The notes beneath the pieces are model-generated. The model was not told the DNA's origin. It saw only the letters and a program-made list of their open reading frames with translations, and ran no database searches. 64,000 nt of DNA from Bacilli bacterium (GTDB taxonomy: Bacteria; Bacillota_I; Bacilli_A; RF39; UBA660). Within the stretch, counting starts at the first letter, position 1; the number at the start of each line of letters is the position of its first letter. Made by a program: the position numbers and the translations under genes. The stretch covers positions 1,668-65,667 of the forward strand of contig JAUVZX010000001.1 of NCBI GenBank assembly GCA_030602345.1, in the 5' to 3' direction. Below, piece by piece: positions 1 to 64,000 of this stretch.

Positions 1-1423
1 TTCCTGAATTCGTTTCTTTTAAATATCTAACTGCATCTTTAATACTTAGTTCATCTTCACAAACAATATTATTTAAAGCAGGCCCTAAAGCTACTGAAAT
101 AGCTTTTAAGTATTTTTCATCTATTTCAATTATATTAACTAAGGCATCAATTATTCCTGACAATTTAGGATTAGATAATACTTTTCTAACACTTTCTGGA
201 AAACCTCCATTGTTTTCAACAATATCTCTTAATTGATCTATTTTAGTTTTATTTATCAATTTAGTTTTATTTAAAGAATAAATTTTCTCTTCTGTTTCTT
301 TTCTATTAGAAACAACATTATTAATTTCTTTCGCTTTAATATCGATAATACTTAAATGACTATTCAATTCATTTTCTAAATCTTTTAATGATTTTTCTTT
401 ATTTTTAATTTCAGTTTGTAATGATAATTGGTGTTCCTTCAAGATAAGTAAATTATTGTGATATTTTATATCTTCAACTTCATATTTACTTCTTTCTAAA
501 ACAATTTGTTTTTGCGAATTTATTTGCTCGACTAATTTAGTTTGTTCTAATAACTTAGTTTGAAAAATATTTATTTCAATGTCTAATTTAGCCATCTTAT
601 TATTAAACTCACTTATTTTAGCCTCATTTAATGATGTTTTAGATGATAACTTAATTATTTCATCATTGAGCATCATAATCTCTTGTTTTAAAACTTGATA
701 ACGATCATTATTATTTTTAATTTCATGCGCTAATAAACTAACTTCAATATTAGTCAAACTATCTTTTAAATCAACATAGATTAAAGCTTGCTTTTTTTGA
801 GTTTCCAAAGGTTCTAATTGGTTTTCTAATTCAACAATTATATCATTTATTCTAACTAAATTATCCTTAGTCTTAGTTAGTTTTCTTAAAGCTTCATCTT
901 TTCTTTTTTTATACTTTAAAACTCCCGCGGCTTCTTCAAAAATTATTCTTCTTTCATATGGCTTAGAATTGATTATTTCTTCTATCTTACCTTGAGAAAT
1001 AATATTATAACTTTCTTTAGACATACCCGAATCTAATAATAGATTAGTAATATCTTTTAGACGACACTTCTCGCCATTGATGAAATATTCGTTAGTTCCA
1101 TCGATATACACTCTTCTTTTAATAACTATTTCTTCAGTTGGTAAATTTAAATAGTGATCACTATTATCAAACACTAAAGAAACAGAAGCACTATTAAGAG
1201 CCTTTCTTGATTTGCTTCCTGAAAAAATAACATCAGTCATGCCATCTTCACCACGAAGAGACTTGATAGATTGTTCTCCCAAAACCCATTTAATGGCATC
1301 GACAATATTACTCTTACCACTTCCGTTTGGTCCAACTATTCCAGTAATATTTTTATCTAATTCGATACTTATTTTATCCGCAAAAGATTTAAAACCCTGC
1401 GCTCTAATTTCTTTTAAATACAT
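1..1423 (-). CDS. smc: Chromosome segregation protein SMC, N-terminal portion; the gene runs off the window start
   Basis: Reverse-complement translation from ATG at 1423 gives MYLKEIRAQGFKSFADKISIELDKNITGIVGPNGSGKSNIVDAIKWVLGEQS (Walker A) followed by long coiled-coil sequence. Absent from the ORF track because no stop codon lies within the window. Confidence 0.8.
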   Translation of the reverse strand, partial: MYLKEIRAQGFKSFADKISIELDKNITGIVGPNGSGKSNIVDAIKWVLGEQSIKSLRGEDGMTDVIFSGSKSRKALNSASVSLVFDNSDHYLNLPTEEIVIKRRVYIDGTNEYFINGEKCRLKDITNLLLDSGMSKESYNIISQGKIEEIINSKPYERRIIFEEAAGVLKYKKRKDEALRKLTKTKDNLVRINDIIVELENQLEPLETQKKQALIYVDLKDSLTNIEVSLLAHEIKNNNDRYQVLKQEIMMLNDEIIKLSSKTSLNEAKISEFNNKMAKLDIEINIFQTKLLEQTKLVEQINSQKQIVLERSKYEVEDIKYHNNLLILKEHQLSLQTEIKNKEKSLKDLENELNSHLSIIDIKAKEINNVVSNRKETEEKIYSLNKTKLINKTKIDQLRDIVENNGGFPESVRKVLSNPKLSGIIDALVNIIEIDEKYLKAISVALGPALNNIVCEDELSIKDAVRYLKETNSG

Positions 1424-1679
1424 AATTCACCCGCAAACTATTTATATTATACTATACTAGGCTTTTATAAACAACAAAAAAACCCAGAAAAGCGACGCCA
1501 AAACGATAAAACCTGATCTTCCAGGGGGATGACTTTTTATACCATTAGGATCCTCAACTAAATGAGTGTTCAACACAAGTATAAGTTGAAGTCTTCCAAT
1601 CGTTACTACTTAGCGATTTTCATATATGACAATCGTCTTTTCTAGGTTAATTTAATTTTACCACTTATTAATATAATAT

Positions 1680-2471
1680 TCAACTATACTCATCTAAAAA
1701 GTGTGTCACTTTTCCATTTCTTTTATGCTTAATTACTGAGTCTAAATAAACATTTTGAGCAGAATTAAAGATATTTTTAATTATAAATTGATTTTCTTTT
1801 TCTAAGTCATTTAACATTTCTTTTACTTTTAAACGCATCGATTTATTTTGCATTTTCGATAAAGGACAACCACCACATGCAATGAAATTCAAATTATTGT
1901 AATTTGCCCATCTGATGATATCTCTTTCTCTCACAAAATATAAAGGTCTAATTAATTCCATATTATCAAAATTCTTACTCCTTAATTTAGGCATCATCGA
2001 TTGATAACTACCATTATAAAATAAGTTAAGCATAATTGTTCCAATTACATCATCATAATGATGACCTAAAGCTATTTTATTACAATTTAAGCTTTTAGCA
2101 AAAGCATATAAATGGCCCCTTCTTTGTTTTGCACATAAATAGCAAGGATTATCTTTATCTTTGACAATATCAAAAATAGTCGTATCAAAAGTATTAATTT
2201 TTATATCTAATAATGCCGCATTAGTAACTGTTTTATCAAAGTCTTCTTTACTATATCCAGGATTCATTAATATATACTCTACTTCGAATTTAGTACCACT
2301 GTATTTTTGAAAATTTTTCATTAGTAAAGCTAGTAAAAAAGAATCTTTACCACCACTTATACAAACAGCTACTCTATCGTTTTCTTTAATCATTTCAAAC
2401 TCTTTAACTGCTCTTACAAAGGGAGAATATAACTCCTTCTTATATGTTTTATATATACTTTTTTCAATCAT
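1680..2471 (-). CDS. PP-loop ATPase, TtcA-like tRNA 2-thiocytidine synthase family
   Basis: SGGKDS PP-loop motif (CISGGKDS) plus CxxC cysteine pairs (CYLC, CGGC). Confidence 0.55.
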   Translation of the reverse strand: MIEKSIYKTYKKELYSPFVRAVKEFEMIKENDRVAVCISGGKDSFLLALLMKNFQKYSGTKFEVEYILMNPGYSKEDFDKTVTNAALLDIKINTFDTTIFDIVKDKDNPCYLCAKQRRGHLYAFAKSLNCNKIALGHHYDDVIGTIMLNLFYNGSYQSMMPKLRSKNFDNMELIRPLYFVRERDIIRWANYNNLNFIACGGCPLSKMQNKSMRLKVKEMLNDLEKENQFIIKNIFNSAQNVYLDSVIKHKRNGKVTHFLDEYS

Positions 2472-2506
2472 AAAATCACCTATAAAATTATACCATAAAA
2501 AAAGAG

Positions 2507-3577
2507 CTATGCTCTTTCTTTTTTACTTAATCTTTCTTTTAATTCTCTTTCATAAAATTTATATGCTCCTATTATTGCAATTGCTACTGGTAATGAAATA
2601 ATTACTCCAATTGTTCCTATTAATAAACCACCAGCAAATACTGCAAAAATAATTATTAAAGGATGGATTGAATTTGTTTTTCCATAAACCATCGGATTAA
2701 TTACAAAACCATCAATAATTGATAACACTGCTGACACTATTAAAGTTTTTAAGAACATAAACGGACTGAAAACAAATGCTGTTATTAAAGCTAAAGCATT
2801 GTTTGCAAGACCACCAAAATATGGAATCAAATTAACAAACGCTGCTAAGAAACCAAGCAACAATGCATTTGGATGACCAATGATTAAATATGCAATTGTA
2901 TATTCAAAATATGAGATAACCATTACTTTCAATAATCCATTTATATAACTTCTTAAGTCTTTATCTAGTATAGATAAATAATTATATAGTTTTTCAGAAC
3001 GATGATAAATAATTTTCTTTAACACTTCTTTAATTTTATCAAAATCAATTAGAAAATATATAGATGATGCAAAAACAATTAATACATTCCCCAAAAATGA
3101 AATTGATGTATTGACAAAGCTTACTGCTCCATCTGAGATATGTTGACTAAGAGTTGAAACAATATTTCCAAAAGTATCTTTAAGTGTCGTTTCCAAAATA
3201 ACAAAATCAAAATTATATGTATTTTCAATTTCATCAACGAATTTAATAATACCATCAAACAATGATGTAATTTGTCCAAATAATAATGGTATAGCTAAAC
3301 CAAATATTAACATAATAACAAAAATGGATGTTAAAACAACAATTAAGATTGCTAAGTTTTTATTGATAATAAACTTTCCTACTTTTTTTCCTGTAAAAAA
3401 TATTACTCCTGGATATAAAGCATATGCTATAGCAAAAGAAATCATAAATGGTAATAATATTTTAATAATCGTATTTATTACTCCTATCCATAAACCTATT
3501 GTTTGATGCAAAATTAATACTATTATTCCTATAAGAGCAATATTGATTAATTTATAGTCTAATTTATTTGAAATCAT
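2507..3577 (-). CDS. AI-2E family transporter (PerM/YhhT-like membrane protein)
   Basis: 356 aa polytopic membrane protein with the length and hydrophobic pattern typical of AI-2E family permeases. Confidence 0.5.
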   Translation of the reverse strand: MISNKLDYKLINIALIGIIVLILHQTIGLWIGVINTIIKILLPFMISFAIAYALYPGVIFFTGKKVGKFIINKNLAILIVVLTSIFVIMLIFGLAIPLLFGQITSLFDGIIKFVDEIENTYNFDFVILETTLKDTFGNIVSTLSQHISDGAVSFVNTSISFLGNVLIVFASSIYFLIDFDKIKEVLKKIIYHRSEKLYNYLSILDKDLRSYINGLLKVMVISYFEYTIAYLIIGHPNALLLGFLAAFVNLIPYFGGLANNALALITAFVFSPFMFLKTLIVSAVLSIIDGFVINPMVYGKTNSIHPLIIIFAVFAGGLLIGTIGVIISLPVAIAIIGAYKFYERELKERLSKKERA

Positions 3578-3586
3578 AACCCACCT

Positions 3587-4018
3587 TTAACTTTCTAAGA
3601 TGATCGTAACTGGACCATCGTTTTCTACTTCTATTTTCATATATTCCCCAAAAAAACCTTGTTCTAGAGGAACTTTTTGAATCAACCTTTTATTAAATTC
3701 TTGATATAAGTCATTAGCTAAATTAGCTCCTAAAACTTTATCAAAACTTGGTCTCCTACCCTTATTAGTATCTGCATACAATGTAAATTGTGAAATACTT
3801 AATATTGAACCTTTTACATCCAAAATACTTAAATTTAAATTACCCGTCTCATCACTAAATACTCTTAAATTAATTATTTTATCAATCATATAATCTAATT
3901 TAGATATATCATCTTCTTTATTAAACCCAACTAATAAATAATATCCTTGATTAATAGTCCTTGTTTCTTTTAAATTGGAAACTGAACCTCTTTTTATTCG
4001 TTGTAGAATAACTCTCAT
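3587..4018 (-). CDS. dtd: D-aminoacyl-tRNA deacylase
   Basis: 143 aa, SQFTLYAD and GRRPSF motifs; sits immediately downstream of relA, the conserved relA-dtd pair. Confidence 0.85.
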   Translation of the reverse strand: MRVILQRIKRGSVSNLKETRTINQGYYLLVGFNKEDDISKLDYMIDKIINLRVFSDETGNLNLSILDVKGSILSISQFTLYADTNKGRRPSFDKVLGANLANDLYQEFNKRLIQKVPLEQGFFGEYMKIEVENDGPVTIILES

Positions 4019-6183
4019 TATTTAATCAACCTTTCAACTGCAATTATATGTTTAATACTACTTATATCATTCATATACTTATTTATTTTTTCAAAAGATG
4101 CTACTTGAACCACTATTTCAAAATGATACTCATCATTTAAAGTGTTGATAGTATTAATACTTTGAATTGTAATATCATTATTAGATGTTTTAGCAATTAT
4201 GTCAAGTAAAACCTTCTTATTTTCAGTCGAAGTAACTAAAAGACTAGCAGGATACTTTTTATTAGTATTATTCTCGTTCCAATAGACATCAATAATTCTT
4301 TCCGAAGTGTCTTTTATGTTTGGACAAACCGAACGGTGAACTGTAACTCCATATCCTTTGGTAACATACCCTACGATTGGATCTTTATAAATTGGTCTAC
4401 AACAACTAGCTAGATTAATTTTAATATCGGTCGTTCCTTCGACTAAGATATCTCCTTTAATAGTAGTTTCTTTAATTGGTTTAGCTGTTCTTTTTAAAAT
4501 CAAATCTTCTTTACTGTCATTTTCGTTATATAAAAAATTAATTATTTGAGTTGCATTATACTTACCATTACCTAAATCAATATATAATTCATTCAAATCT
4601 TGAACTTTATAATTTTCAATTAACTTACTAATATTATCATTACTAAAGAATTCAGAAATAGGTATTTTCTTCTTTTTAACTTCTTTATTTAATAAGTCTT
4701 CTCCCTTTTTCAAATATTCTTCTTTATCTAATTTATTAAAATATGACTTAATTTTATTTTTAGCTTGATATGTCTTGGCCATATTTATCCATTCACGAGA
4801 TGGACCATTTTGATTTTTATTAGTATTAATTTTAATAATATCATTATCTTTAAGTTCATAATCTAAAGGGACAATAGCATTATTAACTAATGCTCCCACC
4901 ATTTTATCACCGACTCCACTGTGAACTTTATAAGCAAAGTCAATTGGTGTACTTCCTTTCGGAAGTTCAATAACATCCCCTTTAGGAGTAAAAACATATA
5001 TGTTATCATCTAAAACATCACTATGAACTTTGTTCATAAATTCTTCATCACTAAGTGGCGAATTTTTTATTTCCATGAGTGTTTTAAAGAACTGTAATTT
5101 AGCTTCCATAGCACTTTGCATTGAAGTTTTACTATTCTCTTTATAAGACCAGTGTGATGCAATACCATTTTCTGCTACTAAATCCATATTATATGTTCTA
5201 ATTTGAATTTCAAATAACTGTTCATTAACTCCAAATACTGTTGTATGTAATGATTGATACATATTTGTTTTAGGCATCGCTATATAATCTTTAAACCTTT
5301 TAGGAATAGGCTTGTACTTCGAGTGGATCAATCCTAGTGTTTGGTAACACTGTTCTTCTGAATCCACATATATTCTTAAAGCTAATAAATCATATATTTC
5401 ATTAAAAGTTTTCCCTTTATCTAACTTATTATATATACTATAGATACTCTTAGATCTACCCTTAATTTTATGGGCAATACTATGATCATTCAATATTTTA
5501 GAAATGCTTTCTTGCATCAATAAAACATTATTATCTCTTTCTTTCTTAGTCGCATTTAATTTCTCAACAATACCAAAATATACATCGGGTTTTAAATAAC
5601 GTAGCGATAAGTCTTCTAACTCACCTTTAATATGATTCATCCCTAATCTATGAGCAATTGGTACTAATATATCTAAAGCTTCTCTGGCTTTTTCTTTTTG
5701 TGTTTTAGCATCTAAAACCCATAATGTCTGCATGTTATGAAGTCTTTCAGCTAATTTTATAATAATAACCCTAACATCTTCCGAAAGACCAACTAATATT
5801 TTTCTGTGATTTGCTATCATTGCTTCGTTATCTGCTGAAAAATTCAACTTATTAATAGTAGTAACACCCAATATTAAACTTAATATCACTTCACCAAACA
5901 CTTTTCTTATATCTTCTTCTGTTAATAAGTTATATTCAATTGAATCATATAAAAAAGCAGCACATATTGTTTCATAATCGGCTTTAATTGTCGACAAAAT
6001 GTAAGCAACGTGTAAATAGTGAGTAATGGCATCATCCCCACTTAATCTTTTTTCATCTTTATGAATTTCATCTGACTTCAAATAAGCCTTTTCAATCAGA
6101 TTCAACATATCTTTCTCTTCAATATATTCTTTTATTTTAGAAAATACTAATTCAAAAGAGATTGGAACATCTAATTTCGTCAT
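4018..6183 (-). CDS. relA: GTP pyrophosphokinase, (p)ppGpp synthetase/hydrolase, RelA/SpoT family
   Basis: 721 aa with HD hydrolase, RelA_SpoT synthetase, TGS and ACT-like regions. Confidence 0.9.
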   Translation of the reverse strand: MTKLDVPISFELVFSKIKEYIEEKDMLNLIEKAYLKSDEIHKDEKRLSGDDAITHYLHVAYILSTIKADYETICAAFLYDSIEYNLLTEEDIRKVFGEVILSLILGVTTINKLNFSADNEAMIANHRKILVGLSEDVRVIIIKLAERLHNMQTLWVLDAKTQKEKAREALDILVPIAHRLGMNHIKGELEDLSLRYLKPDVYFGIVEKLNATKKERDNNVLLMQESISKILNDHSIAHKIKGRSKSIYSIYNKLDKGKTFNEIYDLLALRIYVDSEEQCYQTLGLIHSKYKPIPKRFKDYIAMPKTNMYQSLHTTVFGVNEQLFEIQIRTYNMDLVAENGIASHWSYKENSKTSMQSAMEAKLQFFKTLMEIKNSPLSDEEFMNKVHSDVLDDNIYVFTPKGDVIELPKGSTPIDFAYKVHSGVGDKMVGALVNNAIVPLDYELKDNDIIKINTNKNQNGPSREWINMAKTYQAKNKIKSYFNKLDKEEYLKKGEDLLNKEVKKKKIPISEFFSNDNISKLIENYKVQDLNELYIDLGNGKYNATQIINFLYNENDSKEDLILKRTAKPIKETTIKGDILVEGTTDIKINLASCCRPIYKDPIVGYVTKGYGVTVHRSVCPNIKDTSERIIDVYWNENNTNKKYPASLLVTSTENKKVLLDIIAKTSNNDITIQSINTINTLNDEYHFEIVVQVASFEKINKYMNDISSIKHIIAVERLIK

Positions 6184-6184
6184 A

Positions 6185-6457
6185 TTAGTCCTCTTTTTCT
6201 AAGATAACACTTCTTTCATAATGTTTTAAATTATTTTTAAAATAATTATCTATTTTAACTGGATCAGTGTTCATAATGTCACTAACCATATCATATAAAG
6301 ATAAATTTTTAGTTAAAGACCATTTTGTCTCCTTAAAAAAATTCCAAATGTCTTCCGCTTCGATATAATAATATCCTTCTCTTCTTAATTCGTTTTTCTT
6401 AGCTCTTAAAGCTGGCATAATTCTATCATATAGTTCTTGTTGCGTTTTAAATTCCAT
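6185..6457 (-). CDS. Small hypothetical protein, possibly a ComN-like post-transcriptional regulator
   Basis: 90 aa. The EDIWNFFKETKWS and DMVSDIM pattern is reminiscent of ComN/YrzD-like proteins. Weak call. Confidence 0.3.
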   Translation of the reverse strand: MEFKTQQELYDRIMPALRAKKNELRREGYYYIEAEDIWNFFKETKWSLTKNLSLYDMVSDIMNTDPVKIDNYFKNNLKHYERSVILEKED

Positions 6458-6506
6458 TTATATCACCTACTATCATTATATATTAAATTGCAAAGAAAAA
6501 GCAATG

Positions 6507-6719
6507 TTAGTCGATAAACTTATTCATTGCTTTCATCATTTGATTTACTTGTTTTTGACTAGGAGTTCTTCCCATTTGTGTCATCATTGTTTTAATCATC
6601 GCTTCATTGATCGGTGGGTTTTTCTTTAATTGATCTTTCATAACTTTTTTAGCTACTAAAAATCCGATTACTAAACCGATAATGACTCCGAATAAAATTT
6701 GTAAAATATCTATTAACAT
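6507..6719 (-). CDS. UPF0154 (YneF-like) small membrane protein
   Basis: 70 aa with one N-terminal TM helix, then a [23 protein letters not shown] motif typical of UPF0154. Confidence 0.6.
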
Positions 6720-6756
6720 ATTTCCTCCTTCATCTATTTTACTAGATTATAACTAA

Positions 6757-8619
6757 CTAATCAATTAGTTTCTTGATATAAGTAACTACTTTATCTTTAG
6801 TAAAGCCATATTTATCAAACACTTCGTCTCTTGAACCACTTGCTCCAAAAGTATCCATACTTATTATATATTTTTTATCATAAACAAATGGATACCAAGA
6901 AATAGAATGCCCCGCTTCTATCGCAATTACTTTCTTTGCAGGTGTTAAAATAGTTTTATAACTTTTAATAAATAAATTATAATCAAGTACACTAATTACT
7001 TCTAAATCGATCTTATATTTATCATATAGCTCTTGTTGAACTTCTAAAGCTACTTTAACTTCATAACCTGTCGCTAAGATGGTTCCCTGAAGATTATTTT
7101 TGTGTGGAGCTATAATATATGCTCCTTTTTCGATATTGGCAACATGATCAAAATTATTGATTTTTTCTTTTGTGACTACTAATACTGAAGGATTATTTTT
7201 AGTTATTGCTGTTTTCCAAGCTAATTTCAATTCAACTTGATCATAAGGACGATATACATTTAAATTAGGTATCATTCTTAAGTGACCTAAATGTTCAATT
7301 GGTTGATGAGTTGGACCATCTTGACCAATTGAAATTGAGTCGTGAGTAAATACGTATATTACATCTAAATTCATTAAAGCAGATAATCTTAAAGCAGGCT
7401 TTAAATAATCCATAAACGTTAAGAATGTTGAAACAACTACTTTATAACCAGACATTGCTAAACCATTGGCAATCGCAGCCATTGTATGCTCTCTTACACC
7501 ATAGTATAAGTTTTGACCCACAAAAGTATCGTTAATGGCCATAGCAGACTCTATCTTAGTTTTATTAGAAGAAAATAAATCTGCACTTCCTGAAATAAAC
7601 ATATCATTTTGTTTTCCTAAATGAGTGATTATCTTTCCATTTGAAGTTCTTAATTCTTCATTAACTTCATCAAAAACAAAATCATTTAAATTTAAAGTTA
7701 CTTTTTCTATTTTTTTCTTAGAAGTAAGATTATATTTGTCCATACTTCTTTTTAAAATCATGTTCTTATACGCTTCTTGAGCTTCTTTTGAAAACTCAAA
7801 TGCATTTTCAAATTCTAAGCTTCTTTTTACATTGGCTAAATCATCTTCTGCTAAAGGTTGACCATGAACTATATTGGTACTTTGTTTTCTAGATAATCTA
7901 CCAATAATAGTGTCGATTTTAATAATGGTTGGCTTTTTATTAGCCTTAGCTTTAGAAATAGCCTCATCTATTTTGTTAATATCTACTCCATTATTAACAT
8001 ATTCAGTAGCAAAACCAAAAGAAGCAAATCTTGCTAAAACATTTTCATCAAAAACTTTATCTATTTTTCCATCTAAACTAATGTTATTAGCGTCATATAA
8101 AATAATTAAATTATCTAAATTTAAACTTCCTGCAAGTGAAGCAGCCTCATAACTAATACCTTCCATTAAATCGCCATCACTAACTAAAACATAAACTCTA
8201 TAGTCAATTGATGGGTCTTTTTGATGCATTTTTTTAGCCGCTAAAGCCATTCCAACAGCATTCGCTATTCCTTGTCCCAATGGACCCGTTGTCGCTTCTA
8301 CACCTCTGAAAACATCTAATTCTGGATGTCCAGGAGTATGTGAATCTACTTGACGAAAATTCATCAAATCTTCCATTTTAAAATTATATCCCGCCATAAA
8401 TAAATTAGCATATAAAAGAGCACTCCCATGGCCTGCTGAAAGAACAAAACGATCTCTATTTATCCAAGCAGGATCATAAGGATTAGCAATAAGATGTTTA
8501 GAAAATAATGTATAAACTATTTCAGCAGCTCCTAAAACAATTCCAGGATGACCACTTTTAGCATTATTAATCATATCTAAACCTAAAGATTTAATATTAT
8601 TTATTATTAACTTATCCAT
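6757..8619 (-). CDS. tkt: Transketolase
   Basis: 620 aa, N-terminal SGHPG thiamine-diphosphate motif, full-length transketolase architecture. Confidence 0.9.
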   Translation of the reverse strand: MDKLIINNIKSLGLDMINNAKSGHPGIVLGAAEIVYTLFSKHLIANPYDPAWINRDRFVLSAGHGSALLYANLFMAGYNFKMEDLMNFRQVDSHTPGHPELDVFRGVEATTGPLGQGIANAVGMALAAKKMHQKDPSIDYRVYVLVSDGDLMEGISYEAASLAGSLNLDNLIILYDANNISLDGKIDKVFDENVLARFASFGFATEYVNNGVDINKIDEAISKAKANKKPTIIKIDTIIGRLSRKQSTNIVHGQPLAEDDLANVKRSLEFENAFEFSKEAQEAYKNMILKRSMDKYNLTSKKKIEKVTLNLNDFVFDEVNEELRTSNGKIITHLGKQNDMFISGSADLFSSNKTKIESAMAINDTFVGQNLYYGVREHTMAAIANGLAMSGYKVVVSTFLTFMDYLKPALRLSALMNLDVIYVFTHDSISIGQDGPTHQPIEHLGHLRMIPNLNVYRPYDQVELKLAWKTAITKNNPSVLVVTKEKINNFDHVANIEKGAYIIAPHKNNLQGTILATGYEVKVALEVQQELYDKYKIDLEVISVLDYNLFIKSYKTILTPAKKVIAIEAGHSISWYPFVYDKKYIISMDTFGASGSRDEVFDKYGFTKDKVVTYIKKLID

Positions 8620-8645
8620 AATACCTCTATTCTTATATCATTATA

Positions 8646-8675
8646 CCAAAAAAAAGAAAGTATATAAACTTTCTT
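8646..8675 (-). terminator. Rho-independent terminator for the small SOS-regulated ORF
   Basis: Hairpin AAGAAAGT-ATATAA-ACTTTCTT, followed on the minus strand by a run of 8 T, immediately after the stop of the 28-aa ORF. Confidence 0.45.
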
Positions 8676-8688
8676 TTAATTATTATAT

Positions 8689-8775
8689 CTAAGCTCCAAA
8701 GTAAGCGACAAAAGCTAAAAATATAACCATGCCCATTATATATTTGTTTAAAAATAAATAGTATAACTCTACCAT
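8689..8775 (-). CDS. Unannotated 28-aa hydrophobic peptide (MVELYYLFLNKYIMGMVIFLAFVAYFGA); candidate SOS-induced small membrane toxin or division inhibitor
   Basis: ATG preceded by GAAGGAGG at 5-nt spacing. Divergent from lexA. Its promoter carries a LexA box between -35 and -10, and it has its own terminator. Below the size cutoff of the ORF track. Confidence 0.45.
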   Translation of the reverse strand: MVELYYLFLNKYIMGMVIFLAFVAYFGA

Positions 8776-8797
8776 ATTATACCTCCTTCGTAATTCT

Positions 8798-8826
8798 ATC
8801 TTATAACAAACATTTGTTCGTGTCAA
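8798..8826 (-). promoter_or_regulatory. Sigma-A-type promoter for the small peptide gene (-35 TTGACA, 17-bp spacer, -10 TAAGAT)
   Basis: On the minus strand: TTGACA, then cgaacaaatgtttgtta, then TAAGAT. The 17-bp spacer contains the LexA box. Confidence 0.45.
8807..8820. promoter_or_regulatory. LexA operator (Cheo box-like, CGAACAAATGTTTG) inside the small-peptide promoter
   Basis: Reverse complement is CGAACAAATGTTTG, one mismatch from the CGAACnnnnGTTCG Firmicutes SOS box. Lies between the -35 and -10 of the minus-strand promoter. Confidence 0.6.
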
Positions 8827-8834
8827 TCATTAAA

Positions 8835-8848
8835 CGAACAAATGTTTG
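8835..8848. promoter_or_regulatory. LexA operator (Cheo box-like, CGAACAAATGTTTG) overlapping the -35 of the lexA promoter
   Basis: Identical 14-mer in the opposite orientation, overlapping TTGACT (8846-8851). Consistent with autoregulation of lexA. Confidence 0.6.
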
Positions 8849-8874
8849 ACTAAAGTGTAAACTTATGTTAATAT
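8846..8874 (+). promoter_or_regulatory. lexA promoter (-35 TTGACT, 17-bp spacer, -10 TAATAT)
   Basis: Hexamers read directly from the sequence, 20 nt upstream of the lexA RBS (GAGGTG). Confidence 0.5.
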
Positions 8875-8893
8875 ATTTATATAGAGGTGTTAT

Positions 8894-9511
8894 ATGAATG
8901 ATTTAACCAAAAAACAACAAATAATTTTTGATTATATTAAAAAATCTATATTAAAGAATGGATATCCTCCAACAGTAAGAGAAATAGCGAGTGATTTAGG
9001 ACTTTCTTCTCCTGCTACTATTCATGCTCATCTAACTAAGCTAGAAGAAAAAGGATTTATCAGAAAAGATAATTCTAAAAATCGCGCAATCGAATTATTA
9101 AAAGAAAAAAACAAAGAACCCATAAGCGATTTGATTGCTAAAGTTCCTCTTTTAGGAAAAGTTACTGCAGGTAATCCAATTGAAGCAATCAATAATCCTG
9201 ATGAATTCTTTGATTTACCAACTTACTTAATTCCAAGATCAAAAGAAGTATTTACTCTTTTGGTAAAAGGAGAAAGTATGATTAATGTTGGTATATACGA
9301 TGGTGATATTGTTATTATTGAAAAAACTAATCAAGTTAGAAATGGTGAAATAGTAGTAGCAATGACTGATGAAAATGAAGTAACATTAAAAACTTTCTAT
9401 AAAGAAATGGATCACGTTAGATTGCAACCAGAAAACGATTCAATGAGCCCTATTATTTTAAAAAACGTTACAATATTAGGAAAAGCAATTGGATTATATA
9501 GAAAATTATAA
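8894..9511 (+). CDS. lexA: LexA repressor (S24 peptidase)
   Basis: 205 aa, N-terminal winged-HTH (PPTVREIASDLGLSSPATIHAHL), C-terminal S24 autopeptidase (GESM). Confidence 0.9.
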   Translation: MNDLTKKQQIIFDYIKKSILKNGYPPTVREIASDLGLSSPATIHAHLTKLEEKGFIRKDNSKNRAIELLKEKNKEPISDLIAKVPLLGKVTAGNPIEAINNPDEFFDLPTYLIPRSKEVFTLLVKGESMINVGIYDGDIVIIEKTNQVRNGEIVVAMTDENEVTLKTFYKEMDHVRLQPENDSMSPIILKNVTILGKAIGLYRKL

Positions 9512-9512
9512 A

Positions 9513-9533
9513 AAGCGAATGTCGCTTTTTTTA
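9513..9533 (+). terminator. Rho-independent terminator after lexA
   Basis: AAGCGA-ATG-TCGCTT hairpin followed by TTTTTTT. Confidence 0.55.
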
Positions 9534-9620
9534 ATGTAAACCATTATTAACAGCAAGATATACCATTGTAAATACACAGGTGTTGGAAAAAAACGAGAAA
9601 TAAGTTACAATTATCTTGAG

Positions 9621-10439
9621 GTGATAACTATGAATTTTGCTAATAATTTACAAAATTTAAGAAAAACGAACAACATGTCTCAAGAAGACCTTGCAAACAA
9701 GCTAAATGTTTCAAGACAAACTATATCTAAATGGGAAAGCGGAACTACTTATCCCGAAAGTGATAAATTAATCGATATATCTAATTTATTTAAAGTTAAA
9801 ATCGATGATTTAATTAAGAAAGAAATAGAAGAAGAAACTATCAAAATATCCTATATAAAAGAAAGCAAATTACATGCATTTAATACAGCTTTGGGTGTAT
9901 TTATTATTTTCATGGCGGTTATTTCACTAGAAATGTTTGGTGTTTCCCCCTATCAACCAATGATTTTCTTTTCAATGATTGGTGTCGCTGTTTCATTATT
10001 TATAATATTTAACTTTAGATACGCCAACTTCAAACTAGAAAACCCTATTCTCTCTTTTTATTACTCCAAAGAAGAAATTCAAAACTTCAATACTAAATTC
10101 AGTTTTTTAATATCCTTGGGCATAATATTAATTTTATTTGGAATAGGAACTGCTAATGTTGGCGGTGAAATTGTTTTATTATCATCTGTTGCAGTCGCAG
10201 TATTTATATTCGTGTATATGGGATTATTAAAGTCTAGGTTTGATATTAATAATTACAACAACAAAGAAAAGAAAAAAGATACATTAGTAGACAAAGTAAC
10301 TTCTATCATTATGTTGTCTGCCACTTTCATATTTTTATTACTAGGATTTTTATTACATTTATGGCATATTGCATGGGTAGTATTCCCTCTAGGAGGAATT
10401 CTCTGTGGAATTGTTGCTATTATATTAGAAAAAAAATAA
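9621..10439 (+). CDS. XRE-family HTH transcriptional regulator with a C-terminal multi-TM membrane domain
   Basis: N-terminal HTH_3 (SQEDLANKLNVSRQTISKWESG), followed by about 5 hydrophobic helices. Confidence 0.6.
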   Translation: MITMNFANNLQNLRKTNNMSQEDLANKLNVSRQTISKWESGTTYPESDKLIDISNLFKVKIDDLIKKEIEEETIKISYIKESKLHAFNTALGVFIIFMAVISLEMFGVSPYQPMIFFSMIGVAVSLFIIFNFRYANFKLENPILSFYYSKEEIQNFNTKFSFLISLGIILILFGIGTANVGGEIVLLSSVAVAVFIFVYMGLLKSRFDINNYNNKEKKKDTLVDKVTSIIMLSATFIFLLLGFLLHLWHIAWVVFPLGGILCGIVAIILEKK

Positions 10440-10449
10440 GACATATGTT

Positions 10450-11610
10450 TTATTTTTTTATGATTAAAAATGATAATAATCCAATTAATAATAATGATAT
10501 TATTCTAGCATTTATCTTATCTACTTTATCTGTCTTATCATCTACACCAACTGCTAAAGTAGCTAATATACCTCCTATTAACCCTCCAATATGAGCACCA
10601 TTGTCGATACCTGGAACGGTTAATCCAATCATTAAGTTTAATAAAAGAATTGGTAGTATTTGTGATTTTAAAACATTACCTAAATATACTCGATAATAAT
10701 AACCAAATACCGCTAATGATCCTAATAAACCAAATATTGCTCCAGAGGCTCCTACCGATAAGGCACCAGGCTGCATAAATGTAAGTGACATTAAACTAGA
10801 AGAGATCAAACTGAATATATAGATGTATATAAACTTCTTTTTACCTAAAAACTTTTCGATTTGAGGTCCCAACACATATAAGGCATACATATTAAATAAT
10901 ATATGTAATAGTGATGCGTGAAGAAAACCACTTGTAAGAATTCTTATTACTTGCCCTCCTAGAACTGCATTTTTCTCTAAAGCTCCTAGAATAAATAATA
11001 GTGTTCCGTTAATATTAAATTCTCCTCTTAATAAAAACATAAATGAATATATAGCAAAATTAAAATAGATTAAAAAATTACTAATAGTAGGTTTCTTATC
11101 TTTAAATACCTTTTCTATCTTTTTATTATCTTTTTCATTTTTATTGCTAATTTCTTTAGTTAATCTAGAAAATAAAGCTTCACCTTTATCTTTTGTATTT
11201 AAAAAATTCATTAAGTTAGGAAATGATTTATTTAAAAAATCATATTTCTTAATATCTTTTTTAGCTTTTATATTAGCTATCAAAAGATTGTTATCTTCTA
11301 ACTCTTCTAAATTAATACCTTCATTTAAATTTAAGAAAATATTAATTGCTTTTACTTTAAAGGAAAAAGTTTTTTTCTTAATTTGTTTAATGACTTGTTC
11401 TGTTTTAAATAAATCTAATTGAATTTGTTCATCATTATGAATATAGTTAGTAACAATTCTAATTATTTTATAATCTTCATCCATGTTTTCTAACCATATT
11501 TCATCTTTTGCCCCATGTAAAACAATAGGATTATAATTTTTTTCAGTTATGAAGTAATGTAATAACTTCATAACCATTTCTTCATCTTTTTTAATTTTTA
11601 AAGTAGCCAT
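10450..11610 (-). CDS. Rhomboid family intramembrane serine protease (GluP/YqgP-like) with an N-terminal cytoplasmic domain
   Basis: Rhomboid core motifs are present: GASGAIFGL (catalytic Ser) and AHIGG (catalytic His). Start trimmed to M (MATLKIK) so that it abuts the rluD stop. Confidence 0.65.
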   Translation of the reverse strand: MATLKIKKDEEMVMKLLHYFITEKNYNPIVLHGAKDEIWLENMDEDYKIIRIVTNYIHNDEQIQLDLFKTEQVIKQIKKKTFSFKVKAINIFLNLNEGINLEELEDNNLLIANIKAKKDIKKYDFLNKSFPNLMNFLNTKDKGEALFSRLTKEISNKNEKDNKKIEKVFKDKKPTISNFLIYFNFAIYSFMFLLRGEFNINGTLLFILGALEKNAVLGGQVIRILTSGFLHASLLHILFNMYALYVLGPQIEKFLGKKKFIYIYIFSLISSSLMSLTFMQPGALSVGASGAIFGLLGSLAVFGYYYRVYLGNVLKSQILPILLLNLMIGLTVPGIDNGAHIGGLIGGILATLAVGVDDKTDKVDKINARIISLLLIGLLSFLIIKK

Positions 11611-11611
11611 A

Positions 11612-12496
11612 TTACTCTCCTTTATAGATTTTAATAATATTTTCCATTTCTTCTGGAATACTTGCTTCAAACGTCATTTCTTTTTTAGTAGTTGGATGAA
11701 TTAAAGTAAGTCTGTATGCATGCAAACATTGTCCAAAGTCATTATGTTTACCTTTTTGACCATATACATGATCATTTACAATAGGAAAACCAATATACTG
11801 CATATGAACTCTAATTTGATGAGTTCTTCCTGTTTCTAATTCAACTTTAATTAAAGTTGCTTCTTCAAATCTTTCTAAAACCTTAAAATGAGTAATTGCT
11901 TTTTTACCCGTAGCTATAACAGTCATCTTTTTACGATCTTTTAAAGACCTTCCAATAGGAGCATCAATTGTTCCTGTATCATTTAAAATTTTACCATGAA
12001 CTAAAGCTATATATTCTCTTTTTGCATTTTTAGAAGCAATTTCATTAGCCAAGAATTCGTGAGCAGCATCATTTTTAGCTACTACTAATAGACCTGTAGT
12101 TTGAGCATCAATTCGATGAACAATTCCCGGCCTAAATGATTCTTCTTTACTTAAAACCGAGTGGTGCAATAACGCATTAACTAGCGTTCCTGTTTGATTG
12201 CCTACGGCAGGATGAACAACCATATGATTATCTTTATTTACAATAATAATGTCATCATCTTCATAAATTATATCTAGAGGAATATCTTCTGCTTTTAACA
12301 CATCTATTTCTATTTTTACTTCTTTGATAAAGATATTGTCACCTTCTTTAACACTATAGCTAGCTTTTGTTGTTTTATCATTAACTAAGATTAACTCTTT
12401 ATCAATCATTTCCTTAATTTTACTTCTACTTTTCGATAATAGTTCACTTAAATAATTATCGATTCTTATGTTATTTTTATTTACTGTGTGTTCCAT
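11612..12496 (-). CDS. rluD: 23S rRNA pseudouridine synthase, RluA/RluD family
   Basis: S4 domain followed by the HRIDAQTTGLLVVAKN catalytic motif. Paired with lspA as in other Firmicutes. Confidence 0.8.
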   Translation of the reverse strand: MEHTVNKNNIRIDNYLSELLSKSRSKIKEMIDKELILVNDKTTKASYSVKEGDNIFIKEVKIEIDVLKAEDIPLDIIYEDDDIIIVNKDNHMVVHPAVGNQTGTLVNALLHHSVLSKEESFRPGIVHRIDAQTTGLLVVAKNDAAHEFLANEIASKNAKREYIALVHGKILNDTGTIDAPIGRSLKDRKKMTVIATGKKAITHFKVLERFEEATLIKVELETGRTHQIRVHMQYIGFPIVNDHVYGQKGKHNDFGQCLHAYRLTLIHPTTKKEMTFEASIPEEMENIIKIYKGE

Positions 12497-12938
12497 GAGT
12501 AAATTCCTCCTTCAAAATGGAATATATGATATATACCGCGGATAAAGTAATTAGTATATCAGCAAAGTTGAATATAGGAAATCTATATCCTATAAATTCA
12601 AACCCTAAATAGTCTATCACATATCCTAAAAAAATGCGATCAATTAAATTGCCTAAAAGACCTGCAAATAAAAAATAATATGCTAATTGATCTTCCTTCT
12701 TAATTATTAAATATATTAAATATATTGATGCTAGTAATCCTATTAAAATCAATAATAAGAGTTTGCCATCAAAGATACTGAAGGCTGCTCCATAATTTCT
12801 TACATTCCAAAGATAAAAAAAATCTCTAATTATTTCAATAAAGTGATCTTTCTCTATCTTTAAAATAACTATTTTTTTTATTATTTGATCAATTAAAACT
12901 AATGTAAAAATTAAAAACATTTTCTTCATAAATATCAC
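12477..12938 (-). CDS. lspA: Lipoprotein signal peptidase (signal peptidase II)
   Basis: 153 aa membrane protein with NYGAAFS and FNFAD motifs. Confidence 0.8.
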   Translation of the reverse strand: MIFMKKMFLIFTLVLIDQIIKKIVILKIEKDHFIEIIRDFFYLWNVRNYGAAFSIFDGKLLLLILIGLLASIYLIYLIIKKEDQLAYYFLFAGLLGNLIDRIFLGYVIDYLGFEFIGYRFPIFNFADILITLSAVYIIYSILKEEFTHGTHSK

Positions 12939-12976
12939 TATTAATTATACCATTAAACAAAAAAAAAGACTATATA

Positions 12977-13429
12977 TTAGTCTTTTTTAGCTTGCTCTAA
13001 AGCATTAAGTACTGCTGCTTTATATATGTCAATTTTCATAGTAACACCACTTACAGCGTCAGTTTTACCTGATTCATCTAATTCTAGATCAACTGATTGA
13101 TTTTCTACAATATAAGCTTCTAAAGCTTCTACTTGCTCATACCATTCTTTACCGATTGGTGAAGCAACTGCCATACCATAGTCATCTCCAAGTGTTTTCT
13201 TCGTAGTATATAAATCATCTTTTAAATAAGTTGTATCAATATATACTGATTTAATAACACCAGCATCATCGATGTATACTACTGCTGTAGCAACATAATT
13301 TTTTTCAAATGAAACATATTCATGACTTCCCATGTATGTACCACCTGCATATTCACTATTAGCAACTTTTTCACAACCTACTAAGAAAATAGCAACTGCA
13401 ACTAGAACGAAAACTAAATATTTTTTCAT
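12977..13429 (-). CDS. FMN-binding domain lipoprotein
   Basis: Lipobox LVGC. DAVSGVT resembles the FMN_bind flavinylation motif. Start trimmed to MKKYLVF. Confidence 0.55.
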   Translation of the reverse strand: MKKYLVFVLVAVAIFLVGCEKVANSEYAGGTYMGSHEYVSFEKNYVATAVVYIDDAGVIKSVYIDTTYLKDDLYTTKKTLGDDYGMAVASPIGKEWYEQVEALEAYIVENQSVDLELDESGKTDAVSGVTMKIDIYKAAVLNALEQAKKD

Positions 13430-13477
13430 GTACCCTCCTATCATAAGTATATTATAAATAATATGGGATTTCAACAA

Positions 13478-13975
13478 TTATATGCTAACTTCGAACTGTT
13501 TTAGCATATGTTTTGTAATAAATGCTATAAAAATACCAGAAAAGATAGAAACACCAATTAAAATAGGTAAATAATAGATTAAACTTGGAGTATTTAAAAT
13601 ATACATTGCTACTACTAACTGAGTCATACTGTGGCTTAATGATCCTAAAATACTCACTCCGTATATAGGCAACCTAATAAATTTAGCTACGATCATAATT
13701 AACATACTAACTATTGCACCGCTTATACTAAATAAGAAGACTGGACTAAATATTCCTGAAAATAAAATACCTACTAAAATTACTCTTGTAATAGATGCAA
13801 AGAAAGCATCTTTACCACTATACTTATAAAAAATAAATACTATTACAACATTAGCAAGACCTATTCTAATTCCCGGAATAGTCGCAAACAAAGGTATTAC
13901 ATTTTCTACTATATTAAGAACTACCGCAAGCCCAATTAACATTGATAGTTCTACTGTTTTTTTCATTTCATTCAT
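13478..13975 (-). CDS. Gx transporter / heptaprenyl diphosphate synthase component I family membrane protein
   Basis: 165 aa, 4-5 TM; member of the ApbE-associated cluster. Confidence 0.45.
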   Translation of the reverse strand: MNEMKKTVELSMLIGLAVVLNIVENVIPLFATIPGIRIGLANVVIVFIFYKYSGKDAFFASITRVILVGILFSGIFSPVFLFSISGAIVSMLIMIVAKFIRLPIYGVSILGSLSHSMTQLVVAMYILNTPSLIYYLPILIGVSIFSGIFIAFITKHMLKQFEVSI

Positions 13976-14337
13976 CTTATTACTCCATCTATATCACTTG
14001 TTTTTATTTCAATAACAACTAGATTAGGAAGACATACTATTGCCTCACCTACATTTGAAATATATCCTTGTTTAGAACAAAGGTGTTTATCACTAGTTTC
14101 TTCGATCACTCTTATTTTACCATAAGTATATTCAATTGTAACTTCACCTAGTAATCCATCAACAATAAACTGTTCTTCATACATCATATTCATATTTATC
14201 TTTTTTATTATTTCACCATCATAATATATATACGCTTCTTTTTTTGAAGAACTATTATTTAAAATAAAGAACGAATTTATTGCAATTAATAAAAGAATGA
14301 CAATTAAACTAATTTCTCTTTTACTCATATTTATCAA
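13972..14337 (-). CDS. NusG domain II-containing small membrane-anchored protein
   Basis: 121 aa, N-terminal TM anchor; position between ApbE and the Gx transporter is typical of this conserved cluster. Confidence 0.4.
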   Translation of the reverse strand: MINMSKREISLIVILLLIAINSFFILNNSSSKKEAYIYYDGEIIKKINMNMMYEEQFIVDGLLGEVTIEYTYGKIRVIEETSDKHLCSKQGYISNVGEAIVCLPNLVVIEIKTSDIDGVIR

Positions 14338-15280
14338 TTCCTTTACTTTTAATTAACAAATCATCCTTAGTATGCCAAATAGCATAAGTATTATCTAATG
14401 AATTGATTATTTCTTGCCCTTCTTCAATTGGTAAGATGAATAATATAGTTGATAGTGCATCTGCAATATAATAATCACTTGTAACTACTGTAACACTACT
14501 ATATAAATTTGCAGGCATATTAGTTCTAAAATCAATTATATGACCATATCTTATATTATCAACTTCAATATAGCGATCATAACCTCCAGAAGTTACTACA
14601 GCCATATTATTTACTTTAAAGCTATGAATTATCTTGTTTTCAGCCCCTTGGACACCTATATTATAATAATCCGGGGATTTATCACCAGTTATGATGTTTC
14701 CTCCAGAATTGATCATTATTTGATCTAAATCATTACTCTTTAAAAAATCATATACTTTAGCACTAGCATAACCTTTTGCAATTGCTCCCAAATCAATATT
14801 AGGTTTATTATTTAATATTCTATTATCTTCTACAAGAACTATGTTTTTATATTCATTAATTGATTTAAGTAACTCTTCTTCACTATAATTACCTTTTTTA
14901 TAATAATCAATAATGTTTCCTTTAGAAATATCAAATACAGAAGATATATTTTCATTTATTTTAATACTATATTCAATCATTTCATATAATTCATCGCTTA
15001 AATATAAATATTCATCATCTAAATCGTTATTTTTAATATAATAAGGATTAACTATATCGTTATATCCAATATGTTTATTAGATATCTTATGATAGTGCAT
15101 AAATATATCCTTAGCTTCATTTAATACTTCAGATACATCCTTATCACTTTTTACAATAATACTTATTTGAGTATCCATCGCAAAAAAAGTTATCTTTTGA
15201 TCTGATACTTCTTTATTAAAATATTGGAATAACGCACTTATAATAAGTCCAATTATAATATATATTTCTATTTTCTTCAT
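14321..15280 (-). CDS. apbE: FAD:protein FMN transferase (ApbE family)
   Basis: N-terminal TM anchor, FFAMDTQ (ApbE FxxMGT-like) and DLGAIAKGYA motifs. Confidence 0.8.
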   Translation of the reverse strand: MKKIEIYIIIGLIISALFQYFNKEVSDQKITFFAMDTQISIIVKSDKDVSEVLNEAKDIFMHYHKISNKHIGYNDIVNPYYIKNNDLDDEYLYLSDELYEMIEYSIKINENISSVFDISKGNIIDYYKKGNYSEEELLKSINEYKNIVLVEDNRILNNKPNIDLGAIAKGYASAKVYDFLKSNDLDQIMINSGGNIITGDKSPDYYNIGVQGAENKIIHSFKVNNMAVVTSGGYDRYIEVDNIRYGHIIDFRTNMPANLYSSVTVVTSDYYIADALSTILFILPIEEGQEIINSLDNTYAIWHTKDDLLIKSKGIDKYE

Positions 15281-15305
15281 AAAAAAATTATATCAAAAAA
15301 AGTAG

Positions 15306-16328
15306 TTATTTACTACTTTCTTCTAATAAATTATTATAAATATCTTTTAATTTAGCTCCAATTAACTTAATATCTCTTGCTTCTGCTACTTTATAGCCTT
15401 CTTCAGTTAAATCTGGAACTTTTTTTGCTATTATATCTTTTATTTTCTTTGAAAATTCATTATTATTTTTAGCTTTATATACATTTTCACCGTCTTTTAA
15501 CCATCCTTCATAAATAGGAATATCTCTAATTAAGACTGGTATTTTCATTGCTAGAGCTTCTAATAAAACAATTCCTTCTGTTTCTTCATAAGTAGGAAAA
15601 ATAAATAAAGATGCGAATGAATAAGCTCCTTTTAACACTTCTTTAGAAACATATCCTGGGAAAAATAAGTTATCGAGTTCTGTTTTAACAGCTTCTTTTA
15701 TCTTTTTAGGAACTACCCTTAAGTTAGTGTGGCCAAACCAAACAAATTTATATTCAGGATGCTTTTTAGCAAGTTCAACAAAATCTATTATTCCTTTTCT
15801 TTCAATGAATAATCCAACTGCAATAATAACTTTGTCATCTTTTTTAAAACCAAATTTCTTTCTAAATTCTTCAGCATAATTAAAGTCTTTCTTAAAAAAA
15901 CTTAAATCAATACCATTTGAGATATCAATAATTGGCTTTTCTAAATCATAACCTTCTAATAACTTCTTAGAGTATGGTGTTGGTGTCAAAACTAAATCTG
16001 CCGAACTATAACAAGTTTTTAGCCAAACTTTAAATAAAGGTGCTACTTGATTAGATAAGACAAAAGAATTTCTAAAATCTTCTTCCGTAGAATGACCATG
16101 GAAAATTACCTTTTTGCCTTGCATCTTAGCCTTTACACCCATCAAATATGATTCTAAAAAAATAGTATTAATATGAATAATGTCATAATCATCATCTGGA
16201 TCTGTAGTATATTCTACATTATTAAGTTCTAGAGCCTTCATTTGGTGCCTTATCGCTCTTCCTACACCGCTTTTTTCGATTGCTTTCTGATTATCAGAAT
16301 GTAACAATACTTTCACTATATCACCCAC
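15306..16328 (-). CDS. Glycosyltransferase family 4 (GT-B fold)
   Basis: 340 aa, EX7E-like region (ETEGIVLLEALAMKIPVL). Confidence 0.65.
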   Translation of the reverse strand: MGDIVKVLLHSDNQKAIEKSGVGRAIRHQMKALELNNVEYTTDPDDDYDIIHINTIFLESYLMGVKAKMQGKKVIFHGHSTEEDFRNSFVLSNQVAPLFKVWLKTCYSSADLVLTPTPYSKKLLEGYDLEKPIIDISNGIDLSFFKKDFNYAEEFRKKFGFKKDDKVIIAVGLFIERKGIIDFVELAKKHPEYKFVWFGHTNLRVVPKKIKEAVKTELDNLFFPGYVSKEVLKGAYSFASLFIFPTYEETEGIVLLEALAMKIPVLIRDIPIYEGWLKDGENVYKAKNNNEFSKKIKDIIAKKVPDLTEEGYKVAEARDIKLIGAKLKDIYNNLLEESSK

Positions 16329-16353
16329 ATTAATTATAGCACAAAAAAAGCAA

Positions 16354-16878
16354 TTAAATAATTGCTTTTAGTTTATTTACAAAACCACGATAATCTTTGT
16401 AAACCGGTTTAGTTTCAACCAGTTTTTCAAATTTTTCTAAATCTTCTATTTCACTAACTTTAAGTGGAATAAATTGTTCATCACTGATCATGAAAAAGAA
16501 ATACTCTTCTGTTCTTGCTATTTGTTTAATTTCTTCATATTTGAAAGTAAAGACTTCTTTACTTCTCCCCTTTTTTACCGAATAATTTATTTCTTTATTC
16601 TTAACTACAAAATCTAATGCTAATGATTTTCCTGCTTCGAATATTGCTTCTAATTCCCTTTTATATAAGACATAATATGTTGGTAACACGAATGCCCAAA
16701 AAAGTAAAAATCCAAAGAATAAATAAACATAACCTGTTATTAAGAATAACAACATTACAAATGCTATAAAAATCATATATATTGAAAAGTTTTTTTGAAA
16801 AAATATTAACATAAAGTTATTATAATTTAATATATCTTCAAACTCGGCTTTTATTTTAAAATTAAACTCTTTTTTCAT
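16354..16878 (-). CDS. YcxB-like membrane protein (hypothetical)
   Basis: 174 aa, two central TM helices. Confidence 0.35.
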   Translation of the reverse strand: MKKEFNFKIKAEFEDILNYNNFMLIFFQKNFSIYMIFIAFVMLLFLITGYVYLFFGFLLFWAFVLPTYYVLYKRELEAIFEAGKSLALDFVVKNKEINYSVKKGRSKEVFTFKYEEIKQIARTEEYFFFMISDEQFIPLKVSEIEDLEKFEKLVETKPVYKDYRGFVNKLKAII

Positions 16879-16880
16879 AT

Positions 16881-17936
16881 TTAAAACACTCTCTTATTTT
16901 TCAAAAATGGAATATCATCATCCTCTGTATCAGTTTCAACATCTTTTATTTCAACACGATTAGCGAATGAATGATATAAAGGTTCTTTACCTGCTTCAAA
17001 ACCTGTTGCAATTACTGTGACAATTAACTCATCATTTAAGTTTTCATTAATAACTGCCCCAAAGATTGTATTAATATCTGTATTAGCTGCTGCTCTAACT
17101 ACTTCTAAAGCTTCTGCTACTTCAGAAAGTGCTAAATTAGTACCTCCTGTAATATTAACAATGGCATCTGTTGCTCCATGAATGCTTGTTTCTAATAAAG
17201 GACTAGACACTGCTTGTTTAGCAGCTTCTGTTGCTCTATTTTCACCTACACCAAGTCCAATACCAATTAAAGCATTTCCTCTGTTTTCCATTACTGTTTT
17301 AACATCTGCAAAGTCTAAGTTAATCAATCCTGAAACTTGAATTAAATCTGATATTGACTGAACACCTCTTCTTAAAACATTATCAACTTCTTTGAAAGAG
17401 TCAAGTAATGGCGTTGTTTTATCAATCAATTCACGAAGACGATCATTTGGAACAACTATCAATGTATCAACATGCTTTTTAAGATCTTCTAATCCATTTA
17501 AAGCTTGATCCATTCTTCTTTTTCCTTCGAAAGAAAAAGGTTTAGTAACGATTCCAACTGTAAGAGCTCCTAGATCTTTTGCAATACTAGCGATTACTGG
17601 TGCAGCACCTGTTCCGGTACCACCACCCATACCACAAGTAATAAAAACCATGTCTGCATTATCTAAAGCAGCAATAATTTCTTCTTTACTTTCTAAAGCA
17701 GCATCTCTACCAACTCCTGGGTTTGCTCCAGCACCTAATCCATTAGTTAAACTCTTACCTAATTGAATTTTAGTTGGTGCTTTGGCATCGTTCAATACTT
17801 GTAAATCAGTATTTGCTACGATGAAATCAACACCCTTAACACCTGATTCAATCATTCTATTAACTGCGTTATTGCCGCCACCACCGACACCAATAACTTT
17901 AATCTTTGCTAACTGATCCATTTCTAAACCAAACAT
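16881..17936 (-). CDS. ftsZ: Cell division protein FtsZ
   Basis: GGGTGTG tubulin signature, 351 aa. Confidence 0.95.
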
Positions 17937-17945
17937 ATATTCCTC

Positions 17946-19196
17946 CTACTCGTTAAAAAAGAAGCCAAACAATTTTCCGATCATATTATCGTTTGAAATC
18001 CCCAAACTATTTCTCTTGGTTTGTGATAATTGTTCGATATCATCTTCATCGAACATTGTATAATTTTTGCCTTTTAACTTAAGCTTACTTATAAAGTATA
18101 CAATACTTCCTAGTGCTGGTGCAAATTTATTGTTTCTAAGTCCTATTAAGTTCATATTACCAACTTTTGCCAATGACCCAAAAACATCATTTACGACATA
18201 CTCGAAGTGTGCCATATTACTAGTACCGCCTGTTAATATTATATAATCAATTTGACGATTTGTTAAGGTTTTTAGTTGTTTTTTTGCATTTTCTAAAATA
18301 TCTCTTATTCTTTGCATCACGATATCTGAAACTTCAAACTGATTTATTTTTAATTTGACACCATCACGATTGATTATTTCTTGAATATCAGTCGTTTGAG
18401 CATACATCTTATGAGCAAATGCAAATTTTTCTTTTAAAGTTCTTCCTTGCTTATTAGTTAATTTATATATTGTTGCTAAATCAGAATCAATATCATCGCC
18501 ACCCATATTTAATAATGCTTGTTTAACTACGATTCCTTTATTATATAAAGAAACTGTTGTTACTGACGCTCCTACATTGATTACTGCTCCAATACCCTCT
18601 TTTATCTTTTGGTCTTTAAAAACATTAATTTCTCCTAAAGCGTTGATAGTTATATCAACTACTTCAACGCCAATACCCGTTACTAATGAAACAACTGATG
18701 CTATATTCTTTTTAGGAGTAGTTATAATAATTGATTTATTTTTGAGATGTGAAGAAACGAGATTCTTTGGATCTTCGATTTGTTCATAACCATCCAAAGT
18801 AAAATTAATAGGAACAATCGTCATGAAAGCATATTTGTCTTCCATTCTATAACTATCGATTGCATTGTCTAAAACAGCGACTAAATCACTAGAATTAATA
18901 ATGTGATTTTCATCTTCAAAAGTAATATGTCCCTCAACTAAATCAAACTTAGCTAAGTAACTAGGTATACTTGCAATAACTTTTTTGACCTCGACTCCTA
19001 AGACTGCTTCTACTTCTTTCAAAGCACTCTTCAAAGATTCTTGAGCCATTTCAACATTTGTAATCAATCCATTAGTGATACCTGCTGATTTTACTGAACT
19101 AGCAGCTAATAAATTTAATTTGTTTTTAAAAAGTTCACAAGTTACTACTTTTATACTATCTGAACCAATATCTATACTTGTATAAATGTGTTTCAT
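17946..19196 (-). CDS. ftsA: Cell division protein FtsA
   Basis: 416 aa actin-like ATPase immediately upstream of ftsZ. Confidence 0.9.
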   Translation of the reverse strand: MKHIYTSIDIGSDSIKVVTCELFKNKLNLLAASSVKSAGITNGLITNVEMAQESLKSALKEVEAVLGVEVKKVIASIPSYLAKFDLVEGHITFEDENHIINSSDLVAVLDNAIDSYRMEDKYAFMTIVPINFTLDGYEQIEDPKNLVSSHLKNKSIIITTPKKNIASVVSLVTGIGVEVVDITINALGEINVFKDQKIKEGIGAVINVGASVTTVSLYNKGIVVKQALLNMGGDDIDSDLATIYKLTNKQGRTLKEKFAFAHKMYAQTTDIQEIINRDGVKLKINQFEVSDIVMQRIRDILENAKKQLKTLTNRQIDYIILTGGTSNMAHFEYVVNDVFGSLAKVGNMNLIGLRNNKFAPALGSIVYFISKLKLKGKNYTMFDEDDIEQLSQTKRNSLGISNDNMIGKLFGFFFNE

Positions 19197-19256
19197 AACT
19201 CATCTCCATAACTAAAATTATTATACTATATTTTATATAAAAAACCAAATAAAAAA

Positions 19257-19922
19257 CTACTTAAATACCTCAAAATAAGTGCCAGCATCTAAATGCAAAA
19301 TTCCTTTTGCATAATCGAAGTTAGAAATGATCGTTAAATACTCATTTATTCTGGTCAATTTATCAGTATTTATATATACATAATTACCATCTGACATAGC
19401 AAGCAAGAAACGATCTTGATCAACCGAACTAGGACGATATTCTATCTCAGACACTCTTCTTAATACTTCATAATCTATTTTGGCTAATTGTTTTAAAAAT
19501 AAATTGAAATTTTCTTCGGGAACAAAATTAATTAAAGTAGTATTACTAAATTTACCTTCAATAATTTTGTTATCTTCCAAATATGTTTTATTATTTAACA
19601 AATCATAGAAATAAGGTTTTCTTTCAGTTACTTCGATGTTTATTTTATATAACCAACCCTTAGTAACCTTCGCATCTTTTATATAGATATTAGCTTTCAA
19701 TCTTTTTTCAATCGTATTTGTAAATGTTTGAAAAAAAGGTGGATATTCATCTATCTTAGCAAGCTCTATAATATATTGTTCTTTTAAATATAGATTTCCC
19801 TTAACTTCGATATTTCTCACCTTTTGAGAAAAGATAGTCGTTATTCCATAAAAAAGAAAATATCCAATTAAAAATACTAAGAATATTCTATCATATCTAA
19901 TTTTTACTTTCTTTTTATTCAT
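19257..19922 (-). CDS. divIB: Cell division protein DivIB/FtsQ
   Basis: 221 aa, N-terminal TM helix, POTRA-like region; conserved position between murB and ftsA. Confidence 0.7.
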   Translation of the reverse strand: MNKKKVKIRYDRIFLVFLIGYFLFYGITTIFSQKVRNIEVKGNLYLKEQYIIELAKIDEYPPFFQTFTNTIEKRLKANIYIKDAKVTKGWLYKINIEVTERKPYFYDLLNNKTYLEDNKIIEGKFSNTTLINFVPEENFNLFLKQLAKIDYEVLRRVSEIEYRPSSVDQDRFLLAMSDGNYVYINTDKLTRINEYLTIISNFDYAKGILHLDAGTYFEVFK

Positions 19923-20817
19923 ATGTACCTCTTATTATTTCTTGTTCTAAAACTAAATCAATATCAAATTTTTTCTTAACACTTTCTTTAGCCAAATTAA
20001 TTAATTCAATAATATCTTTAGCATTAGCATTATTATGATTAACAATAAAATTACTGTGTTTATCGCTTATTTTAGCACCATTTATAGCATAACCCTTAAG
20101 TCCTGCTTCTTCAATCAGCTTCCAAGCAAATAAGTCACTGGGATTCCTAAAAACACTTCCTGCATTAGGAAAATCTAATGGTTGTGTTTCAATTCTCCTT
20201 TTTCTTCGATCATCTATTATTTGAAGCAATTCTTCTTTATTACCAAATTTTAATGAAAGCGCTACTCTTATCACAGTATAATTTTTATACTTCTGTAAAA
20301 CTGAAGAACGATATCCAAATTCTAAATCTTTCAAATAAAGTCTTTTAATTTCCAAGTTCTCATTTAATATTTCTACATAAAAAACATTATCATTCATTGC
20401 TTTCTTATAAGCACCCGCATTCATGTAGATTGCACCTCCAACGGTGCCAGGAATACCTACTGCCCACTCTAAGCCTTCTAAGCCTAAATTAGCCGTTAAA
20501 TTAGCTAATTTAGTTAAATTATAGCCCGCTTCTACTATAACATCACTATTAGTTATCTCTACATTATTTAATTTAGAAAGACGAATAATAATACCTTCAT
20601 AATTACCATCAAAAATAATATTTGAACCCGTTCCTAAAATCATATATTTTAAATTATTACTCTTTATATAAACTAATAATTTAATCAATGAAGAAACACT
20701 GTCTACTTCTACTAGTACTGATGCTAAAGAAGAGATTCGATAAGTATTATATTTAGTTAAATCAACATCAAATAAAACCTCACCAACATTTAAATTAATT
20801 ATGTCTTCTTTATTCAT
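19915..20817 (-). CDS. murB: UDP-N-acetylenolpyruvoylglucosamine reductase
   Basis: 300 aa, FAD-binding MurB architecture; inside the cell-division/cell-wall cluster. Confidence 0.85.
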   Translation of the reverse strand: MNKEDIINLNVGEVLFDVDLTKYNTYRISSLASVLVEVDSVSSLIKLLVYIKSNNLKYMILGTGSNIIFDGNYEGIIIRLSKLNNVEITNSDVIVEAGYNLTKLANLTANLGLEGLEWAVGIPGTVGGAIYMNAGAYKKAMNDNVFYVEILNENLEIKRLYLKDLEFGYRSSVLQKYKNYTVIRVALSLKFGNKEELLQIIDDRRKRRIETQPLDFPNAGSVFRNPSDLFAWKLIEEAGLKGYAINGAKISDKHSNFIVNHNNANAKDIIELINLAKESVKKKFDIDLVLEQEIIRGTYE

Positions 20818-21884
20818 ATTAATTTCCTAATTTCTTCGTATATTTTGGTTGCACTATCCTTGATTTCCATCTTAGTTAAATTATCTTTGATCAATTCTAA
20901 TCGTTCATCATTAAAAATTAATGAATTTACTTCTTCTTTTAATAATTCACTTGTAACGTCTTCTTCTTTTAAGACAATACCCGCATTATTCTTCATAAAC
21001 GAAACTGCATTTTTATATTGATGATCATTTGGAACAAAAGGACTAGGTATTAAAATTGAAGGTAATTTTAACGAAATTATTTCACTCAATGTAGAAGCAC
21101 CACATCTAGTAATAACTACATCTGCTCTTTTCATAATCCTAGTTTGATTTTCAACATAAGGAAAAATATGAACATTAGAATTGAATTTATTTTTTACTAT
21201 CTCATCATAAGAAGCAGCTCCTGTAACAAACATAACTTCATAAGAATCATCAATTGTTTTAAGAAAATCTACTATTTTATTACTTAAAACAGACGCTCCT
21301 AAAGATCCTAAGACAATATATAATAATTTCTTATCTTCACTTAATCCAAATTCAGTTTTAGAAGATGGAATTGTTTGCAAAGCCTCTTCCCCACATGGAT
21401 TACCTGTAAAAATAATTTTATCTTTATATTTATCAATCGTACTTTCCTCAAAAGAAATAAATATTTTGTTAACAAATCTTGCTAAAGCAACATTAGAAAA
21501 ACCAAAAACACTATTTTGTTCATGAACCACTGTTTTAACAGAAGAGAAATATCCTGCCATAATTACAGGAAAAGTGACATAACCACCTACTCCAATTATA
21601 ATATCTGGTTTAAATTTTTTTATTTCTTTTTTTACGATAAAAAAAGCTTTAATCATCTTAAAGATAATCTCAAAGTTTTTTAAGATTTTTTTACGATTTA
21701 GACCATAAACCTCTAACTCTAAATAAGGTATATTTTTAGAAGGAATAATCTTTTTTTCCATACGATTATGAGTTCCTATATACAAAAACTCACTATTAGG
21801 TTCTTTTTCTTTTATTTTATTTAATATGGCTAAAGCAGGATAAATATGACCACCTGTTCCACCAGCACTTATAATAACTCTCAT
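20814..21884 (-). CDS. murG: UDP-N-acetylglucosamine--N-acetylmuramyl-(pentapeptide) pyrophosphoryl-undecaprenol N-acetylglucosamine transferase
   Basis: 356 aa, MRVIISAGGTGGHIYPALA N-terminus typical of MurG. Confidence 0.9.
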   Translation of the reverse strand: MRVIISAGGTGGHIYPALAILNKIKEKEPNSEFLYIGTHNRMEKKIIPSKNIPYLELEVYGLNRKKILKNFEIIFKMIKAFFIVKKEIKKFKPDIIIGVGGYVTFPVIMAGYFSSVKTVVHEQNSVFGFSNVALARFVNKIFISFEESTIDKYKDKIIFTGNPCGEEALQTIPSSKTEFGLSEDKKLLYIVLGSLGASVLSNKIVDFLKTIDDSYEVMFVTGAASYDEIVKNKFNSNVHIFPYVENQTRIMKRADVVITRCGASTLSEIISLKLPSILIPSPFVPNDHQYKNAVSFMKNNAGIVLKEEDVTSELLKEEVNSLIFNDERLELIKDNLTKMEIKDSATKIYEEIRKLI

Positions 21885-21932
21885 AAATTTCTCCTGATAT
21901 AATTATACCATAAAAAAAGATGCATAAGCACC

Positions 21933-22733
21933 TTAAAATAATAAGCGAATTAGTAAAATAATTCCTAAAACTAATCGATAATAGAAAAATATTTTATACG
22001 AATTTTTCTTAATATAATCTAATAAGAAATGAATAACTAAGATTCCTGTTAAAAAAGAAAATATAACTCCTATTACAATTGAATCTAAATTAGTAGTTAA
22101 TATTACATTAAAATTATCATCTAACACTGTCAATAAAGTTGCTCCTAACATGACAGGAATACTTAAATAAAATGAAAATTTAGCAGCTGCTACTCTTTTA
22201 ATACCTAGGTATCTTGCTGACATAATTGTCATTCCCGATCTTGAAAAACCAGGAAATAAAGCAAACATCTGAGCTATACCAATTATTAAAGCATCAATAT
22301 AACTTATATCATCTATCTCTTTATCATTCTTACCTTTTTTATCAAAATAGTATAGTAAATATCCAATGACAATTAAAAATATCCCAATTAGAAATAAGTT
22401 ATTTCTAAAATAGCGATCAATAACTGAAGAAAACAATAAACCTGTTATAACTGCAGGTATGGTACCTATAATTAATAGAAAAACTAATTTCATTTTTCTT
22501 TCAACAAAGAAATCATATGCAATCTTAAATAAATCTTTAAAGAAATAAGTTAAGATGGCAAGTAACGTTCCAAAATGAAGAGCAATGTCTAAAGCTAATA
22601 ACATTTTAGAATCTAATAAAGTTCCCATGTTGTAAAAACTTCTCATAATTATTAAATGAGCCGAAGAAGAAACAGGTAAAAACTCTGTTATTCCTTGAAC
22701 TATCGCTAAAAAGATTATTTCCAATATTTTCAT
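21933..22733 (-). CDS. uppP: Undecaprenyl-diphosphatase
   Basis: 266 aa, 8 TM, EFLPVSSSAHL motif. Confidence 0.85.
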   Translation of the reverse strand: MKILEIIFLAIVQGITEFLPVSSSAHLIIMRSFYNMGTLLDSKMLLALDIALHFGTLLAILTYFFKDLFKIAYDFFVERKMKLVFLLIIGTIPAVITGLLFSSVIDRYFRNNLFLIGIFLIVIGYLLYYFDKKGKNDKEIDDISYIDALIIGIAQMFALFPGFSRSGMTIMSARYLGIKRVAAAKFSFYLSIPVMLGATLLTVLDDNFNVILTTNLDSIVIGVIFSFLTGILVIHFLLDYIKKNSYKIFFYYRLVLGIILLIRLLF

Positions 22734-22764
22734 TTTATCACCTATTTAATTATAGCATAAACGA

Positions 22765-24012
22765 TTAATTATAGCCTTTTGTTTTAACTAATTTTACACT
22801 TGAATTTATATCATAATTTCTTTCTTTTATGAAATCATTAAGCTTTTCTTCTGTTTCAAACCAATAGCACTTATTTGTATTATTATCTTTAAGACCAACA
22901 TAATTGTTATTAGGAAGAAGCTTAATATCTTTACCATCGTGATACATATAAGTAAACGTAATAATTTTTTTGTTTTCTAAATCTATTTTACGATGACCAT
23001 TTCCAATTATATTTCCTTTAGTATCAACAAGACCCCATTTTCCATTTTGATTAATACACGCGTATCCTTCAGAAAAATCAGTTATTCTTTTATACTCTGG
23101 TTTTAAAATAACTTCTCCATATATATTTTTAAGACCATATAAACCTTTTTCTTTAAATTTAATAACTTCTTCTTTAGACTTAACTATTTCTTTTCCAACA
23201 ATTGAATACATATTATCATTAATTTGATTTATTTTATTAGGTAATGGTTTATCATTAATTACCTCATCCTCTTCATTAAAATCAAATATTAATTTTTCTA
23301 TCTTCTTACCATTTACATCAATATTATAAGATTGGCCATTTTCTCTTACTACTGCTAAACCGTTATAAAAACTACATGCTTTTTCATAAATATGTGGAAT
23401 AACTAGTTTATTATTAATATCAATAAATCCCCATTTACCAGTATTTTTGTTTTTGGCAGGAATTAAGCCATAACTATATTTTTTTAACAGAGCATATTCA
23501 AAAGGAATAATCACTTCATTATTTTTATTAATTAAACCAAATAAACTTCCCTTGGCCACTGCTGCTAAATCATTGTGAAATGAGTATACATAATCGTATT
23601 CAAAAGGAATAATTACTTCACCATTTTTATCAACATATCCACAAGCAAAATCTTCATCAGATGCAGCCATTAATCCACAAGAAAGCGGCAAGATATCTGA
23701 ATATTTGAACTTAGTAAATTTTTTCAAATCAAGACTTACAATTGACCATCTCTTAGTTAAAGGATCTCTTACTAAAACTGTGTTATCAATCGGAAAACTT
23801 ACATCCGCAAATATAACAGGTACTACTTCTTTTCCACTCTTATCAATAAGGCCTTTAAATTCTCCTATACCAACTTTTGAATAGCCATTATTAAAAGATG
23901 TAATCTTATCATAAATAAGTTTATCTACCGGAACAATTCCATATCGATGTAAGTTTCTTACATCAATAATTTCATCTCCTAATTTGTATCCTTTTATTAT
24001 TTCAAAATTCAT
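22765..24012 (-). CDS. WG repeat-containing protein
   Basis: 415 aa with recurring about 35-aa repeats containing Y/WG...AVV..NGKWGFID. Confidence 0.55.
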   Translation of the reverse strand: MNFEIIKGYKLGDEIIDVRNLHRYGIVPVDKLIYDKITSFNNGYSKVGIGEFKGLIDKSGKEVVPVIFADVSFPIDNTVLVRDPLTKRWSIVSLDLKKFTKFKYSDILPLSCGLMAASDEDFACGYVDKNGEVIIPFEYDYVYSFHNDLAAVAKGSLFGLINKNNEVIIPFEYALLKKYSYGLIPAKNKNTGKWGFIDINNKLVIPHIYEKACSFYNGLAVVRENGQSYNIDVNGKKIEKLIFDFNEEDEVINDKPLPNKINQINDNMYSIVGKEIVKSKEEVIKFKEKGLYGLKNIYGEVILKPEYKRITDFSEGYACINQNGKWGLVDTKGNIIGNGHRKIDLENKKIITFTYMYHDGKDIKLLPNNNYVGLKDNNTNKCYWFETEEKLNDFIKERNYDINSSVKLVKTKGYN

Positions 24013-24067
24013 AAAGCACCTCTTAAGTTAAATATTATAAACAATTTATTAAATTTAAGCAAATTAA

Positions 24068-24090
24068 AAAGGCTTATATAGCCTTTAAAA
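24068..24090 (-). terminator. Rho-independent terminator downstream of the thiol-disulfide cluster
   Basis: AAAGGCT-TATA-TAGCCTTT perfect hairpin followed on the minus strand by TTTTTAATTT. Confidence 0.5.
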
Positions 24091-24894
24091 TATAAATACT
24101 AACCATTCTGGCGCTAAAATAATTATTAAACCCATGATAACCATGATAATACCACCAATTAAACTTGAATATTTACTAATTTTTTGTGATACTCCAAGCA
24201 TCTTGAAACTAAATACGGCAATTGCAAATATGATTAAATCATCAATTAAGAAGAATAATACATATAAGAATGTATAAAATAATTGCATACTTCCTGTTAC
24301 ATTATTTACTGCTAAAACCTGAGAAAATAACAAAGGAAACCCTGCTGAACAAGCTAGTTCAATTAAATTAACACTGATTGCTAAAAAGACTACTCCTAAT
24401 AAAGCCAAAGGCATACTTTGCTCTTTAACAATATTTTTAACTCTTTCAACAATTTTATTTCTTTTACGATCATCTACTACTTCACAACCATCTTCATCAG
24501 TATTGAAATACTTCTTAAGATTGATTGCTCCTCCTGCAATTGACACAAGAGCAATCGCTATTCTTAACCAATATATAGTAGAAAATTCAACTGAAATCTT
24601 AACCCAAGATAACAATACTAAGTAGTACAACGCTGCCGTTGTAAATAAGAAAGCAAAACCTAAAATCCACAATCTTTTACGATCTTTCATTCCAGAAAGC
24701 ATACTAATTAAAAAGATTAAAACCCACATTGCACAAGGATTAAAACCATCTAAAGCTCCCAGTAAAATACTAATCGCTGGAATTGATACTGTTGCTAAAT
24801 CAATCTCTCCTGCAATAGGAAGCGTAACGACTTGAGCACTTACTAACACTGGAACTAAGAATAAAAACATTGCGTATACTAAATATTTTTTCAT
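24085..24894 (-). CDS. CcdA/DsbD-like thiol-disulfide membrane protein (divergent)
   Basis: 269 aa, signal peptide plus 6 TM, two membrane-embedded cysteines (DGFNPC, ELACSAG), adjacent to two thioredoxin-fold genes. Confidence 0.4.
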   Translation of the reverse strand: MKKYLVYAMFLFLVPVLVSAQVVTLPIAGEIDLATVSIPAISILLGALDGFNPCAMWVLIFLISMLSGMKDRKRLWILGFAFLFTTAALYYLVLLSWVKISVEFSTIYWLRIAIALVSIAGGAINLKKYFNTDEDGCEVVDDRKRNKIVERVKNIVKEQSMPLALLGVVFLAISVNLIELACSAGFPLLFSQVLAVNNVTGSMQLFYTFLYVLFFLIDDLIIFAIAVFSFKMLGVSQKISKYSSLIGGIIMVIMGLIIILAPEWLVFIF

Positions 24895-25403
24895 TATACT
24901 TTTTTCTTAGGTGCCGCAAATAAGAAGACACCACCTAATACAATTAAAATAAAGACGACTGCAACAGCACTATTACTTGTATTAGAACCATGAATTGAAG
25001 GCAAACCTACTAAATCTGCCACTAATAAAACGATACTTTGATCATCGCCATTATAATTATCAATAGCTCTTTCAATATCAGGATTCATATAATCTGCATA
25101 GCCAGAAAAATGTCTACTACCAATTACCATTAAAGGAACTGATGTTTGTTTACTTGCTTCTATTTTATAGTAATCTGCCGCTTTTTTTAAACCTTGTAAA
25201 TTAGTTGAATTATACCAAGTTTCGTAGTATATAACATTTAAGTTCTTTTCTTCTTTAATTGTATTTAAATATTCTTCTAATCTTGCACAATAAGCACATT
25301 CTTTTCCAACAAAGACATAAACATTCACTTTATCTTCTGCTTTAACCATTAATGGCATAAACATTGCTAAAATTAATGCTACACTAAATAATATTTTTTT
25401 CAT
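24894..25403 (-). CDS. Thioredoxin-fold protein (CAYC active site) with signal peptide and C-terminal membrane anchor
   Basis: 169 aa, N-terminal signal sequence, CAYC motif, C-terminal TM helix. Confidence 0.5.
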   Translation of the reverse strand: MKKILFSVALILAMFMPLMVKAEDKVNVYVFVGKECAYCARLEEYLNTIKEEKNLNVIYYETWYNSTNLQGLKKAADYYKIEASKQTSVPLMVIGSRHFSGYADYMNPDIERAIDNYNGDDQSIVLLVADLVGLPSIHGSNTSNSAVAVVFILIVLGGVFLFAAPKKKV

Positions 25404-25659
25404 TAATTTCTCCTATTATTATTTCTAATTCTTTTTCTTTTTTTTCGCCAATTATTCTTTTTATTTCATTATCATTTTCATCCAAAAAGATTAAAACTGG
25501 TATTATTTTTCCTACTTCATATTTAACAATTTGATCGTGATCTAAATCATAATCATAGTCAATTATTTCAAAATTTTTATTACTAAAGACTTTATCCCAT
25601 CTCGGTCGCATGAGTAAACAACTCATACACCACATAGCACTTATTCTTATTACTTTCAT
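25384..25659 (-). CDS. Small thioredoxin-like protein (WCMSC active site)
   Basis: 91 aa, WCxxC motif at the N-terminus. Confidence 0.5.
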   Translation of the reverse strand: MKVIRISAMWCMSCLLMRPRWDKVFSNKNFEIIDYDYDLDHDQIVKYEVGKIIPVLIFLDENDNEIKRIIGEKKEKELEIIIGEINEKNII

Positions 25660-26777
25660 AGAGCTACTTCCTGATAAACCTTTTTAAAAATATTTAAAAA
25701 TTCTTCTATTTCTTCCATAGTCGTTAAATAAGACAAACTTATTCTAAATGAAGAAGTTGCTAAATCAATATCATTATATAAAGCCATGACGCTTCTTGAA
25801 GGACTAGTTCCTTGTGCACACGCTGATTGTGGCGAAAAATATACTTCATATTTTTCAAATGCCTTAGCGATTGAAGGACCATCTGAACCTTTGATACTAA
25901 TATTCAAAATATGTGCTACAGCATCTTCTGGACTATTAATATGTACTTTAGAATAATTTTTTAAATTAGTTCTTATTTTCTCGTTCAAAGACTTCACATA
26001 TTCAATTTTTGTTTCTAAATTTTCGTTTGAAACTTCAAATGTTGGTTGTAAAGACGCTATTAATCCCAAAGCAGGAGTTCCACTTCTTAAATTAGTTGTC
26101 GATCTTCCACCATGAATGATTGGTTCTATATTAACATTATCTTTTTTATATAAAAGACCTATTCCTTTGAAACCATATCCTTTTTGAGCAGAAAAAGCTG
26201 CCATATCAGCATAACTCAAGTCCAATTTTTCTTTTCCTAAACTCTGTGTCATATCAACGTGTATTTTAGCATTTGGATAGTCTTTTAAAATAGATTTAAT
26301 CTCTTTTAAATTAGTTTTAGTACCTAATTCTCCGTTTATTGAAGATAATGAAACTAAAATAGTATCTTCTTTCAAAATAGATTTAAAATGATTTAAATCA
26401 ACTTCACCATTTGGATCTAGTTTAATAAAATCAACGATAAAACCATTTTTTTGCAAATAACTAATTGGAGCTATAACACTTGAATGTTCAAATTCAGAAG
26501 TAATTATGTGCTTACCAATATGCTTATTAGCATTACAGTAACCCTTTATGGCTAAATTGTTAGATTCACTAGCACCACTTGTATAAATAATCTCACTAGT
26601 TTTAACATTTAGTTCTTTCGCTAAATACAATGTAACGTCATCAATGACCTCTTTTGCTTCTCTACCTAAAAGATGAGAAGAGTTAGGATTACCTATATAT
26701 TTTTTAGTCACACAAATAAATTTTTCAATAACTTTTTCATCAACAGGTGTTGTTGCCGAATAGTCTAAATATATCAT
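25656..26777 (-). CDS. Cysteine desulfurase (aminotransferase class V, NifS/IscS-like)
   Basis: 373 aa. PLP-enzyme pattern: IYLDYSATTP..., SAQKGYGFKG lysine region, conserved C near the C-terminus (SACAQGTSPS). Confidence 0.8.
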   Translation of the reverse strand: MIYLDYSATTPVDEKVIEKFICVTKKYIGNPNSSHLLGREAKEVIDDVTLYLAKELNVKTSEIIYTSGASESNNLAIKGYCNANKHIGKHIITSEFEHSSVIAPISYLQKNGFIVDFIKLDPNGEVDLNHFKSILKEDTILVSLSSINGELGTKTNLKEIKSILKDYPNAKIHVDMTQSLGKEKLDLSYADMAAFSAQKGYGFKGIGLLYKKDNVNIEPIIHGGRSTTNLRSGTPALGLIASLQPTFEVSNENLETKIEYVKSLNEKIRTNLKNYSKVHINSPEDAVAHILNISIKGSDGPSIAKAFEKYEVYFSPQSACAQGTSPSRSVMALYNDIDLATSSFRISLSYLTTMEEIEEFLNIFKKVYQEVAL

Positions 26778-26817
26778 ATTATCACCTCTTATAATTATAT
26801 CATATAAACATATATTT

Positions 26818-29001
26818 CTATATTCTAATTTTTTTAAGTCTCAAAGAATTTAATACTACAGAAACCGAACTAAACGCCATTGCAGTCCCTGCAAAAATCG
26901 GATTTAATAGGGGCCCTCCAAATAAGTATAAAAATCCCGCTGCAATTGGAATACCAATTAAATTATATATAAAGGCCCAAAATAAATTTTGCTTTATATT
27001 TTTCAATGTATATCTACTTAGTTTAAGAGCTTTTTTAAGCTTACTTAAATCGCCACTAATTAAAATTATATCGGCACTATCAATAGCAATATCAGTACCT
27101 GTTCCAATCGCTACACCAACATCTGATTGGCTAAGCGCTAGAGCATCATTTATGCCATCGCCTACCATTATGACCTTACCTTTCTCTTGAAGTTCTTTAA
27201 CTTTTAAATATTTATCTTCCGGCAAAACTTCAGCTATTACATTTTCTATATTTAACTGTTTTGCAATAGCAATAGCGGTTTTTTTATTATCACCAGTAAG
27301 CATGTAAATGCTCATTCCCATTTTTTTTAAATTATCAATTGCCTTATAACTTGTTTCTTTAATGGGATCAGCAATTGCAATTAAAGAAACTATTTTATTA
27401 TCAACACTTACATAAACAACTGTTTTACCTTCTGAAGATAGTATATCGAAATCTTTTTGATACTTATGATAGTCACTTTCCATCACTAATTTTTGATTAC
27501 CTATCATTACTTTTTTATGTCCAACAGTTCCGGATATTCCTAATCCTGCTATGTTTTCAAAATTCTCTACATTGATTAAATCATTCCCTTCAAAATAATT
27601 AACTATTGCTTTACTCAACGGATGATCTGACATCATTTCTAAGGATTTAATATAATTTTCATAACCACTTTCAATCTCAATATAATTTGTAACTTGTGGT
27701 TTACCTAATGTTATAGTACCCGTTTTATCTAAAACTATTATTCTAGATTTGTGCATTATTTCTAAGGCTTCACCACTTTTAACTAAAATACCATTTTCCG
27801 CACCTTTTCCAGTTCCCGTAATTATAGCTACCGGAGTAGCAAGTCCAAGTGCACAAGGACAAGCAATAACTAATATTGATACAAATATTGTCATGACAAA
27901 CTCAATATCTTTTCCAGACAATAACCACAACGATGATACCAAAATGGCAAAAACGATTATGAAGGGTACAAAATACTTAGAAATCTCATTTGCTAATTTA
28001 GCAATTGGAGCCTTTTTCATATTGGCTTCTTCTACTAATTTTATAATTTTAGAAATAGTATTATTCTCTAAATCGTTAACAACTTCAACTTCAAGATATC
28101 CATTTTCTAGAATGCTACCAACATATACATAATCTTTTTCCATCTTTTTAACGGGCATACTTTCTCCAGTAATTAACGACTCGTTAATATGAGCCTCTCC
28201 CTTTAAAATATTTCCATCAACAGGGATTTTCATTCCTGATTTCACAATACAAATATCGCCTTTTTTGACATTTTCTATTAATACTTCAACTATCTCACCA
28301 TTTGTATATATCAAAGCCTTATCAGGCATTAATAAAAATAGTTTTTCAATTGCTTCATTAGTTTTTTTCTTATTTAAATCTTCTAAATGCTTTCCTAGCA
28401 TCACTAGAGATATGATAATTGCTGCAGTTTCAAAATATAGGTTATCTACATAGCTAACTTCTTTAATATAGATCATAGATGTAGCAAAAAGGCTATATAT
28501 ATAAGCGCTACCTGTTCCAATAGCCACTAAACTATCCATATTTGGATTCTTGTTTATCATCGCTTTTATTCCTTTAGTAAAAAACTGCCTTCCCAAAATA
28601 ACAATTATAGTTGTAATAACAAATTGAAACAAAGCAAAAGTTAAAGGATTAGCATGATAACTAACAAATTCTGGTAAAGGTAATTCCATCATATGAGCCA
28701 TTGCTAAATATAATATAACTAGCGATAGTAATAACGCTATATAAATACCTTTATTAGCCTTTTTCGTTGTCTTATGGTCTAAAGTAATATCGTATCCATT
28801 TTTTCTTATTTCATTTCTAATTTTCTCAAAATTAATATCTTTACCATATGAAACATAAAGTGTTTCATTAGCTAAATTAACATTAACTGATGAAGTTCCA
28901 TCAATATTTTTTACAACGCGATCAATTGTGTTTGCACATGACGCACAAGTCATTCCAACTATTTTATATTTATAATTATTCATATTAACCTCCATAATCA
29001 C
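26818..29001 (-). CDS. copA: Copper-translocating P1B-type ATPase
   Basis: N-terminal HMA (GMTCASCANTIDR), CPC transmembrane motif (ACPCALGLA), DKTGT phosphorylation site, GDGIND. Confidence 0.9.
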   Translation of the reverse strand: MIMEVNMNNYKYKIVGMTCASCANTIDRVVKNIDGTSSVNVNLANETLYVSYGKDINFEKIRNEIRKNGYDITLDHKTTKKANKGIYIALLLSLVILYLAMAHMMELPLPEFVSYHANPLTFALFQFVITTIIVILGRQFFTKGIKAMINKNPNMDSLVAIGTGSAYIYSLFATSMIYIKEVSYVDNLYFETAAIIISLVMLGKHLEDLNKKKTNEAIEKLFLLMPDKALIYTNGEIVEVLIENVKKGDICIVKSGMKIPVDGNILKGEAHINESLITGESMPVKKMEKDYVYVGSILENGYLEVEVVNDLENNTISKIIKLVEEANMKKAPIAKLANEISKYFVPFIIVFAILVSSLWLLSGKDIEFVMTIFVSILVIACPCALGLATPVAIITGTGKGAENGILVKSGEALEIMHKSRIIVLDKTGTITLGKPQVTNYIEIESGYENYIKSLEMMSDHPLSKAIVNYFEGNDLINVENFENIAGLGISGTVGHKKVMIGNQKLVMESDYHKYQKDFDILSSEGKTVVYVSVDNKIVSLIAIADPIKETSYKAIDNLKKMGMSIYMLTGDNKKTAIAIAKQLNIENVIAEVLPEDKYLKVKELQEKGKVIMVGDGINDALALSQSDVGVAIGTGTDIAIDSADIILISGDLSKLKKALKLSRYTLKNIKQNLFWAFIYNLIGIPIAAGFLYLFGGPLLNPIFAGTAMAFSSVSVVLNSLRLKKIRI

Positions 29002-30292
29002 TTAAATCATCAACAACTTTTATATTACTAGTAACCATACCCATCCAACAAGTATATTTTATATTGCCCACTTTAGTTGGCGTGAATTCAATATAATTAT
29101 CACCCGTTTTTAAACTATAACTAATATTAAAATTATGAATTATTAAGGCATTTGTACAGCCAAAATATCTAATATCACTAACTTTAATATTCCAAATGAC
29201 AGGAATACCTTTTTGAACCATTATTGGCTTATATCCTAAATAGTCAAGCTGATATTCCACATATTGATGATCATCTTTCAATTCAGCAATTATATAATCA
29301 CTATACATAGAAGAACGTATTTCCTTAAAAATATCTATTCCCGATAAATTCAAAGCTCTATTCATCATAAATATTGATAACAAGATTATTAAAACAGAAC
29401 TTATTCGCTGAATTAACAATGAATATTTGCCTCTTAATTTTACAAACAAAATTCCAAATCCAAGCATTAAAGGAGTCGTCCCTAAGGCAAAGAAAAACAT
29501 TGAAAGAGCACCATAATAAATTGAGCCAGTAGATAAAGCATAAATTTGCATAGCTTGAAGAGGACCACATGGCATCAATCCATTTAATAAACCTACAATA
29601 AAAGGAGTATTGGTCTTCTTAAGACTGTTTTTAAATAATTTAGGCATTTTAGGGATAAAAAGGTGCAATTTTCTTGGTAACCACCCTATCATTGATAAAC
29701 CCATAAACAACATTATAATACTAGCAATAAATATTATTATTATTTGAAGTCGTTGATCAAAGGTAAATAAACTCCCCAAAAATCCAACCATTCCACCAAT
29801 GATAGTATAAGAAATAATTCTACCTAAATTATAAAAGATAGGACTTTTTATATTTTCATCATTTTTCATTACGACTGCAAGATTAATTGAACCACACATT
29901 CCAACACAATGAACACTGGTCAACAAACCTACTAAAAAGAGCATTCCATACGATATATTCGAATCTAAAACAGGAACAAAATTAAAAATATTAATTCCAA
30001 ATATCAATTTAATTCCAAAATAAAACATTAAGAAAAAAAGTAAAATAGGCAAAACATCCCTAATACTTGTTTTATTATTCTTAAAATTACCTTTAAATTT
30101 ATAACCAAGTTCATCAATTTTTGAACTTACTTCTTTTAAATCTAAATTGGGATCATAAGTTACTTCAACAGTTTTATCTTTAAATGATGCTTTTACTTTC
30201 TTAATCTCTGAAAAACTCAATAAAACTTTCTCTATTTTTTCTTCACAGTGATGGCAAGTCATTCCTAAAATTAAAAATTTTTCTTTTTTCAT
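28985..30292 (-). CDS. HMA-domain fused polytopic membrane protein (TauE/DsbD_2-like) with a C-terminal cupredoxin-like domain; probable copper handling
   Basis: N-terminal GMTCHHCEEKIEKVL metal-binding motif, about 8 TM with CVGMCG, C-terminal soluble domain with YTCWMGM. Confidence 0.45.
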   Translation of the reverse strand: MKKEKFLILGMTCHHCEEKIEKVLLSFSEIKKVKASFKDKTVEVTYDPNLDLKEVSSKIDELGYKFKGNFKNNKTSIRDVLPILLFFLMFYFGIKLIFGINIFNFVPVLDSNISYGMLFLVGLLTSVHCVGMCGSINLAVVMKNDENIKSPIFYNLGRIISYTIIGGMVGFLGSLFTFDQRLQIIIIFIASIIMLFMGLSMIGWLPRKLHLFIPKMPKLFKNSLKKTNTPFIVGLLNGLMPCGPLQAMQIYALSTGSIYYGALSMFFFALGTTPLMLGFGILFVKLRGKYSLLIQRISSVLIILLSIFMMNRALNLSGIDIFKEIRSSMYSDYIIAELKDDHQYVEYQLDYLGYKPIMVQKGIPVIWNIKVSDIRYFGCTNALIIHNFNISYSLKTGDNYIEFTPTKVGNIKYTCWMGMVTSNIKVVDDLSDYGG

Positions 30293-30600
30293 CTAGAAAA
30301 TCTCTCAAATGTTTTCATTAATTCATCTATAGTATCATCTTTACCTGCCATTATATCTTCTTTGACACAGGTTTTTAAATGATTATCAATTAAAGCCAAC
30401 CCCAGACTTTTTAAAGAATTATTAACTGCTGATATTTGCATCAATACATCATCACAATATCTTGAATCCTCAACCATTTTTTTAATTCCATTTATTTGAC
30501 CATTGATTCTATTCAAACGATCAATAATCATATCCTTTTCTGTTTTATTTCTTTGCTTAATTTTATCTGTGCAACAACATTCTTTCATAATATCACCCAT
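30289..30600 (-). CDS. csoR: CsoR/RcnR-family copper-sensing transcriptional repressor
   Basis: CsoR family pattern: DRLNRINGQINGIKKMVE...RYCDDVLMQ...H...C. Start trimmed to MGDIMKE. Confidence 0.7.
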   Translation of the reverse strand: MGDIMKECCCTDKIKQRNKTEKDMIIDRLNRINGQINGIKKMVEDSRYCDDVLMQISAVNNSLKSLGLALIDNHLKTCVKEDIMAGKDDTIDELMKTFERFSR

Positions 30601-30606
30601 CAATAT

Positions 30607-30627
30607 TATATACCCCCCCTTGGTATA
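30607..30627. promoter_or_regulatory. Putative CsoR operator: TATACC-CCCCCCTT-GGTATA inverted repeat directly upstream of csoR
   Basis: Near-perfect palindrome with a G/C core. Resembles CsoR boxes (TACCC...GGGTA) and overlaps the csoR RBS. Confidence 0.45.
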
Positions 30628-30637
30628 AGTCAATAAC

Positions 30638-30662
30638 AAAAAAAGAAGTTTTATCTTCTTCT
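30638..30662 (-). terminator. Rho-independent terminator between the small hypothetical ORF and csoR
   Basis: AGAAG-ATAAAA-CTTCT hairpin followed by TTTTTTTG on the minus strand. Confidence 0.4.
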
Positions 30663-30872
30663 AATTAAGTCCATTCTCTTTTCTAAAGCAAATACTGCAT
30701 AATCATATTCATCATCGGTCATTACATATCTATATCTTCCTAAACCTTGTAATACGAATGAATATTCATCTGATATTGCATATTCTTCCTTTAATTCCAA
30801 AGGTATTCCATTGTAAGCACAATTTATATATAATTTAGCCATTTTTCTTGATTCTTCACTTTTTTTACTCAT
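30651..30872 (-). CDS. Hypothetical small acidic protein (about 74 aa)
   Basis: ORF with RBS AAAGAGAG 7 nt upstream of ATG (MSKKSEESRK...). The track's longer form begins at a TTG. Confidence 0.4.
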   Translation of the reverse strand: MSKKSEESRKMAKLYINCAYNGIPLELKEEYAISDEYSFVLQGLGRYRYVMTDDEYDYAVFALEKRMDLIRRR

Positions 30873-30961
30873 GCTATTCTCTCTTTCTTCACTAATCCAT
30901 AAAATCAACTGACTATTATTATAGTTGAATAATATTTTTTGTCAAACTAAAACTATAAAAA

Positions 30962-31207
30962 TTACTTCTTATAGCTTATTTCATAATGATTACTATCTTT
31001 TAAATATCTACCATCTACTAATAAATCAATAATTTTATTTATTTTATTAACCTCTTTAACTGAATTTAACTTTTGATATTCTTCTTTTAAATATAAATAT
31101 TCAATAATTAATTCCATTACTTTTTCTGTTGTATCCAAATAAATCGAAGGGACTAAAAAATCCCCTAATTCATCTTGAATTATTTCATCTTTAAACTCTA
31201 AACTCAT
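30962..31207 (-). CDS. Hypothetical small protein (about 81 aa)
   Basis: Start trimmed to an internal Met (MSLEFKDEI...) preceded by AAGAGGG. The track's N-terminal extension overlaps two tRNA genes and cannot be real. Confidence 0.4.
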   Translation of the reverse strand: MSLEFKDEIIQDELGDFLVPSIYLDTTEKVMELIIEYLYLKEEYQKLNSVKEVNKINKIIDLLVDGRYLKDSNHYEISYKK

Positions 31208-31310
31208 AAAACCCTCTTTACAAACCATATGAAACCCTAAATCATATGATACCTTTATAATTATAACATAAATTATAATAAAAAAAACTACATAATTGTA
31301 GCTATATTTA

Positions 31311-31384
31311 TGGTGCCGGATAACAGAGTTGAACTGTTCACTGACCCTTACCATGGGTCTGTTATGCCCCTTAACTAATCCGGC
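31311..31384 (-). tRNA. tRNA-Thr (anticodon GGT)
   Basis: Manual cloverleaf: acceptor GCCGGAT/ATCCGGC, anticodon stem GACCC/GGGTC, loop ATGGTAA, T arm AACAG-TTCAACT-CTGTT, discriminator A, then CCA. 74 nt. Confidence 0.85.
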
Positions 31385-31390
31385 AAATAG

Positions 31391-31467
31391 TGGCGTCCCC
31401 GATTGGATTTGAACCAACGCTCTAACCCTTAGGAGGGGCTTGTTTTATCCAGCTAAACTACGGGGAC
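31391..31467 (-). tRNA. tRNA-Arg (anticodon CCT)
   Basis: Manual cloverleaf: acceptor GTCCCCG/CGGGGAC, D stem GTTT/AAAC, anticodon stem AGCCC/GGGTT, loop CTCCTAA, T loop TTCAAAT, then GCCA. 77 nt. Confidence 0.85.
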
Positions 31468-31474
31468 ACTACTA

Positions 31475-31984
31475 TTATTTTATCATATTGATTAAAAAGA
31501 ATGCATATAAATTAACAGCATAACTAAATTCATATTTAAATTTATGACCAAATTCATAAATACTTATTACTGAGTCAGTCATATTAATAATCCAACTTTC
31601 TAAATATTTAGGAACTTGTAAATTTAAAGGAAACATATGCGTTAAAATAATATCAATTTCTTTATCATTTAAATCAAAATATAAAGATGCGTTATAAACT
31701 GCATCTTTTGGATGAGAGTTTGCAAATAATTTTATTTTTTTATAAAAGTTTTTATAGTCTTTAGTTCTATCTAAGTAAAAATCATGTAAAAGGCCTGCCC
31801 TTGCCACACTAATGTAATCTAGTTTAAGCTTTTTAGATATCTTATAAGCAATATAAGATACTTTTAAAGAATGCTCTAGACGATTAGAATTATGATGTTT
31901 AATATTCTCTATTTGACTGAAATTTTCGTTGTTTAAAATATCTCTAACTAATGTTAGATATTCTATATTAGTAATTGAATTCAC
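31475..31984 (-). CDS. HD-domain phosphohydrolase
   Basis: 169 aa. H...HD motif (RLEHSLKVSYIAY...GLLHDF). Confidence 0.6.
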   Translation of the reverse strand: MNSITNIEYLTLVRDILNNENFSQIENIKHHNSNRLEHSLKVSYIAYKISKKLKLDYISVARAGLLHDFYLDRTKDYKNFYKKIKLFANSHPKDAVYNASLYFDLNDKEIDIILTHMFPLNLQVPKYLESWIINMTDSVISIYEFGHKFKYEFSYAVNLYAFFLINMIK

Positions 31985-31986
31985 TT

Positions 31987-32391
31987 CTATTTATTCCCAA
32001 AGAATCTTTCTATCTCTATTTGGGCATTTTCAATAGAGTCTGATCCATGAATTAAGTTTTCACCAGTGAAATTACAATAATCTCCCCTGATTGTTCCTGG
32101 AAGAGCATCAAACCACTTAGTTGGTCCGATTAATATTCTCATTCCTTTTACTACTTCATTTCCTTCAACAATCATTCCCACTACTGGTCCTGATGTCATA
32201 AATTTAATTAATTCAGGAAAAACAGGATTATCTTTAATATGTGCATAATGTTCATGTAATACTTCTTCTGTTAAAGTAAACATCTTCATATCCACGATAT
32301 TATAACCTTTTTCTTCAATTCTTTTAATTATTTGTCCTACTAATTTTCTCTTAACCGCATCCGGTTTTAACATTATATATGTTTGTTCCAT
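31987..32391 (-). CDS. ndk: Nucleoside diphosphate kinase
   Basis: 134 aa, TYIMLKPDAV and NLIHGSDS motifs. Confidence 0.9.
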   Translation of the reverse strand: MEQTYIMLKPDAVKRKLVGQIIKRIEEKGYNIVDMKMFTLTEEVLHEHYAHIKDNPVFPELIKFMTSGPVVGMIVEGNEVVKGMRILIGPTKWFDALPGTIRGDYCNFTGENLIHGSDSIENAQIEIERFFGNK

Positions 32392-32420
32392 TTTAAATCA
32401 CCTCTACTATTATATCATAT

Positions 32421-33116
32421 TTAAAATAATTTTAAGAATATGTAATAAACTGCCGTCATTATAGCTCCTTGAAGACCTACATAATAAATGTAGCCATATT
32501 GTTCAATTATAAATTGTAAAGGATTACCTGCACCTACTCTTAACATCATAAAATCAGTTTCTAAATAACCATTTAGCATCATTGCCATTATGGCAAATAC
32601 AATAGTTACTACAATAGCATTTAGATAATCATTTTTCTTTTTAACATATTCTTTGCTCAATCTTAAATATAAGGCCATATATATTAAGAAGGCATGAAAG
32701 ATAAAGCTTAATAAATATAAAAAGTTTGCTTTGGCAAAAAAATCTATATTTACATCTCCTAGAATATTAGTAGGAATAAATATTGCAAGTAGTGCACCTG
32801 CTAAAACTCCTACATATGCAAATGGTTTTAGTTTTTCTTTAAATTTTGAATTAGAGAAAGCTATATAAGGAAATAAATATAATCCTATACTACAAAAGTG
32901 CATAGGTATAAATATTTCTGATAAAGATCCACTTTCTTTAAAAATATATAAAAATTTAGTTAATTCTAAACCAATTAATATTAAAGAACTAATCTTTAAT
33001 ATTTTGATGCGATGAACTTTTTTTAAAAACACTAAACTTATAATTAATAATATTAAAATTAAGAACGACGAGAACATTAAAGCCATTAAATGCTTTTCAC
33101 TAAAAATATTTTCCAT
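32421..33116 (-). CDS. YwaF/TIGR02206-like integral membrane protein (hypothetical)
   Basis: 231 aa, about 7 TM helices. Confidence 0.35.
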   Translation of the reverse strand: MENIFSEKHLMALMFSSFLILILLIISLVFLKKVHRIKILKISSLILIGLELTKFLYIFKESGSLSEIFIPMHFCSIGLYLFPYIAFSNSKFKEKLKPFAYVGVLAGALLAIFIPTNILGDVNIDFFAKANFLYLLSFIFHAFLIYMALYLRLSKEYVKKKNDYLNAIVVTIVFAIMAMMLNGYLETDFMMLRVGAGNPLQFIIEQYGYIYYVGLQGAIMTAVYYIFLKLF

Positions 33117-33139
33117 AAACCTACCTTATTTTTTTCATT

Positions 33140-33225
33140 TGGTGCGAGAGACGGGACTTGAACCCGCATAGCATTACACCACAAGCCCCTCAAGCTTGCG
33201 CGTCTACCAATTTCGCCACCCTCGC
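33140..33225 (-). tRNA. tRNA-Leu (anticodon GAG), long variable arm
   Basis: Manual fold: acceptor GCGAGGG/CTCTCGC, anticodon stem CAAGC/GCTTG, loop TTGAGGG, extended variable arm, T arm CGGGTTCAAGTCCCG, then ACCA. 86 nt. Confidence 0.85.
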
Positions 33226-33235
33226 GGAAAAAGGC

Positions 33236-34537
33236 TTAATCTTTTAAAGCCTTAAACATTTTTTTCCATATTCCTGTATTTGAATAGTTTAAAATACCTA
33301 CTTTATAAACTTTTAAACCATATTTAATTAATATATATAATAATCCAATCATCAATAAAATGGAAATTAAAACATCAACTATACTAACATAACCCATCAA
33401 TAATAATGATGGTGATAAAATTGCAGAAATAAATGGTATATAAGATACAGCTTTAATTAAAACTGATCCTTGGAATAAAGGTGCTAATATTGCTAAATAA
33501 TAGCCCACTACAGAGATTAAAACAACTGGTGTTTGTACTTGTTGAAAATCTTCTATATTAGTTGTCATAGAAGCTAAAATACCTGCACTAAGCGCATATG
33601 CAATAAAAGTAAGAATCATTAAGATTAGAGTGAATGGTATTACATAAATTAATTGATTCATTATTTCAGGACTAAATGCCTCTTTCAAGAAAGGACTAAT
33701 GACTTCTAGTAAATTATCTTTACTAACTATATTTCTTACTAACATGGCAATACCACCATAGATTAATAGCAATAGTCCTTGTGATAAAACAAATAAATTA
33801 CCTGCTAACACTTTAGAAAAGAAATGATATTCAGGAGAAACATTAGAGATAATAATCTCCATACTTCTTGTTGATTTTTCATCATTAACTTCTGCTCCAA
33901 TCATTTGTATTAATAAAATAGAAAGCATGAAAAACGGTAATATAACAGCTGGAAAAACAGTCATCATAATCGATTCCATCATTTCATCAGTTGTCTTCTT
34001 AGATTCATCTAATAATTCTCTTTCAATTTTAGGAGCAGCTAATAATAAAGCTAAATCTTCAGGATCAATATTAGTTTGCATCATAGCAATTGCATTTTTA
34101 GTTTCTGTTAAATAACTAGTTAAAGCTATATTATCTAAAGTACTCAATTTAGAATGAGTAATTATCTTCACTGAAAGAACACTTGAATCATCATAATCAA
34201 AAATAAGTCCAATAATACTTTCATCTTCTTCTAAAGATGATCTTAAATCTTCTTCATTTTCTTTAATCACTATTTCATATTCAACATCAACACCGGGAAT
34301 TATAGAAGATGAAGATATCGTCTTAAAAATATCATTAGCAACATCAGTTTTATCATAAACTAATACTACTTGCTTATCTTCAAAGTCTCCTCCAAAATAT
34401 TTAATAATAGTATCAATATTTGAAATAGTAATGATTGATAAGAACAACAAAACGTTTACTGCTAAAAACCACTTAGTCCAAACTTTTCTTTTAAAACTAA
34501 TCTTTGTTAAATACCAAAATTTATTCATAAGATTCAC
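33236..34537 (-). CDS. ABC-2 family transporter permease
   Basis: 433 aa. N-terminal TM, a large extracytoplasmic segment, then 5-6 C-terminal TM helices. Translationally coupled to the upstream ATPase. Confidence 0.6.
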   Translation of the reverse strand: MNLMNKFWYLTKISFKRKVWTKWFLAVNVLLFLSIITISNIDTIIKYFGGDFEDKQVVLVYDKTDVANDIFKTISSSSIIPGVDVEYEIVIKENEEDLRSSLEEDESIIGLIFDYDDSSVLSVKIITHSKLSTLDNIALTSYLTETKNAIAMMQTNIDPEDLALLLAAPKIERELLDESKKTTDEMMESIMMTVFPAVILPFFMLSILLIQMIGAEVNDEKSTRSMEIIISNVSPEYHFFSKVLAGNLFVLSQGLLLLIYGGIAMLVRNIVSKDNLLEVISPFLKEAFSPEIMNQLIYVIPFTLILMILTFIAYALSAGILASMTTNIEDFQQVQTPVVLISVVGYYLAILAPLFQGSVLIKAVSYIPFISAILSPSLLLMGYVSIVDVLISILLMIGLLYILIKYGLKVYKVGILNYSNTGIWKKMFKALKD

Positions 34538-35426
34538 CTACTTTTGCAATAAATATTTCATTTAGTGATGGTTCTTCAACTTTAAACATCGTAATATTCT
34601 TCATCTTAGAAACTTCTTTAAATATACTATTTACATAATCATCACTTAATATTTTAACAATATAATGACTATTTTCCTTTTCGACCGAGACAACACCATC
34701 TAATTTAGATAACTTATCTAAATCAACATCTCCCTTAATGAGTAAGTTTTTCTTACCATAGTCTTTCTTTATTTGAACTAAAGATCCATCTAAAACACTA
34801 TGACCTTTTTTAATAATAACTAACTTCTCACAAAATTGTTCAACGTGTTCCATTCTGTGTGAAGAAAAAATAATCATACTTCCCTTTTTAGACATCTCTT
34901 TTATTTCATCTTCAAACATCTTAACATTAATTGGATCCAAACCTGAAAAGGGTTCATCTAAAATTAATAATGATGGTTCGTTAATAATAGCATTAATAAA
35001 CTGGATCTTTTGTTGATTACCTTTTGATAATTCTTTAATTTTTCTATTTTTATAATCTTTAATCTGAAATTTATCTAATAAATAATCTAGTCTTTCAATA
35101 ATTAAATCTTTATCCATTCCTTTTAAAGCTCCATAAAATAATGTCTGCTCTAAAACCGTCATCTTTAAAAGTAAACTTCTTTCTTCAGTAAGAAAACCTA
35201 TTTTATCTGTAATGGAATAATCAATTTTATCACCATCTAATGTAATTTTACCTGAGTCTGGAGTTAACAGACCCATAATCATTCTAAAAGTGGTTGTTTT
35301 ACCACTTCCATTTACTCCAAGTAAACCGAATATTTCTCCTGGTGCTACACTAAAAGATAAATTATCTACAGCTTTTATCTTTCCATAATTTTTACTAACA
35401 TTATCTACTTTTAACATTATAACCAC
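34521..35426 (-). CDS. ABC transporter ATP-binding protein
   Basis: Walker A GVNGSGKTT, signature LSKGNQQKIQ, Walker B ILDEPFSGLD. Confidence 0.85.
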   Translation of the reverse strand: MVIMLKVDNVSKNYGKIKAVDNLSFSVAPGEIFGLLGVNGSGKTTTFRMIMGLLTPDSGKITLDGDKIDYSITDKIGFLTEERSLLLKMTVLEQTLFYGALKGMDKDLIIERLDYLLDKFQIKDYKNRKIKELSKGNQQKIQFINAIINEPSLLILDEPFSGLDPINVKMFEDEIKEMSKKGSMIIFSSHRMEHVEQFCEKLVIIKKGHSVLDGSLVQIKKDYGKKNLLIKGDVDLDKLSKLDGVVSVEKENSHYIVKILSDDYVNSIFKEVSKMKNITMFKVEEPSLNEIFIAKVGESYE

Positions 35427-35722
35427 CTCGCAATCGTTACTTGAAGAGCAGTTTGCTCTTCGAATGTCTCATATATATCAAATACTCTTTCCATTGAAAA
35501 CTCAGTATTTAATAATTCGTCTAAATTAATTCTTTTGAATAGTTTTTTATCAGTAATATATTTATAAATTATTTTATCCAATTTGTCTAAATAAACAAAA
35601 TCGATATCTTCTTTAACAATATATTCTTTATAAGCATTTATTATATTATGAGTAATAACATCTTTAAGATCGTAATTGTAATCCATAATCTGCTCATGAT
35701 GAGCACTTAAACCTGTATTCAT
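35417..35722 (-). CDS. Hypothetical protein (101 aa)
   Basis: ORF tightly packed between rseP and the ABC ATPase. No recognisable motif. Confidence 0.3.
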   Translation of the reverse strand: MNTGLSAHHEQIMDYNYDLKDVITHNIINAYKEYIVKEDIDFVYLDKLDKIIYKYITDKKLFKRINLDELLNTEFSMERVFDIYETFEEQTALQVTIARWL

Positions 35723-36744
35723 TAACTACCTAACCTCGCTATATCATTAAATGTAACTAAAATCATTAATCCCATCAATAAGATTAAACCAATCGCATGA
35801 ATAGAAGCTTCTATCTCATGTGAAACTTTTTTCTTAAATATTTTTTCAATTAATAAGAAGACTAATCTACCTCCATCAAATGCAGGGATTGGTAATATAT
35901 TAATAAAACCTATATTAATATTAATAACTGCCGTTAAATATAAAAGAGTAATAATACCATAACTAGCTGCTTGTCCAACAATAGAATATATTCCTACTGG
36001 CCCAGATAAAGCACCTAACTTCATTTGTCCTGTTACTAAGTAAAAGATAACTAAAATCATTTGATGAATTAAAGCAAAGAATTGAGTAAATCCAAAGACA
36101 ATAGTAGCAATTATTCCAGACTTTGATTCTGTATCAATGCTAAAACCAAATTTTTGATTTTCTTCATCAATAGTAGCATTGAACACTTTTTCTTCGCCAG
36201 ACTCAGAAATTAAAACTATTTCAAAGTCTCCTTCTGTTTTTCTGCTTAATTCTAACATTAAATGATCATAACTTCTTATTTTAACACCATTTACTGAGTA
36301 AAAAACATCATTGACTTCTACATTATTATTGTATGCTTGACTACCTTCAGCTATATGAGCCACAAAAGGAGTCATCCCTCTTGGTCCTGAAAAAATACCA
36401 ATTATCCAAAATAGAACAATTGCTAACATAAAGTTAAATATTACTCCTGCAACTACCGTTAATACTCTTTCTAACCATGTTCTATTAGTAAATTTAGCAT
36501 CTTCAGGAATTGAAGGATCATCTTGTCTTCCTTCACCCGCCATGTCAACAAAACCACCAATTGGAAATAGACGAATCGAATAAATCGTTTCATCATTTTT
36601 TCTCTTAAATTTAAATATTCTAGGACCCATTCCTAAAGCAAACTCATAAACATGTATTTTAGCTCTTTTAGCAAAAATAAAATGTCCAAGTTCATGAATA
36701 AAAATAGTGACTCCTAATACTAGTAATAAATATATTGCTGTCAT
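35722..36744 (-). CDS. rseP: RIP metalloprotease RseP (site-2 protease, M50 family)
   Basis: HELGHF zinc motif at the N-terminus, a PDZ-containing middle part, C-terminal TM helices. Adjacent to cdsA as in many bacteria. Confidence 0.8.
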   Translation of the reverse strand: MTAIYLLLVLGVTIFIHELGHFIFAKRAKIHVYEFALGMGPRIFKFKRKNDETIYSIRLFPIGGFVDMAGEGRQDDPSIPEDAKFTNRTWLERVLTVVAGVIFNFMLAIVLFWIIGIFSGPRGMTPFVAHIAEGSQAYNNNVEVNDVFYSVNGVKIRSYDHLMLELSRKTEGDFEIVLISESGEEKVFNATIDEENQKFGFSIDTESKSGIIATIVFGFTQFFALIHQMILVIFYLVTGQMKLGALSGPVGIYSIVGQAASYGIITLLYLTAVININIGFINILPIPAFDGGRLVFLLIEKIFKKKVSHEIEASIHAIGLILLMGLMILVTFNDIARLGS

Positions 36745-36753
36745 AATTCTCCT

Positions 36754-37563
36754 TTAAATAAAATTCATGATTAAAGTATAGGCAAGAAGGATAAATAAAA
36801 TACTATCAAATCTGTCTAATACTCCACCATGCCCTGGTAATAAATTAGAAAAGTCTTTCACGCCATAATACCTCTTAAACGAAGACATGATTAAGTCTCC
36901 TATTTGACCAATTATAGATAAAAATAAAGTTAATACAATAATATCAAAAAGAGGAATTGAACCATTAATAATAGTCATATAATATGCTACCCCAACCGAT
37001 ACTCCAACTATTGTACCTCCTATTAAACCTTCAATTGTTTTTTTAGGAGATATCAAAGGAATTAACTTGTTCTTACCAAGTAACATTCCCGTTAAATAAG
37101 CATAAGTATCTGTTATCATAGCAATTAATATTAAATAAATCATAATATTTAGTGAATATGCACGAACTGATAACAATAAATTAAATACTACTCCTAAAAA
37201 TGATAATACTCCAATCATAAAAAAGGAATCATTAATACTATATTCATCATTCTTATAAAAAATAACCGGTAAAACTAACCCCAATATAATCGAAGCAAAA
37301 ATACGATAATCAATAGTAAAATCCAGATTACCAAATATTAAAAAAGTTAATAATACATAAGATATAAATTTAATAAATGGTTTGATCTTAGTTTTTTTCT
37401 CCCTTACTCTTAATAATTCATTTAATCCTAACAAAGAAATTAAATAAACAAACAAAGTAAAATATATACCACCAAGTAATAAACTAGGTATAAAGATAGC
37501 TAAATATACACTACCAAAAATAATTCTCTTTTTCATAAATCCTCTTATACAATTATAATACAA
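36754..37563 (-). CDS. cdsA: Phosphatidate cytidylyltransferase
   Basis: 269 aa polytopic membrane protein with the C-terminal CdsA signature region (SxxKRxxGVKDxSxxLPGHGGxLDRxDS). Confidence 0.8.
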   Translation of the reverse strand: MYYNCIRGFMKKRIIFGSVYLAIFIPSLLLGGIYFTLFVYLISLLGLNELLRVREKKTKIKPFIKFISYVLLTFLIFGNLDFTIDYRIFASIILGLVLPVIFYKNDEYSINDSFFMIGVLSFLGVVFNLLLSVRAYSLNIMIYLILIAMITDTYAYLTGMLLGKNKLIPLISPKKTIEGLIGGTIVGVSVGVAYYMTIINGSIPLFDIIVLTLFLSIIGQIGDLIMSSFKRYYGVKDFSNLLPGHGGVLDRFDSILFILLAYTLIMNFI

Positions 37564-37606
37564 ATCACCATTTTAGTAAACCAAAAGAAAAAGAGCATTT
37601 GCTCTT

Positions 37607-39511
37607 TTACCAATTTAATAATTGATCTTTAGTTAGCGCGGTAAATAATACTTCATTATCACCATAAGACCTACCATAAGCATGGAAAGTTCCATCACTT
37701 GTTATCACAAAGTACCATGGAGTTGAGTCTGTTCCTTCGTAATAATCAATAGTATTAATATTATTTAAATTCATTACTCTATAATATAACATTCCATAAG
37801 CGAAAATTGATTGATAATCTACAAAATAACGTCCGAAAGCTTCTTCAGTTAAAGTCATTACTAACATCATTTCTTCTCCAGTTAAACCTCCAAAACAATT
37901 AGCTACTATCTCTTCATTGCTTTGCTGAGTTAAGGCACACCTACCATAAGGTTCATACGCTTCGTGTTCAACAGGAAATCCCAATCCATTTTCCTGAATA
38001 TCCATCATGGCAGTCATAAATAAACTCTCTAAACTATTAAAATCAAAAGCCATTCCACTAATAATCATCGCATTATTAGAGTCCAATGTAATACCAATTA
38101 ATGACTTCTTATAATCATTGTCTGGAATTGGATTCATACTAGTTGAAATATTATAATGGCCTCTGTTTACAAAAAGATTTTTAATTCCTTCTTGAACAAC
38201 TTTAGTAGGAATATTATTCAACTCATCCCAATAAAATAATTGCCCGTTTGTTTTCAAACCATAATATAAAGGTTGGCTTCTTCCTAACACCGTATTTTCT
38301 ACTTTTTGAATGTCTTTTATACCATTCAAGGTTGCATTAGCAACTGGCGTATTATAGTATACTTGTGAACTTGGTAAGCCAAGTTGTCCTAAGTTGTTAT
38401 GTCCCCATACCATTACTGTTCCATTTTCTAAAACTGCATATGTACTAGCAATAAATGAATGAGGCCCTCCTTCAAATCCATCCCTTGCTGAAAAAGTAAA
38501 TATATCTCTAACGTTATTTAATCCTGGAATTAACTTAGGTGAATTCGCATAATTGTAAGTCCCTGTAACTAAACTGGTGTTTGTATGAGTATAATCTGCT
38601 GCTGCACCACCTATATTAGCACCCCATGCCATAACTGTTCCATTTTCTAAAATTGCATATGCAGATGTTTCACTAATTACTAGTTTTCTAACATTAGTTA
38701 ACCCAGGTATTGTTGTTAACGGTTCTGATGTATTTGAACTCTCGTAACCAATTAGATTAACTAATGTATATGCACCAGTAACTCCTCCAGATGATCCTTG
38801 TGACATTACTGTTCCGTCATTCATAAGATAAAATCTAGTACCACTGTGTACGTTTAGGTAATTGAAATCTCTAACACCTGTATTTAATAAAGTTGCATTT
38901 AATGTATCATAATTTAATTGATATAAGTTTCCATCTTTTGTTAAAACATAAATATTTTGAGCATTATATGGATATACGTCTTTAACATTAGCAATTGCTA
39001 TTTCTTGCCAAGCGCTAGTTGAAAAAGATTGCATATTTTTCTTAATAAATAATTCACCTGACTTCGAAACTAGCATGCCGAAGTTCCCCATCCAACTATA
39101 AGAAGATTTATATATTGCAAATCCTATTCCGTCTGCTTCGCAATCATCGCCATTTTCACTAACTATGACTTCGATAGAGTCATAATCTTTTATATAACAT
39201 CTGTCGTTATATACTGCAGCAACATAAATATTTTGATCTTCTCTAACCATTATTACTGCACTGTCTGGTCTTTTTCCATTTATATTAACAAATTCATATA
39301 TATTTGTTTCAAATGGAAATTCACCATCGCCTGTTATTTCTTGTAAGAAATACTCTTCGCCTGCTTTAACTAAATTTCTTACACTCGCGATATCTGCTCT
39401 TCTAGCAGCTTCATCGATCATTCTTAGTGCATTTGGTACTGTTATTAATGCTATTATTGCTAACACTACCATCACTACTAATAATTCGATTAATGTAAAA
39501 CCTTTTTTCAT
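37607..39511 (-). CDS. Prepilin-type N-terminal cleavage/methylation domain protein fused to RCC1-like repeat (beta-propeller) region; orphan pseudopilin-like protein
   Basis: MKKGFTLIELLVVMVVLAIIALI is a class III signal with the G|FTLIE prepilin peptidase site. Downstream there are repeated GTVMAWG, GTVMVWGHNNLGQLG and LKTNGQLFYWD RCC1-type repeats. 634 aa. Own promoter region and RBS AGGGGGA. Confidence 0.6.
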   Translation of the reverse strand: MKKGFTLIELLVVMVVLAIIALITVPNALRMIDEAARRADIASVRNLVKAGEEYFLQEITGDGEFPFETNIYEFVNINGKRPDSAVIMVREDQNIYVAAVYNDRCYIKDYDSIEVIVSENGDDCEADGIGFAIYKSSYSWMGNFGMLVSKSGELFIKKNMQSFSTSAWQEIAIANVKDVYPYNAQNIYVLTKDGNLYQLNYDTLNATLLNTGVRDFNYLNVHSGTRFYLMNDGTVMSQGSSGGVTGAYTLVNLIGYESSNTSEPLTTIPGLTNVRKLVISETSAYAILENGTVMAWGANIGGAAADYTHTNTSLVTGTYNYANSPKLIPGLNNVRDIFTFSARDGFEGGPHSFIASTYAVLENGTVMVWGHNNLGQLGLPSSQVYYNTPVANATLNGIKDIQKVENTVLGRSQPLYYGLKTNGQLFYWDELNNIPTKVVQEGIKNLFVNRGHYNISTSMNPIPDNDYKKSLIGITLDSNNAMIISGMAFDFNSLESLFMTAMMDIQENGLGFPVEHEAYEPYGRCALTQQSNEEIVANCFGGLTGEEMMLVMTLTEEAFGRYFVDYQSIFAYGMLYYRVMNLNNINTIDYYEGTDSTPWYFVITSDGTFHAYGRSYGDNEVLFTALTKDQLLNW

Positions 39512-39593
39512 TTAGTCCCCCTATTATTACAATAATACATTATTTTTTATTATATCTCAAGGTAATTAAGATTTTCGTGCTTTAATTTTGTAA

Positions 39594-39617
39594 ACAAAAA
39601 AAGAAGCCTGAGCTTCT
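39594..39617 (-). terminator. Rho-independent terminator after the KH-domain gene
   Basis: AGAAGC-CTGA-GCTTCT hairpin followed by a run of 7 T on the minus strand. Confidence 0.5.
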
Positions 39618-39858
39618 AAAATGAATCAATATTGATTCTAACACGATGTAAATTATGAGCATATGCAGCAGCTTGTACTAAAGTTCTAATTGAATTTATT
39701 ACATTACCACCTTTACCAATAACTAAACCCATGTCATCTTTACTGACTAATACTTGTATTAGTATTTGTTCTTCATCATCAAATTGTTTAACTGATACTA
39801 AATCTGGTTCTTTTACTACTTGTTTAACTAAAAAATCAGTTAATTGTACTAAATCCAT
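39616..39858 (-). CDS. KH-domain RNA-binding protein (YlqC/UPF0109 family)
   Basis: 80 aa, VIGKGGNVINSIRTL KH motif. Follows rpsP as in Bacillus. Confidence 0.7.
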   Translation of the reverse strand: MDLVQLTDFLVKQVVKEPDLVSVKQFDDEEQILIQVLVSKDDMGLVIGKGGNVINSIRTLVQAAAYAHNLHRVRINIDSF

Positions 39859-39860
39859 AA

Positions 39861-40142
39861 TTATTCTCCTTTTTTAGTTTGACGCATATTGTGGAATTTT
39901 TCTAATACACCTTGTTGTCTTAATAAACCACGAACTGTATCAGTAGGTTCTGCTCCTGTACTTAACCATTTTAATGCAACTTCTTCGTTAACACTAACTG
40001 TAGCTGGTTTAGCAAGTGGATCATATGTTCCAACTAATTCGATAAATTTTCCATCTCTTGGACTTCTTGCATCAGCAGCAACAATACGATAGAAAGGTTT
40101 TTTCTTAGTTCCCATTCTTTTTAATCTTAATTTAACAGCCAT
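39861..40142 (-). CDS. rpsP: 30S ribosomal protein S16
   Basis: [31 protein letters not shown] is a canonical S16 N-terminus. Confidence 0.9.
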
Positions 40143-40207
40143 TTTATTACCTCCGTTCTTTATAATTATATCAAAACAAAATAATAAGTCAACCTTTTTT
40201 GGTTGAC

Positions 40208-41617
40208 TTATTTTATTTTACCTTTTAAACTCCAAGTTCTAACATCAGTTATTTCCACTTCTTTTATTTGTCCTAAATATTGATGATCTGTATCTACATA
40301 AACTGACTTCATCGTTTCAGTATAACCTGATAAACCATTTTTTTCTTTTTTATCTAATAAAACTTTGACTGTTTTACCTAAATATTTTAAATTATTTTCT
40401 TTTGCATAATAATTTATTCTTTCATTTAGTTTATATAGTCTTTGTTTTTTATCTTCTAAAGAAACATTATCTTCCATTTTAGCTGCAGGAGTACCTTCTC
40501 TAGCTGAAAAAATGAATGTATATGCTAAATCATATTTACAATACTCAACAATATCTAAAGTATCTTGAAAATCTTGTTCAGTCTCATTTGGGAATCCTAC
40601 AATAATATCTGTTGTAACTGATACATTAGGAATTTTATTTTTTATTTTATCAAATAAAGTTAAATATTCTTCCTTAGTATATCTTCTACCCATCAGTTTT
40701 AAAATACGATTAGAACCAGATTGAATAGGTAGATGAATATAAGGCATAATATTATCATATTTAGCTATTATATCGATCATTTCATCACTGAAATCCCATG
40801 GATGACTAGTAACAAATCTTATTCTTGGAATATTAGTCTTAGCAACACTTTCTAATAAATTAGCCATTGTATACTCTAAGTCTAAATCTTTACCATAGGC
40901 ATTAACATTTTGACCAAGCAAAGTAACTTCTTGATAGTTTTTTGAAACTAGTTCTTTTACTTCATCAATTATATGCTCGGGTAATCTACTTCTTTGTTTT
41001 CCTCTTGTATATGGAACTATACAATAAGTACAAAACTTATCACAACCATACATAATATTAACCCATGCTTTATACTTACTATCTCTTTTTACAGGGATAT
41101 TTTCTAAAACACTTCCTTGACCACTTAATACTTCTACTTGCATTTCTTTACTAGTAATAGCTTTACTAAGTAAGTTAGGTAAATTTATAATATTGTGTGT
41201 TCCAAAAACTAAGTCTAGATGACGATATTTTTTTAATATTTCGTCAACTACTTTTTCTTCTTGAGCCATACAACCACATATTCCCGCGATTATATCAGGC
41301 TTAGATTCTTTTAAAGTTTTAATTCTTCCAATCATACCAAAAACTTTATTATGAGCATTTTCACGAATAGCACATGTATTTAATAAAATTAAATCTGCTT
41401 CTTCCATATTATCTACTTCTTCATAAGACATATCTTCTAAGATAGCCTTAATATTTTCAGTATCATGCTCATTCATTTGGCAACCATAGGTTTTAACAAA
41501 ATATTTTTTACCTAAACCTATATCTTTAATTTGATCATTAATAATATATTCATTAGTTTTAACTAATATTTTTTCTCTATTCCTTTGTTTTGCTTCATTT
41601 AAATTTGGTTTTAACAT
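40208..41617 (-). CDS. miaB: Radical-SAM methylthiotransferase, MiaB family (tRNA i6A37 methylthiolation)
   Basis: N-terminal MTTase domain, [11 protein letters not shown] radical-SAM motif, C-terminal TRAM domain. 469 aa. Confidence 0.75.
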
Positions 41618-43252
41618 TTATACCTCTTGAATTGTAACTAATATTATTGGATTTCTTTCTGTTTCTTGGAATAAGAATTTACTTAGTTTTTCTCTAATTA
41701 AATTTCTTACTTTAGTAAAATCAATGGTCTTATCTTTAGTATTATCAACTAATACTTCTTTAGACATCTCTACTATTTTTTCTAATAGTTCTCTACTTTC
41801 TTTAACAAAAACGAATCCTCTAGTTAAAACTTCTGGTCCTGCAACAATTGATTTATCGGATTTCTTAATTGTTATATTAACTAAGACAATCCCATTTTCA
41901 CTTAATGCTGCACGATCATGTAAAACAGCACTTCCAATATCTTCGCTCGTTTTACCATCGATTAATATTTGATCAGTTTTATAAATTGTTTTCGATTCTT
42001 GTAATTTACCATTAACAAATGTAACTACTTCACCATTTTGTTTTAATAAAACATTTTCTTCTTTTAAACCAATTTGATATGCTAAATTAGCATTAGCAAC
42101 TTGGTGACGATATTCCCCAATAACAGGGAAATAATATTTAGGATTCATTAAATTAATCATTAATAATAAATCTTCAGAAGATGCATGATACTCTAAATGT
42201 TTCTTACTTGAAACAATTACTAAATTAACATTTATTTTTGCTAAATCGTCTAATAAATCAGCAGCAGTCTTTTCAAGTCCATCATAAACTGGAGAAGCAA
42301 ATACAACCGTATCTTCAGAAGTTACTTTAATAAAACGATCTTGTCCTTTTGCAATTCTAATCATGTTAGAAAATGGTTTTTCTCTTTCATCAGAAATTAT
42401 AACAATTGCATTATTACTAATATCGTGAATTGATCCTATTTTATTTTTATCTAAATCAATATGTTTATTATCAATTGCATATAAGATTAAAGCTTCTAAA
42501 GCTCTTCCCATGATAACTATTTTTCGCTCATCATATTTTAAAGCATTAAATAACTCTTGCATTCTATATAATTCACCTTGCTGAATATTAACTAAAATAC
42601 GACCTGTATTTTTATTAATTGTTTCAGAAAATAAACTATAAATACGATGATTAGGAGAAGTAAATCCTCTTTTATCAGCATATAAAGACTCACTCAATAA
42701 ACAAAGAACACCTTGTTTACCAATATAAGCTAATTTACCAATATCAGCTTTATAACTACCAATCATAGTTGAATCAACTACAAAGTTACTAGTATATACA
42801 ATCGCACCATCTTTAGTATTTAAAACAAATCCTACTGCCTCTGGCACCGAATGCGAAAGAGCAATTGGAAATATACTGTTTTCTTCAAAATCAATCTTAA
42901 CATGAGGTTTAATCTCATTTAAATTGTATTTTTTAGAATCTAATTCTGTTTTTAAAACTTCTAAAGTAAATTTAGTAGCATATATAGGAACTTCTGGATA
43001 ATCACTTAAAATATCAAATGTAGCACCAATATGCTCATCATGACCATGACTTAAAAAGATACCTTTTATATTTTTAAGGTTTTTACCAATAAAGTCATAA
43101 TTAGGTAATATATAATCTATTCCGAATAAACGATCATCTGGATACTTTAAACCAGCATCAAAAATAAATATATCTTCATTAACTTTAACTACATACATAT
43201 TTTTACCATTTTCGTTTAATCCACCTAGAGCAAAAATTTCTATTTTATTCAT
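41618..43252 (-). CDS. rnj: Ribonuclease J
   Basis: 544 aa, metallo-beta-lactamase motif LSHGHDEHIG, beta-CASP and C-terminal domain. Extended -10 TGGTATAAT and RBS AAAGGAGG upstream. Confidence 0.85.
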   Translation of the reverse strand: MNKIEIFALGGLNENGKNMYVVKVNEDIFIFDAGLKYPDDRLFGIDYILPNYDFIGKNLKNIKGIFLSHGHDEHIGATFDILSDYPEVPIYATKFTLEVLKTELDSKKYNLNEIKPHVKIDFEENSIFPIALSHSVPEAVGFVLNTKDGAIVYTSNFVVDSTMIGSYKADIGKLAYIGKQGVLCLLSESLYADKRGFTSPNHRIYSLFSETINKNTGRILVNIQQGELYRMQELFNALKYDERKIVIMGRALEALILYAIDNKHIDLDKNKIGSIHDISNNAIVIISDEREKPFSNMIRIAKGQDRFIKVTSEDTVVFASPVYDGLEKTAADLLDDLAKINVNLVIVSSKKHLEYHASSEDLLLMINLMNPKYYFPVIGEYRHQVANANLAYQIGLKEENVLLKQNGEVVTFVNGKLQESKTIYKTDQILIDGKTSEDIGSAVLHDRAALSENGIVLVNITIKKSDKSIVAGPEVLTRGFVFVKESRELLEKIVEMSKEVLVDNTKDKTIDFTKVRNLIREKLSKFLFQETERNPIILVTIQEV

Positions 43253-43338
43253 ATTTTCCTCCTTTCTTTTTTTGACTAACCAATTATACCAAAAAAAAGA
43301 ATATTAGTCCATAAATATAAAGACTAACATCAATATTA

Positions 43339-44826
43339 AATATTGTATAGCAAAAATTCTTAGAGTACCAAAACAAAAGAAAACGAAACAGTTAAATACT
43401 ATGAGTTATTGTATAGCAAAAATTCTTAGAGTACCAAAACATTCTTCCAACATATCTAAGGTTGGTGTGTGTTATTGTATAGCAAAAATTCTTAGAGTAC
43501 CAAAACTTACTTTCAAAATCATTACCATCTTTATTTGTTATTGTATAGCAAAAATTCTTAGAGTACCAAAACTGATAAGTCAAACATTCCGTCAAATGAC
43601 TGGTTATTGTATAGCAAAAATTCTTAGAGTACCAAAACACTTGCCTTTTTGTGTATAATTCATTAAAGGTTATTGTATAGCAAAAATTCTTAGAGTACCA
43701 AAACAAATTGCTAATGGTTCGGTTTTGCCTATCGGTTATTGTATAACAAAAATTCTTAGAGTACCAAAACTCTCCATTTAAAATAAAGGGATATATTATA
43801 GTTATTGTATAGCAAAAATTCTTAGAGTACCAAAACTTAACGAAGGTGGTTTATTTCCAACTAATGGTTATTGTATAGCAAAAATTCTTAGAGTACCAAA
43901 ACCAAATCTACGCTCTAATAAATAGTCAAAGTGTTATTGTATAGCAAAAATTCTTAGAGTACCAAAACCTTGCTTTAGTATCATACTTAGGCGCTAAAGT
44001 TATTGTATAGCAAAAATTCTTAGAGTACCAAAACATCTATTAATCATTGGTCTAGTTCTCCAAAGTTATTGTATAGCAAAAATTCTTAGAGTACCAAAAC
44101 CCTCTTGACCTTGATAGTTATCAAAAGGATGTTATTGTATAGCAAAAATTCTTAGAGTACCAAAACAGTGGCACACTTATGGGAAAAGATTTATTTGTTA
44201 TTGTATAGCAAAAATTCTTAGAGTACCAAAACCCTCATTATTTAATTATTTTAAACAAATGCGTTATTGTATAGCAAAAATTCTTAGAGTACCAAAACCT
44301 TGGATCTTTAACAGCATTGTCATTTATTGTTATTGTATAGCAAAAATTCTTAGAGTACCAAAACCGGTAGCATTAGGATATCACAATTTGAAAAGTTATT
44401 GTATAGCAAAAATTCTTAGAGTACCAAAACTTAATTCACATATATTTGTAAATATATTATGTTATTGTATAGCAAAAATTCTTAGAGTACCAAAACGATG
44501 AACAACCTGAGTTATATGCTAGATATGTTATTGTATAGCAAAAATTCTTAGAGTACCAAAACGACGATTAAGCAATATTCAAGAGTTTACTGGTTATTGT
44601 ATAGCAAAAATTCTTAGAGTACCAAAACGTAGACCGTTAAAGTTTAAATCGGTTGAAGGTTATTGTATAGCAAAAATTCTTAGAGTACCAAAACAATGTT
44701 TGCCCTCCTTAATTATTTCTTGTAGTTATTGTATAGCAAAAATTCTTAGAGTACCAAAACCAACAGACACATCAACGAATCGAGCTGCATGTTATTGTAT
44801 AGCAAAAATTCTTAGAGTACCAAAAC
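43339..44826 (-). CRISPR. Type II-A CRISPR array: 23 repeats of 36 nt (GTTTTGGTACTCTAAGAATTTTTGCTATACAATAAC in the transcribed orientation) and 22 spacers of 30 nt
   Basis: I enumerated the repeats by hand. All spacers are exactly 30 nt. The leader-distal repeat (43339-43374) carries 2 substitutions. The repeat at 43735-43770 carries one G-to-A variant. Leader and cas genes lie on the high-coordinate side, so transcription is on the minus strand. Confidence 0.97.
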
Positions 44827-44886
44827 CTCAAACTTATTTTATCATATTGATGATATATTGTCATCTAAGTTTGATTTTTAAAGTGT
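44827..44886 (-). promoter_or_regulatory. CRISPR leader with putative promoter (-35 TGACAA, 16-bp spacer, -10 TAAAAT) about 12 nt upstream of the first repeat
   Basis: 60-bp AT-rich segment between the csn2 stop and the newest repeat. Hexamers read on the minus strand. Confidence 0.45.
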
Positions 44887-45729
44887 TTATAAGTTTTTTT
44901 CTAGCGACATTATTCTATCATTTGAATCTCCAATTATATACTGAGAAATCAGTTTTTTTAATTCTTCTATTTCACAGTGAAAGGGAAGATTCATTCCTAT
45001 TTCATAATTTAAGTTATATTCATCGTAAACATCAATTATTTTATTATTATAAATACAATAATCCTTCATGTCAGATGGAGTGTGATTAGTTTCAGTGGAA
45101 ACAAAAACTTTAATATTTTCATTTTCCAAAAAATTTATAGCATTTATAATTTTAGGTGTTAAAGAGCCAATGTATGTAATAAAAATATTTTTGTCAGTTG
45201 TTAAAGACAGTTTTTCGATTAGATTCAGTTGGAATATTATTAAATCATCATATTCTAAGTCATATATATTACATTCTAAACCCATTTTTTTCATTTTACA
45301 TTTAAGCATTTTATATAATTCTAATATATCTATTTCATTAAATGATAAGTTTAATTTTAATTCTTCAGATAAAATAATATTTTTATTGTAATTTGACGTT
45401 TCTTTGGTTAAAACATCACTGATATTTAACATTTCTTCATCTTCAGAATTTTCTAAATATTTTAGCAGAAGCGTTTTAGCCCCTAATTTTATTTCATTTT
45501 CTATGTTAAAATATGGGTTTAAAATAAAGGATAAAGTGTTTCTACTATTTATTTTTTGTTCATTTAAATAAATTGATTCTACTCCTTCTCTTAATGAAAA
45601 TTCACTAAAATCCGAGTTTGAACATATTTGATGAATTTTTTGAAAAACTGAAAACATTTTTGTTCCGTTTTTTTCAAAAAAAATTTTTTTCTTATCTATA
45701 GAGAAGGATAATTCATTATTACCCTTCAT
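44887..45729 (-). CDS. csn2: Csn2-family CRISPR-associated protein (type II-A marker)
   Basis: 280 aa, directly between cas2 and the leader. Local similarity to Csn2 (EYDDLIIFQLNLIEKL and IFITYIGSL resemble the S. pyogenes Csn2 EYDEITILELIKALG and LLIFVNSGAF segments). Confidence 0.6.
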   Translation of the reverse strand: MKGNNELSFSIDKKKIFFEKNGTKMFSVFQKIHQICSNSDFSEFSLREGVESIYLNEQKINSRNTLSFILNPYFNIENEIKLGAKTLLLKYLENSEDEEMLNISDVLTKETSNYNKNIILSEELKLNLSFNEIDILELYKMLKCKMKKMGLECNIYDLEYDDLIIFQLNLIEKLSLTTDKNIFITYIGSLTPKIINAINFLENENIKVFVSTETNHTPSDMKDYCIYNNKIIDVYDEYNLNYEIGMNLPFHCEIEELKKLISQYIIGDSNDRIMSLEKNL

Positions 45730-45760
45730 ATATACAAATTTGTCTATTTTATTTCCTCCT

Positions 45761-46096
45761 TTAAAATAACATAAATGGGTTAGGTGTAATTTTTTCTTCT
45801 AGTTTGCTTTTATTTCCAACTAAAATTTCCATTCTGGTATATTGCTTTTCAGTAACTAACATTATTCTTATAGATCCTTTTTTAGGAACAAAATTTTTCA
45901 AAGTTGATATATGTTTCTGAGCAGAGTCTCTATTTGAAAATATTTTAGAATAAACAGAATATTGAATCATCATATATCCGCTTTTTATTAATCTTTTTCT
46001 AAATAGACTATATATTCTTCTTTCTTCCTCAGTTACGACAGGTAAATCAAAAAATAATATTATTCTCATAAAAACATCATTCATAAATTTTAACAC
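45761..46096 (-). CDS. cas2: CRISPR-associated endoribonuclease Cas2
   Basis: About 100-aa Cas2 (MRIILFFDLPVVTEEERRIY...). The true start is probably at 46069 (MRIIL); the track's form overlaps the cas1 end. Confidence 0.85.
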   Translation of the reverse strand: MLKFMNDVFMRIILFFDLPVVTEEERRIYSLFRKRLIKSGYMMIQYSVYSKIFSNRDSAQKHISTLKNFVPKKGSIRIMLVTEKQYTRMEILVGNKSKLEEKITPNPFMLF

Positions 46097-46970
46097 CAGG
46101 AAATTTTATTTCATCAATATTTCCTGTTTCAAAAAAACTAATTATACTATCAACCATTATTATAATAGCGTTATTAATTGTATGTATCTTTCCATCAATC
46201 ATGACCTTTTTAGTTGTTTGAGCTACTAGTTCAACCCTAATATTCCTCGTGAAAACATCATTTATTTTTAAATTTTTTAATACATACTGATCAACAATAG
46301 GCCTAAAAACTTCAATAACGTCATCAGCTAAGTTGAAAGGGTTTGAAGGTCCTCTATGAAAAATCCCGAAATGTGGGTTTAATCCTCTAGCCACTAAAGC
46401 TCTACATATTTGAGATCTCAAGATACTATAGCCATAATTTAATGCTGAATTTCTTACATCATCAGATTTTCTTAAGAAATCATCACCAAATAATTCTCTG
46501 AAATATATTTTTGCAGCTAGTCCTTCCCTATTTGTTTTGTCATTAAGTTCAACTTCTTGATAATATTTATCTAAAATTGAAATATACTCTGGATTAGCAT
46601 CAAAATATTCCATTACATTTTTTTGGTTTTTAATTTTAGCCTTTACAATTTCTTGCCAAATATACATTTTGCTATTTTCTTCCCATTCTAATTGTTTGCG
46701 AAGTTGAAAAGATGAATTATAATTACCAGAATAAGGAAATATTAATGCTGATGGTAAATGAAAAGGATCACAAATAACAATGTTAATATTATATTCCATA
46801 CACTTGCTTATTAAAGATGCTGACATAACTAAACTATGATTATCGATTATAATAGAATTTACGTCACTCAAAGGAATAGTTATTTTTTCTATTCCCTTTG
46901 TTATTTTCAAATTATCTAAATATAAATTTAAATAATCTGAACTTTCAATATAAATTATTCTCCAACTCAT
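46077..46970 (-). CDS. cas1: CRISPR-associated endonuclease Cas1 (type II)
   Basis: 297 aa with NSALNYGYSIL and GLNPHFGIFHRG motifs. Confidence 0.9.
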   Translation of the reverse strand: MSWRIIYIESSDYLNLYLDNLKITKGIEKITIPLSDVNSIIIDNHSLVMSASLISKCMEYNINIVICDPFHLPSALIFPYSGNYNSSFQLRKQLEWEENSKMYIWQEIVKAKIKNQKNVMEYFDANPEYISILDKYYQEVELNDKTNREGLAAKIYFRELFGDDFLRKSDDVRNSALNYGYSILRSQICRALVARGLNPHFGIFHRGPSNPFNLADDVIEVFRPIVDQYVLKNLKINDVFTRNIRVELVAQTTKKVMIDGKIHTINNAIIIMVDSIISFFETGNIDEIKFPGVKIYE

Positions 46971-47075
46971 AAAAACAAAAAGAGACTCTAAAGAGTCTCG
47001 ATTTCGGCATATTGCCTTATTTTGATAGTTCCTAAGAACTTTTGCTATACAGTAGTCCGTCGACTACAAAATAAT
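46971..47075 (-). ncRNA. tracrRNA (anti-repeat, nexus and terminator) between cas9 and cas1
   Basis: On the minus strand, UGUAUAGCAAAAGUUCUUAGG is complementary to crRNA repeat nt 11-31 (21 bp including 2 G-U pairs). UCAAAAU pairs with repeat nt 1-7, forming the lower stem after an internal bulge. There is a nexus-like AAGGCAAUAUGCC hairpin. The terminator is GAGACUCUUUAGAGUCUC followed by UUUUUGUUUUU. Confidence 0.7.
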
Positions 47076-47104
47076 TATAACATTTTTCGTTAAAATAATC
47101 AAGT

Positions 47105-50100
47105 CTAATTTAATAGTAATTTAGGTTCATTTTCAAAAGGAAGTTTATACATATTTCCCAATACATCAAAAGCCATTTTTTGAATATTAATGTTTTTCTT
47201 TATATTTATATATGGTTGTGGTTGAACTTTACCATTTTTATAAACTTTTTTCTCATTTGGGATTTTGTATGAAATGATATTAGATTCCAAGTTTTGAACT
47301 CCTGAATACAAAACTACTCCTTTATAGGTTGACTCTTCTACTTTTCCTACAAATAAAGGTTCATTTTTGTACACACTAAACAAGAATTTACAATTATTAT
47401 TGATCCCTCTTTTTTGCAACATGTCTTTATAATCATTTTCGTCAATATAATATTTTCCGTCTTTGTTTTTAATTTCATGTTGATAGATTTGAATTATTAT
47501 ATTTTCATTTGTTTCGTTTCTATATATGTCTATTCTATAGGGATTTAAAGATAGTAACACTACTTTATTTTCAGTATTATATTTATGACTAATGTCTAAA
47601 TGGTTTCCAAGTTTACTTTCATAATATTTAACTGTCTCTATTTTTGGACCATTTCCTTTTTTAGATTTTTTTCTTATAAAATCTCCATGCTTTAATTTAT
47701 ATTCTAAAAAGGGATTTTCAGCATACGAATATTCTTGTGTTATTTTTTTTAATAAATTAAAACTTTCGACATCGTATTTAAACATAAACAAATTTTTTAG
47801 TTTATCTAAATTGTCTTCTTTAAACCAATTAGCAACAGCATTATCATCATATATATTTTTTTTCGATATTATATATTCTTTTTGATCTTCCGGCTTGATT
47901 CTAACACTATATATAGTTTGATCACTCAAACCTTTGTTAAATTTTTTATCGACTTTCTGAGAAAATTTTACATTTAATTTATCTAAATTATTAATGAAAT
48001 TTAAATATTGACTATCATTTTTAATTTTGATATCTTCTGGTTTTATTATTTCACCAGTTTCGTCATTTACTAAAAGCTTATCTACTCTCGATATTTTTAT
48101 TAAATCATCGAAGAAGTTAAGTTTTTTAATTCCCGCAATCAACAAAGCATCTATAGCGTGATGAGAATTGTCTTCTTCTCTTACTTTCGGAAGATTACTT
48201 TGTTTCCTAAAATAATTAGTAACTATTCCTTTAATCGTATAGACTTTTGTATCAATATTATTTTGGTTATAATATTCAGAAAGTAAATTTAAAATATTTC
48301 TTGAGGCATATCGAGTATCTACTAAATTTCTATTAATAAAATCTTTTCTAACGCTAAATTTATTTATATCCGATTCATTTAAATAATTTTTCATCTTTCG
48401 ATAGTCTATTTTGCCATTTTTATTTAAGTTTATAACTCTATTTTTAAATTGATCATATTTACCAATTTTACTTAAATATTGATATGGGCTTTTTTGACCT
48501 TTTTCTTGATTTTCCTCTCTATAAACTAGGCATTTATTTTTGAAAGAATCATCTAAAGATATAGAAAGAGGTATTATATGATCTATTTCATATATATATG
48601 GATTTTCAATTAAATCATTTAAGTTTATTGATTTGCCAGAGTATATACAAACACCGTCTTGCTCTAAATATAATCTTACTTTTTGTTTGATTTCAATATT
48701 AATTTTCCCTTTATATTTTTTACTTATTTCATCTAGAACTTGTAAATTTATCTCTTCATTATTTTTTTGAAGTTTATTTATTCGGTTTTTTTGTTCTAAA
48801 CTATTCTTATCTCTAGGCATTTCTATTACTATACTATCTAATTCACCATATTTTTTTCTTACTGCATTAATTATTTTAATGGTTTCATTTTGAGATCTCC
48901 TCACAACGGGAGATAATACATCTTCAATATTAGAAGGTATAGTTTTACCAATAACGTCCTTATTTAATTGTTTATAGCCATTTAGGCTGATGATTTGCAT
49001 TTGGTTGTTATTTGTTTCAAGTAAATCCGGAAGCATCTCATAAATCGCTCTAAACGACAAAGAATGATATGTAGAAAATCCATTTAAAGTTGAAATTCTT
49101 TCTATGACATTTTGATCGAAGATTTTTATATCTATATTTTTTATTTTTTTAATAGCTTCTATTCTTTCATTTTGACCTTTTTTCATAGTCAATATCTCTG
49201 AGATTTCATCTATTATTTTTTTGTCATTTAATATTTTTTCGCTAAACCCTTCTTTTTTCACTAAATCAATAAAAACTTTATATCCATCAAACTCTGTTAA
49301 TATGGGCTCACTCTTTTTATTTAATCTAAAGCCAGATATTTCTTCTAAAGGCAAATCTAAAAACTTAGCAAGCTCTTTGGGAGTTATTTTTGCTTTTTTA
49401 TCTATAAAATTATAAATTATTTCTTCTTTTTGATTTTGAGAAAGCTGTTGATCTCCGTCAAACTTCAAATTATTTAGATCATTTAAAAAATTAAAAAGCT
49501 GTGCTGAATAAGATTTTTGAGGTGCTCTTTTTTCTTCTAAATATATAGAACATTTCCCTCTCATTTTTTCAATCAAATCGATGGGTTCTGCACCTATATA
49601 AGCATATCTTCCGTAAGGAGTTGGAGAATTAGGACCACCAGGTCCTTCATAATATTTTCTTTTTCTTTTTACTATTTCGATTATTTCTTCTGTCAATTCA
49701 TTAGAAATTTCATTTGTTAAACATAATTGTTTTATTTCTTTTATATAATCATCTGTAGTAAAAATATTTTGATTTCCTTTTAATTTTCCATCATTTAATC
49801 TCTTTAATTGCAGTTCACACACAAAATAATTATTTTGTGATAAATATTTTTGGTTTTCCGATAATGATTTTTTAGAAGTTTCGCTATCTTTTATCTCTTG
49901 TTCATTTTCAGGAATTATATCACTATCTACCAATCCTCTTTTTTTAGTAATATGTAATATGCAATTTGCAAACTCGTTATTATTAAGTTTGTGTTTTAAG
50001 CCTCTTGTTCTTAATTCATATATGTTTTTAGAATATTGAAATTCTTCATCAATATATCCATTTCTTTTCAACAAGTCTTTCATCGCTTCTATTCGAGTTC

Positions 50101-50281
50101 TTTTTCTTCTAATTAACCTTCTTCCAGAACGAAAGCCTCTTCTTTCTTCATTGTTTTTTGCGGTTCCCTCTTCAAAAAGTCTAACTCCACAGTCTACTAC
50201 TTCAGATGTTTCAAGATCGATCAATCCCCATCCAACAGATGCAATTCCAACGTCCAAACCAAGCACTAATTTTTTCTGCAT
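47105..50281 (-). CDS. cas9: CRISPR-associated endonuclease Cas9, compact type II-A ortholog (1058 aa, SaCas9-like)
   Basis: RuvC-I LGLDVGIASVGWGL, arginine-rich bridge helix, HNH (DIDHIIPLSISLDDSFKNK), RuvC-III HHAIDALLIA. The N-terminus aligns closely with Staphylococcus aureus Cas9. Promoter TATAAT and RBS GGAGG lie in the 50282-50323 interval. Confidence 0.95.
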   Translation of the reverse strand: MQKKLVLGLDVGIASVGWGLIDLETSEVVDCGVRLFEEGTAKNNEERRGFRSGRRLIRRKRTRIEAMKDLLKRNGYIDEEFQYSKNIYELRTRGLKHKLNNNEFANCILHITKKRGLVDSDIIPENEQEIKDSETSKKSLSENQKYLSQNNYFVCELQLKRLNDGKLKGNQNIFTTDDYIKEIKQLCLTNEISNELTEEIIEIVKRKRKYYEGPGGPNSPTPYGRYAYIGAEPIDLIEKMRGKCSIYLEEKRAPQKSYSAQLFNFLNDLNNLKFDGDQQLSQNQKEEIIYNFIDKKAKITPKELAKFLDLPLEEISGFRLNKKSEPILTEFDGYKVFIDLVKKEGFSEKILNDKKIIDEISEILTMKKGQNERIEAIKKIKNIDIKIFDQNVIERISTLNGFSTYHSLSFRAIYEMLPDLLETNNNQMQIISLNGYKQLNKDVIGKTIPSNIEDVLSPVVRRSQNETIKIINAVRKKYGELDSIVIEMPRDKNSLEQKNRINKLQKNNEEINLQVLDEISKKYKGKINIEIKQKVRLYLEQDGVCIYSGKSINLNDLIENPYIYEIDHIIPLSISLDDSFKNKCLVYREENQEKGQKSPYQYLSKIGKYDQFKNRVINLNKNGKIDYRKMKNYLNESDINKFSVRKDFINRNLVDTRYASRNILNLLSEYYNQNNIDTKVYTIKGIVTNYFRKQSNLPKVREEDNSHHAIDALLIAGIKKLNFFDDLIKISRVDKLLVNDETGEIIKPEDIKIKNDSQYLNFINNLDKLNVKFSQKVDKKFNKGLSDQTIYSVRIKPEDQKEYIISKKNIYDDNAVANWFKEDNLDKLKNLFMFKYDVESFNLLKKITQEYSYAENPFLEYKLKHGDFIRKKSKKGNGPKIETVKYYESKLGNHLDISHKYNTENKVVLLSLNPYRIDIYRNETNENIIIQIYQHEIKNKDGKYYIDENDYKDMLQKRGINNNCKFLFSVYKNEPLFVGKVEESTYKGVVLYSGVQNLESNIISYKIPNEKKVYKNGKVQPQPYINIKKNINIQKMAFDVLGNMYKLPFENEPKLLLN

Positions 50282-50323
50282 AAAACCTCCATTTTTTATT
50301 AATTATACACGAAAAATAACATT

Positions 50324-50346
50324 AAAAAAAGAGAATATTAATTCTC
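50324..50346 (-). terminator. Rho-independent terminator of tig, overlapping its stop codon, separating tig from cas9
   Basis: GAGAAT-ATTA-ATTCTC hairpin followed by a run of 7 T on the minus strand. Confidence 0.5.
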
Positions 50347-51576
50347 TTTTATTATTTCTAATGCACGTCTTAATTGCATATCATATTTTAAAGTGTCTAA
50401 TCCTCCGAATAATTCTAAGAATTTAGCTTCTTCCATGTTATATTTTTCTGCCATAGTTTTAGCTTCTTTTTGAACTTCTTCTTCAGTTACTTCTATTTTT
50501 TCTGCTTTTACAATTTCATCTAATAACAAACGATATCTAACGCGGTTTGTTGCTTCAGGTTTCATTTGTGTTTCTAATTGTTCTTCAGTTGTATTTGTAA
50601 ATTGATAGTATTGTTCTAAAGTAACACCTTGTAGTTTTAAATTATCTTCATATTGGTGCATCATTCTATGAATTTCTGATGAAATCATAGCATCTGGAAT
50701 AATTACTTCCATATTATCTGCTGCTTTTGCTAATAATTGTTCTACATATTGGTTTTCTACTTCTACTTCTTTTCTAGCTTTGATATTTTCTTTTAATGCT
50801 GCCACTAAAGAGTCAACATCATTAACACCTTCCATAGCTAAGTCTTCAAAAAATTGTTCATCTAATTCTGGATGAAGTTGTGCTGTAACTTCATGTACTT
50901 TAATCTTAAATACTACTTTTTGTCCTTTTAATTCTTCACTTGGATATTCTTCAGGGAATGTTACTTCGATATCTTTCTCATCACCTTTTTTAAGTCCAAC
51001 TAATTGTTCTTCAAAACCTGGAATAAAACTTTGACTTCCTAATTGTAAGTCATATTTTTCAGCTTTTCCGCCTTCAAACGCTACTCCATCTTTAAATCCT
51101 TCAAAATCAATTGTCACTACATCATGGAACTCTGCTGGGCCTTCTTTAACAACACTTTCTTCAAAACGATGTTGTAACATGTGTATTTCATCATGAACTT
51201 CTTCATCAGTTACTTCTACACTTGGTTTAGCAATTCCTAATTTTTTATATTTTCCTAATTTAACTTCAGGTGCAGTTATCAATTCAATTGTAAATTCGAA
51301 TGATTCTAATGTTAAGTTTCCTAATTTAACTTGTGGTTCTGCTACAATATTAATATCTTTGTTTTCTTGTAATGTTTTAACATATACTTCATTCATAGCA
51401 ATATCTGCAGCATCCATTAATAAAGATTCTTTTCCATATTTTTTCATGAATACATCTTTTGGGGCATGTCCTGGTCTAAAACCATCAATTGTTACTTTTT
51501 TATTTGCTCTTTCAAAAGCTTTATCAATAGCAGTTTCCCACTCTTGACCTTCTATTTTAAATTTAAATTCTCTCAT
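50338..51576 (-). CDS. tig: Trigger factor
   Basis: 412 aa, N-terminal ribosome-binding domain, FKBP-type PPIase middle, C-terminal arm. Confidence 0.85.
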   Translation of the reverse strand: MREFKFKIEGQEWETAIDKAFERANKKVTIDGFRPGHAPKDVFMKKYGKESLLMDAADIAMNEVYVKTLQENKDINIVAEPQVKLGNLTLESFEFTIELITAPEVKLGKYKKLGIAKPSVEVTDEEVHDEIHMLQHRFEESVVKEGPAEFHDVVTIDFEGFKDGVAFEGGKAEKYDLQLGSQSFIPGFEEQLVGLKKGDEKDIEVTFPEEYPSEELKGQKVVFKIKVHEVTAQLHPELDEQFFEDLAMEGVNDVDSLVAALKENIKARKEVEVENQYVEQLLAKAADNMEVIIPDAMISSEIHRMMHQYEDNLKLQGVTLEQYYQFTNTTEEQLETQMKPEATNRVRYRLLLDEIVKAEKIEVTEEEVQKEAKTMAEKYNMEEAKFLELFGGLDTLKYDMQLRRALEIIKEN

Positions 51577-51647
51577 TTATATTCTCCTTTTCCTAAATAA
51601 TTATAACTTAATTAATCTTTTTTTACAAGTAAAAAAGATATTAAGAA

Positions 51648-52112
51648 TTACTTAATATCTAATACTTTTATTTTGTATCCAGCATCTTCTACTGTAACAA
51701 TATCTCCAACTTTTTTATCCAAAATTGCCTTAGCAACTGGTGAGTCGACTGATATTTTGTTTGTGAAAGGATCTGCTTCAATGCTTCCAACAATGGTATA
51801 TGTTTCTTTTTCTTTTTCATCAACATATTCAATTGTTACTACTGAACCCAAACTTACTTTATCAGTTGATGTTTTTTCAACTATTTCAGCATTTTCAAGC
51901 ATGTTTTCAAGCATAATAATTCTTTCTTCCAATACTGCTTGTTCTGTTCTAGCAGCATCATATTCAGCATTTTCTGATAGATCTCCTTGAGCTTTAGCTT
52001 CTTTTAAAGCAGAGATTACTCTTGGTCTTTCTTCTAATTTTAAAAACTCTAATTCTTTAATAATTTTATCGAATCCTTCTTGAGTTACATATACTTTTTT
52101 ATTATTTGTCAT
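51648..52112 (-). CDS. greA: Transcription elongation factor GreA
   Basis: 154 aa, N-terminal coiled-coil with acidic tip, C-terminal FKBP-like domain. Confidence 0.85.
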   Translation of the reverse strand: MTNNKKVYVTQEGFDKIIKELEFLKLEERPRVISALKEAKAQGDLSENAEYDAARTEQAVLEERIIMLENMLENAEIVEKTSTDKVSLGSVVTIEYVDEKEKETYTIVGSIEADPFTNKISVDSPVAKAILDKKVGDIVTVEDAGYKIKVLDIK

Positions 52113-52146
52113 AATTCACCTCTTAATACAAATCTAGAAAATAATA

Positions 52147-53343
52147 CTATAAATAATTTTCATTGTCAACTACTCTTTTTCTCATCATCGTGTATGGATC
52201 GTATTTCTTCTCTGATTTGATATATATTATTTGTTTAGGATGTGGCGCTTCTAAAATAGGTTCTTTGTTTTCATTAAACATTTCTTCTATTTTAAAACTA
52301 ACAGTCTCATGAGCATTGAAAAATTCTACTTCATGACCTACTTTAAAATTATTTCTTTGTTCAAGCATAATCATATTATCTTTTGTTCCTAAGACTAAAC
52401 CCAAAAAATCTTGATTAGAAGGTTCAATACGATTATTGTAGTATTGAGTTTCTACCCCTTCATTATAATTATAAAAATGGGATGTTGAATCACGATTAGA
52501 TACTTTATCTAAAGCTTTTTCTAATGATTCATCTATTTTCTCATTATTTAAAATACTATCAATTAACTTTCTATATGATGAAACAACAGTTGCAACATAA
52601 TAAATAGATCTCATTCTTCCTTCTATTTTAAATGATGTTATTTTCTTTTCAATCATATCTTCTATATGATGAAATTGTGATAAATCTTTAGTACTAAAAG
52701 AAAATCTTTTTTCTTTTGTTAAATTATTTAAATTACTATCTAATAAATCAAAATCCCATCTACATATTTGACTACATCCTCCACGATTGGAGTCTCTTGC
52801 AGTAAAATAATTAGAAAGTACACACCTACCACTGTAAGCACTACACATTGCGCCATGAATGAAAACTTCTATTTCCATGCCTGTTTTTTCAATTATCTCT
52901 TTTATTTCATCTTTATTAGCTTCTCTAGCTAAAACTATTCTAGTTACTCCAATACTCTTCCAAAATAAAGCTGCTTCATAGTTAATTGTTGATTGCTGAG
53001 TTGATAAATGAACTTCTAAACCAATATCATGAGCCATCTTTACGATAGTTGGATCAGAAGCAATAATAGCGTCAACATTAATCTCTTTTAACTCTTTTAA
53101 GTATTCTTCTGCTAATTTCATTTCCTTACTATGCAAAGATATATTAGCAGTTACATATACTTTTTTATTTAAAGAATGAGCAAAAAGAATTCCTTCAATC
53201 ATTTGTTCTTTTGTAAAATTAATAGCATTAGCTCTTAAACTAAATAAGGCTCCTCCAATATATACAGCATCTGCTCCATACATTAAAGCTACTTTTAATC
53301 TCTCTAAATCTCCCGCGGGAGCCAATAATTCTGGTTTCATCAT
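52147..53343 (-). CDS. Peptidase U32 family protein (TrhP/YrrO-like, tRNA ho5U34 synthesis)
   Basis: N-terminal MMKPELLAPAGDLERLKVALMYGADAVYIGG U32 signature. Paired with a second U32 gene and an O-methyltransferase, as in B. subtilis yrrMNO. Confidence 0.7.
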   Translation of the reverse strand: MMKPELLAPAGDLERLKVALMYGADAVYIGGALFSLRANAINFTKEQMIEGILFAHSLNKKVYVTANISLHSKEMKLAEEYLKELKEINVDAIIASDPTIVKMAHDIGLEVHLSTQQSTINYEAALFWKSIGVTRIVLAREANKDEIKEIIEKTGMEIEVFIHGAMCSAYSGRCVLSNYFTARDSNRGGCSQICRWDFDLLDSNLNNLTKEKRFSFSTKDLSQFHHIEDMIEKKITSFKIEGRMRSIYYVATVVSSYRKLIDSILNNEKIDESLEKALDKVSNRDSTSHFYNYNEGVETQYYNNRIEPSNQDFLGLVLGTKDNMIMLEQRNNFKVGHEVEFFNAHETVSFKIEEMFNENKEPILEAPHPKQIIYIKSEKKYDPYTMMRKRVVDNENYL

Positions 53344-54194
53344 GATTTCACCTTATAAACTGTATCCTTATATAAAAAGGCATAATCAGCATCAAATTTC
53401 TTAATTATCTCTAAATCTATTTGATCTTTATTTTTTTCATTCATCTCTTTATATTTCTTAATTAGCCAAATTATATCTTCATCATTAATTAAATAAGTAT
53501 TGATTAAACCATAATTAGGATTAATATCTTTAATCTCTTTTATACCATTAAATATTTTAGCTGAAAAAACTAAAGTACCTTTTTCATCATCTATCGTTGG
53601 ATAAAGATCGGTATTGTGTGATAAAAAGTATAAATCTTCTTTTTTCTGATCATCAAAAAATTCTAGGTAGTTTTTGACTAAATGTCTTTTTGAAACAAAC
53701 ATTGGTAAATAACCAAACATCATAACCATTGTCTCAGATAATCCTTCTTCTACCATTTCTTTTATCTCTTCTTTAGTTAGCTCTGGTGAAACTAATTGCA
53801 TTTTAGCATCATGTTCATACCAAAAATTACTTGTCAAATAATTATTACTCATATGCTCTTGTCCAAATATTAATTCAGTTTTTAATCCTAAGCGCTTCTT
53901 TAAATTAACTAAAGCAACATCATAAAATAATATTCCTGAAATATCCAAATTATCTAATTTAATTAAATATTCTTCTACTAATTCTAAGTCTTTATTGTGC
54001 ATATTCTTATTTAAAGAAATGAATACTTTTTTATTATTTTGTTTTATATATTTAATATCTTCTATTATAGTTTCAAATTTTTCTTCATAAGGCATATTAA
54101 CACTTAAATTTTTTATTCCAATTAAATAGCCATCAACTAAGTTGATGGTATTTTTTATTTCATTACTACTTTTTGGCATTAAAATAATTTCCAT
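53340..54194 (-). CDS. Peptidase U32 family protein, second copy (YrrN-like)
   Basis: U32-like. Start trimmed to MEIILMP so that it abuts the upstream methyltransferase stop. Confidence 0.55.
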   Translation of the reverse strand: MEIILMPKSSNEIKNTINLVDGYLIGIKNLSVNMPYEEKFETIIEDIKYIKQNNKKVFISLNKNMHNKDLELVEEYLIKLDNLDISGILFYDVALVNLKKRLGLKTELIFGQEHMSNNYLTSNFWYEHDAKMQLVSPELTKEEIKEMVEEGLSETMVMMFGYLPMFVSKRHLVKNYLEFFDDQKKEDLYFLSHNTDLYPTIDDEKGTLVFSAKIFNGIKEIKDINPNYGLINTYLINDEDIIWLIKKYKEMNEKNKDQIDLEIIKKFDADYAFLYKDTVYKVKS

Positions 54195-54195
54195 A

Positions 54196-54771
54196 TTACC
54201 TCTTTTTACTAATCGCAATTCCATCTCCAATGTTATGGAAAATAGTTTCATAATCTTTATTATCAATCAAAAATTGTCTATAAAGATTAATCTTAGTTGC
54301 TATCTTATACTGATTTTTAGTCATCTCATTACTATTCATATTAGTAAGACCATGAAAGTTTATATTATCTGTAATAATATATCCATTTGATTTTAAGTTT
54401 TTTTCAAACAAAAGAAAAAAGTCAATGTATTTTCCTTTCGCCCCATCAACAAAGATTAGGTCAAACTTATCATTAGTATTAAAATTTAAAGCATCTATGT
54501 TCAATATCGTTATTCTTGAAGATAAGTCATTATCTTCAATATTAGAGACTGCCAATCGATACCTTTCAGCATCTCTTTCTATTGTCACAACATTTACATT
54601 TGTTGACACATTAGCCATTTTAATGGCCGAATAACCAATTGCTGATCCTATTTCTAAGATGCTTACAATATTATTTTTTTTAATAAAGTTGGTTAAAAAG
54701 TTAATTCCCTCTTCTTGCATAATTGGTATATTATTATCTTTAGCGTATTTTTCTATTTGTTCAATAGTCAC
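54196..54771 (-). CDS. SAM-dependent O-methyltransferase (TrmR/YrrM-like, caffeoyl-CoA OMT family)
   Basis: 191 aa with SAM-binding LEIGSAIGYSAI and DLIFVDGAK motifs. Confidence 0.7.
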   Translation of the reverse strand: MTIEQIEKYAKDNNIPIMQEEGINFLTNFIKKNNIVSILEIGSAIGYSAIKMANVSTNVNVVTIERDAERYRLAVSNIEDNDLSSRITILNIDALNFNTNDKFDLIFVDGAKGKYIDFFLLFEKNLKSNGYIITDNINFHGLTNMNSNEMTKNQYKIATKINLYRQFLIDNKDYETIFHNIGDGIAISKKR

Positions 54772-55820
54772 GATCTACCACCATAACAAGTTAAGTATCT
54801 ATTCTTTTTAATATTATGCTCGGCAAGAGTTTTAGAAAAATGAGTTTCTCCGGTTCCACCTGGACATACATCTGCTAAAAAGAAGAAATAATCCGTTTTA
54901 TCTGGTTCTAACATTGCTACTAAAGCATGTTCTCCTATATTTAAAATAGGTCCAACTGGTAATCCTGGATATAGATATGTGTTATATGGTGAATCAATTT
55001 TTGAATTCATTTCACACTCTGTCCAATGAGCAACATCTTTTAAAGCATAACAAACTGTTACACTTGATTCTAATTTCTTATTATTATTTAAACGATTATG
55101 AAATACACTTGATATTGTTTTCATATCATCAAACTTACCTGATTCAAATTGAATAATCGATGCTAAAGTCAATATTTGATGATTATTATATTTACTTGCA
55201 GTAATTTGTCCTTCATATTTATTAAATATTACTTGCATTTGATCTAAAAAACGATATGCGATTGTCTCTGGCGATACATCTTTATTTAATAGTTCGTATG
55301 TAGATGCAAAGAAATAGCCTTCTAAAGGGTGTCTTAACTTATTATTAAGTACTGAATTATCAATAAAATCATATTTATTTATTGCTTTGTTAACGAATTC
55401 TTTAGAATCCCAAACTTTTAATAGATCTTCTGCAGTATGGTTTGTAGCGTTAGCAACGATAGTCGCTATACCTAATAAATTAGTTCCCTCAGGCACGGTG
55501 ATTCGAACTGCATCTGGATTATAGTTACTTCCTTTTTCTAATTCGCTGATTATTTCACTTACAGTGTAACTGGAAGATAAGAAATATCTGCCAGCTTGTA
55601 ATTGACTTGGTTTGTTTAATCTTACATATATTTTATAGAAAAATTCTGATCTAATTAAACCTGCTTCTTTTAGATTAGATGATATAGAAGAGAATGACTG
55701 ACCTTTTACAACGTCAAAAGCAACAGTTTCTTCATTATTAGAAACTGCTGATATTTGATGAAAATAGACTATAAAGGGTAGCAATAATAATGCTACTATA
55801 ATTAATAATATTTTTTTCAT
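54768..55820 (-). CDS. mltG: Endolytic murein transglycosylase MltG (YceG-like)
   Basis: 350 aa. N-terminal TM helix, then a YceG-like domain. Position relative to ruvX matches the Bacillus yrrL-yrrK order. Confidence 0.75.
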   Translation of the reverse strand: MKKILLIIVALLLLPFIVYFHQISAVSNNEETVAFDVVKGQSFSSISSNLKEAGLIRSEFFYKIYVRLNKPSQLQAGRYFLSSSYTVSEIISELEKGSNYNPDAVRITVPEGTNLLGIATIVANATNHTAEDLLKVWDSKEFVNKAINKYDFIDNSVLNNKLRHPLEGYFFASTYELLNKDVSPETIAYRFLDQMQVIFNKYEGQITASKYNNHQILTLASIIQFESGKFDDMKTISSVFHNRLNNNKKLESSVTVCYALKDVAHWTECEMNSKIDSPYNTYLYPGLPVGPILNIGEHALVAMLEPDKTDYFFFLADVCPGGTGETHFSKTLAEHNIKKNRYLTCYGGRS

Positions 55821-55835
55821 AAGTAAAAAACGAGC

Positions 55836-56123
55836 TTACTGCCCGCTTTCAGATTCTTTCTTTTCAAATTCAGCTTGAACTTCTTCTAAGATAGTTTCTA
55901 CTATTTTCCACTCACGTTCAGTTTCAATTGGTTTTAAATTAATTGTTTCTTCGTTTGGATCAGTAATAGCTGCATATACTTTAATATTTCCTTCTTCATC
56001 ATAAGTATTATCTGTATATACTACATAACTTTTTTTAGTTTCATCTGATTCAAATGAGAATAATAATTCACATTCTATTTCTTGTCCATCTTCTCCAATA
56101 ACTTTAAATTTCATTTCTTCCAT
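55836..56123 (-). CDS. DUF1292/UPF0473 family protein (YrzB-like)
   Basis: 95 aa acidic protein. Conserved neighbour of ruvX in Firmicutes. Confidence 0.55.
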   Translation of the reverse strand: MEEMKFKVIGEDGQEIECELLFSFESDETKKSYVVYTDNTYDEEGNIKVYAAITDPNEETINLKPIETEREWKIVETILEEVQAEFEKKESESGQ

Positions 56124-56124
56124 A

Positions 56125-56544
56125 TTATATTCCTCTTTTCTTTCTATCTAAATATGACTGTAAAATAATATTAGCGGCTAAACTATCTACTTTTTCTTTT
56201 CTTTTTTTTCTAGACATATCTGCCATCAACATATATGAGTTAGCCTGTTTAGTACTTAATCTTTCATCTTGATATATAACTTTAATATTAAGATTATCTT
56301 CAATTAATTTACCGAACTCTAAACTTCTTTCTGCTGCTGGTCCTAAAGTATTATTCATGTTTTTAGGAAGTCCTAAAACCACTTCTAAAACCTTATGCTC
56401 TTCCAATATCGATTTTAATTCATTTAACAAAACATTTAGATCACTATAATTAATAGTTTTATATGTTGTTGCTACTGTTTCGGTAAAATCTGACATTGAA
56501 ATGCCAAGTGTTTTAGTTCCTAAATCTAATCCAATTATTCTCAT
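56125..56544 (-). CDS. ruvX: Putative pre-16S rRNA nuclease / Holliday junction resolvase-like YqgF
   Basis: MRIIGLDLGTKTLGISMSD N-terminus is typical of RuvX/YqgF. Confidence 0.85.
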   Translation of the reverse strand: MRIIGLDLGTKTLGISMSDFTETVATTYKTINYSDLNVLLNELKSILEEHKVLEVVLGLPKNMNNTLGPAAERSLEFGKLIEDNLNIKVIYQDERLSTKQANSYMLMADMSRKKRKEKVDSLAANIILQSYLDRKKRGI

Positions 56545-56783
56545 TTATTTAGGTACTCTTTTAAGACAACTTCTAATATCTTAGCGCGATCAAAACGAGT
56601 TATCTTAGATCTTGCATCTAAATGAGATGAAATATACCCAGGATCTCCCGTCATTAAGTATCCAACTAATTGATTAATTGGATTATAACCTTTCGCCTCT
56701 AATGAAGATATTATATCTTTAAGTGTATCTTCAATTAATGCTTCATGAATTTCACTTTTGTCGTATGTCATTGTATGGTCCAT
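56541..56783 (-). CDS. ireB: IreB-family regulatory phosphoprotein (UPF0297)
   Basis: MDHTMTYDKSE...GYNPINQLVGYLMTGDPGYISS. Start trimmed to MDHTM. Confidence 0.7.
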   Translation of the reverse strand: MDHTMTYDKSEIHEALIEDTLKDIISSLEAKGYNPINQLVGYLMTGDPGYISSHLDARSKITRFDRAKILEVVLKEYLNK

Positions 56784-56838
56784 TTTTCCACCACCTATAT
56801 TACAACAATATTTTATCATAATTAAATAATAAAGTAAA

Positions 56839-58593
56839 TTATGATAAAACTGCTTTTATTCTTCTTATTCCTGCACTTGACGCTTCTTCTTTAATTATTT
56901 TAAACGTTCCTAGTTCTTTAGTGTTATTTACATGAGGTCCACCACAAAATTCTTTTGAAATATCTCCTATAAAATATACACTTACTACATCACCATATTT
57001 TTCAATAAATGCTGCTTCAGCTCCTATTTTCAAGGCTTTTTCTTTCGGCATTTCTTTAAAAATAACTGGTAATTCTTGTTTTATATAATCATTTACCAAT
57101 TGTTCTGTCTTAGCAATTTCTTCATCTGTCATCTTAGTATCATTAGGAAAATCAAATCTTAATCTCTCATCAGTTATATTACTTCCTTTTTGACAAACAT
57201 GCGCTCCTAAAACTTCCTTTAAAGCGGCATTAAGTAAATGGGTTGCCGTATGATATTTAACGTTCATATCGCTTGTCGATGATAATCCACCTTTAAATTT
57301 ATGTTCTGCACCCATTCTTGATTTTTCTTGGTGTTCCCTAAACTTTAACTTAAATCCTTCTGTATCAACTTCTAAATTGTATTCATTCGCTAATTCTTCC
57401 GTTAATTCAATTGGAAAACCATAAGTATCATATAGCTTAAATGCATTTGTTGCATCAACTGTCTTTTCAACTGTTTTAATTATTTTTTCAAATTCTTTTA
57501 AACCTTTATCTAAAGTCTTACTAAATTTAGTTTGTTCTTGCTTAATAACTTCTTTAATTATTTCCTTGTTTTTAGATAATTCTTCATAATATCCTTGATA
57601 CATTTCAATAATCATGTCTGCTAAAATTAAAGCGAAATCACTTGTTATATCAATATTTAATTTTTTAGCATATCTTAACATTCTTCTAATTAATCTTCTT
57701 AAAATATATCCTTGATCAGTATTAGAAGGTCTAATATTAGCATTATCTCCCGCGATTATTACAATTGCTCTAATATGATCTGCAATAATTCTCATTGCTT
57801 TTTTATTATCACCTTCATAAGGTAATTTAGTCATTTCTTCAATTTTATTAATAATTGGCAACCATATTGAAGTTTGATAATTGTCTTTAACCCCTTCTAA
57901 AACAGAAGTTATTCTTTCTACTCCCATTCCTGTATCAACATTTTGTGATACTAAAGGCGTAAAGTTCCCATTTTCATCTTTATTATATTGCATGAAAACA
58001 TTATTCCATATTTCGACCCATCTTTTATCTTCTGGATCAAAAGATACTGGAGTTTCATCATTACTTCTAAAATAAAATATTTCAGTGTCTGGTCCACATG
58101 GTCCTGTTTCTCCCGCAGGTCCCCACCAGTTGTCTTCTTCTCCTAAATAAGCAATTCTTTCTTGTTTAATGCCCAATTCTTTCCAAATTGAAGCGCTTTC
58201 CTCATCTTTTTTAACAAATTCATTGCCACGAAAGACAGTAACTGCTAATTTATCCACGGGTATATTTAAAGTTTTAGTTAAAAACTCAAAACTCCACTCA
58301 ATCGATTCTTTTTTAAAATAGTCTCCTAAAGACCAATTTCCTAACATTTCAAAGAAAGTATGATGTGTCTCATCACCAATTGATTCTAAATCAGTAAGTC
58401 TAAAACATTTTTGATAATTAACTAATCTTTTTCCTAATGGATGAGGTTGTCCCATTAAATAAGGAACTAAAGGTTGCATTCCTGCTGTATTAAAAAGACT
58501 AGTCGGATCATTTTCTGGTATGATCGAGGCACTATTCAACTTTTTGTGTTCTTTACTAATAAAAAAATCAATATATTTATTTTTTACTTCCAT
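56839..58593 (-). CDS. alaS: Alanine--tRNA ligase, compact form lacking the C-terminal C-Ala/DHHA1 domain
   Basis: N-terminus matches AlaRS (NDPTSLFNTAGMQP, HHTFFEMLGNWSLGDYF). Editing-domain HTATHLL...C. The protein ends at IRRIKAVLS, with ireB immediately downstream. 584 aa versus about 870 typical. Confidence 0.75.
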   Translation of the reverse strand: MEVKNKYIDFFISKEHKKLNSASIIPENDPTSLFNTAGMQPLVPYLMGQPHPLGKRLVNYQKCFRLTDLESIGDETHHTFFEMLGNWSLGDYFKKESIEWSFEFLTKTLNIPVDKLAVTVFRGNEFVKKDEESASIWKELGIKQERIAYLGEEDNWWGPAGETGPCGPDTEIFYFRSNDETPVSFDPEDKRWVEIWNNVFMQYNKDENGNFTPLVSQNVDTGMGVERITSVLEGVKDNYQTSIWLPIINKIEEMTKLPYEGDNKKAMRIIADHIRAIVIIAGDNANIRPSNTDQGYILRRLIRRMLRYAKKLNIDITSDFALILADMIIEMYQGYYEELSKNKEIIKEVIKQEQTKFSKTLDKGLKEFEKIIKTVEKTVDATNAFKLYDTYGFPIELTEELANEYNLEVDTEGFKLKFREHQEKSRMGAEHKFKGGLSSTSDMNVKYHTATHLLNAALKEVLGAHVCQKGSNITDERLRFDFPNDTKMTDEEIAKTEQLVNDYIKQELPVIFKEMPKEKALKIGAEAAFIEKYGDVVSVYFIGDISKEFCGGPHVNNTKELGTFKIIKEEASSAGIRRIKAVLS

Positions 58594-58595
58594 GG

Positions 58596-59138
58596 TTACT
58601 CCTTAATTATTTTTGTTATTTGTTTTTCTAATTCTTCAATAGAACCATCATTATAAATAGTATAATCGTAAAGATTAAATCCATCTAATGCTATTTCACT
58701 TAGATGAGTTTTTTCTTTTTCCGATAAGTCTGTTTCTAAACTTGATCTAATTACTTTGATAACTGATACATTTTTAAAATTATTTTTTATTTCCATTATT
58801 TCATCTTCATATCTAGCATCAGATATAATTATTACATCAAAGAAATAACTATATACTTTAATATCTTCAATCATTCTTCTAGTATGAAAACTATTATCTA
58901 TTTGAGCTCTTATAATATCTGTTCCTACCATTTGCATTAATTCACGAGGTTTAGTTTGTTCATCGCCATCCCAATTAGTAATATTTTTAATATATTCTTT
59001 GATGGTTTTTGCATAAGCCAAACTAATCACTTTTTTATTATTTTGTTCATAATCAAATTTGATAATATCAGCGATTGTTGATTTACCATGTCTTGCTTTA
59101 CCTGCGATTATATAAATCATTGGCTCTTTGTACTTCAT
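58596..59138 (-). CDS. P-loop NTPase, small kinase-like protein (possible dNMP kinase-like)
   Basis: Walker A GKARHGKST near the N-terminus. 180 aa. Confidence 0.35.
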   Translation of the reverse strand: MKYKEPMIYIIAGKARHGKSTIADIIKFDYEQNNKKVISLAYAKTIKEYIKNITNWDGDEQTKPRELMQMVGTDIIRAQIDNSFHTRRMIEDIKVYSYFFDVIIISDARYEDEIMEIKNNFKNVSVIKVIRSSLETDLSEKEKTHLSEIALDGFNLYDYTIYNDGSIEELEKQITKIIKE

Positions 59139-59178
59139 ATATCCTCCATGAATAAAATACCACTTAATGTGGTATTAA

Positions 59179-59730
59179 TTAAACACTCAATAATTCTTTT
59201 TCTTTTTCTTGAGTTTTCGTTTCAACTAATTTGTTAAATTTATTGATTAATTCTTGAACTTGTTCTTGTCCATATTCAATATCATCATCAGTAGCATCTA
59301 ATTTTTTAATATCATTATTAGCATCTTGTCTAACATTTCTTAATTGAATTTTTGTTTCTTCTGCAATTTGTTTTACTTGCTTTACTAAGTCTCTTCTTGT
59401 TTCTTCTGTCAATGCAGGTATATTTAAAATAATATACTCTCCATTGTTATTTGGAGTAAGTCCAATATTGGCTTCATATATACCCTTTTCAATAGCTCCT
59501 AAACTAGAACGATCAAAAGGCTTAATAGCAATTTGTCTAGCTTCTGGAATCGATACCGTTGCTAATTGAATAAGCGGTACCATTGAACCATAATAGCTAA
59601 CTAATACACCATTAACCATACTTGGATTAGCTCTTCCTGCTCGAACATTAGTAAATCTTTTTTCCATGCTAGAAATTACTTCTTGCATGTATAATTCTGT
59701 TTCTTGTAATATATTTTCCATTTTTTTCAC
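59179..59730 (-). CDS. frr: Ribosome recycling factor
   Basis: About 180 aa. VRAGRANPSMV and LATVSIPEAR motifs. Confidence 0.85.
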   Translation of the reverse strand: MKKMENILQETELYMQEVISSMEKRFTNVRAGRANPSMVNGVLVSYYGSMVPLIQLATVSIPEARQIAIKPFDRSSLGAIEKGIYEANIGLTPNNNGEYIILNIPALTEETRRDLVKQVKQIAEETKIQLRNVRQDANNDIKKLDATDDDIEYGQEQVQELINKFNKLVETKTQEKEKELLSV

Positions 59731-59780
59731 TCCCGATTATATTATACAAATACTATATCTTTATGTCAATTAAACATTAA

Positions 59781-59802
59781 GAAAAAAGAGTCTTATGACT
59801 CT
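59781..59802 (-). terminator. Rho-independent terminator at the end of the dnaK operon (after dnaJ)
   Basis: AGAGTC-TTAT-GACTCT hairpin followed by a T run on the minus strand. Confidence 0.5.
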
Positions 59803-60889
59803 ATAAAAATTTAGATATTTTATTAAATTTTTCATTAGTATCTAATTTAGTCTCTTTTAACTGCTCAAACAATTTCTTTTGTTCTTTAGAAAGCTTGGTA
59901 GGTGCTAATACATCTAATATGATATACATGTCACCCTTCTTACCAGTTCTCATATCCGTTATTCCTTTGCCTTTAATTCGATGTTTATCATTAGAATTAC
60001 TAAAAGGAGGAATTGTTAACTGAATCTTCCCATATAAAGTTGGGACGTCTTTCTTAGCTCCCAAAACGGCTTCTACATAAGTAATGGGGAAACTTAGATA
60101 AATATCGTTATTTTCTCTTTCATAAATAGGATGAGGCTTAACCATGAACTCTAAATATAAGTCACCATTTGGTCCTCCATTAGTTCCAGGCTCTCCTTTT
60201 CCTCTCATGACTAATTGTTGACCATCAAATATTCCTTCTGGAACATTGATATCATATTCTTTATCAGTTCTAATTTTTTTGTTTCCGCGACAAGTTTTGC
60301 ATACATTTTCGTATGTTTTTCCAGTTCCAGAACATACATGACATGTTGTTTCATTAGAGAAAGTTCCAAACATTGTTTGTTGCACTGTTCTAATTGTTCC
60401 TCTTCCTTGACAATTTGAACAAGTTTTAACATCGTGTCCTCCAAGACCATGACAATCCGAGCAATCTTCTAATACATCAATTGATATTTTCTTTTTAGTT
60501 CCAAAAGCCGCTTCTTCAAAAGAGATAGACATTCTATATAAAATATCTTCCCCTTTTCTAGCTCTTTTAGTATTTCTGCCGAAGCCTCCTCCAAACATTT
60601 CACCAAAGATATCACCAAAGATATCATTAAAATCAAAATCTTGATAATTATATCCACCTTGATTACCTTGAAACGCTTGATGACCAAATTGATCATATTG
60701 TTTTCTTTTAGCATCATCCGATAAAATTGAATAAGCTTCCTGTGCTTCTTTAAATTTTTCTGAAGCATTAGGTTCTTTTGAAACATCAGGATGATATTTC
60801 TTTGCTAATTTTCTAAAGGCACTTTTTATTTCATCTGCACTAGCTGTTTTAGAAACACCTAATATTTCATAATAGTCTTTCTTATTCAT
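59801..60889 (-). CDS. dnaJ: Molecular chaperone DnaJ
   Basis: J domain with HPD, G/F-rich region, four CxxCxGxG zinc-finger repeats. Confidence 0.9.
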
Positions 60890-60927
60890 TGTTCCTCCCT
60901 AAAGGAAAGTTCTAGTTTCCTAGAACT

Positions 60928-62736
<1,809 letters not shown>

Positions 62737-63213
62737 TTATTCATTTACTTTGACCATTGATGGTCTAATTACTTTATCTTTTAATTTATATCCTTTTTGC
62801 AATACATCTAAGACTATTCCAGACTCTTTCAAAGAATCTTTATCCGTCATAATCGCTTCATGCAAATTGGGATCAAACGATTCATTAAGACTCTTTATTT
62901 CTGATACTTCAAACTCTTCTAAAAGATTAATCATATCTGAATAAATCATCTTAAACCCGACTAAGAATTTAGAAACTTCATCTTCTAAATTATTGTCATC
63001 CATTTTAAGAGCTCTTTCAAAGTTATCAACTATTGGAAGTAATCTTTTCATAATAGGTTCATTCATATACTTAAATGAACGCATCATTTCTTCTTCCATT
63101 CTTCTTTTAAAGTTAACCATCTCAGCATTAGCTCGTTTAACTTTATCTTGTTCTTGAACTAATTGCTCCTCTAACTCTTTTATTTTTTCTTCTAATTCCA
63201 ATTTCTTTACCAT
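62737..63213 (-). CDS. grpE: Nucleotide exchange factor GrpE
   Basis: 158 aa, N-terminal coiled-coil. Position between hrcA and dnaK. Confidence 0.85.
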   Translation of the reverse strand: MVKKLELEEKIKELEEQLVQEQDKVKRANAEMVNFKRRMEEEMMRSFKYMNEPIMKRLLPIVDNFERALKMDDNNLEDEVSKFLVGFKMIYSDMINLLEEFEVSEIKSLNESFDPNLHEAIMTDKDSLKESGIVLDVLQKGYKLKDKVIRPSMVKVNE

Positions 63214-63215
63214 GT

Positions 63216-64000
63216 TTACCTCTCTATGTTCTTCTTAATAAATTCAAGCAAACTAATTACTCGATCATATTGCATTCTTTTAGGACCCACAATTGCTAAA
63301 GTTCCTTCTTTACCAGATACATTATATTTAGTTTTAACAATCGTTACATCATCATCAAATAATGTTTCTTTACCTATATAAACTTTTATACCTTCATCTG
63401 TTTCTTTAATTGAACTAATCATTTCACTATCTTCAAATTTTGAAACTATATTTCTAATTTTATTTATATCCTCAAAATCAGGCTGCATCAAAATGTTTTT
63501 AGTACCTGCCACTTTAGTTGATGATTCTGCTTTAAAATCTGTAAAAGCTTTATAAAATGCATTATATAAAACTTCATGCTGTTTAACATATTGCCCTATC
63601 AAAGGTTTTATTTCATATTCAAGTTTCTCTAAAACTAAGTGCAGCGGTGTTCCAAGTAGTAAACGATTAATTAACTCTACTACTGTTTTTATTTCTAAAG
63701 GACTAACACTCTTTTCCAAATTAACTTGTTTATGTTCTACAAAACCATGATCGGTAATAATAATTGCAATAATACTATTATCATTAATAGGAACTACTTC
63801 TAATTTAGTTATTTTATTCTCATATGAAGAAGAACCCAATACTAATGATGCATAATTAGTTAACTCTGCTACTAATTCCATACTCTTAGTAATAGCATCA
63901 GTAATCATTAAAGAATTATTATTAAAAATATTCTCAATTTTACGAAAATCATCCTCCAAAAAAGAATCCGTTTTAATAATCTTATCGACATAATAACGAT
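63216..64000 (-). CDS. hrcA: Heat-inducible transcription repressor HrcA, C-terminal part; the N-terminus lies beyond the window end
   Basis: HrcA C-terminal domain pattern ending ...LAIVGPKRMQYDRVISLLEF. The frame stays open to the window edge. First gene of the hrcA-grpE-dnaK-dnaJ operon. Confidence 0.8.
   Translation of the reverse strand, partial: RYYVDKIIKTDSFLEDDFRKIENIFNNNSLMITDAITKSMELVAELTNYASLVLGSSSYENKITKLEVVPINDNSIIAIIITDHGFVEHKQVNLEKSVSPLEIKTVVELINRLLLGTPLHLVLEKLEYEIKPLIGQYVKQHEVLYNAFYKAFTDFKAESSTKVAGTKNILMQPDFEDINKIRNIVSKFEDSEMISSIKETDEGIKVYIGKETLFDDDVTIVKTKYNVSGKEGTLAIVGPKRMQYDRVISLLEFIKKNIER

Follow-up and report, generated by a model that had tools for sequence, protein, structure and literature searches.

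A lexA-divergent small gene in a Bacilli bacterium of the RF39 lineage as a tail-less member of a family of candidate SOS division inhibitors

The SOS regulon of an uncultured Bacilli bacterium of the RF39 lineage appears to include a small membrane protein gene divergent from lexA, which was identified in the window analysed here (a stretch of 64,000 nucleotides, in which all positions are given). To judge from its sequence context, this ORF of 28 codons is a genuine, hitherto unannotated small gene, and its product represents a tail-less ortholog of a family of membrane proteins of about 47 residues encoded at the same place in related bacteria. In the interpretation to which we lean with moderate confidence, by analogy with characterised systems, the gene would be repressed by LexA, and its family would be the counterpart in this clade of YneA, SosA and ChiZ, delaying division at the level of the late divisome. 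It is the position, the regulation and the architecture of the family that suggest this assignment.

The original prediction placed a 28-codon ORF with a near-ideal ribosome-binding site on the minus strand, and every one of these elements is present (Table 1). The Shine-Dalgarno sequence lies 6 nt from the ATG (5 nt counting the next T), while the start codons of the divergent pair, at 8775 on the minus strand and at 8894 on the plus strand, are separated by 118 nt. Residues 12-28 of the peptide are uncharged and hydrophobic, the mean Kyte-Doolittle value of the whole peptide is 1.51, and hydropathy thus indicates a single N-terminal transmembrane helix. A TTG-started extension of 45 aa (8826..8689) was considered and rejected because its start falls within the -35 hexamer. 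It had also been claimed that annotation misses this ORF, which is indeed the case: no gene is called at its position on the identical Logan contig, and the exact 28-aa peptide has no match in a collection of ~15 billion proteins.

Table 1. Positions of the small ORF, its expression signals and its neighbouring genes in the window.
Feature	Position	Strand	Description
UPF0154 (YneF-type) membrane protein	6507..6719	-	70 aa; PF03672, E = 8e-28
Transketolase (tkt)	6757..8619	-	Downstream of small ORF; own TGgTATAAT promoter-like site 8668-8640
Intrinsic-terminator-like AU-rich hairpin	8648..8677	-	10 bp, 6-nt loop, then T-run
Small ORF	8689..8775	-	ATG 8775-8773, 28 codons, TAG 8691-8689; predicted product MVELYYLFLNKYIMGMVIFLAFVAYFGA
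Shine-Dalgarno sequence GAAGGAGG	8782..8789	-	Sequence reading; equivalent AAGGAGG/GGAGG site in relatives
Sigma-A-type promoter of small ORF	8798..8826	-	-35 TTGACA 8826-8821, 17-nt spacer 8820-8804, -10 TAAGAT 8803-8798; 10/12 matches
Predicted LexA operator, Cheo-type box CGAACAAATGTTTG	8807..8820	-	In the -35/-10 spacer of the small ORF
Second predicted LexA operator, identical 14-mer	8835..8848	+	Overlaps the lexA -35
lexA promoter	8846..8874	+	TTGACT (8846-8851), 17-nt spacer, TG-extended TAATAT
lexA	8894..9511	+	205 aa; LexA_DNA_bind and Peptidase_S24 domains

The control region likewise agrees with its first description, both in the promoter of the small ORF, with its perfect -35, its LexA box within the spacer and its -10, and in the presence of the same box over the -35 of lexA. 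When the LexA-box pattern was searched for in the 64 kb at no more than one mismatch, 5 strand-hits were obtained against 1.13 +/- 1.12 in shuffled sequences, none of which gave five, and four of these five hits are the two sites of this locus, each read on both strands. If transcription starts ~7 nt past the -10, near 8791, the leader of the small gene would measure ~16 nt and consist almost entirely of the ribosome site. The same arrangement of promoter and box recurs among the relatives, which comprise 160 related loci from uncultured gut Bacilli or 'Tenericutes' MAGs with LexA proteins 61-76% identical to that of the window. A TTGACA abutting a LexA box (at most two mismatches) is located 40-59 nt upstream of the ATG in 115 of the 117 loci in which this could be assessed, and in every relative among those listed the TTGACA stands flush against the box and is followed by a -10 of the TGnTAnnAT type. 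Both boxes are found in 97 relatives, with a spacing of 28-29 bp in 75 of them. Because this promoter with the operator in its spacer is conserved in 115/117 relatives, the small gene is very probably under LexA control, and the second box points to a putative autoregulation of lexA.

Downstream of the stop codon, the original prediction described a strong hairpin plus T8 terminator; the hairpin and the T-run do exist, but the structure is not strong, since its AU-rich stem (8677-8652) holds two G-C pairs among its 10 bp. Its folding energy is -10 kcal/mol (z = -3.6), and none of 200 shuffles folds equally well. The hairpin is absent from the output of a G+C-based terminator scan, and a terminator survey of the relatives (12/126) is uninformative, its criteria being strict enough to miss the window's own hairpin.

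Conservation of the ORF and its ribosome site in relatives that keep the LexA boxes, which the original prediction required, is borne out in the form of a family of ~47 aa, given that a divergent ORF of 42-55 aa occupies the same slot in the same orientation in 140 of the 160 related loci. Its members are composed of a basic N-terminus (MKEMLKSK), one transmembrane helix, which is the one hydrophobic stretch in all of them, and a polar tail of about 20-25 residues that ends in a hydrophobic-x-hydrophobic-Asn motif. Substitutions within the family are distributed as 361/174/672 over codon positions 1/2/3, and this third-position bias indicates a coding pattern. Accordingly, we regard it as extremely improbable that the window ORF is a product of chance, lying under a LexA-controlled promoter which makes a non-coding transcript or just serves the regulation of lexA. 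Such an explanation fits with the frequency of short ORFs and with the restriction of the 28-aa form to one genome; yet it has to contend, in addition to the codon-position bias, with an ORF and ribosome site kept at a constant distance from the operator in those 140 loci, and with a length and a helix maintained across 88 clusters at 50% identity.

The family is not represented among described protein families. Searches of Pfam and NCBIfam with the peptide plus six family members gave no family match at E <= 1, and sub-threshold SecE/CobD matches for one family member were judged to be noise. When the family profile was compared with 5.8 billion and 1.84 billion proteins, only short proteins lacking any Pfam domain were retrieved, all named matches being called 'hypothetical protein', and the exhaustive search of the 1.84 billion representatives returned proteins of 41-82 aa only. 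Nothing in these profile searches links the family to proteins of the size of SosA or YneA, and ten of the profile-matched proteins, inspected by sequence, bear no likeness to YneA.

The assignment of the window peptide to this family as a tail-less ortholog rests largely on position, the support from the peptide sequence as such being modest. The promoter, ribosome site, start codon and helix of the window locus all align with those of the orthologous loci, and its control region can be aligned base for base with that of the nearest relatives. Scored with the family HMM, the window peptide obtains 7.9 bits and ranks third of ~1270 short ORFs of the window, being outscored by 6 of 2000 shuffles, and its mean local score against the family is 27.1 compared to 21.5 +/- 1.4 for shuffles. 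The register is consistent as well, N10-K11 of the window peptide corresponding to the N/S-K motif of the family and Y25 to its conserved helix-terminal Tyr. The window peptide ends three residues past this Tyr and covers the N-terminus and the helix of the family; the polar C-terminal tail with its terminal motif is absent, and no remnant of a tail is seen downstream of the stop codon. The notion that the peptide sits 'instead of' a yneA-type gene should therefore be abandoned, since the peptide belongs, as a shortened ortholog, to a family that is conserved in the position divergent from lexA. Being a truncated member of that family, the window gene appears to be a modified form of an already known type of SOS gene and no separate invention.

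One explanation for the missing tail is that the window gene is a decaying remnant, from which the extracellular tail of ~20 residues was deleted, leaving a non-functional or residually active 28-aa product, while the promoter was kept since it is interlocked with the autoregulation of lexA. Consistent with decay, the extracellular part is essential in both SosA (PMC6851548) and YneA (PMC13396833), the gene has been lost outright in some relatives (L060, L077 and L079) or is frameshifted (L096), and the window species is a singleton. In this respect, no LexA of 76-100% identity to that of the window was found in 5.8 billion proteins, a genome scan and a metagenome scan likewise gave nothing in this range, an exact LexA look-up recovered the identical contig only, and the nearest relative (LexA 76%) carries a 48-aa form. 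However, we consider decay unlikely, because the expression signals are all undamaged and close to consensus, with a perfect -35, a strong ribosome site and an ATG start, because a well-formed terminator follows directly after the stop, and because the gene is compact and tidy, the distance from its stop to the start of the next gene being 69 nt in the window, 67 nt in L162 and 66 nt in the median of the relatives.

A separate tail-less lineage in which change is mostly synonymous also speaks against decay. This lineage (L019/L098) possesses a 32-aa form, again without the polar tail motif, of which four length-conserved variants are present on 14 contigs, and the alignment of L019 with L098 displays ~7 changes that are synonymous and 3 that are conservative replacements. 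From these sequences the 32-aa lineage looks selectively maintained, suggesting that tail-less forms can persist. Loss of the tail would have happened once or twice, in the window species and in the L019/L098 lineage. The regions downstream of the gene look alike in the window and in L019, a likeness which may reflect generic terminator-plus-promoter sequence.

With regard to the function of the family, its genomic context is informative. The window order of lexA, small ORF, tkt and UPF0154/YneF matches that of the yneA region of Bacillus subtilis, which we take to be lexA-yneA-tkt-yneF, so that the original assignment of this locus to the yneA slot stands; tkt is presumably also close to sosA in Staphylococcus aureus. 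In the relatives, tkt lies directly downstream of the small ORF in 43 of 114 cases, and neither of the partner genes yneB and ynzC was found in the window. The window furthermore contains murG, murB, divIB (POTRA), ftsA, ftsZ and bacA, from which it follows that the organism possesses both a wall and a divisome.

Small membrane proteins that are encoded divergently from lexA and inhibit division are a recognised class in Gram-positive bacteria, one that is not defined by homology, SosA itself being not clearly homologous to the others (PMC6851548). YneA, SosA, ChiZ and DivS are counted among its members. YneA of B. subtilis and Listeria (~105 aa, a helix plus LysM) resembles the window gene in its chromosomal slot, with lexA divergent and tkt and the UPF0154 gene yneF following, in the LexA boxes of a shared divergent control region and in its single N-terminal helix; it differs in that LysM, which YneA needs to block septal wall synthesis, is absent here according to Pfam. 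SosA of S. aureus (77 aa) is likewise divergent from lexA and under LexA control, with one N-terminal helix and no LysM, and the ~47-aa relatives share with it the combination of a helix and an extracellular tail, although no sequence similarity between SosA and the family was detected in Pfam, NCBIfam and profile searches, which compare the two indirectly. The tail comprises ~45 residues in SosA and about 22-25 in the relatives, whereas the window peptide has none and hence lacks any extracellular C-terminal domain, be it the LysM of YneA and ChiZ or the conserved tail of SosA.

On the other hand, the product could be an SOS-induced membrane peptide with a role outside division, for instance as a modulator of a transporter, of a protease in the membrane or of the response to wall stress. 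Small membrane proteins do have diverse roles, the family is unannotated, and its link to division consists of position and architecture alone; but every characterised lexA-divergent small membrane protein of Gram-positive bacteria inhibits division (PMC6851548, PMC13396833), which makes a non-division role distinctly unlikely.

Whether a division inhibitor of this class can operate without its extracellular part is a separate matter. It has been demonstrated that SosA deprived of almost its whole extracellular part loses its activity (PMC6851548), and that the YneA helix binds TM7 of FtsW but, on its own, localises and binds FtsW without blocking division (PMC13396833). Since SosA and YneA need their extracellular part, the 28-aa form could be inactive. 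A precedent for action through a helix is offered by SidA of Caulobacter crescentus, an SOS-induced membrane protein of 29 aa with one helix of the same size as that of the window peptide, which targets FtsW late in division (PMC4211646). The host of SidA is a Gram-negative alphaproteobacterium whose LexA box is not the same, and any likeness would be convergent, no common ancestry being expected. To our knowledge, SidA is not encoded next to lexA. We thus offer only tentatively, and as rather doubtful, the idea that in this Gram-positive-derived clade the SOS division checkpoint can consist of a transmembrane helix alone, 28-32 residues long and arisen by tail loss.

The original prediction compared the peptide to TisB and other type I toxins. 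Such a toxin would be induced by the SOS response, depolarise the membrane and thereby lead to dormancy, with an antisense RNA holding it in check, and the window peptide does resemble TisB (29 aa) and DinQ (27 aa) of Escherichia coli, which are hydrophobic single-helix peptides of the same length under LexA control (PMC3567139). However, TisB and DinQ require an antisense RNA (IstR-1 and AgrB, respectively) and a long processed 5' UTR (PMC3567139), neither of which was found in the window. No promoter-like site is apparent on the plus strand between 8600 and 8800, and an antisense RNA over 8689-8775, as envisaged in the original prediction, thus seems improbable from the sequence. In addition, no complement of at least 20 nt occurs elsewhere in the 64 kb, where the search for a trans-antisense partner turned up nothing beyond chance matches no longer than 14-17 nt, and promoters and a terminator take up the intergenic space on either side of the ORF (118 nt and 69 nt). 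The short leader proposed above would be insufficient for a structured, processed 5' UTR with a standby site (PMC3567139). Pfam contains no toxin match, and Rfam at gathering score yields nothing near the locus. At E <= 10, Rfam reports sub-threshold microRNA-hairpin and sRNA matches (8743-8957), of which those over 8773-8878 are attributable to the two inverted LexA boxes. Moreover, unlike the window gene, with its orthologs bearing a polar tail of 20-25 residues and its yneA/sosA slot, TisB and DinQ have no orthologs with polar tails and are not situated beside lexA. TisB has charged residues spread along its helix, and the window peptide is without these. A TisB-type toxin is consequently not supported by the sequence and we consider it very unlikely.

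Returning to the division inhibitor that we favour, the following course of events may be envisaged. In undamaged cells, LexA bound to the box at 8820-8807, between the -35 and the -10, would block RNA polymerase, and LexA would also occupy its twin in the lexA promoter. Upon DNA damage, RecA-stimulated self-cleavage of LexA would free both promoters, and a monocistronic mRNA with a short leader, extending from ~8791 to 8648, would be translated from its strong ribosome site. The 28-aa product is predicted to be a membrane-inserted peptide in which residues 12-28 form the helix and E3, N10 and K11 lie on the cytoplasmic side. Once induced, the family protein would act on the late divisome from within the membrane, the putative target being the FtsW-type septal wall synthase, and the window version would work through its helix alone, as does SidA, or else be weakened.

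Irrespective of its exact mode of action, the gene described here adds an unannotated gene and an unnamed family (88 clusters, all 'hypothetical') to the SOS regulon of a large group of uncultured gut bacteria, and extends the Gram-positive rule of a small membrane checkpoint beside lexA to walled, divisome-bearing lineages labelled 'Tenericutes' or Mollicutes. It also illustrates that LexA-box-anchored searching recovers small proteins which are dropped by gene callers. The tail-less forms represent a natural experiment on whether inhibition of the septal synthase can be achieved by a helix alone, a question left open after recent work on YneA and FtsW. If the bare helix does suffice, the window peptide would be a Firmicute counterpart of Caulobacter SidA, and the septal synthase would be inhibitable by helix-helix contact alone, where YneA and SosA need a domain outside the membrane.

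The promoter, LexA box, ribosome site and 28-codon open reading frame (ORF) that the original prediction placed divergent from lexA, as well as the twin box on the lexA side, are all found in the sequence of the window (27.6% G+C), and the ORF product is MVELYYLFLNKYIMGMVIFLAFVAYFGA. In a promoter scan the hexamer pair of the small ORF scored 10/12 with a spacer of 17 nt. The hairpin following the stop codon, which had been described as a strong terminator, is real but modest, and a G+C-based terminator scan of the window did not list it. On the other hand, the gene is truly unannotated, as had been claimed, since an identical Logan contig carries no gene call between tkt and lexA and the exact peptide has no match in a collection of ~15 billion proteins. 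A search of the 64 kb with the LexA-box pattern (≤1 mismatch) gave five strand-hits against 1.13 ± 1.12 in shuffles, none of which reached five; four of these hits represent two sites, each read on both strands, namely the box in the promoter spacer and its identical counterpart at the lexA promoter. The two boxes face each other within 8800-8855 with their starts 28 bp apart; together they make up an imperfect palindrome of ~42 bp, which explains the sub-threshold Rfam microRNA-hairpin matches at this position (at best E = 0.005 and 23.5 bits, where the gathering score is 56.4). Apart from the two boxes, the window has a single LexA-box-like site, GGAACTGATGTTTG, which is probably due to chance.

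Features of the window at the small ORF and in its surroundings
Feature	Position	Strand	Remarks
-35 TTGACA of small ORF	8826-8821	-	sequence read
LexA box CGAACAAATGTTTG in promoter spacer	8820-8807	-	sequence read; LexA-box pattern search
-10 TAAGAT of small ORF	8803-8798	-	sequence read; preceded by TTA
Ribosome site GAAGGAGG	8789-8782	-	8 nt after -10, 6 nt ahead of ATG
Small ORF	8775-8689	-	sequence read; ATG at 8775, 28 codons, TAG 8691-8689
Hairpin 3' of stop	8677-8652	-	10 bp, AU-rich, then T-run; -10 kcal/mol, z = -3.6
Second LexA box	8835-8848		14-mer identical to 8807-8820, opposite orientation; overlaps lexA -35 TTGACT
LexA-box-like site	25135-25148	+	1 mismatch; within ORF 24894-25403
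XRE-type HTH protein gene	9621-10439	+	directly 3' of lexA; 272 aa
Rhomboid protease gene	10450-11670	-	after XRE-type HTH protein gene, opposite strand
ftsZ	16881-17936	-	division/wall cluster 16881-21884
ftsA	17946-19196	-	division/wall cluster
POTRA FtsQ/DivIB gene	19257-19922	-	division/wall cluster
murB	19915-20817	-	division/wall cluster
murG	20814-21884	-	division/wall cluster
bacA	21933-22733		accompanies division/wall cluster
Pilin-like protein gene	37607-39511	-	634 aa
6S RNA	1477-1651	-	Rfam RF00013, 48.8 bits, just above gathering score 46.4

With the window LexA, 80 genome and 80 metagenome loci were retrieved (LexA identity 61-74%), all from uncultured, mostly gut-derived MAGs whose labels include Bacilli, Mollicutes, Tenericutes, Mycoplasmatota, Candidatus Faecisoma, Ca. 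Scybalousia and Ca. Faecenecus. In 140 of the 160 loci, a profile built from the divergent small ORFs of these relatives detected a family member ahead of lexA, encoded on the other strand, and several of the loci without a match simply have no upstream sequence. Members are 42-55 aa long and start with a short basic segment (consensus MKEMLKSK), which is followed by a single hydrophobic helix, often with a terminal Tyr, and by a polar, acidic tail of 20-25 residues that commonly ends in hydrophobic-x-hydrophobic-Asn-x (in the family alignment, for example, ITINNK, VMNIQ, LIINK and ISVNA). Differences between similar members, counted over non-independent pairs, fall 361/174/672 on codon positions 1/2/3, which is a coding signature. 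A LexA box (≤2 mismatches) begins 40-59 nt ahead of the ATG in 115 of the 117 loci with a single-gene arrangement and enough sequence; in every locus listed, TTGACA stands immediately next to the box, with a TGnTAnnAT-type -10 beyond it, and 97 loci have a second box, at a spacing of 28-29 bp in 75 of them. LexA control of the family gene, with LexA binding predicted, is indicated as strongly as sequence alone allows, and the notion of a chance ORF, which is excluded by these comparative data, deserves next to no credence.

The family matches no Pfam or NCBIfam model, is named only 'hypothetical protein' in databases, and in a profile search yields 88 representatives when clustered at 50% identity, almost all of them 41-60 aa long. 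The gene is dispensable in some lineages: it has been lost at locus L060, where the divergent neighbour of lexA is tkt, and at L077 and L079, where that neighbour is the UPF0154 gene, and L096 holds a frameshifted copy of the protein type found at L014. In a sub-clade (L049-L058, L067, L127, L129 and L130) two genes stand behind the LexA-boxed promoter, first a 60-62-aa ORF (MEYYT...; in L049 142-330 nt upstream of lexA, opposite strand) that weakly resembles the ICEBs1 excisionase family (NCBIfam E = 5e-4, well short of the cut-off) and then the 46-aa membrane protein, an arrangement suggestive of an SOS operon that additionally encodes a small DNA-binding-like protein.

The window control region aligns base for base with that of the nearest relatives, L162 (LexA 76%), L164 and L002, and the operator-to-ATG distance is the same. 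The window peptide aligns with the family N-terminus and helix, N10-K11 falling on the N/S-K motif and Y25-F26 on the conserved Tyr-Phe at the helix end, and stops three residues past the conserved Tyr (two past the pair). Statistical support from the peptide is modest but real: its score against the family HMM (7.9 bits) is exceeded by 2 of ~1270 short window ORFs and by 6 of 2000 shuffles, and its local BLOSUM62 scores against the family average 27.1, compared with 21.5 ± 1.4 for 300 shuffles, not one of which did as well. Orthology leans on position; position, promoter and register together give the clear reading that the window gene is a family ortholog from which the extracellular tail has been lost entirely. 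Nothing of a tail can be made out 3' of the stop, where the terminator and tkt promoter come directly (69 nt from stop to next gene start, 67 nt in L162, from coordinates), nor is there a full-length paralog within the 64 kb, the best other ORF scoring a non-significant 10.8 bits. We consider it highly probable that this is a real LexA-controlled small-protein gene orthologous to the family.

The window species is uncultured and isolated, in that no LexA between 76% and 100% identical to its own occurs among 5.8 billion proteins. A second tail-less lineage (L019 and L098, LexA proteins 95% identical to each other) encodes a 32-aa form with three conservative replacements and ~7 synonymous changes between the two (counted from the alignment), including a TCT-to-AGC serine switch, and with four length-conserved variants on 14 contigs, which suggests that helix-only forms can be maintained by selection. 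A decaying remnant is a serious alternative for the window gene, given that gene loss occurs in the clade and that the tail is essential in SosA and YneA, but the intact expression signals and the selection on the 32-aa lineage argue against it and make it unlikely.

The TisB-like type I toxin of the original prediction has fared poorly: size, hydrophobicity and LexA control are shared with TisB and DinQ, and nothing else. An antisense partner over the ORF was sought, but the promoter scan found no opposite-strand promoter at the locus, Rfam no RNA family there, and the 64 kb no complementary partner; moreover, a structured, processed leader with a standby site, the hallmark of tisB/dinQ control, would not fit here, no toxin family is matched in Pfam, and the orthologs have polar tails.

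Gram-positives have a recognised class of SOS division inhibitors made up of small membrane proteins encoded divergently from lexA, and SosA lacks clear homology to the rest of this class (PMC6851548). In kind, the window gene is such a familiar lexA-adjacent SOS membrane protein; in sequence it belongs to the family described above, whose members are shorter than all Gram-positive inhibitors characterised so far, and the window peptide is shorter still and lacks the extracellular domain that these need. Considering the operator in the promoter spacer, its twin on lexA, the strong ribosome site, the hydrophobic product and the conserved family, LexA would repress both promoters and its damage-induced cleavage would yield a short-leader mRNA (~16 nt if transcription starts ~7 nt past the -10), whose product would insert in the membrane with its N-terminus inside and hinder late division, as YneA, SosA, ChiZ and SidA do. 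The YneA helix binds TM7 of FtsW (PMC13396833), and SidA, a 29-aa membrane protein, acts on FtsW (PMC4211646).

The division and wall genes of the window clearly point to an organism that makes peptidoglycan and has a divisome, despite the 'Tenericutes'/Mollicutes labels of its relatives, so that a divisome-directed inhibitor would have a target. The gene order lexA, small ORF, tkt and UPF0154/YneF-type gene matches the B. subtilis arrangement, lexA / yneA-yneB-ynzC / tkt / yneF. Elsewhere in the window, the protein encoded directly 3' of lexA has an XRE-type HTH at its N-terminus and a C-terminal half that is hydrophobic and seemingly multi-pass, and may be a membrane-bound transcription factor. 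The 634-aa protein carries an N-terminal methylation motif like that of type IV pilins, with RCC1-like repeats after it, an unusual architecture of predicted pseudopilin type.

The main difficulty for the division-inhibitor reading is the missing tail, as SosA stripped of nearly all of its extracellular part has no activity (PMC6851548) and YneA reduced to its helix still localises but fails to inhibit division (PMC13396833). Inhibition of division by the family is given roughly even chances, and full activity of the 28-aa form less, because of these two observations; the combined reading, a LexA-controlled family ortholog that acts as an SOS division inhibitor, is marginally favoured, and a membrane peptide with a different role seems rather improbable. 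Speculatively, the C-terminal motif of the tail could be a degradation signal, as in the CtpA-dependent turnover of SosA/YneA, in which case tail-less forms would escape turnover. A gene in the lexA-divergent slot is what a specialist would expect; the tail-less forms bear on the question of whether helix contact alone is enough to stop the septal synthase.

What the first reader, a model, noticed from the sequence alone, without database searches (positions are those of the whole stretch)
37607..39511. Orphan prepilin-type protein with RCC1-like beta-propeller repeats in place of rimM-trmD
The 634-aa ORF starts with a textbook type IV prepilin / pseudopilin signal (MKKGFTLIELLVV, peptidase site G|F). 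The rest of the protein contains several RCC1-type repeats (GTVMAWGANIGG, GTVMVWGHNNLGQLGL, LKTNGQLFYWD). Cysteine pairs suggest an extracellular disulfide-stabilised domain. The window contains no pilus assembly genes (no PilB/PilC/PilD or ComG). The gene has its own promoter and terminator context. It sits between cdsA and the rpsP-ylqC pair, where Firmicutes normally carry rimM-trmD-rplS. A pilin-anchored propeller could be an adhesin or surface-display module exported through a T4P or competence pseudopilus system encoded elsewhere.
Basis: partly seen in the sequence, partly recalled or inferred. Interest (0 to 1): 0.55.

Follow-up and report, generated by a model that had tools for sequence, protein, structure and literature searches.

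The report
Pilin fused to RCC1 propeller
This gene encodes a type IV pilin whose small filament-building module is fused to a large RCC1-type beta-propeller, most likely a binding head carried on the pili of an uncultured low-GC gut bacterium. It is a rare example of an already described design (modular pilins), not a new kind of system.

Summary
The 634-aa ORF at 37607-39511 (- strand) has a textbook class III (prepilin) signal, MKKG|FTLIE. N_methyl, TIGR02532, RCC1_2 and RCC1 all score above their curated cut-offs. AlphaFold models a confident pilin module (residues 1-125) and an RCC1-like propeller (~142-430); residues 430-634 are poorly modelled.

The protein is a modular type IV pilin. 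Its ~125-aa carrier module, including a conserved Cys105/Cys124 pair, defines a family of at least 598 clusters in uncultured gut Bacilli, Mycoplasmatota and Erysipelotrichia MAGs. About 80% of the best 150 carry cargo, in 28 cargo groups; only 3 of 150 carry RCC1.

The gene is unlinked from other pilus genes but not an orphan. The same strain encodes five more prepilins, three of them small and major-pilin-like, with alpha1 segments kept 82-88% identical by selection on the protein.

No PilB, PilC or PilD lies in the ~95 kb of this strain that I could read. Related MAGs have them next to such pilins.

The architecture is already catalogued (Raynaud 2021, Dataset S1). It also has an experimental analogue, PilX2 of Saccharibacteria TM7x, an RCC1-propeller pilin needed for host binding.

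Verdict: new member of a known kind, modest interest.

The parts
39602..39617 (-). Terminator-like hairpin plus T-run right after the ylqC (KH-domain gene) stop; separates the rpsP-ylqC unit from the pilin gene
   Evidence: 6-bp stem, 3 GC pairs, tail TTTTTTGTTT; sequence read
39532..39560 (-). Promoter-like -35/-10 pair, TTGAGA-17-TATTAT
   Evidence: 10 of 12 matches. Consensus match only; such sites are not enriched in this AT-rich region
39516..39522 (-). Ribosome-binding site AGGGGGA, 4 nt before the ATG
   Evidence: The same AGGGGGA precedes the related pilin gene P0003
37607..39511 (-). Coding sequence of the 634-aa modular type IV pilin (stop codon included)
39500..39511 (-). Leader peptide M1-K-K-G4; predicted prepilin-peptidase cleavage after Gly4, leaving Phe5 as the mature N-terminus with Glu at mature position 5
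   Evidence: N_methyl, TIGR02532; invariant K3, F5, T6, E9, L10, L11, P26 in family alignment A1
39332..39499 (-). Alpha1 helix (residues 5-60), the filament-core assembly interface
   Evidence: AF2 helix at 7-60 with pLDDT ~95. 82-88% identical to alpha1N of the strain's small pilins, with about half of the identical residues using different codons
39137..39511 (-). Pilin (carrier) module, residues 1-125: alpha1 plus a 4-stranded sheet (84-118) plus the Cys105/Cys124 loop
39089..39136 (-). Linker, residues 126-141, low confidence, between the pilin module and the cargo
   Evidence: pLDDT < 50 at 126-141
38162..39088 (-). RCC1-like beta-propeller, residues ~142-450, with six blade motifs at 148, 190, 229, 287, 360 and 419
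37757..38161 (-). Residues 451-585: one further blade-like motif (476), then a predicted helical insertion (helices 494-581) holding Cys525/Cys539. Low-confidence model; the only weak similarity is to P0002
37610..37756 (-). Residues 586-634: terminal blade-like segment (WYFVITSDGTFHAYG) that may close the propeller
   Evidence: (strands 588-621, low pLDDT)
37589..37608 (-). Terminator-like hairpin plus T-run starting at the stop codon
   Evidence: 8-bp stem, tail TCTTTTGG. A separate promoter-like site for cdsA follows at 37580-37552

Best explanation
The gene encodes a modular (bimodular) type IV pilin.

Proposed mechanism:
1. The precursor inserts into the membrane through its class III signal (inferred).
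2. A prepilin peptidase encoded elsewhere cuts after Gly4 and methylates Phe5 (inferred).
3. The 125-residue pilin module packs, through its alpha1 helix, into a type IV filament built mainly from the strain's small pilins of 102-113 aa (inferred).
4. The pilin sits at the tip, because a ~500-residue cargo cannot be accommodated along the shaft (inferred by analogy with S. sanguinis PilB).
5. The RCC1-like propeller is thereby held away from the cell as a ligand-binding (adhesin) head. The ligand is unknown.

The strain carries at least two further cargo pilins, one with CE2_N-type beta-sandwiches and one with a Laminin_G lectin fold. The pilus would therefore display a small set of interchangeable binding heads.

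Shown here: the signal motif, the pilin-module and propeller folds (by prediction), family membership, the paralogues, and selection on alpha1.
For: Pilin identity:
- Class III signal and N_methyl/TIGR02532 scores above their cut-offs.
- AF2 gives a 54-residue alpha1 plus a 4-stranded sheet at pLDDT ~90.
- The family profile matches solved type IV pilins: Geobacter pilin 5e-12, PilA 8tum 2e-10 over positions 5-117, S. sanguinis PilE1 3e-10, gonococcal pilin 2e-7 over positions 5-111.
- A conserved Cys pair sits at the end of the module.

Cargo:
- RCC1_2 and RCC1 score above their cut-offs.
- The top Foldseek hits are RCC1, HERC2 RLDs and UVR8, at E ~1e-9 and TM ~0.45-0.52 normalised to the target.

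Modular family:
- 55 of 110 homologues share only the pilin module and carry other cargo.
- 598 clusters match the module at E <= 1e-30. Of the best 150, 121 exceed 200 aa, and their cargo falls into 28 groups.

Same strain:
- It also encodes P0005, a Laminin_G pilin and three small pilins.
- L082, from the same SRA sample, is 100% identical to the window over 13,073 bp.
- P0005 and P0001 are each listed on an NCBI contig of 220,992 bp.
- Alpha1N is 82-88% identical among the paralogues, yet 12-16 of ~28 identical residues use different codons. That points to purifying selection, not gene conversion.

Machinery in the lineage:
- T2SSF plus Peptidase_A24 lie beside a pilin in L041.
- A T2SSE ATPase lies beside pilins in L034.
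- L034 is syntenic with the strain's own small-pilin cluster (nfo 55%, PBP 46%, efp 51% identity).

Literature:
- Modular pilins are defined, and RCC1 architectures listed, in PMC8179133.
- The RCC1-propeller pilin PilX2 is needed for host binding in TM7x (PMC11623550).
Against: - No PilB, PilC or PilD lies in the window (64 kb), in L001 (22 kb) or in the 9 kb beyond the right edge. In L001 the ATPase present in the syntenic L034 cluster is missing from that position.
- I could not read the rest of the genome, and a PilB search saturated.
- The propeller reaches only 50.7 of the 150 bits needed for the whole-domain Pfam model.
- Residues 430-634 are modelled at pLDDT < 50.
- No ligand, cleavage, methylation or piliation has been observed.
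Confidence: 0.7

Rival explanations
1. Pseudopilus or cell-surface display rather than a long pilus. The prepilin signal is processed, but the protein is presented on a short Com- or T2SS-like pseudopilus, or stays anchored at the membrane surface in the manner of archaeal class III signal 'bindosome' proteins. The propeller would then act close to the cell wall.
For: - The best NCBIfam names are ComGC and GspG, though both are far below their cut-offs.
- The only machinery seen in relatives is minimal: PilC plus PilD without an adjacent ATPase in L041, and a single ATPase in L034.
- No PilT-like retraction ATPase or PilMNO was seen near any low-GC relative.
Against: - ComGC scores 34 against a cut-off of 75, and GspG 31.6 against 88.85, so it is not a member of either equivalog.
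- The L034 ATPase groups with proteins that sources name PilB or GspE.
- The strain has three small pilins with matching alpha1, which suggests a real filament.
Confidence: 0.17
2. Evolutionary relic. The strain has lost its pilus machinery, so the protein is an unprocessed, membrane-anchored surface protein or is non-functional.
For: - No machinery in ~95 kb of the strain.
- The ATPase is missing from the position it holds in the syntenic L034 cluster.
Against: - All six prepilin genes keep intact G-1/F+1/E+5 motifs.
- Alpha1 is under purifying selection.
- The ORF is intact and has an RBS and terminators.
- A 49%-identical orthologue exists in another genome, with its module 87% identical.
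Confidence: 0.08
3. Not a pilin at all. The N-terminus is an ordinary Sec signal anchor, and the resemblance to prepilins is coincidental.
For: None specific. Short hydrophobic N-termini can mimic each other.
Against: - Two curated models score above their cut-offs.
- K3, F5, T6, E9, L10, L11 and P26 are invariant across the family.
- Profile matches to solved pilins extend beyond alpha1.
- The predicted pilin fold is confident.
Confidence: 0.02

Closest known systems
Modular type IV pilins as defined by Raynaud et al. 2021 (PMC8179133); prototypes are Streptococcus sanguinis PilB (pilin + vWA) and PilC (pilin + lectin)
   Same: - An N-terminal IPR012902/N_methyl pilin module joined by a short linker to a bulky domain not specific to pilus biology.
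- A monoderm host.
- A predicted tip adhesin role.
- The strain also has a Laminin_G (concanavalin-like) pilin, as S. sanguinis PilC is.
- The IPR012902 + PF13540/IPR000408 (RCC1) architectures are already listed in that paper's Dataset S1.
   Different: - The cargo is an RCC1-like propeller of ~500 residues, larger than vWA, with a helical insertion.
- The gene is monocistronic beside rpsP-ylqC, not in a pil locus.
- No biochemical data exist.
PilX2 of Nanosynbacter lyticus TM7x (Saccharibacteria), PMC11623550
   Same: - A minor pilin with a C-terminal seven-bladed beta-propeller made of RCC1 repeats.
- Its deletion lowers host binding (4.6% against 10.6%), and it is proposed as the tip adhesin of a type IV pilus.
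- The host has a small genome and is host-associated.
   Different: - PilX2 lies inside a T4P locus and is reported to lack a predicted PilD signal. The window protein has a canonical signal and lies outside any pilus locus.
- The phylum is different.
PilY1/PilC tip adhesins of Pseudomonas and Neisseria
   Same: A beta-propeller presented at the tip of a type IV pilus for adhesion.
   Different: - PilY1 is not a pilin. It docks on a minor-pilin complex.
- Its propeller (IPR008707) is a different family. No such Pfam hit was found at E <= 10.
RCC1-like domains (RCC1, HERC2 RLDs, UVR8)
   Same: Repeat signature and predicted fold. These are the top Foldseek hits; PF13540 and PF00415 score above their cut-offs.
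   Different: - Only ~13-17% identity.
- Irregular blades and a ~100-residue helical insertion with a Cys pair.
- An extracellular setting.
- No evidence of any GEF-like activity.
ComGC and GspG major (pseudo)pilins
   Same: Short leader, G|F cleavage site, Glu5 and a hydrophobic alpha1N. These are the best-named NCBIfam hits.
   Different: - Scores are far below the equivalog cut-offs.
- Those proteins are ~100-140 aa and carry no cargo.

Membership tests
Type IV pilin (class III signal peptide proteins) | Short basic leader ending in Gly, then Phe/Met(+1), Glu(+5) and a ~20-residue hydrophobic stretch (PF07963 / TIGR02532) | tested here: met
   MKKG|FTLIELLVVMVVLAIIALITVP. PF07963 scores 29.0 against 21.2 and TIGR02532 scores 32.3 against 16.3
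Type IV pilin (class III signal peptide proteins) | 'Lollipop' fold: a ~53-residue alpha1 packed on an antiparallel beta-sheet | tested here: inconclusive
Type IV pilin (class III signal peptide proteins) | C-terminal disulfide-bonded loop (D-region) in the pilin domain | tested here: met
   Cys105/Cys124 ('CYIKDY...C') is conserved in family alignments A1 and A3, and in 98 of the 150 best family representatives. Formation of the bond itself is not testable here
Type IV pilin (class III signal peptide proteins) | A prepilin peptidase (A24) in the same genome | not testable with these tools
   None in ~95 kb of the strain. Present in relative L041 (PF01478 plus PF06750). The rest of the genome could not be read
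Type IV pilin (class III signal peptide proteins) | Assembly ATPase and platform protein in the same genome, and incorporation into a filament | not testable with these tools
   None in the window, L001 or L082. The PilB search saturated. Relatives have T2SSE (L034) and T2SSF (L041)
Modular pilin (Raynaud et al. 2021) | An N-terminal IPR012902 pilin module plus an extra, independently folding domain not specific to pilus biology, joined by a linker | tested here: met
   Module 1-125, low-confidence linker 126-141, RCC1-like cargo from ~142. The same module occurs with 28 unrelated cargo groups. Definition from PMC8179133
RCC1-like beta-propeller | RCC1 repeat signatures (PF00415 / PF13540) | tested here: met
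   PF13540 scores 35 against 22 and PF00415 scores 23.4 against 21.7
RCC1-like beta-propeller | A complete seven-bladed propeller (whole-domain model PF25390; closed ring) | tested here: inconclusive
   PF25390 scores 50.7 against 150. Foldseek hits to RCC1 and HERC2 have TM ~0.5. Six blades are modelled confidently. Two more blade motifs (476, 603) flank a helical insertion, all at pLDDT < 50
Competence pilin ComGC / T2SS pseudopilin GspG | Equivalog-level HMM score | tested here: not met
   NF040999 scores 34.1 against 75 and TIGR01710 scores 31.6 against 88.85. The matches cover only residues 2-58
PilY1/PilC-type tip adhesin | PilY1/Neisseria PilC beta-propeller domain; the protein is not itself a pilin | tested here: not met
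   No such Pfam family at E <= 10, and the protein has its own pilin module

The most novel reading that the evidence does not exclude
In a clade of uncultured, low-GC, small-genome gut Bacilli and Erysipelotrichia, one dedicated 'carrier' pilin module has been fused combinatorially to dozens of unrelated binding domains: RCC1, BspA-type LRR, Laminin_G, CE2_N-like sandwiches, Big_2 and many unannotated ones.

These genes are scattered as single transcription units beside core translation and transcription operons (rpsP-ylqC, infC-rpmI-rplT, rpoC/rpsL), rather than sitting in pilus loci.

If so, a single pilus would display a constitutively expressed, swappable adhesin repertoire. This would be central to how these organisms attach to hosts or to other microbes, comparable to PilX2-dependent episymbiosis in Saccharibacteria.
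Probability: 0.25. Interest if true: 0.55.

Novelty: new member of a known kind. Interest (0 to 1): 0.3.

Why it matters
It adds a well-resolved example to the modular-pilin concept, from a poorly known group of uncultured gut Bacilli: canonical signal, confident pilin module, RCC1 cargo.

It also shows that this lineage uses one conserved carrier module for many cargoes. About 80% of the closest 150 family representatives carry one, and these fall into 28 cargo groups.

For people studying how small-genome gut bacteria attach to hosts or partners, the cargo set (RCC1, lectin-like, LRR) is a short list of candidate adhesins. The RCC1 case has a direct experimental analogue in Saccharibacteria.

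It does not reveal a new mechanism.

Tried and rejected
1. Finding the strain's own machinery.
- Exact look-ups of the target protein, P0002 and dtd failed.
- The DnaK look-up extended the right flank by 9 kb, with no machinery.
- A search with the PilB-type ATPase of syntenic relative L034 saturated: 8000 of 8000 candidates, 120 listed, none on contigs of 220,992, 69,960 or 55,000 bp. This was a dead end.

3. Hypothesis that the rpsP-ylqC slot is a conserved site where cargo is swapped on the same module. Rejected: P0003, the closest different-cargo relative, lies between rpoC and rpsL. L046 has a prepilin in the rpsP-KH slot, but that prepilin is similar only in alpha1.

5. A dedicated search with residues 451-634 returned nothing, not even the identical P0001. 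It failed its positive control and is uninformative. A local phmmer against 373 held sequences found only the self-hit. Pairwise BLASTP against P0002 gave a marginal match around the Cys pair (E = 0.009).

6. Horizontal-transfer signal. The gene's GC3 is 0.19 against 0.11-0.17 for its neighbours, which is too small a difference to interpret.

7. Independent prepilin-RCC1 fusion P0031. Its context shows no pilus genes, only ~35 small unannotated ORFs.
Full report
**Observation**

The ORF at 37607-39511 (- strand) is real: 634 aa, an ATG start, and a stop codon two codons upstream of the start.

Curated profile HMMs confirm both domain claims:
- PF07963 N_methyl: 29.0 bits, cut-off 21.2.
- TIGR02532: 32.3 bits, cut-off 16.3.
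- PF13540 RCC1_2: 35 bits, cut-off 22.
- PF00415 RCC1: 23.4 bits, cut-off 21.7.
- PF25390, the whole-domain RCC1-like model: 50.7 bits, cut-off 150, so not reached.

The names ComGC and GspG appear in NCBIfam only through the first ~58 residues, far below their equivalog cut-offs.

**Anatomy**

AlphaFold2 on a 29-row alignment gives three regions:
- A very confident N-terminal module: helix 7-60 and four strands at 84-118, pLDDT ~90-96.
- A low-confidence linker at 126-141.
- A largely confident beta-rich region at ~145-430.

Residues 430-634 stay below pLDDT 50: helices at 494-581, then strands at 588-621.

Foldseek of the whole model against the PDB returns RCC1, HERC2 RCC1-like domains and UVR8 as top hits, at E ~1e-9 and TM ~0.45-0.52 normalised to the target.

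The blade hairpin motif (x-D/N-G-x-h...) occurs at 148, 190, 229, 287, 360, 419, 476 and 603. The last two flank the helical segment with C525/C539. I therefore call it an RCC1-like propeller with six well-supported blades and one or two more around a ~100-residue helical insertion. Whether the ring has seven or eight blades is open.

- Geobacter pilin, 5e-12.
- PilA 8tum, 2e-10, over positions 5-117.
- S. sanguinis PilE1, 3e-10.
- Gonococcal pilin, 2e-7, over positions 5-111.
- GspG and PpdD.

**Family**

The identical protein (P0001) is on an NCBI contig of 220,992 bp. The only near full-length relative is P0002 (49% identity over 71% of the query; pilin module 87% identical).

Of the 110 homologues, about half are plain RCC1 proteins that match only residues ~210-425. 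The other 55 share only the first ~125 residues and continue into unrelated domains: BspA-type LRR, CE2_N, Big_2, DUF6273, FNIP and many unannotated ones. The shared module includes the invariant K3, F5, T6, E9, L10, L11 and P26, and a 'CY.K.Y...C' cysteine pair (C105/C124 in the query) at its end.

An exhaustive profile search of 1.84 billion representatives found 598 clusters matching the whole module at E <= 1e-30. Among the best 150:
- All have the prepilin motif.
- 121 are longer than 200 aa (median 360, maximum 1419).
- The 111 longer than 250 aa fall into 28 cargo similarity groups.
- Only three (P0001, P0002, P0288) carry an RCC1-like cargo.

The module is therefore mostly used as a carrier, and RCC1 is a rare cargo for it. 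Other, unrelated pilin modules are also fused to RCC1 (P0006, P0031), so this fusion has arisen more than once.

**Genomic setting**

The gene has its own signals on the - strand:
- A hairpin plus T-run directly after ylqC (39617-39602).
- A -35/-10-like pair (39560-39532).
- A strong RBS, AGGGGGA.
- A hairpin plus T-run starting at its stop codon (37608-37589).
- After these, a separate promoter-like site for cdsA.

These are consensus matches. Terminator-like sites are enriched over shuffles (4 against 1.1 +/- 1.3). Promoter-like sites are not.

The rest of the window is housekeeping genes (smc, relA, tkt, lexA, ftsAZ, murBG, copA, rseP, cdsA, rpsP, miaB, rnj, tig, greA, alaS, frr, dnaJK-grpE-hrcA) plus a type II-A CRISPR-Cas locus. 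There is no PilB, PilC or PilD homologue by eye, by motif scan or by phmmer with probes from related loci.

**Not an orphan**

P0005 is a 749-aa paralogue with the same module and CE2_N-type cargo. It is listed on an NCBI contig of the same length (220,992 bp) and on a Logan contig from sample SRR14872665 (L001). A second Logan contig from that sample (L082) is 100% identical to the window over 13,073 bp. L001 is therefore the same strain.

L001 holds five prepilin genes:
- P0005, between an HD-domain gene and infC-rpmI-rplT.
- A 316-aa Laminin_G pilin.
- Three small pilins of 108, 113 and 102 aa.

The first 33 mature-region residues of the window protein are 82-88% identical to those of P0005 and the small pilins. 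Yet 12-16 of the ~28 identical residues use different codons. That is the signature of purifying selection on the alpha1 assembly interface rather than recent gene conversion. It is my main argument that the proteins still function together.

**Machinery**

I could read about 95 kb of the strain (window, L001, and 9 kb beyond the right edge) and found no machinery.

At lineage level the machinery exists:
- In L041 (low-GC Bacillales MAG), a T2SSF platform protein and an A24 prepilin peptidase precede a 121-aa pilin.
- In L034 (Erysipelotrichia MAG), a T2SSE ATPase (432 bits) lies beside two minor and four ~170-aa pilins.
- The L034 cluster is followed by nfo, a 684-aa PBP and efp, in the same order as after the strain's small pilins in L001 (55%, 46% and 51% identity). 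The strain's small-pilin cluster is therefore positionally equivalent to a bona fide T4P cluster, but the ATPase is not at that position in this strain.
- In L028, a cargo pilin of this type sits inside a Tad-like cluster.

Most low-GC relatives, like the window, show lone pilin genes among housekeeping genes.

**Mechanism proposed**

Shown:
- A canonical class III signal.
- A confidently predicted pilin module.
- An RCC1-like cargo.
- Membership of a cargo-carrying pilin family.
- Co-occurrence with small pilins whose alpha1 is under the same constraint.

Inferred:
- Cleavage after Gly4 and N-methylation of Phe5 by a peptidase encoded elsewhere.
- Incorporation through alpha1 into a filament made mainly of the small pilins.
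- A tip location, because of the ~500-residue cargo.
- An adhesive role for the propeller.

The inference follows the structural and functional work on S. sanguinis PilB (PMC8179133) and the TM7x minor pilin PilX2. PilX2 carries a seven-bladed RCC1-repeat propeller, and its deletion halves host binding (PMC11623550). The ligand is unknown.

**Comparison and novelty**

By the definition of Raynaud et al. (an IPR012902 module plus a domain not specific to pilus biology) the protein is a modular pilin. That paper's Dataset S1 already lists several single-protein architectures combining IPR012902 with PF13540/IPR000408.

It is not a ComGC or GspG equivalog, nor a PilY1-type adhesin.

The new elements are minor:
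- This particular carrier family and its breadth of cargo.
- The scattering of its genes beside core operons: rpsP-ylqC here and in L046, infC-rpmI-rplT for P0005, rpoC/rpsL for P0003.
- The helical, Cys-containing insertion in the propeller. P0002 shares it weakly. P0288 has a similar acidic helical insert at a different place.

I rate it a new member of a known kind, with interest 0.3.

**Caveats**

- The last homology search failed its self-hit control.
- No experimental data exist for this protein.

Noticed in passing
window 43336-44892 and 44887-50281: A CRISPR array with a 66-nt period (about 24 repeats) lies directly next to csn2-cas2-cas1-cas9, a type II-A locus. The short ORFs listed on both strands at 43392-45089 are translation artefacts of the repeats.
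   Followed up: partly
L046 9406-10435: Another uncultured Bacilli MAG has rpsP, then the KH gene, then a 144-aa prepilin gene, followed by der. This is the same slot as the window gene (rpsP 60% and KH 44% identical). The prepilin resembles the window protein only in alpha1.
   Followed up: partly
L001 10001-15781 (same strain): Five further prepilin genes: P0005 (749 aa, CE2_N-type cargo) before infC-rpmI-rplT, then a Laminin_G pilin and three small pilins after rplT. The cluster is syntenic with a T4P cluster of an Erysipelotrichia MAG (L034), but without that cluster's ATPase.
   Followed up: yes
L028 79-7164: In an Erysipelotrichaceae MAG, a 341-aa T4a-type cargo pilin sits between a CpaF/TadA-like ATPase and TadB/C-like genes, with TadZ-like and TadE-like genes upstream. 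This is an unusual mix of pilin type and Tad-type machinery.
   Followed up: no
L041 6302-10360: The order is PilC-like platform, A24 peptidase, a 478-aa polytopic membrane protein with no Pfam hit, then a 121-aa pilin. No assembly ATPase lies within 10 kb. The membrane protein could be a pilin-modifying enzyme.
   Followed up: no
L083 265-1860: P0003, the closest different-cargo relative (LRR_5 cargo, module 58% identical), lies between the 3' end of rpoC and rpsL-rpsG-fusA-tuf. It uses the same AGGGGGA ribosome-binding site.
   Followed up: partly
L085 10001-15775: The LRR-cargo pilin P0007 lies ~700 nt from genes with dockerin and cohesin domains, in a low-GC (0.26) contig.
   Followed up: no
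L084 1-17496: P0031, an independent prepilin-RCC1 fusion of 1033 aa, lies among ~35 mostly same-strand small ORFs with no Pfam hit, in a contig of GC 0.40. This could be phage-like or from an unusual organism.
   Followed up: no
window 56839-58593: The alanyl-tRNA synthetase gene encodes only 584 aa (tRNA-synt_2c plus tRNA_SAD). That is much shorter than the ~870 aa I recall as typical for bacterial AlaRS (from memory, not checked here).
   Followed up: no
L082 1-954 (just beyond the window's right end): An 847-aa protein with Bact_surface_Ig-like and Laminin_G_3 domains, which is another candidate surface adhesin of the strain.
   Followed up: no
P0288 residues ~205-290, versus window protein residues ~490-585: The third RCC1-cargo member of the family has an acidic helical insertion after its first blade. 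The window protein and P0002 have theirs before the last blade. This may be the same structural site in a closed ring.
   Followed up: no
(tool behaviour): the search for homologous proteins with residues 451-634 returned no hit at all, not even the identical database protein P0001. Negative results from that word-indexed search on short or unusual queries should not be trusted.
   Followed up: yes

What the first reader, a model, noticed from the sequence alone, without database searches (positions are those of the whole stretch)
43339..50281. Complete type II-A CRISPR-Cas locus with a compact 1058-aa SaCas9-like Cas9, inserted between tig and rnj
The locus reads cas9-tracr-cas1-cas2-csn2-leader-array on the minus strand. 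All catalytic motifs are intact: RuvC I and III, and HNH. There are 22 spacers of uniform 30-nt length. Repeat orientation matches cas gene orientation. The array has the expected degenerate terminal repeat and a plausible leader promoter. Cas9 is at the small end of the II-A size range. Its N-terminus is close to S. aureus Cas9, which makes it a candidate compact editor with a possibly distinct PAM. The locus sits in a housekeeping context (tig upstream, rnj downstream) where clpX usually follows tig.
Basis: partly seen in the sequence, partly recalled or inferred. Interest (0 to 1): 0.6.

Follow-up and report, generated by a model that had tools for sequence, protein, structure and literature searches.

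The report
Intact compact Cas9 CRISPR locus
This is a real, complete and apparently working type II-A CRISPR-Cas9 immune system in an uncultured low-GC Bacilli bacterium; it is an ordinary new member of the well-known SaCas9/St1Cas9 group, and spacer matches to one phage point to an A-rich recognition motif (NNAYAAW).

Summary
On the minus strand the order is tig, cas9 (1058 aa), tracrRNA, cas1, cas2, csn2, a 60-nt leader, then 23 repeats of 36 nt with 22 spacers of 30 nt, then rnj. All seven Cas9 catalytic residues are present. The fourth gene has no Pfam or NCBIfam hit, but PADLOC profiles and a confident structure model identify it as Csn2. The tracrRNA is supported by repeat pairing, its own promoter and terminator, and compensatory base changes across related loci.

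Five of the 22 spacers match one phage with 0 or 1 mismatch. All five protospacers are followed by NNAYAAW. That motif resembles the S. thermophilus CRISPR1 Cas9 (St1Cas9) motifs, not the SaCas9 motif NNGRRT.

Cas9 is 40% identical to SaCas9. Its nearest database relative is 61% identical.

"Inserted between tig and rnj" is correct as a location. Four related contigs have tig directly next to rnj. A more distant relative carries a homologous cas9 at the same site, about as diverged as the flanking genes. The locus is therefore probably old there rather than a recent insertion, and it is not decaying.

Verdict: a new member of a known kind, of modest interest.

The parts
50338..51576 (-). tig (trigger factor), the upstream housekeeping neighbour. 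Its terminator hairpin and T-run (about 50324-50347) are retained and mark the left junction.
   Evidence: Pfam Trigger_N, FKBP_C and Trigger_C. The junction was compared with the empty sites in L002 and L003.
43317..50322 (-). The whole 7.0-kb CRISPR-Cas segment that is absent from the empty-site relatives. It sits exactly between the tig terminator and the rnj promoter.
   Evidence: L002, L003, L004 and L005 have tig and rnj 78-82 bp apart. The sequence on both sides of the junction aligns with the window.
47105..50281 (-). cas9, 1058 aa, preceded by its own -10-like TATAAT (about 50302-50307) and a GGAGG ribosome-binding site.
   Evidence: TIGR01865 E=7e-190. Pfam HNH_4, RuvC_III, Cas9_RuvC, WED and PI2. 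Best PDB matches are SaCas9 (584 bits) and St1Cas9 (531 bits). Catalytic residues are present. The promoter and ribosome-binding site were read from the sequence.
47074..47102 (-). tracrRNA promoter: TTGATT, 17 nt, TATAAT, with TG before the -10.
   Evidence: Consensus scan, 10 of 12 matches. A -10 element sits at the same place in L006, L007 and L061-L066.
46977..47067 (-). tracrRNA, about 91 nt. It has a 5' hairpin (47067-47052), an anti-repeat (47051-47019: 21-bp upper stem, AAC bulge, 9-bp lower stem), a nexus hairpin GGC..GCC (47016-47006) and a terminator hairpin (46999-46982) followed by a T-run.
   Evidence: Repeat duplex of -34.8 kcal/mol. Terminator found by scan. A repeat-GAAA-tracr fusion folds at -48.7 kcal/mol, z=-10.2. 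Across 7 loci, 16 of 16 pairs are 100% paired, 7 pairs show changes on both sides, and 0 of 500 shuffles reach this.
46077..46970 (-). cas1 (297 aa)
   Evidence: TIGR03639, type II Cas1, E=1e-90.
45761..46096 (-). cas2. It is 111 aa from the GTG start, or 107 aa from the ATG at 46084 used in the Logan gene call.
   Evidence: TIGR01573 E=2e-24. Gene call in L001.
44887..45729 (-). csn2, a divergent member of the roughly 290-aa subfamily (280 aa here).
   Evidence: PADLOC Csn2 profiles, E=4e-33 and 4e-31, full length. 139 homologs at 21-43% identity. 5 of 65 family members hit Pfam Cas_St_Csn2. AlphaFold2 model pLDDT 91.4. Foldseek top hits are 3zth (Stu0660, E=6e-9) and 3s5u (Csn2, E=2e-5).
44827..44886 (-). 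60-nt leader with a promoter (ATGACA, 17 nt, TAAAAT, TG-extended, 44864-44836). It ends in GTTTGAG directly before the first repeat.
   Evidence: Consensus scan. The leader end matches the Group 1 II-A motif ATTTGAG/GTTT in 6 of 7 positions (PMC5382924). L007 has ATTTGAG exactly.
43339..44826 (-). CRISPR array: 23 repeats of 36 nt and 22 spacers of 30 nt. Spacers 7, 8, 9, 14 and 19, counted from the leader, match one phage.
   Evidence: for the array; for the protospacers.
41618..43252 (-). rnj (RNase J), the downstream housekeeping neighbour. Its promoter (43283-43311) is conserved in the empty-site relatives and marks the right junction.
   Evidence: Pfam RNase_J_C, beta-CASP and Lactamase_B. 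Promoter scan. Junction alignment.

Best explanation
This is a functional type II-A CRISPR-Cas adaptive immune system of the compact SaCas9/St1Cas9 clade, in an uncultured low-GC (27.6%) Bacilli bacterium.

Mechanism: the leader promoter transcribes the array. The roughly 91-nt tracrRNA, made from its own promoter between cas9 and cas1, pairs with each repeat (9-bp lower stem, bulge, 21-bp upper stem). Host RNase III and Cas9 mature the crRNAs. Cas9 then cuts DNA that matches the spacer and is followed on the non-target strand by 5'-NNAYAAW-3', using its RuvC and HNH sites. Cas1, Cas2, Csn2 and Cas9 insert new spacers at the GAG|GTTT leader-repeat junction.

Shown here: the parts, the intact catalytic residues, the RNA pairing with covariation, the Csn2 fold, and five spacers matching one siphovirus-like phage with a shared 3' motif.

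Inferred from established type II-A biology: transcription, RNase III processing, cleavage and acquisition.

The locus occupies the tig-rnj intergenic site, which is variable in this lineage, and has probably been there for a long time.
For: The gene set and order are complete, with strong profile matches. Catalytic residues D10, E487, H708, D711, D567, H568 and N591 are present and conserved.

Csn2 is confirmed by profile, by family link and by fold.

The array is regular, with 21 of 23 repeats identical.

The tracrRNA has a strong duplex with the repeat, a promoter and terminator, the standard guide-RNA fold with z=-10.2, and compensatory changes across 7 loci with 0 of 500 shuffles reaching the observed values.

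Spacers 7 and 14 match phage contigs perfectly, and spacers 8, 9 and 19 match with 1 mismatch. Reversed-spacer controls gave 0 hits in 568 kb.

All five 3' flanks fit NNAYAAW. The motif occurs at 1.58% of positions in those contigs, so five of five has P of about 1e-9. In a permutation of total flank information, 16 of 20,000 random sets reached the observed score. Two variants of the same phage carry C or T at PAM position 4.

The repeat start GTTTTGG does not fit the PAM, so the array is not self-targeted. The leader end matches the Group 1 II-A motif.
Against: There is no expression, processing or cleavage data. All five protospacers come from one phage, so they are not independent of its 33.7% GC composition. 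The PAM motif was defined after seeing the flanks, and positions 7-8 and the C/T choice at position 4 rest on five sites. Seventeen spacers have no match. An RNase III gene was not looked for. The mismatch in the spacer 8 target lies 6 nt from the PAM, so that target may escape.
Confidence: 0.87

Rival explanations
1. The locus is a recent horizontal insertion into the tig-rnj spacer.
For: The closest relative (L002 and L003; flanking proteins 88-89% identical, RNase J 91%) and two more distant ones (L004, L005) have tig directly followed by rnj. The junctions are clean, at the tig terminator and the rnj promoter. None of 80 loci from reference genomes with related Cas9 (47% identity or less) lies next to tig.
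Against: L006 has flanking proteins only 59-61% identical to the window's, yet carries cas9, cas1 and cas2 at the same place after tig, with 61.6%, 64% and 74% identity. The cas genes are therefore as diverged as the flanks. The flank-identity tree is ((window+, L002-), (L006+, (L004-, L005-))), which needs two gains at one site or two losses. The cas genes have 22-27% GC against 27.6% for the window, so there is no compositional sign of recent arrival. No transposase, integrase or target-site duplication is present at the junctions.
Confidence: 0.25
2. The locus is an ancestral remnant that no longer works (decaying).
For: It appears to be old at this site. Seventeen of 22 spacers have no known target. 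The Csn2 is very divergent: the word-index search found only itself and the sequence search of the PDB found nothing.
Against: All four genes are full-length with conserved catalytic residues. 21 of 23 repeats are identical. tracrRNA pairing, promoter and terminator are intact. Two spacers match a present-day phage perfectly and three more with one mismatch, all with one shared PAM, which indicates recent PAM-selective acquisition.
Confidence: 0.06
3. The NNAYAAW motif is a by-product of AT-rich phage sequence, and the true PAM is different or shorter (for example NNA only, or SaCas9-like).
For: There are only five sites, all from one 33.7% GC phage, and the motif was defined after the fact. 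The St1Cas9 PAM-reading loop (Q1084/K1086) falls in a stretch with no counterpart in this protein, so the PAM cannot be confirmed from residues.
Against: A is invariant at positions 3, 5 and 6, Y at position 4 and W at position 7 in all five sites. The 5' flanks and positions 1, 2 and 9-12 show no pattern. Chance expectation is 1.58% per site, and the permutation gave 16 of 20,000. None of the five flanks fits NNGRRT. The PI domain is closer to St1Cas9 (E=2e-27) than to SaCas9 (E=2e-20).
Confidence: 0.2

Closest known systems
Staphylococcus aureus type II-A Cas9 (SaCas9, 1053 aa; PDB 5AXW, 5CZZ, 8ZCY)
   Same: It is the best overall sequence match among solved structures (E about 1e-173, aligned end to end). 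It has the same size class, the same domain order (RuvC, REC, HNH, WED, PI), and the same catalytic residues at aligned positions. The repeat start GTTTT.GTACTCT and the nexus AAGGCA.(A)ATGCCG resemble the SaCas9 guide scaffold; this last point is from my own recollection of the Sa sgRNA and was not tested here.
   Different: Identity is only 40.0% over 844 aligned columns. The PI domain is less similar to SaCas9 than to St1Cas9. The inferred PAM is NNAYAAW, not NNGRRT. This Csn2 belongs to a roughly 290-aa subfamily.
Streptococcus thermophilus CRISPR1 system (St1Cas9, 1121 aa; PDB 6RJD, 6M0V), with strain PAMs NNAGAAW, NNACAA(W) and NNGYAA(A)
   Same: It is the second-best Cas9 match (E=5e-158) and the best match for the last 214 residues (E=2e-27). 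It has an A-rich PAM at positions 3-7; the CNRZ1066 PAM NNACAA(W) is a subset of NNAYAAW (PMC6961573). It shares the Group 1 leader end ATTTGAG/GTTT (PMC5382924) and 36-nt repeats with 30-nt spacers. The Csn2 fold is closest to S. thermophilus Stu0660.
   Different: This Cas9 is about 60 residues shorter. The St1 loop that carries the PAM-reading residues Q1084 and K1086 has no aligned counterpart, so the same kind of PAM would be read by different residues. Csn2 is 280 aa against 347 aa, with about 10% identity in the structural alignment.
Uncultured-Bacilli, Acholeplasmataceae and Erysipelotrichaceae compact type II-A loci (for example L006, L007, L061-L069)
   Same: They have the same order cas9-tracr-cas1-cas2-csn2-array, the same tracrRNA position and modules including a 5' hairpin, a near-identical anti-repeat core, and the same Csn2 subfamily.
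   Different: Cas9 identity is 61% at most (L006), then 51% (L007), and 47% or less in reference genomes. Only L006 shares the tig-adjacent site.

Membership tests
Type II-A CRISPR-Cas | Cas9 effector with RuvC-like and HNH nuclease domains | tested here: met
   TIGR01865 scores 634 bits against a cutoff of 100. Pfam HNH_4, RuvC_III and Cas9_RuvC match. D10, E487, H708, D711, D567, H568 and N591 are present.
Type II-A CRISPR-Cas | cas1 and cas2 adaptation genes next to cas9 | tested here: met
   TIGR03639 (type II Cas1) scores 303 bits against a cutoff of 120. TIGR01573 (Cas2) scores 86 bits against a cutoff of 24.5.
Type II-A CRISPR-Cas | csn2 as the fourth gene, the II-A signature that separates it from II-B (cas4) and II-C (no fourth gene) | tested here: met
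   There is no Pfam or NCBIfam hit. PADLOC Csn2 profiles match at E=4e-33 over 265 of 279 profile positions. The AlphaFold2 model (pLDDT 91.4) has the Csn2 structures 3zth and 3s5u as its only two significant Foldseek PDB hits. 5 of 65 homologs hit PF16813.
Type II-A CRISPR-Cas | tracrRNA with an anti-repeat complementary to the CRISPR repeat | tested here: met
   The duplex is -34.8 kcal/mol and unique in the region. It has a promoter and a terminator. Covariation across 7 loci supports it. It does not match the Rfam tracrRNA model, which did not appear among the matches.
Type II-A CRISPR-Cas | CRISPR array with a 36-nt repeat, 30-nt spacers, and a leader on the cas side | tested here: met
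   for the array. The leader end GTTTGAG|GTTT compares with the Group 1 motif.
Type II-A CRISPR-Cas | DNA interference that depends on a 3' PAM | tested here: inconclusive
   Five protospacers share the 3' motif NNAYAAW. Cleavage itself cannot be tested with these tools.
SaCas9 orthologue group (usable with SaCas9 guides and PAM) | High identity to SaCas9, including the PI domain, and an NNGRRT PAM | tested here: not met
   Identity is 40.0%. The PI domain is closer to St1Cas9. None of the five protospacer flanks fits NNGRRT.
St1Cas9-type A-rich PAM readers | A PAM of the form NN[A/G]NAA(W) read by PI-loop residues Q/R1084 and K/I1086 | tested here: inconclusive
   The PAM form is met, because NNAYAAW includes NNACAAW. 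The PAM-reading loop has no aligned counterpart in this protein.
Rfam tracrRNA and CRISPR-DR families | A match to a curated covariance model | tested here: not met
   No match at gathering score in the window. At E up to 1 in 43250-47200, the only hit is a chance-level match to Atu_C8 (23 bits against a gathering score of 50).

The most novel reading that the evidence does not exclude
This Cas9 would be a compact (1058 aa) nuclease on a SaCas9-like scaffold that reads an St1-like A-rich PAM (NNAYAAW) through a PI loop not alignable to either solved relative. That would make it an orthogonal small editor with a new PAM-reading solution. In addition, the conserved, covarying 5'-terminal hairpin on the primary tracrRNA of this clade would be a previously undescribed functional module, for example protection of the tracrRNA 5' end from RNase J-type 5' exonuclease before processing.
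Probability: 0.3. Interest if true: 0.45.

Novelty: new member of a known kind. Interest (0 to 1): 0.3.

Why it matters
Biologically this is a textbook type II-A system. Its value is as a well-documented example from an uncultured low-GC Bacilli lineage. It comes with a host-phage link (five spacers against one phage found in IMG/VR and JGI metagenomes), an inferred PAM, a defined tracrRNA, and a clean presence/absence polymorphism at a housekeeping site.

Practically, a 1058-aa Cas9 only 40% identical to SaCas9, with an A-rich NNAYAAW PAM, could add a small AAV-sized nuclease that is probably orthogonal to existing ones. However, St1Cas9 strain variants already cover NNACAA-type PAMs, and many compact orthologues have been catalogued, so the gain is incremental.

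Tried and rejected
(1) A single-protein scan of reference genomes with Cas9 found no relative. The exact Cas9 and tig proteins are not on record in the contig index, so the organism could not be named beyond 'Bacilli bacterium'-type MAG.

(2) BLAST of the whole array against GenBank phages and PLSDB plasmids gave only chance-level hits, with E of 0.1 or more.

(3) Exact 20-mers of spacers 1, 3 and 4, and a merged pattern for spacers 5 and 21, found nothing in IMG/VR. Re-scanning IMG/VR with the spacer 19 and spacer 7 protospacers returned only contigs already held, so the phage genome could not be extended.

(4) No spacer matches the window itself.

(5) The word-index homology search of Csn2 found only itself, and the sequence search of the PDB found nothing. 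The full HMMER scan and the fold comparison were needed.

(6) Rfam has no matching tracrRNA or repeat family.

(7) L001, a Logan assembly of the same genome with 0 mismatches over 9.8 kb, shows a single repeat between csn2 and rnj. I rejected this as evidence of a strain without an array, because it is an assembler collapse of the repeats.

(8) I considered predicting the PAM from the PI residues of SaCas9 or St1Cas9. I rejected this because the St1Cas9 PAM-reading loop does not align.

(9) The promoter-like TTGGTA-18-TACAAT inside every repeat matches only 9 of 12 consensus positions, in an AT-rich sequence where such matches are common (72 found against 52 expected). It is not taken as evidence of repeat-internal promoters.

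Full report
**1. What is in the sequence**

Between 43339 and 50281, on the minus strand, there is a complete CRISPR-Cas locus.

- **Array.** TRF and the repeat finder report a 66-nt period over 43341-44826. An exact parse gives 23 copies of the 36-nt repeat GTTTTGGTACTCTAAGAATTTTTGCTATACAATAAC and 22 spacers, every one 30 nt. Of the 23 repeats, 21 are identical, repeat 17 has one substitution, and the last repeat (43339-43374) differs in its final two bases.
- **Genes.** Upstream lie four ORFs.
  - The 1058-aa ORF (47105-50281) matches the Cas9 equivalog TIGR01865 at E=7e-190 and carries the Pfam HNH_4, RuvC_III, Cas9_RuvC, WED and PI2 domains.
  - The 297-aa ORF matches type II Cas1 (TIGR03639, E=1e-90).
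  - The 111-aa ORF matches Cas2.
  - The 280-aa ORF has no Pfam or NCBIfam hit. It matches two PADLOC Csn2 profiles almost end to end (E=4e-33 and 4e-31).
- **Flanks.** The flanking genes are trigger factor (50338-51576) and RNase J (41618-43252). GreA and two U32 peptidases lie further upstream, and a MiaB-like radical-SAM enzyme lies downstream.
- **Window.** The window is 27.6% GC. Almost all ORFs of 120 aa or more are on the minus strand and are unbroken under genetic code 11.

**2. Cas9**

Against solved structures, the best matches are SaCas9 entries (8zcy, 5axw and others; E about 1e-172 to 1e-174, aligned over residues 1-1056). St1Cas9 follows (6rj9, 6m0v; E about 1e-157 to 1e-158).

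Counting the printed alignment gives 40.0% identity to SaCas9 over 844 aligned columns.

In an alignment of 25 homologs, E487, D567, H568, N591, H708 and D711 are invariant and D10 is at least 90% conserved. All seven are present in the window protein. They align with SaCas9 E477, D556/H557, N580 and H701/D704; the SaCas9 numbering is from my own knowledge.

The last 214 residues (WED end plus PI domain) are closer to St1Cas9 (E=2e-27) than to SaCas9 (E=2e-20). The St1Cas9 loop carrying Q1084 and K1086, which reads PAM positions 3 and 4 (PMC6961573), falls in a stretch with no counterpart in this protein.

In the 5.8-billion-protein collection, the exact sequence is present once, from NCBI and Logan. 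The next relatives are 61%, 51% and 49% identical. Reference genomes hold nothing above 47%; these are mostly uncultured Bacilli, Acholeplasmataceae and Erysipelotrichaceae.

**3. Csn2**

Two searches failed: the word-index search found only the protein itself, and a sequence search of the PDB found nothing.

A full HMMER scan of 1.84 billion representatives found 139 relatives, mostly 280-300 aa and 21-43% identical. Five of the 65 relatives scanned match Pfam PF16813, Cas_St_Csn2.

An AlphaFold2 model built on that alignment is confident (mean pLDDT 91.4, pTM 0.86). Its only two significant Foldseek hits in the PDB are Csn2 structures: 3zth (Stu0660 of S. thermophilus; E=5.8e-9, TM 0.64) and 3s5u (a chain described only as 'CRISPR associated protein', which from my own knowledge is a Csn2 structure; E=1.7e-5).

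The fourth gene is therefore Csn2, and the locus is subtype II-A.

**4. tracrRNA**

- **Pairing with the repeat.** I scanned 42-52 kb on both strands for the best duplex with the repeat. A single outstanding site lies in the 134-nt cas9-cas1 spacer on the minus strand, at -34.8 kcal/mol. Everything else is -23 or weaker.
- **Modules.** The pairing gives a 9-bp lower stem, a bulge (C in the repeat, AAC in the tracrRNA) and a 21-bp upper stem. A nexus hairpin (GGC-AATAT-GCC) follows. Then comes the only terminator-like hairpin found in the whole 7.2-kb region (GAGACTC-TTTA-GAGTCTC plus a T-run, 46999-46982).
- **Promoter.** A promoter (TTGATT, 17 nt, TATAAT, with TG) sits at 47102-47074. This places the start near 47067.
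- **Fold.** A repeat-GAAA-tracr fusion folds into exactly this architecture at -48.7 kcal/mol, z=-10.2.
- **Conservation.** The same element sits between cas9 and cas1 in L006, L007, L061-L069 and others.
- **Covariation.** On a 7-locus alignment, all 16 base pairs of three helices (5' hairpin, nexus, terminator) are paired in every sequence. Seven pairs show changes on both sides. No shuffle of 500 reaches the observed values, and sliding the partners drops pairing to 33-44%.
- **Rfam.** No Rfam family matches.

**5. Leader**

The 60-nt leader carries a TG-extended -10 promoter (44864-44836). It ends GTTTGAG directly before GTTTTGG.

This is the Group 1 type II-A leader-end motif ATTTGAG/GTTT in 6 of 7 positions. 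The motif has been described for S. thermophilus CRISPR1 and shown to be needed for spacer integration (PMC5382924). L007 has ATTTGAG exactly.

**6. Targets and PAM**

Several searches found no targets. BLAST of the array against GenBank phages and PLSDB plasmids gave only chance-level hits. No spacer matches the window itself. The first IMG/VR scans were also empty.

A degenerate pattern covering spacers 8 and 22 then hit two IMG/VR contigs that are 97% identical to each other. I fetched relatives of that phage by its capsid-region and portal proteins and scanned all loci locally. This gave five protospacers on one phage, with a composite of about 14.5 kb and 33.7% GC. The phage encodes terminase, portal and minor head protein genes.

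| Spacer | Mismatches | 3' flank |
|---|---|---|
| 7 | 0 | GTACAAAT (GTATAAAT in a variant contig) |
| 8 | 1 | CGACAATT |
| 9 | 1 | ATATAATT |
| 14 | 0 | AAATAAAA |
| 19 | 1 | CCACAATT |

Both phage strands are targeted. Reversed spacers gave no hit with up to 6 mismatches in 568 kb.

The flanks agree on NNAYAAW, while the 5' flanks and positions 1, 2 and 9-12 show no pattern. The motif occurs at 1.58% of positions in these contigs, so five of five has a probability of about 1e-9. A permutation that scores total flank information, and so allows for after-the-fact motif choice, was reached by 16 of 20,000 random sets.

This is not the SaCas9 motif. It lies within the A-rich range known for St1Cas9 strain variants: NNAGAAW, NNACAA(W) and NNGYAA(A) (PMC6961573).

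The repeat start GTTTTGG does not fit the motif, so the array is protected from itself.

Perfect and near-perfect matches with one shared PAM argue that acquisition was active recently. In II-A systems acquisition uses Cas9 to select the PAM, which is established knowledge.

**7. Genomic context and history**

- **Empty sites.** RNase J relatives lead to four contigs in which tig is followed directly by rnj, 78-82 bp apart. These are L002 and L003 (RNase J 91% identical; tig, GreA and U32 88-90%) and L004 and L005 (62-69%).
- **Junctions.** The junction sequences align with the window on both sides. The 7.0-kb segment (about 43317-50322) sits exactly between the tig terminator T-run and the -35 of the rnj promoter. 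There is no duplication and no mobility gene. In this lineage the native neighbour of tig is therefore rnj, not clpX.
- **A relative with the locus at the same site.** L006 carries the closest Cas9 (61.6%). It has cas9-tracr-cas1-cas2 directly after tig, with the same upstream gene order. Its tig, GreA and U32 are 59-61% identical to the window's, which is the same divergence as Cas9 (61.6%), Cas1 (64%) and Cas2 (74%).
- **Tree.** Flank identities group the contigs as ((window, L002), (L006, (L004, L005))), with the locus present, absent, present, absent, absent.
- **Reading.** Two losses and two gains at the same site are equally parsimonious. The equal divergence of cas and flanking genes, and the cas GC of 22-27%, favour long residence with losses or allele exchange through the conserved flanks.
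- **Other loci.** L007 (51%) and 80 reference-genome loci are elsewhere in their genomes.
- **Same genome in another assembly.** L001 is the same genome from a Logan assembly, with the array collapsed to one repeat by the assembler.

**8. Verdict**

The system is a new member of the compact SaCas9/St1Cas9 branch of type II-A.

- the fourth gene is verified as Csn2;
- the tracrRNA is defined and supported by covariation;
- there is a host-phage link with an inferred NNAYAAW PAM;
- the locus is probably old at a variable tig-rnj site rather than a recent insertion.

Nothing here departs from known type II-A biology, so interest is modest.

Noticed in passing
window 47052-47067 (-); the same position in L006, L007, L061-L069, L079, L082, L096, L113 and L120: The primary tracrRNA starts with a 6-bp hairpin (GTAGTC-GACG-GACTAC) just upstream of the anti-repeat. 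Its structure, not its sequence, is kept across loci: 3 of 6 pairs show compensatory changes among the close loci, and different hairpins sit at the same place in distant ones. It would be removed by RNase III processing. It may be a 5'-end stabiliser, but its function is unknown.
   Followed up: partly
window 43339-44826 (-), inside every repeat: Each repeat contains a weak promoter-like match (TTGGTA, 18 nt, TACAAT; 9 of 12), and its 3' end reads TGCTATACAAT. This recalls the repeat-internal promoters of some type II-C arrays. The match is weak and the region is AT-rich, so it may be chance.
   Followed up: no
L001 9819-10000 (Logan assembly of SRR14872665) compared with window 43253-44886: The same genome in a Logan assembly (0 mismatches over 9.8 kb) shows only one hybrid repeat between csn2 and rnj. 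The assembler collapsed the 22-spacer array. This is a caution for array surveys based on such assemblies.
   Followed up: yes
L008/L016, L009/L010/L060, L017/L141 and L053 (IMG/VR 3300014206_000617, 3300028603_000934, 3300028603_001271; JGI Ga0172377, Ga0265293, Ga0265294): These are fragments of one phage of about 34% GC (terminase, portal, minor head protein) targeted by five spacers, which links this phage to the window's uncultured Bacilli host. The spacer 8 target has its single mismatch 6 nt from the PAM, so it may be an escape change. Two contig variants differ (C or T) at PAM position 4 of the spacer 7 target.
   Followed up: partly
window 1477-1651 (-): 6S RNA (Rfam RF00013, 48.8 bits, just above the gathering score of 46.4).
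   Followed up: no
window 31311-31467 and 33140-33225 (-): tRNA-Thr(GGT), tRNA-Arg(CCT) and tRNA-Leu(GAG). Nearly all ORFs of 120 aa or more in the 64-kb window are on the minus strand, a strong strand bias typical of low-GC Bacillota.
   Followed up: no
L007 19193-20209: A reverse-transcriptase (RVT_1) gene lies about 5 kb downstream of the related II-A locus in L007. It was not examined for any link to the CRISPR locus.
   Followed up: no
L063, L073, L086, L090 and L107 (record titles): Several contigs carrying this Bacilli-type Cas9 are binned as Muribaculaceae, Bacteroidaceae, Segatella copri or Candidatus Moranbacteria. This probably reflects mis-binning of short CRISPR contigs rather than real cross-phylum transfer.
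   Followed up: no

What the first reader, a model, noticed from the sequence alone, without database searches (positions are those of the whole stretch)
46971..47075. tracrRNA located between cas9 and cas1, reconstructed by hand
The 134-bp cas9-cas1 intergenic space, read on the minus strand, contains a 21-nt anti-repeat pairing with crRNA repeat nt 11-31. A second 7-bp segment, UCAAAAU, pairs with repeat nt 1-7 (GUUUUGG). The two are separated by an asymmetric bulge. This is the lower-stem/bulge/upper-stem architecture that Cas9 recognises. It is followed by a nexus-like GGCAAUAUGCC hairpin and an intrinsic terminator, GAGACUCUUUAGAGUCUC plus U-tract, ending at the cas1 start. This directly gives an sgRNA design for the compact Cas9.
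Basis: seen in the sequence. Interest (0 to 1): 0.55.

Follow-up and report, generated by a model that had tools for sequence, protein, structure and literature searches.

The report
tracrRNA gene between cas9 and cas1
The 134-base gap between cas9 and cas1 very probably encodes an ordinary tracrRNA, the helper RNA that pairs with CRISPR repeats and loads Cas9; it is a new sequence of a well-known kind, with a conserved 5' hairpin I found described nowhere.

Summary
On the minus strand, window 46971-47067 carries these modules in order:
- a conserved sigma-70-type promoter just upstream (TTGATT, 17 nt, TGtTATAAT)
- a 21-nt anti-repeat pairing with repeat nt 11-31
- an AAC bulge
- AA plus the GGCAAUAUGCC nexus
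- GAAAUC plus a terminator that ends at the cas1 ATG

This is the best anti-repeat site in the 64 kb. It is also the only hit of a covariance model built from relatives.

In 40 of 46 related loci with arrays, the best anti-repeat lies in the same gap on the cas9 strand. All 16 modelled intramolecular pairs show compensatory changes. The repeat and anti-repeat co-vary at almost every position.

The locus is type II-A: an SaCas9/St1Cas9-like Cas9 of 1058 aa, Cas1, Cas2, a divergent short St-type Csn2, and 23 repeats.

The tracrRNA position and architecture have been known since 2013, and the 3' half matches biochemically validated St1-type guides. So this is a new member of a known kind, and no expression data exist.

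Mildly new: the 5' hairpin, often with a GACG loop, and cas1 starting directly after the terminator with no ribosome-binding site.

The parts
47097..47102 (-). -35 hexamer TTGATT of the tracrRNA promoter, starting 2 nt after the cas9 stop codon
   Evidence: Promoter scan gives 10/12 matches with a TG extension. A -35 of the form TTGaca/TTTACA sits at the same distance in most relatives.
47074..47082 (-). Extended -10 element TGtTATAAT
   Evidence: Among 72 distinct upstream regions, 61 have a 5/6 or 6/6 match to TATAAT. In 33 the hexamer ends exactly 6 nt before the RNA model start.
47052..47067 (-). 5' hairpin GUAGUC-GACG-GACUAC, beginning at the predicted transcription start (G 47067)
   Evidence: Folds. 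RNAalifold finds it on the MAFFT alignment. All 6 pairs show compensatory changes, with 93.6% of cells paired over 71 distinct sequences. The GACG loop recurs on unrelated stems.
47031..47051 (-). Anti-repeat, upper stem: UGUAUAGCAAAAGUUCUUAGG pairs with repeat nt 31-11
   Evidence: It is the best anti-repeat site in the window. Positions 11-31 co-vary with the repeat across 37 distinct repeat/partner combinations.
47028..47030 (-). tracrRNA side of the internal loop (AAC), opposite unpaired repeat C10
   Evidence: Cofold. Repeat position 10 is unpaired in 35 of 37 combinations, and is a C in 34 of them.
47019..47027 (-). Anti-repeat, lower stem: UAUCAAAAU pairs with repeat nt 9-1
   Evidence: Position 7 is seen as G-U, G-C, C-G, U-A and A-U; position 8 as U-A and C-G.
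47006..47018 (-). AA junction plus nexus hairpin GGCAAUAUGCC
   Evidence: third pair C-G 40, G-C 29. The same AUAAGGC...AUGCCGAAAUC string occurs in validated St1-type tracrRNAs.
46971..47005 (-). GAAAUC linker, terminator hairpin GAGACUC-UUUA-GAGUCUC and U-tract UUUUUGUUUUU, ending one base before the cas1 ATG
   Evidence: Terminator scan. Seven pairs, all with compensatory changes. Coordinates.
47105..50281 (-). cas9 (1058 aa), SaCas9/St1Cas9-like
   Evidence: TIGR01865, E 7e-190. Full-length matches to SaCas9-type PDB chains at E about 1e-172 and to St1Cas9 at 5e-158. RuvC and HNH catalytic columns are conserved.
46077..46970 (-). cas1 (type II). No Shine-Dalgarno sequence; the start codon abuts the tracrRNA terminator.
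   Evidence: TIGR03639, E 1e-90. Upstream sequence shown.
45761..46096 (-). cas2
   Evidence: TIGR01573, E 2e-24.
44887..45729 (-). Divergent short St-type csn2 (280 aa)
   Evidence: No direct Pfam, NCBIfam or PDB hit. Profile-profile comparison gives probability 99%, E 5e-18, against same-position genes that hit PF16813.
43339..44826 (-). CRISPR array: 23 repeats of 36 nt and 22 spacers of 30 nt. The last repeat is degenerate. The leader, with a promoter-like site, lies at 44827-44886.

Best explanation
Window 46971-47067 (minus strand) is the tracrRNA gene of a complete type II-A CRISPR-Cas9 locus of the SaCas9/St1Cas9 kind.

Inferred mechanism, by analogy with characterised type II-A systems:
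1. A primary RNA of about 90-97 nt starts at G 47067 and stops at the hairpin plus U-tract that ends at the cas1 ATG. It is driven by its own sigma-A-type promoter (TTGATT, 17 nt, TGtTATAAT).
2. Its anti-repeat hybridises with each repeat of the pre-crRNA, which is transcribed from the same strand. This forms a 9-bp lower stem, a C10/AAC internal loop and a 21-bp upper stem.
3. Cas9 binds this duplex, together with the AA junction, the GGC nexus and the terminator hairpin.
4. Host RNase III cuts the upper stem. This removes the 5' hairpin from the tracrRNA and releases individual crRNAs.
5. The resulting Cas9:crRNA:tracrRNA complex cleaves matching DNA next to a PAM.

The 5' hairpin starts at the predicted transcription start and abuts the duplex. 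It most likely stabilises the primary transcript or caps the duplex end.

Shown here: the sequence anatomy, its uniqueness in the window, positional conservation, covariation, and homology of the proteins. Inferred: transcription, processing and Cas9 loading.
For: 1. Locus content. cas9, cas1, cas2, an St-type csn2 and a 23-repeat array all lie on the minus strand.
2. Uniqueness. The anti-repeat scores 41, against 31 for the next-best site in 64 kb, and 2 of 300 shuffled repeats reach 41.
3. Pairing energy. Cofolding with the repeat gives -57.8 kcal/mol, 26.3 kcal/mol better than the two monomers, with exactly the lower stem / bulge / upper stem geometry.
4. Signals. It has the only terminator-like site in 8 kb and a 10/12 TG-extended promoter.
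5. Position in relatives. In 40 of 46 related loci with arrays the best anti-repeat is in the cas9-cas1 gap on the cas9 strand.
6. Covariance model. Model R1 hits the window once (103.9 bits). It gives 75 further hits across the related loci, all on the cas9 strand.
7. Intramolecular covariation. 96.7% of cells are paired, against 42-50% with slid partners. All 16 pairs show compensatory changes. RNAalifold on an unfitted MAFFT alignment finds the same three hairpins.
8. Intermolecular covariation. Repeat nt 1-9 and 11-31 co-vary with their partners across 37 distinct combinations, and position 10 is unpaired in 35 of them.
9. Promoter conservation. The hexamers keep a fixed register 6 nt before the RNA start.
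10. Known guides. The 3' module AUAAGGCnnnAUGCCGAAAUC plus one terminator hairpin matches tracrRNAs used successfully in vitro for S. salivarius, S. suis and Facklamia Cas9 (PMC7606464, supplementary file 4).
11. Known position. The cas9-cas1 gap is one of four typical tracrRNA positions, described for three type II-A subclusters (PMC3737331).
Against: - There are no transcript data of any kind. The organism is an unnamed, apparently uncultured bacterium.
- No Rfam family matches the region at its gathering score. The best match is a spurious Atu_C8 hit, 23 bits against a gathering score of 50.
- The nexus stem is short, 3-4 bp.
- The terminator has only 7 pairs and a G interrupts its U-tract.
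- The covariation alignment (A3) was fitted to the model, which leans towards the structure.
- No protospacer was found for three spacers, so activity of the system is not shown.
- Only 64 kb of the genome was available, so a second tracrRNA elsewhere cannot be excluded.
Confidence: 0.93

Rival explanations
1. The RNA is real but is not made mainly from its own promoter. Instead it is the 3' untranslated region of the cas9 mRNA. No terminator separates cas9 from it, so tracrRNA would be released by RNase III or other processing. After that cut, the 5' hairpin would be the protective 3' end of the cas9 mRNA.
For: No terminator-like site lies between the cas9 stop and the tracrRNA terminator. 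cas9 transcripts must therefore run through this region. The hairpin sits directly 5' of the duplex that RNase III would cut.
Against: A TG-extended -10 and a -35 are conserved in fixed register, 6 nt before the hairpin, in most relatives. This includes loci where they overlap the end of the cas9 coding sequence. The two copies that lack a promoter-like hexamer (second copies in L014 and L023) also have the weaker model scores, and the L014 copy has a degraded upper anti-repeat. The two routes are not mutually exclusive.
Confidence: 0.1
2. The element is a decaying or non-functional relic, either a degenerate repeat or a disused tracrRNA copy. The working tracrRNA would lie outside the 64-kb window.
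For: Some relatives carry two copies. L014 and L023 each have a copy upstream of cas9 with a promoter and a gap copy without a promoter-like hexamer. In L074 the only model hit is upstream of cas9.
Against: The window copy has an intact promoter, 30 of 31 possible pairs with the repeat, and an intact nexus and terminator. It is among the highest-scoring model hits. No other anti-repeat or model hit occurs anywhere in the 64 kb, including upstream of cas9, where tig lies only 56 nt away.
Confidence: 0.03
3. The complementarity to the repeat is a chance match in AT-rich DNA, and the hairpins are only the cas9 terminator.
For: The window is 27.6% G+C. 2 of 300 shuffled repeats reach the same ungapped score somewhere in 64 kb.
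Against: The match lies in the one gap where relatives have it and on the right strand. It continues into a 9-bp lower stem. It co-varies with the repeat across 37 combinations and is the only covariance-model hit in the window.
Confidence: 0.01

Closest known systems
St1-type tracrRNAs (Streptococcus thermophilus CRISPR1 Cas9; S. salivarius, S. suis and Facklamia hominis Cas9 of clade V in Gasiunas et al. 2020, PMC7606464)
   Same: - 36-nt repeat starting GUUUU.GUACUCU.
- AUAAGGC...AUGCCGAAAUC nexus and linker, nearly identical in sequence.
- A single terminator hairpin.
- An St-type Csn2 at the same position in the locus.
- Cas9 matches St1Cas9 chains full-length at E 5e-158.
   Different: - The upper-stem sequence differs completely.
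- Here the lower stem reads GUUUUGGUA:UAUCAAAAU, against GUUUUUGUA:UACAAAGAU in St1.
- Cas9 is shorter (1058 aa against about 1121-1142 aa).
- Csn2 is shortened and too divergent for Pfam.
- The published tracrRNAs in that table start at the anti-repeat, so it is unknown whether they carry the 5' hairpin.
Staphylococcus aureus Cas9 guide RNA (Ran 2015 and Nishimasu 2015; sequence recalled from memory, not retrieved here)
   Same: - SaCas9-type chains are the best PDB matches: SaCas9 itself (5axw/5czz) at E 7e-172 over residues 1-1056, top chain 8zcy at 7.7e-174.
- As I recall it, the same duplex geometry: a 9-bp lower stem, one unpaired C on the repeat side, a 3-nt bulge on the tracrRNA side, and AAGGCAAAAUGCCG as nexus.
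   Different: - As I recall it, the S. aureus tracrRNA lies upstream of cas9, not between cas9 and cas1.
- The region 3' of the nexus differs: GUGUUUAUCUCGUCAACUUGUUGGCGAGA there, GAAAUC plus one hairpin here.
Streptococcus pyogenes tracrRNA (Deltcheva 2011; Rfam RF02348)
   Same: The mechanism is assumed to be the same: anti-repeat pairing, RNase III co-processing, and the AAUAAGGC junction and nexus motif.
   Different: - It lies upstream of cas9 on the opposite strand.
- It has two extra 3' hairpins and a different bulge.
- No Rfam family reaches its gathering score on the window element.
tracrRNA genes in the cas9-cas1 gap (Chylinski et al. 2013, PMC3737331)
   Same: The same position. That paper lists it as one of four typical locations and finds it in three type II-A subclusters.
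   Different: That paper found little conservation of tracrRNA structure overall. Within this Cas9 clade the whole RNA, including a 5' hairpin, is alignable and co-varies.

Membership tests
tracrRNA of type II CRISPR-Cas | An anti-repeat outside the array that is complementary to the CRISPR repeat, on the strand able to pair with the pre-crRNA | tested here: met
   30 of repeat nt 1-31 pair, all except C10. It is the best site in 64 kb. Array orientation follows from the degenerate last repeat and the cas-proximal leader.
tracrRNA of type II CRISPR-Cas | Location inside a locus with cas9 and a repeat-spacer array | tested here: met
tracrRNA of type II CRISPR-Cas | Nexus stem-loop shortly after the duplex, and a Rho-independent terminator | tested here: met
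   Both hairpins co-vary in relatives.
tracrRNA of type II CRISPR-Cas | Co-evolution of the anti-repeat with the cognate repeat among orthologous loci | tested here: met
   37 distinct combinations, with compensatory changes at most of positions 4-34.
tracrRNA of type II CRISPR-Cas | Expressed as a small RNA from its own promoter | tested here: inconclusive
   A conserved promoter consensus sits in fixed register, but no transcript data are available.
tracrRNA of type II CRISPR-Cas | RNase III co-processing with pre-crRNA, and a requirement for Cas9 cleavage | not testable with these tools
   Needs RNA-seq or northern blots and in vitro cleavage assays.
Rfam tracrRNA family (RF02348, S. pyogenes-like) | Match to the covariance model at its gathering score | tested here: not met
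   No tracrRNA hit even at E up to 10. This is expected for a different tracrRNA lineage.
St1/Sa-type (Gasiunas clade V) guide RNA architecture | Repeat starting GUUUU.GUAC; AA junction; GGC...GCC nexus; GAAAU(C/U) linker; single terminator hairpin | tested here: met
   Compared with the tracrRNAs in PMC7606464, supplementary file 4.
Type II-A CRISPR-Cas | A cas9-cas1-cas2-csn2 operon | tested here: met
   cas9, cas1 and cas2 by NCBIfam. csn2 only by profile-profile comparison with PF16813-positive genes at the same position: probability 99%, E 5e-18.

The most novel reading that the evidence does not exclude
The 16-nt hairpin at the very 5' end of the primary tracrRNA is a functional module of tracrRNAs in this Cas9 clade that has not been described. 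Its stem co-varies, and a GACG tetraloop recurs on unrelated stems in Bacilli MAGs, Listeria, Carnobacteriaceae and Bacillaceae. It lies directly against the repeat:anti-repeat duplex.

Possible roles:
- a 5' stabiliser against 5'-end-dependent decay
- a cap that fixes the end of the RNase III substrate
- the protective 3' end of cas9 mRNA after RNase III cleavage

In addition, the tracrRNA terminator ends at the cas1 ATG and cas1 has no ribosome-binding site. The terminator may therefore double as an attenuator that keeps the adaptation genes at a low level.
Probability: 0.35. Interest if true: 0.45.

Novelty: new member of a known kind. Interest (0 to 1): 0.3.

Why it matters
In practice, the finding supplies the guide-RNA scaffold for an uncharacterised compact Cas9. 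That Cas9 is 1058 aa, and its nearest relative in 5.8 billion proteins is 61% identical. PAM and activity screens could therefore start directly.

Biologically it adds little. tracrRNAs of this architecture and position have been known since 2013, and existing pipelines predict them routinely.

Two side observations are modest leads on how tracrRNA stability and expression of the adaptation genes are set in St1/Sa-like loci:
- the conserved 5' hairpin with a GACG loop at the transcription start
- the terminator abutting a cas1 that lacks a Shine-Dalgarno sequence

Tried and rejected
- **Rfam.** A permissive search of the locus and a gathering-threshold search of the whole window found no tracrRNA family. 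The only hit on the region was a spurious sub-threshold Atu_C8 match.
- **First genome scan.** Scanning named genomes with the single Cas9 sequence found nothing. The alignment-based second scan worked.
- **Anti-repeat scan.** A sliding duplexfold scan timed out. I replaced it with a vectorised ungapped pairing scan.
- **280-aa ORF.** Direct searches with NCBIfam, Pfam, PDB sequences, a PDB profile and the 5.8-billion-protein word search gave only the protein itself. The ORF was identified only through genes at the same position in relatives plus profile-profile comparison.
- **Organism name.** Cluster look-up returned none.
- **Protospacers.** Exact searches in IMG/VR for three leader-proximal spacers gave no match, so there is no PAM inference.
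- **Guide sequences in papers.** A search for AAGGCAAAATGCCG returned only plasmid-backbone hits. The St1Cas9 preprint text does not hold the guide sequence.
- **Literature on the hairpin.** Searches for a hairpin 5' of the anti-repeat found nothing. This is a weak negative, because matching is literal.
- **Readings considered and rejected.** Chance complementarity, an orphan degenerate repeat, and the hairpin as a cas9 terminator (it has no U-tract and lies downstream of the promoter).

Full report
**What is at the site.** All features lie on the minus strand. In order they are trigger factor (50338-51576), cas9 (47105-50281, 1058 aa), a 134-nt gap (46971-47104), cas1 (46077-46970), cas2 (45761-46096), a 280-aa ORF (44887-45729), a CRISPR array, and RNase J.
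- The array has 23 repeats of 36 nt, GTTTTGGTACTCTAAGAATTTTTGCTATACAATAAC, separated by 30-nt spacers. It runs from 44826 to 43339.
- The last repeat is degenerate, and a promoter-like site lies in the cas-proximal leader. So the array is read from the same strand as the cas genes.
- Cas9 matches TIGR01865 at E 7e-190.
- It aligns end to end with SaCas9-type PDB chains at E about 1e-172 and with St1Cas9 at 5e-158.
- The RuvC and HNH catalytic columns are conserved in an alignment with 29 relatives.

**Check of the observation.** Reading the gap on the minus strand from 47067 gives GUAGUCGACGGACUAC-UGUAUAGCAAAAGUUCUUAGG-AAC-UAUCAAAAU-AA-GGCAAUAUGCC-GAAAUC-GAGACUCUUUAGAGUCUC-UUUUUGUUUUU, followed directly by the cas1 ATG.
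Two further pairs (U8-A, A9-U) extend it to 9 bp.
- That leaves repeat C10 unpaired opposite AAC.
- The duplex geometry is, as I recall it, that of the SaCas9 guide. This comparison is from memory and was not retrieved here.
- Cofolding the repeat with the 97-nt RNA gives -57.8 kcal/mol, which is 26.3 kcal/mol better than the two monomers. It reproduces lower stem, bulge, upper stem, nexus and terminator.
- The RNA alone folds with a z-score of -4.1 against dinucleotide shuffles.
- The site is the best anti-repeat in the 64 kb on either strand, scoring 41 against 31 for the next best. Only 2 of 300 shuffled repeats reach 41 anywhere in the window.
- The terminator is the only terminator-like site in the 8 kb scanned.
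- A TG-extended promoter, TTGATT-17-TGtTATAAT, ends at 47074. That places the likely start at G 47067.

**Evidence from relatives.** The exact Cas9 occurs in one NCBI contig and one Logan contig and carries no name. The nearest relative is 61% identical and syntenic (tig-cas9-cas1-cas2); the next is 51% identical.
- An alignment-based scan of species-representative genomes returned 80 loci. Most are uncultured Bacilli, Acholeplasmataceae and Erysipelotrichaceae MAGs. The rest include Listeria, Alkalibacterium, Carnobacterium, Bacillaceae and Lachnospiraceae.
- Almost all have a gap of about 100-200 nt between cas9 and cas1.
- In 40 of the 46 loci where I could define a 36-nt repeat, the best anti-repeat outside the array lies in that gap on the cas9 strand.
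- I built a covariance model from 15 hand-trimmed sequences. It hits the window once (46971-47067, minus strand, 103.9 bits). It gives 75 further hits across the related loci, all on the cas9 strand and nearly all in the gap.

**Covariation.**
- On the model-fitted alignment of 71 distinct sequences, 96.7% of cells are standard pairs, against 42-50% when partners are slid by 1-3 columns.
- All 16 modelled pairs show compensatory changes, and none of 500 shuffles reaches the covariation score.
- That alignment leans towards the model. However, RNAalifold on the unfitted MAFFT alignment finds the same three hairpins, with 12 of 14 pairs compensated.
- Between molecules, over 37 distinct repeat/partner combinations, repeat nt 1-9 and 11-31 stay paired through many double changes. 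Position 25 is seen as U-A, G-C and C-G. Position 30 is seen as G-C, A-U, U-A and C-G. Position 7 is seen as G-U, G-C, C-G, U-A and A-U.
- Position 10 is unpaired in 35 of the 37 combinations, and is a C in 34 of them.
- This is the signature of a duplex under selection. It also settles the 9-bp lower stem.

**Promoter.**
- In 72 distinct upstream regions, 61 have a 5/6 or 6/6 TATAAT and 28 have the TG extension.
- In 33 the hexamer ends exactly 6 nt before the first base of the RNA model, preceded at the right distance by TTGaca or TTTACA.
- In several loci these elements lie inside the end of the cas9 coding sequence.
- I therefore favour independent transcription. cas9 read-through transcripts must also contain the element, because no terminator precedes it.

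**Locus type.** The 280-aa ORF has no direct Pfam, NCBIfam or PDB match, and the word-based search found no homologue.
- An iterative search of ORFs at the same position in the related loci links it to 260-350-aa genes.
- The longer of these genes match Pfam PF16813 (Csn2, subfamily St) at E values from 3e-28 to 4e-57.
- A profile-profile comparison of the short group with the long group gives probability 99%, E 5e-18, over 269 columns.
- The locus is therefore type II-A with a shortened, divergent St-type Csn2.

**Comparison with what is known.**
- Chylinski et al. 2013 list the cas9-cas1 gap as one of four typical tracrRNA positions. They report it for three type II-A subclusters (PMC3737331).
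- Supplementary file 4 of Gasiunas et al. 2020 gives tracrRNAs that worked in vitro for clade V Cas9s. The S. salivarius, S. suis and Facklamia RNAs share with the window RNA the string AUAAGGC...AUGCCGAA(A/U)U(C/U), followed by one terminator hairpin (PMC7606464).
- Fusing repeat nt 1-14 or 1-20 through GAAA to the matching part of the tracrRNA gives scaffolds that fold as intended.
- Rfam's own tracrRNA family does not match. That family represents the S. pyogenes lineage.
- The element is a new sequence member of a known kind.

The RNA begins with a 6-bp hairpin, GUAGUC-GACG-GACUAC, directly followed by the first paired anti-repeat base.
- Its stem co-varies, with all 6 pairs compensated and 93.6% of cells paired.
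- The GACG tetraloop recurs on quite different stems (GUGAUC, GUGUUC, GUCCUC, AGCAAG, GAGGAA). It also recurs inside the longer loops GA-GACG-UC and GUAAG-GACG-CUUAC. These cases span Bacilli MAGs, Listeria, Carnobacteriaceae and Bacillaceae.
- In the Lachnospiraceae group the anti-repeat extends to repeat nt 35, and the modelled hairpin is weak or overlaps the anti-repeat.
- I found no description of this hairpin in the tracrRNA surveys I read or searched. This is a weak negative.
- Its role is inferred only. It could be a 5'-terminal stabiliser, as known for other Firmicute RNAs (general knowledge). It could cap the end of the RNase III substrate. It could become the 3' end of cas9 mRNA after cleavage.

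**cas1 expression.** The cas1 ATG follows the terminator U-tract with no Shine-Dalgarno sequence, whereas tig, cas9, rnj and greA have one. Expression of cas1, cas2 and csn2 therefore seems to depend on read-through of the tracrRNA terminator. This is inference.

**Limits.**
- No expression, processing or cleavage data exist.
- Three leader-proximal spacers have no exact match in IMG/VR, so activity and PAM are unknown.
- Only 64 kb of the genome could be inspected.

**Verdict.** It is an ordinary tracrRNA of the St1/Sa type for a new, compact Cas9. Interest is low to moderate. The conserved 5' hairpin and the junction between terminator and cas1 are the only mildly novel points.

Noticed in passing
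window 47052-47067 (-): A 5' hairpin sits at the predicted transcription start of the tracrRNA. Its stem co-varies in relatives, and a GACG tetraloop recurs on unrelated stems, in at least 23 of 71 distinct sequences when the extended loops GAGACGTC and GTAAGGACGCTTAC are counted. I found no description of it in the papers searched.
   Followed up: partly
window 46962-46999 (-): The cas1 ATG (46970) follows the terminator U-tract directly and has no Shine-Dalgarno sequence. tig, cas9, rnj and greA in the same window have GGAG-type sites. cas1-cas2-csn2 expression appears to need read-through of the tracrRNA terminator.
   Followed up: partly
window 44887-45729 (-): The fourth cas gene (280 aa) has no Pfam, NCBIfam or PDB hit, and the word-based search of 5.8 billion proteins found no homologue. 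Profile-profile comparison shows it to be a shortened, divergent St-type Csn2 (PF16813 relatives).
   Followed up: yes
L014 5796-5898 and 9268-9375; L023 182-277 and 3494-3584; L074 5789-5914: Some related loci carry two tracrRNA-like copies. One lies upstream of cas9 and has a promoter. The other lies in the cas9-cas1 gap and lacks a promoter-like hexamer; in L014 its upper anti-repeat is degraded. These look like intermediates in relocation of the tracrRNA gene. In L074 the only hit is upstream of cas9.
   Followed up: partly
L003 5210-5706 and 11556-12117; L024 5334-5830 and 11650-12147: Two relatives have a second 8-repeat array with the same repeat and orientation, about 300-800 nt upstream of cas9, in addition to the array after csn2. 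The window has none; tig lies 56 nt upstream of cas9.
   Followed up: partly
window 50282-51576 and L002 4697-9201: The CRISPR locus sits between trigger factor and RNase J. The nearest relative (61% Cas9 identity) has the same greA-tig-cas9 synteny, which suggests an old chromosomal insertion in this lineage.
   Followed up: no
window 43737-43772 (-): One internal repeat carries a C-to-T change (TTTTTGTTATAC instead of TTTTTGCTATAC). This would turn the G24-C pair with the anti-repeat into a G-U pair.
   Followed up: no
window 1477-1651 (-); 31314-31467 (-); 33143-33225 (-): A 6S RNA (48.8 bits, just above the gathering score of 46.4) and three tRNA genes. The window is 27.6% G+C, while the tracrRNA is 36% G+C.
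   Followed up: no
window 44695-44790 and 44563-44592 (-): Cores of spacers 1, 3 and 4 (counted from the leader end) have no exact match in IMG/VR viral contigs, so no target or PAM could be inferred.
   Followed up: partly
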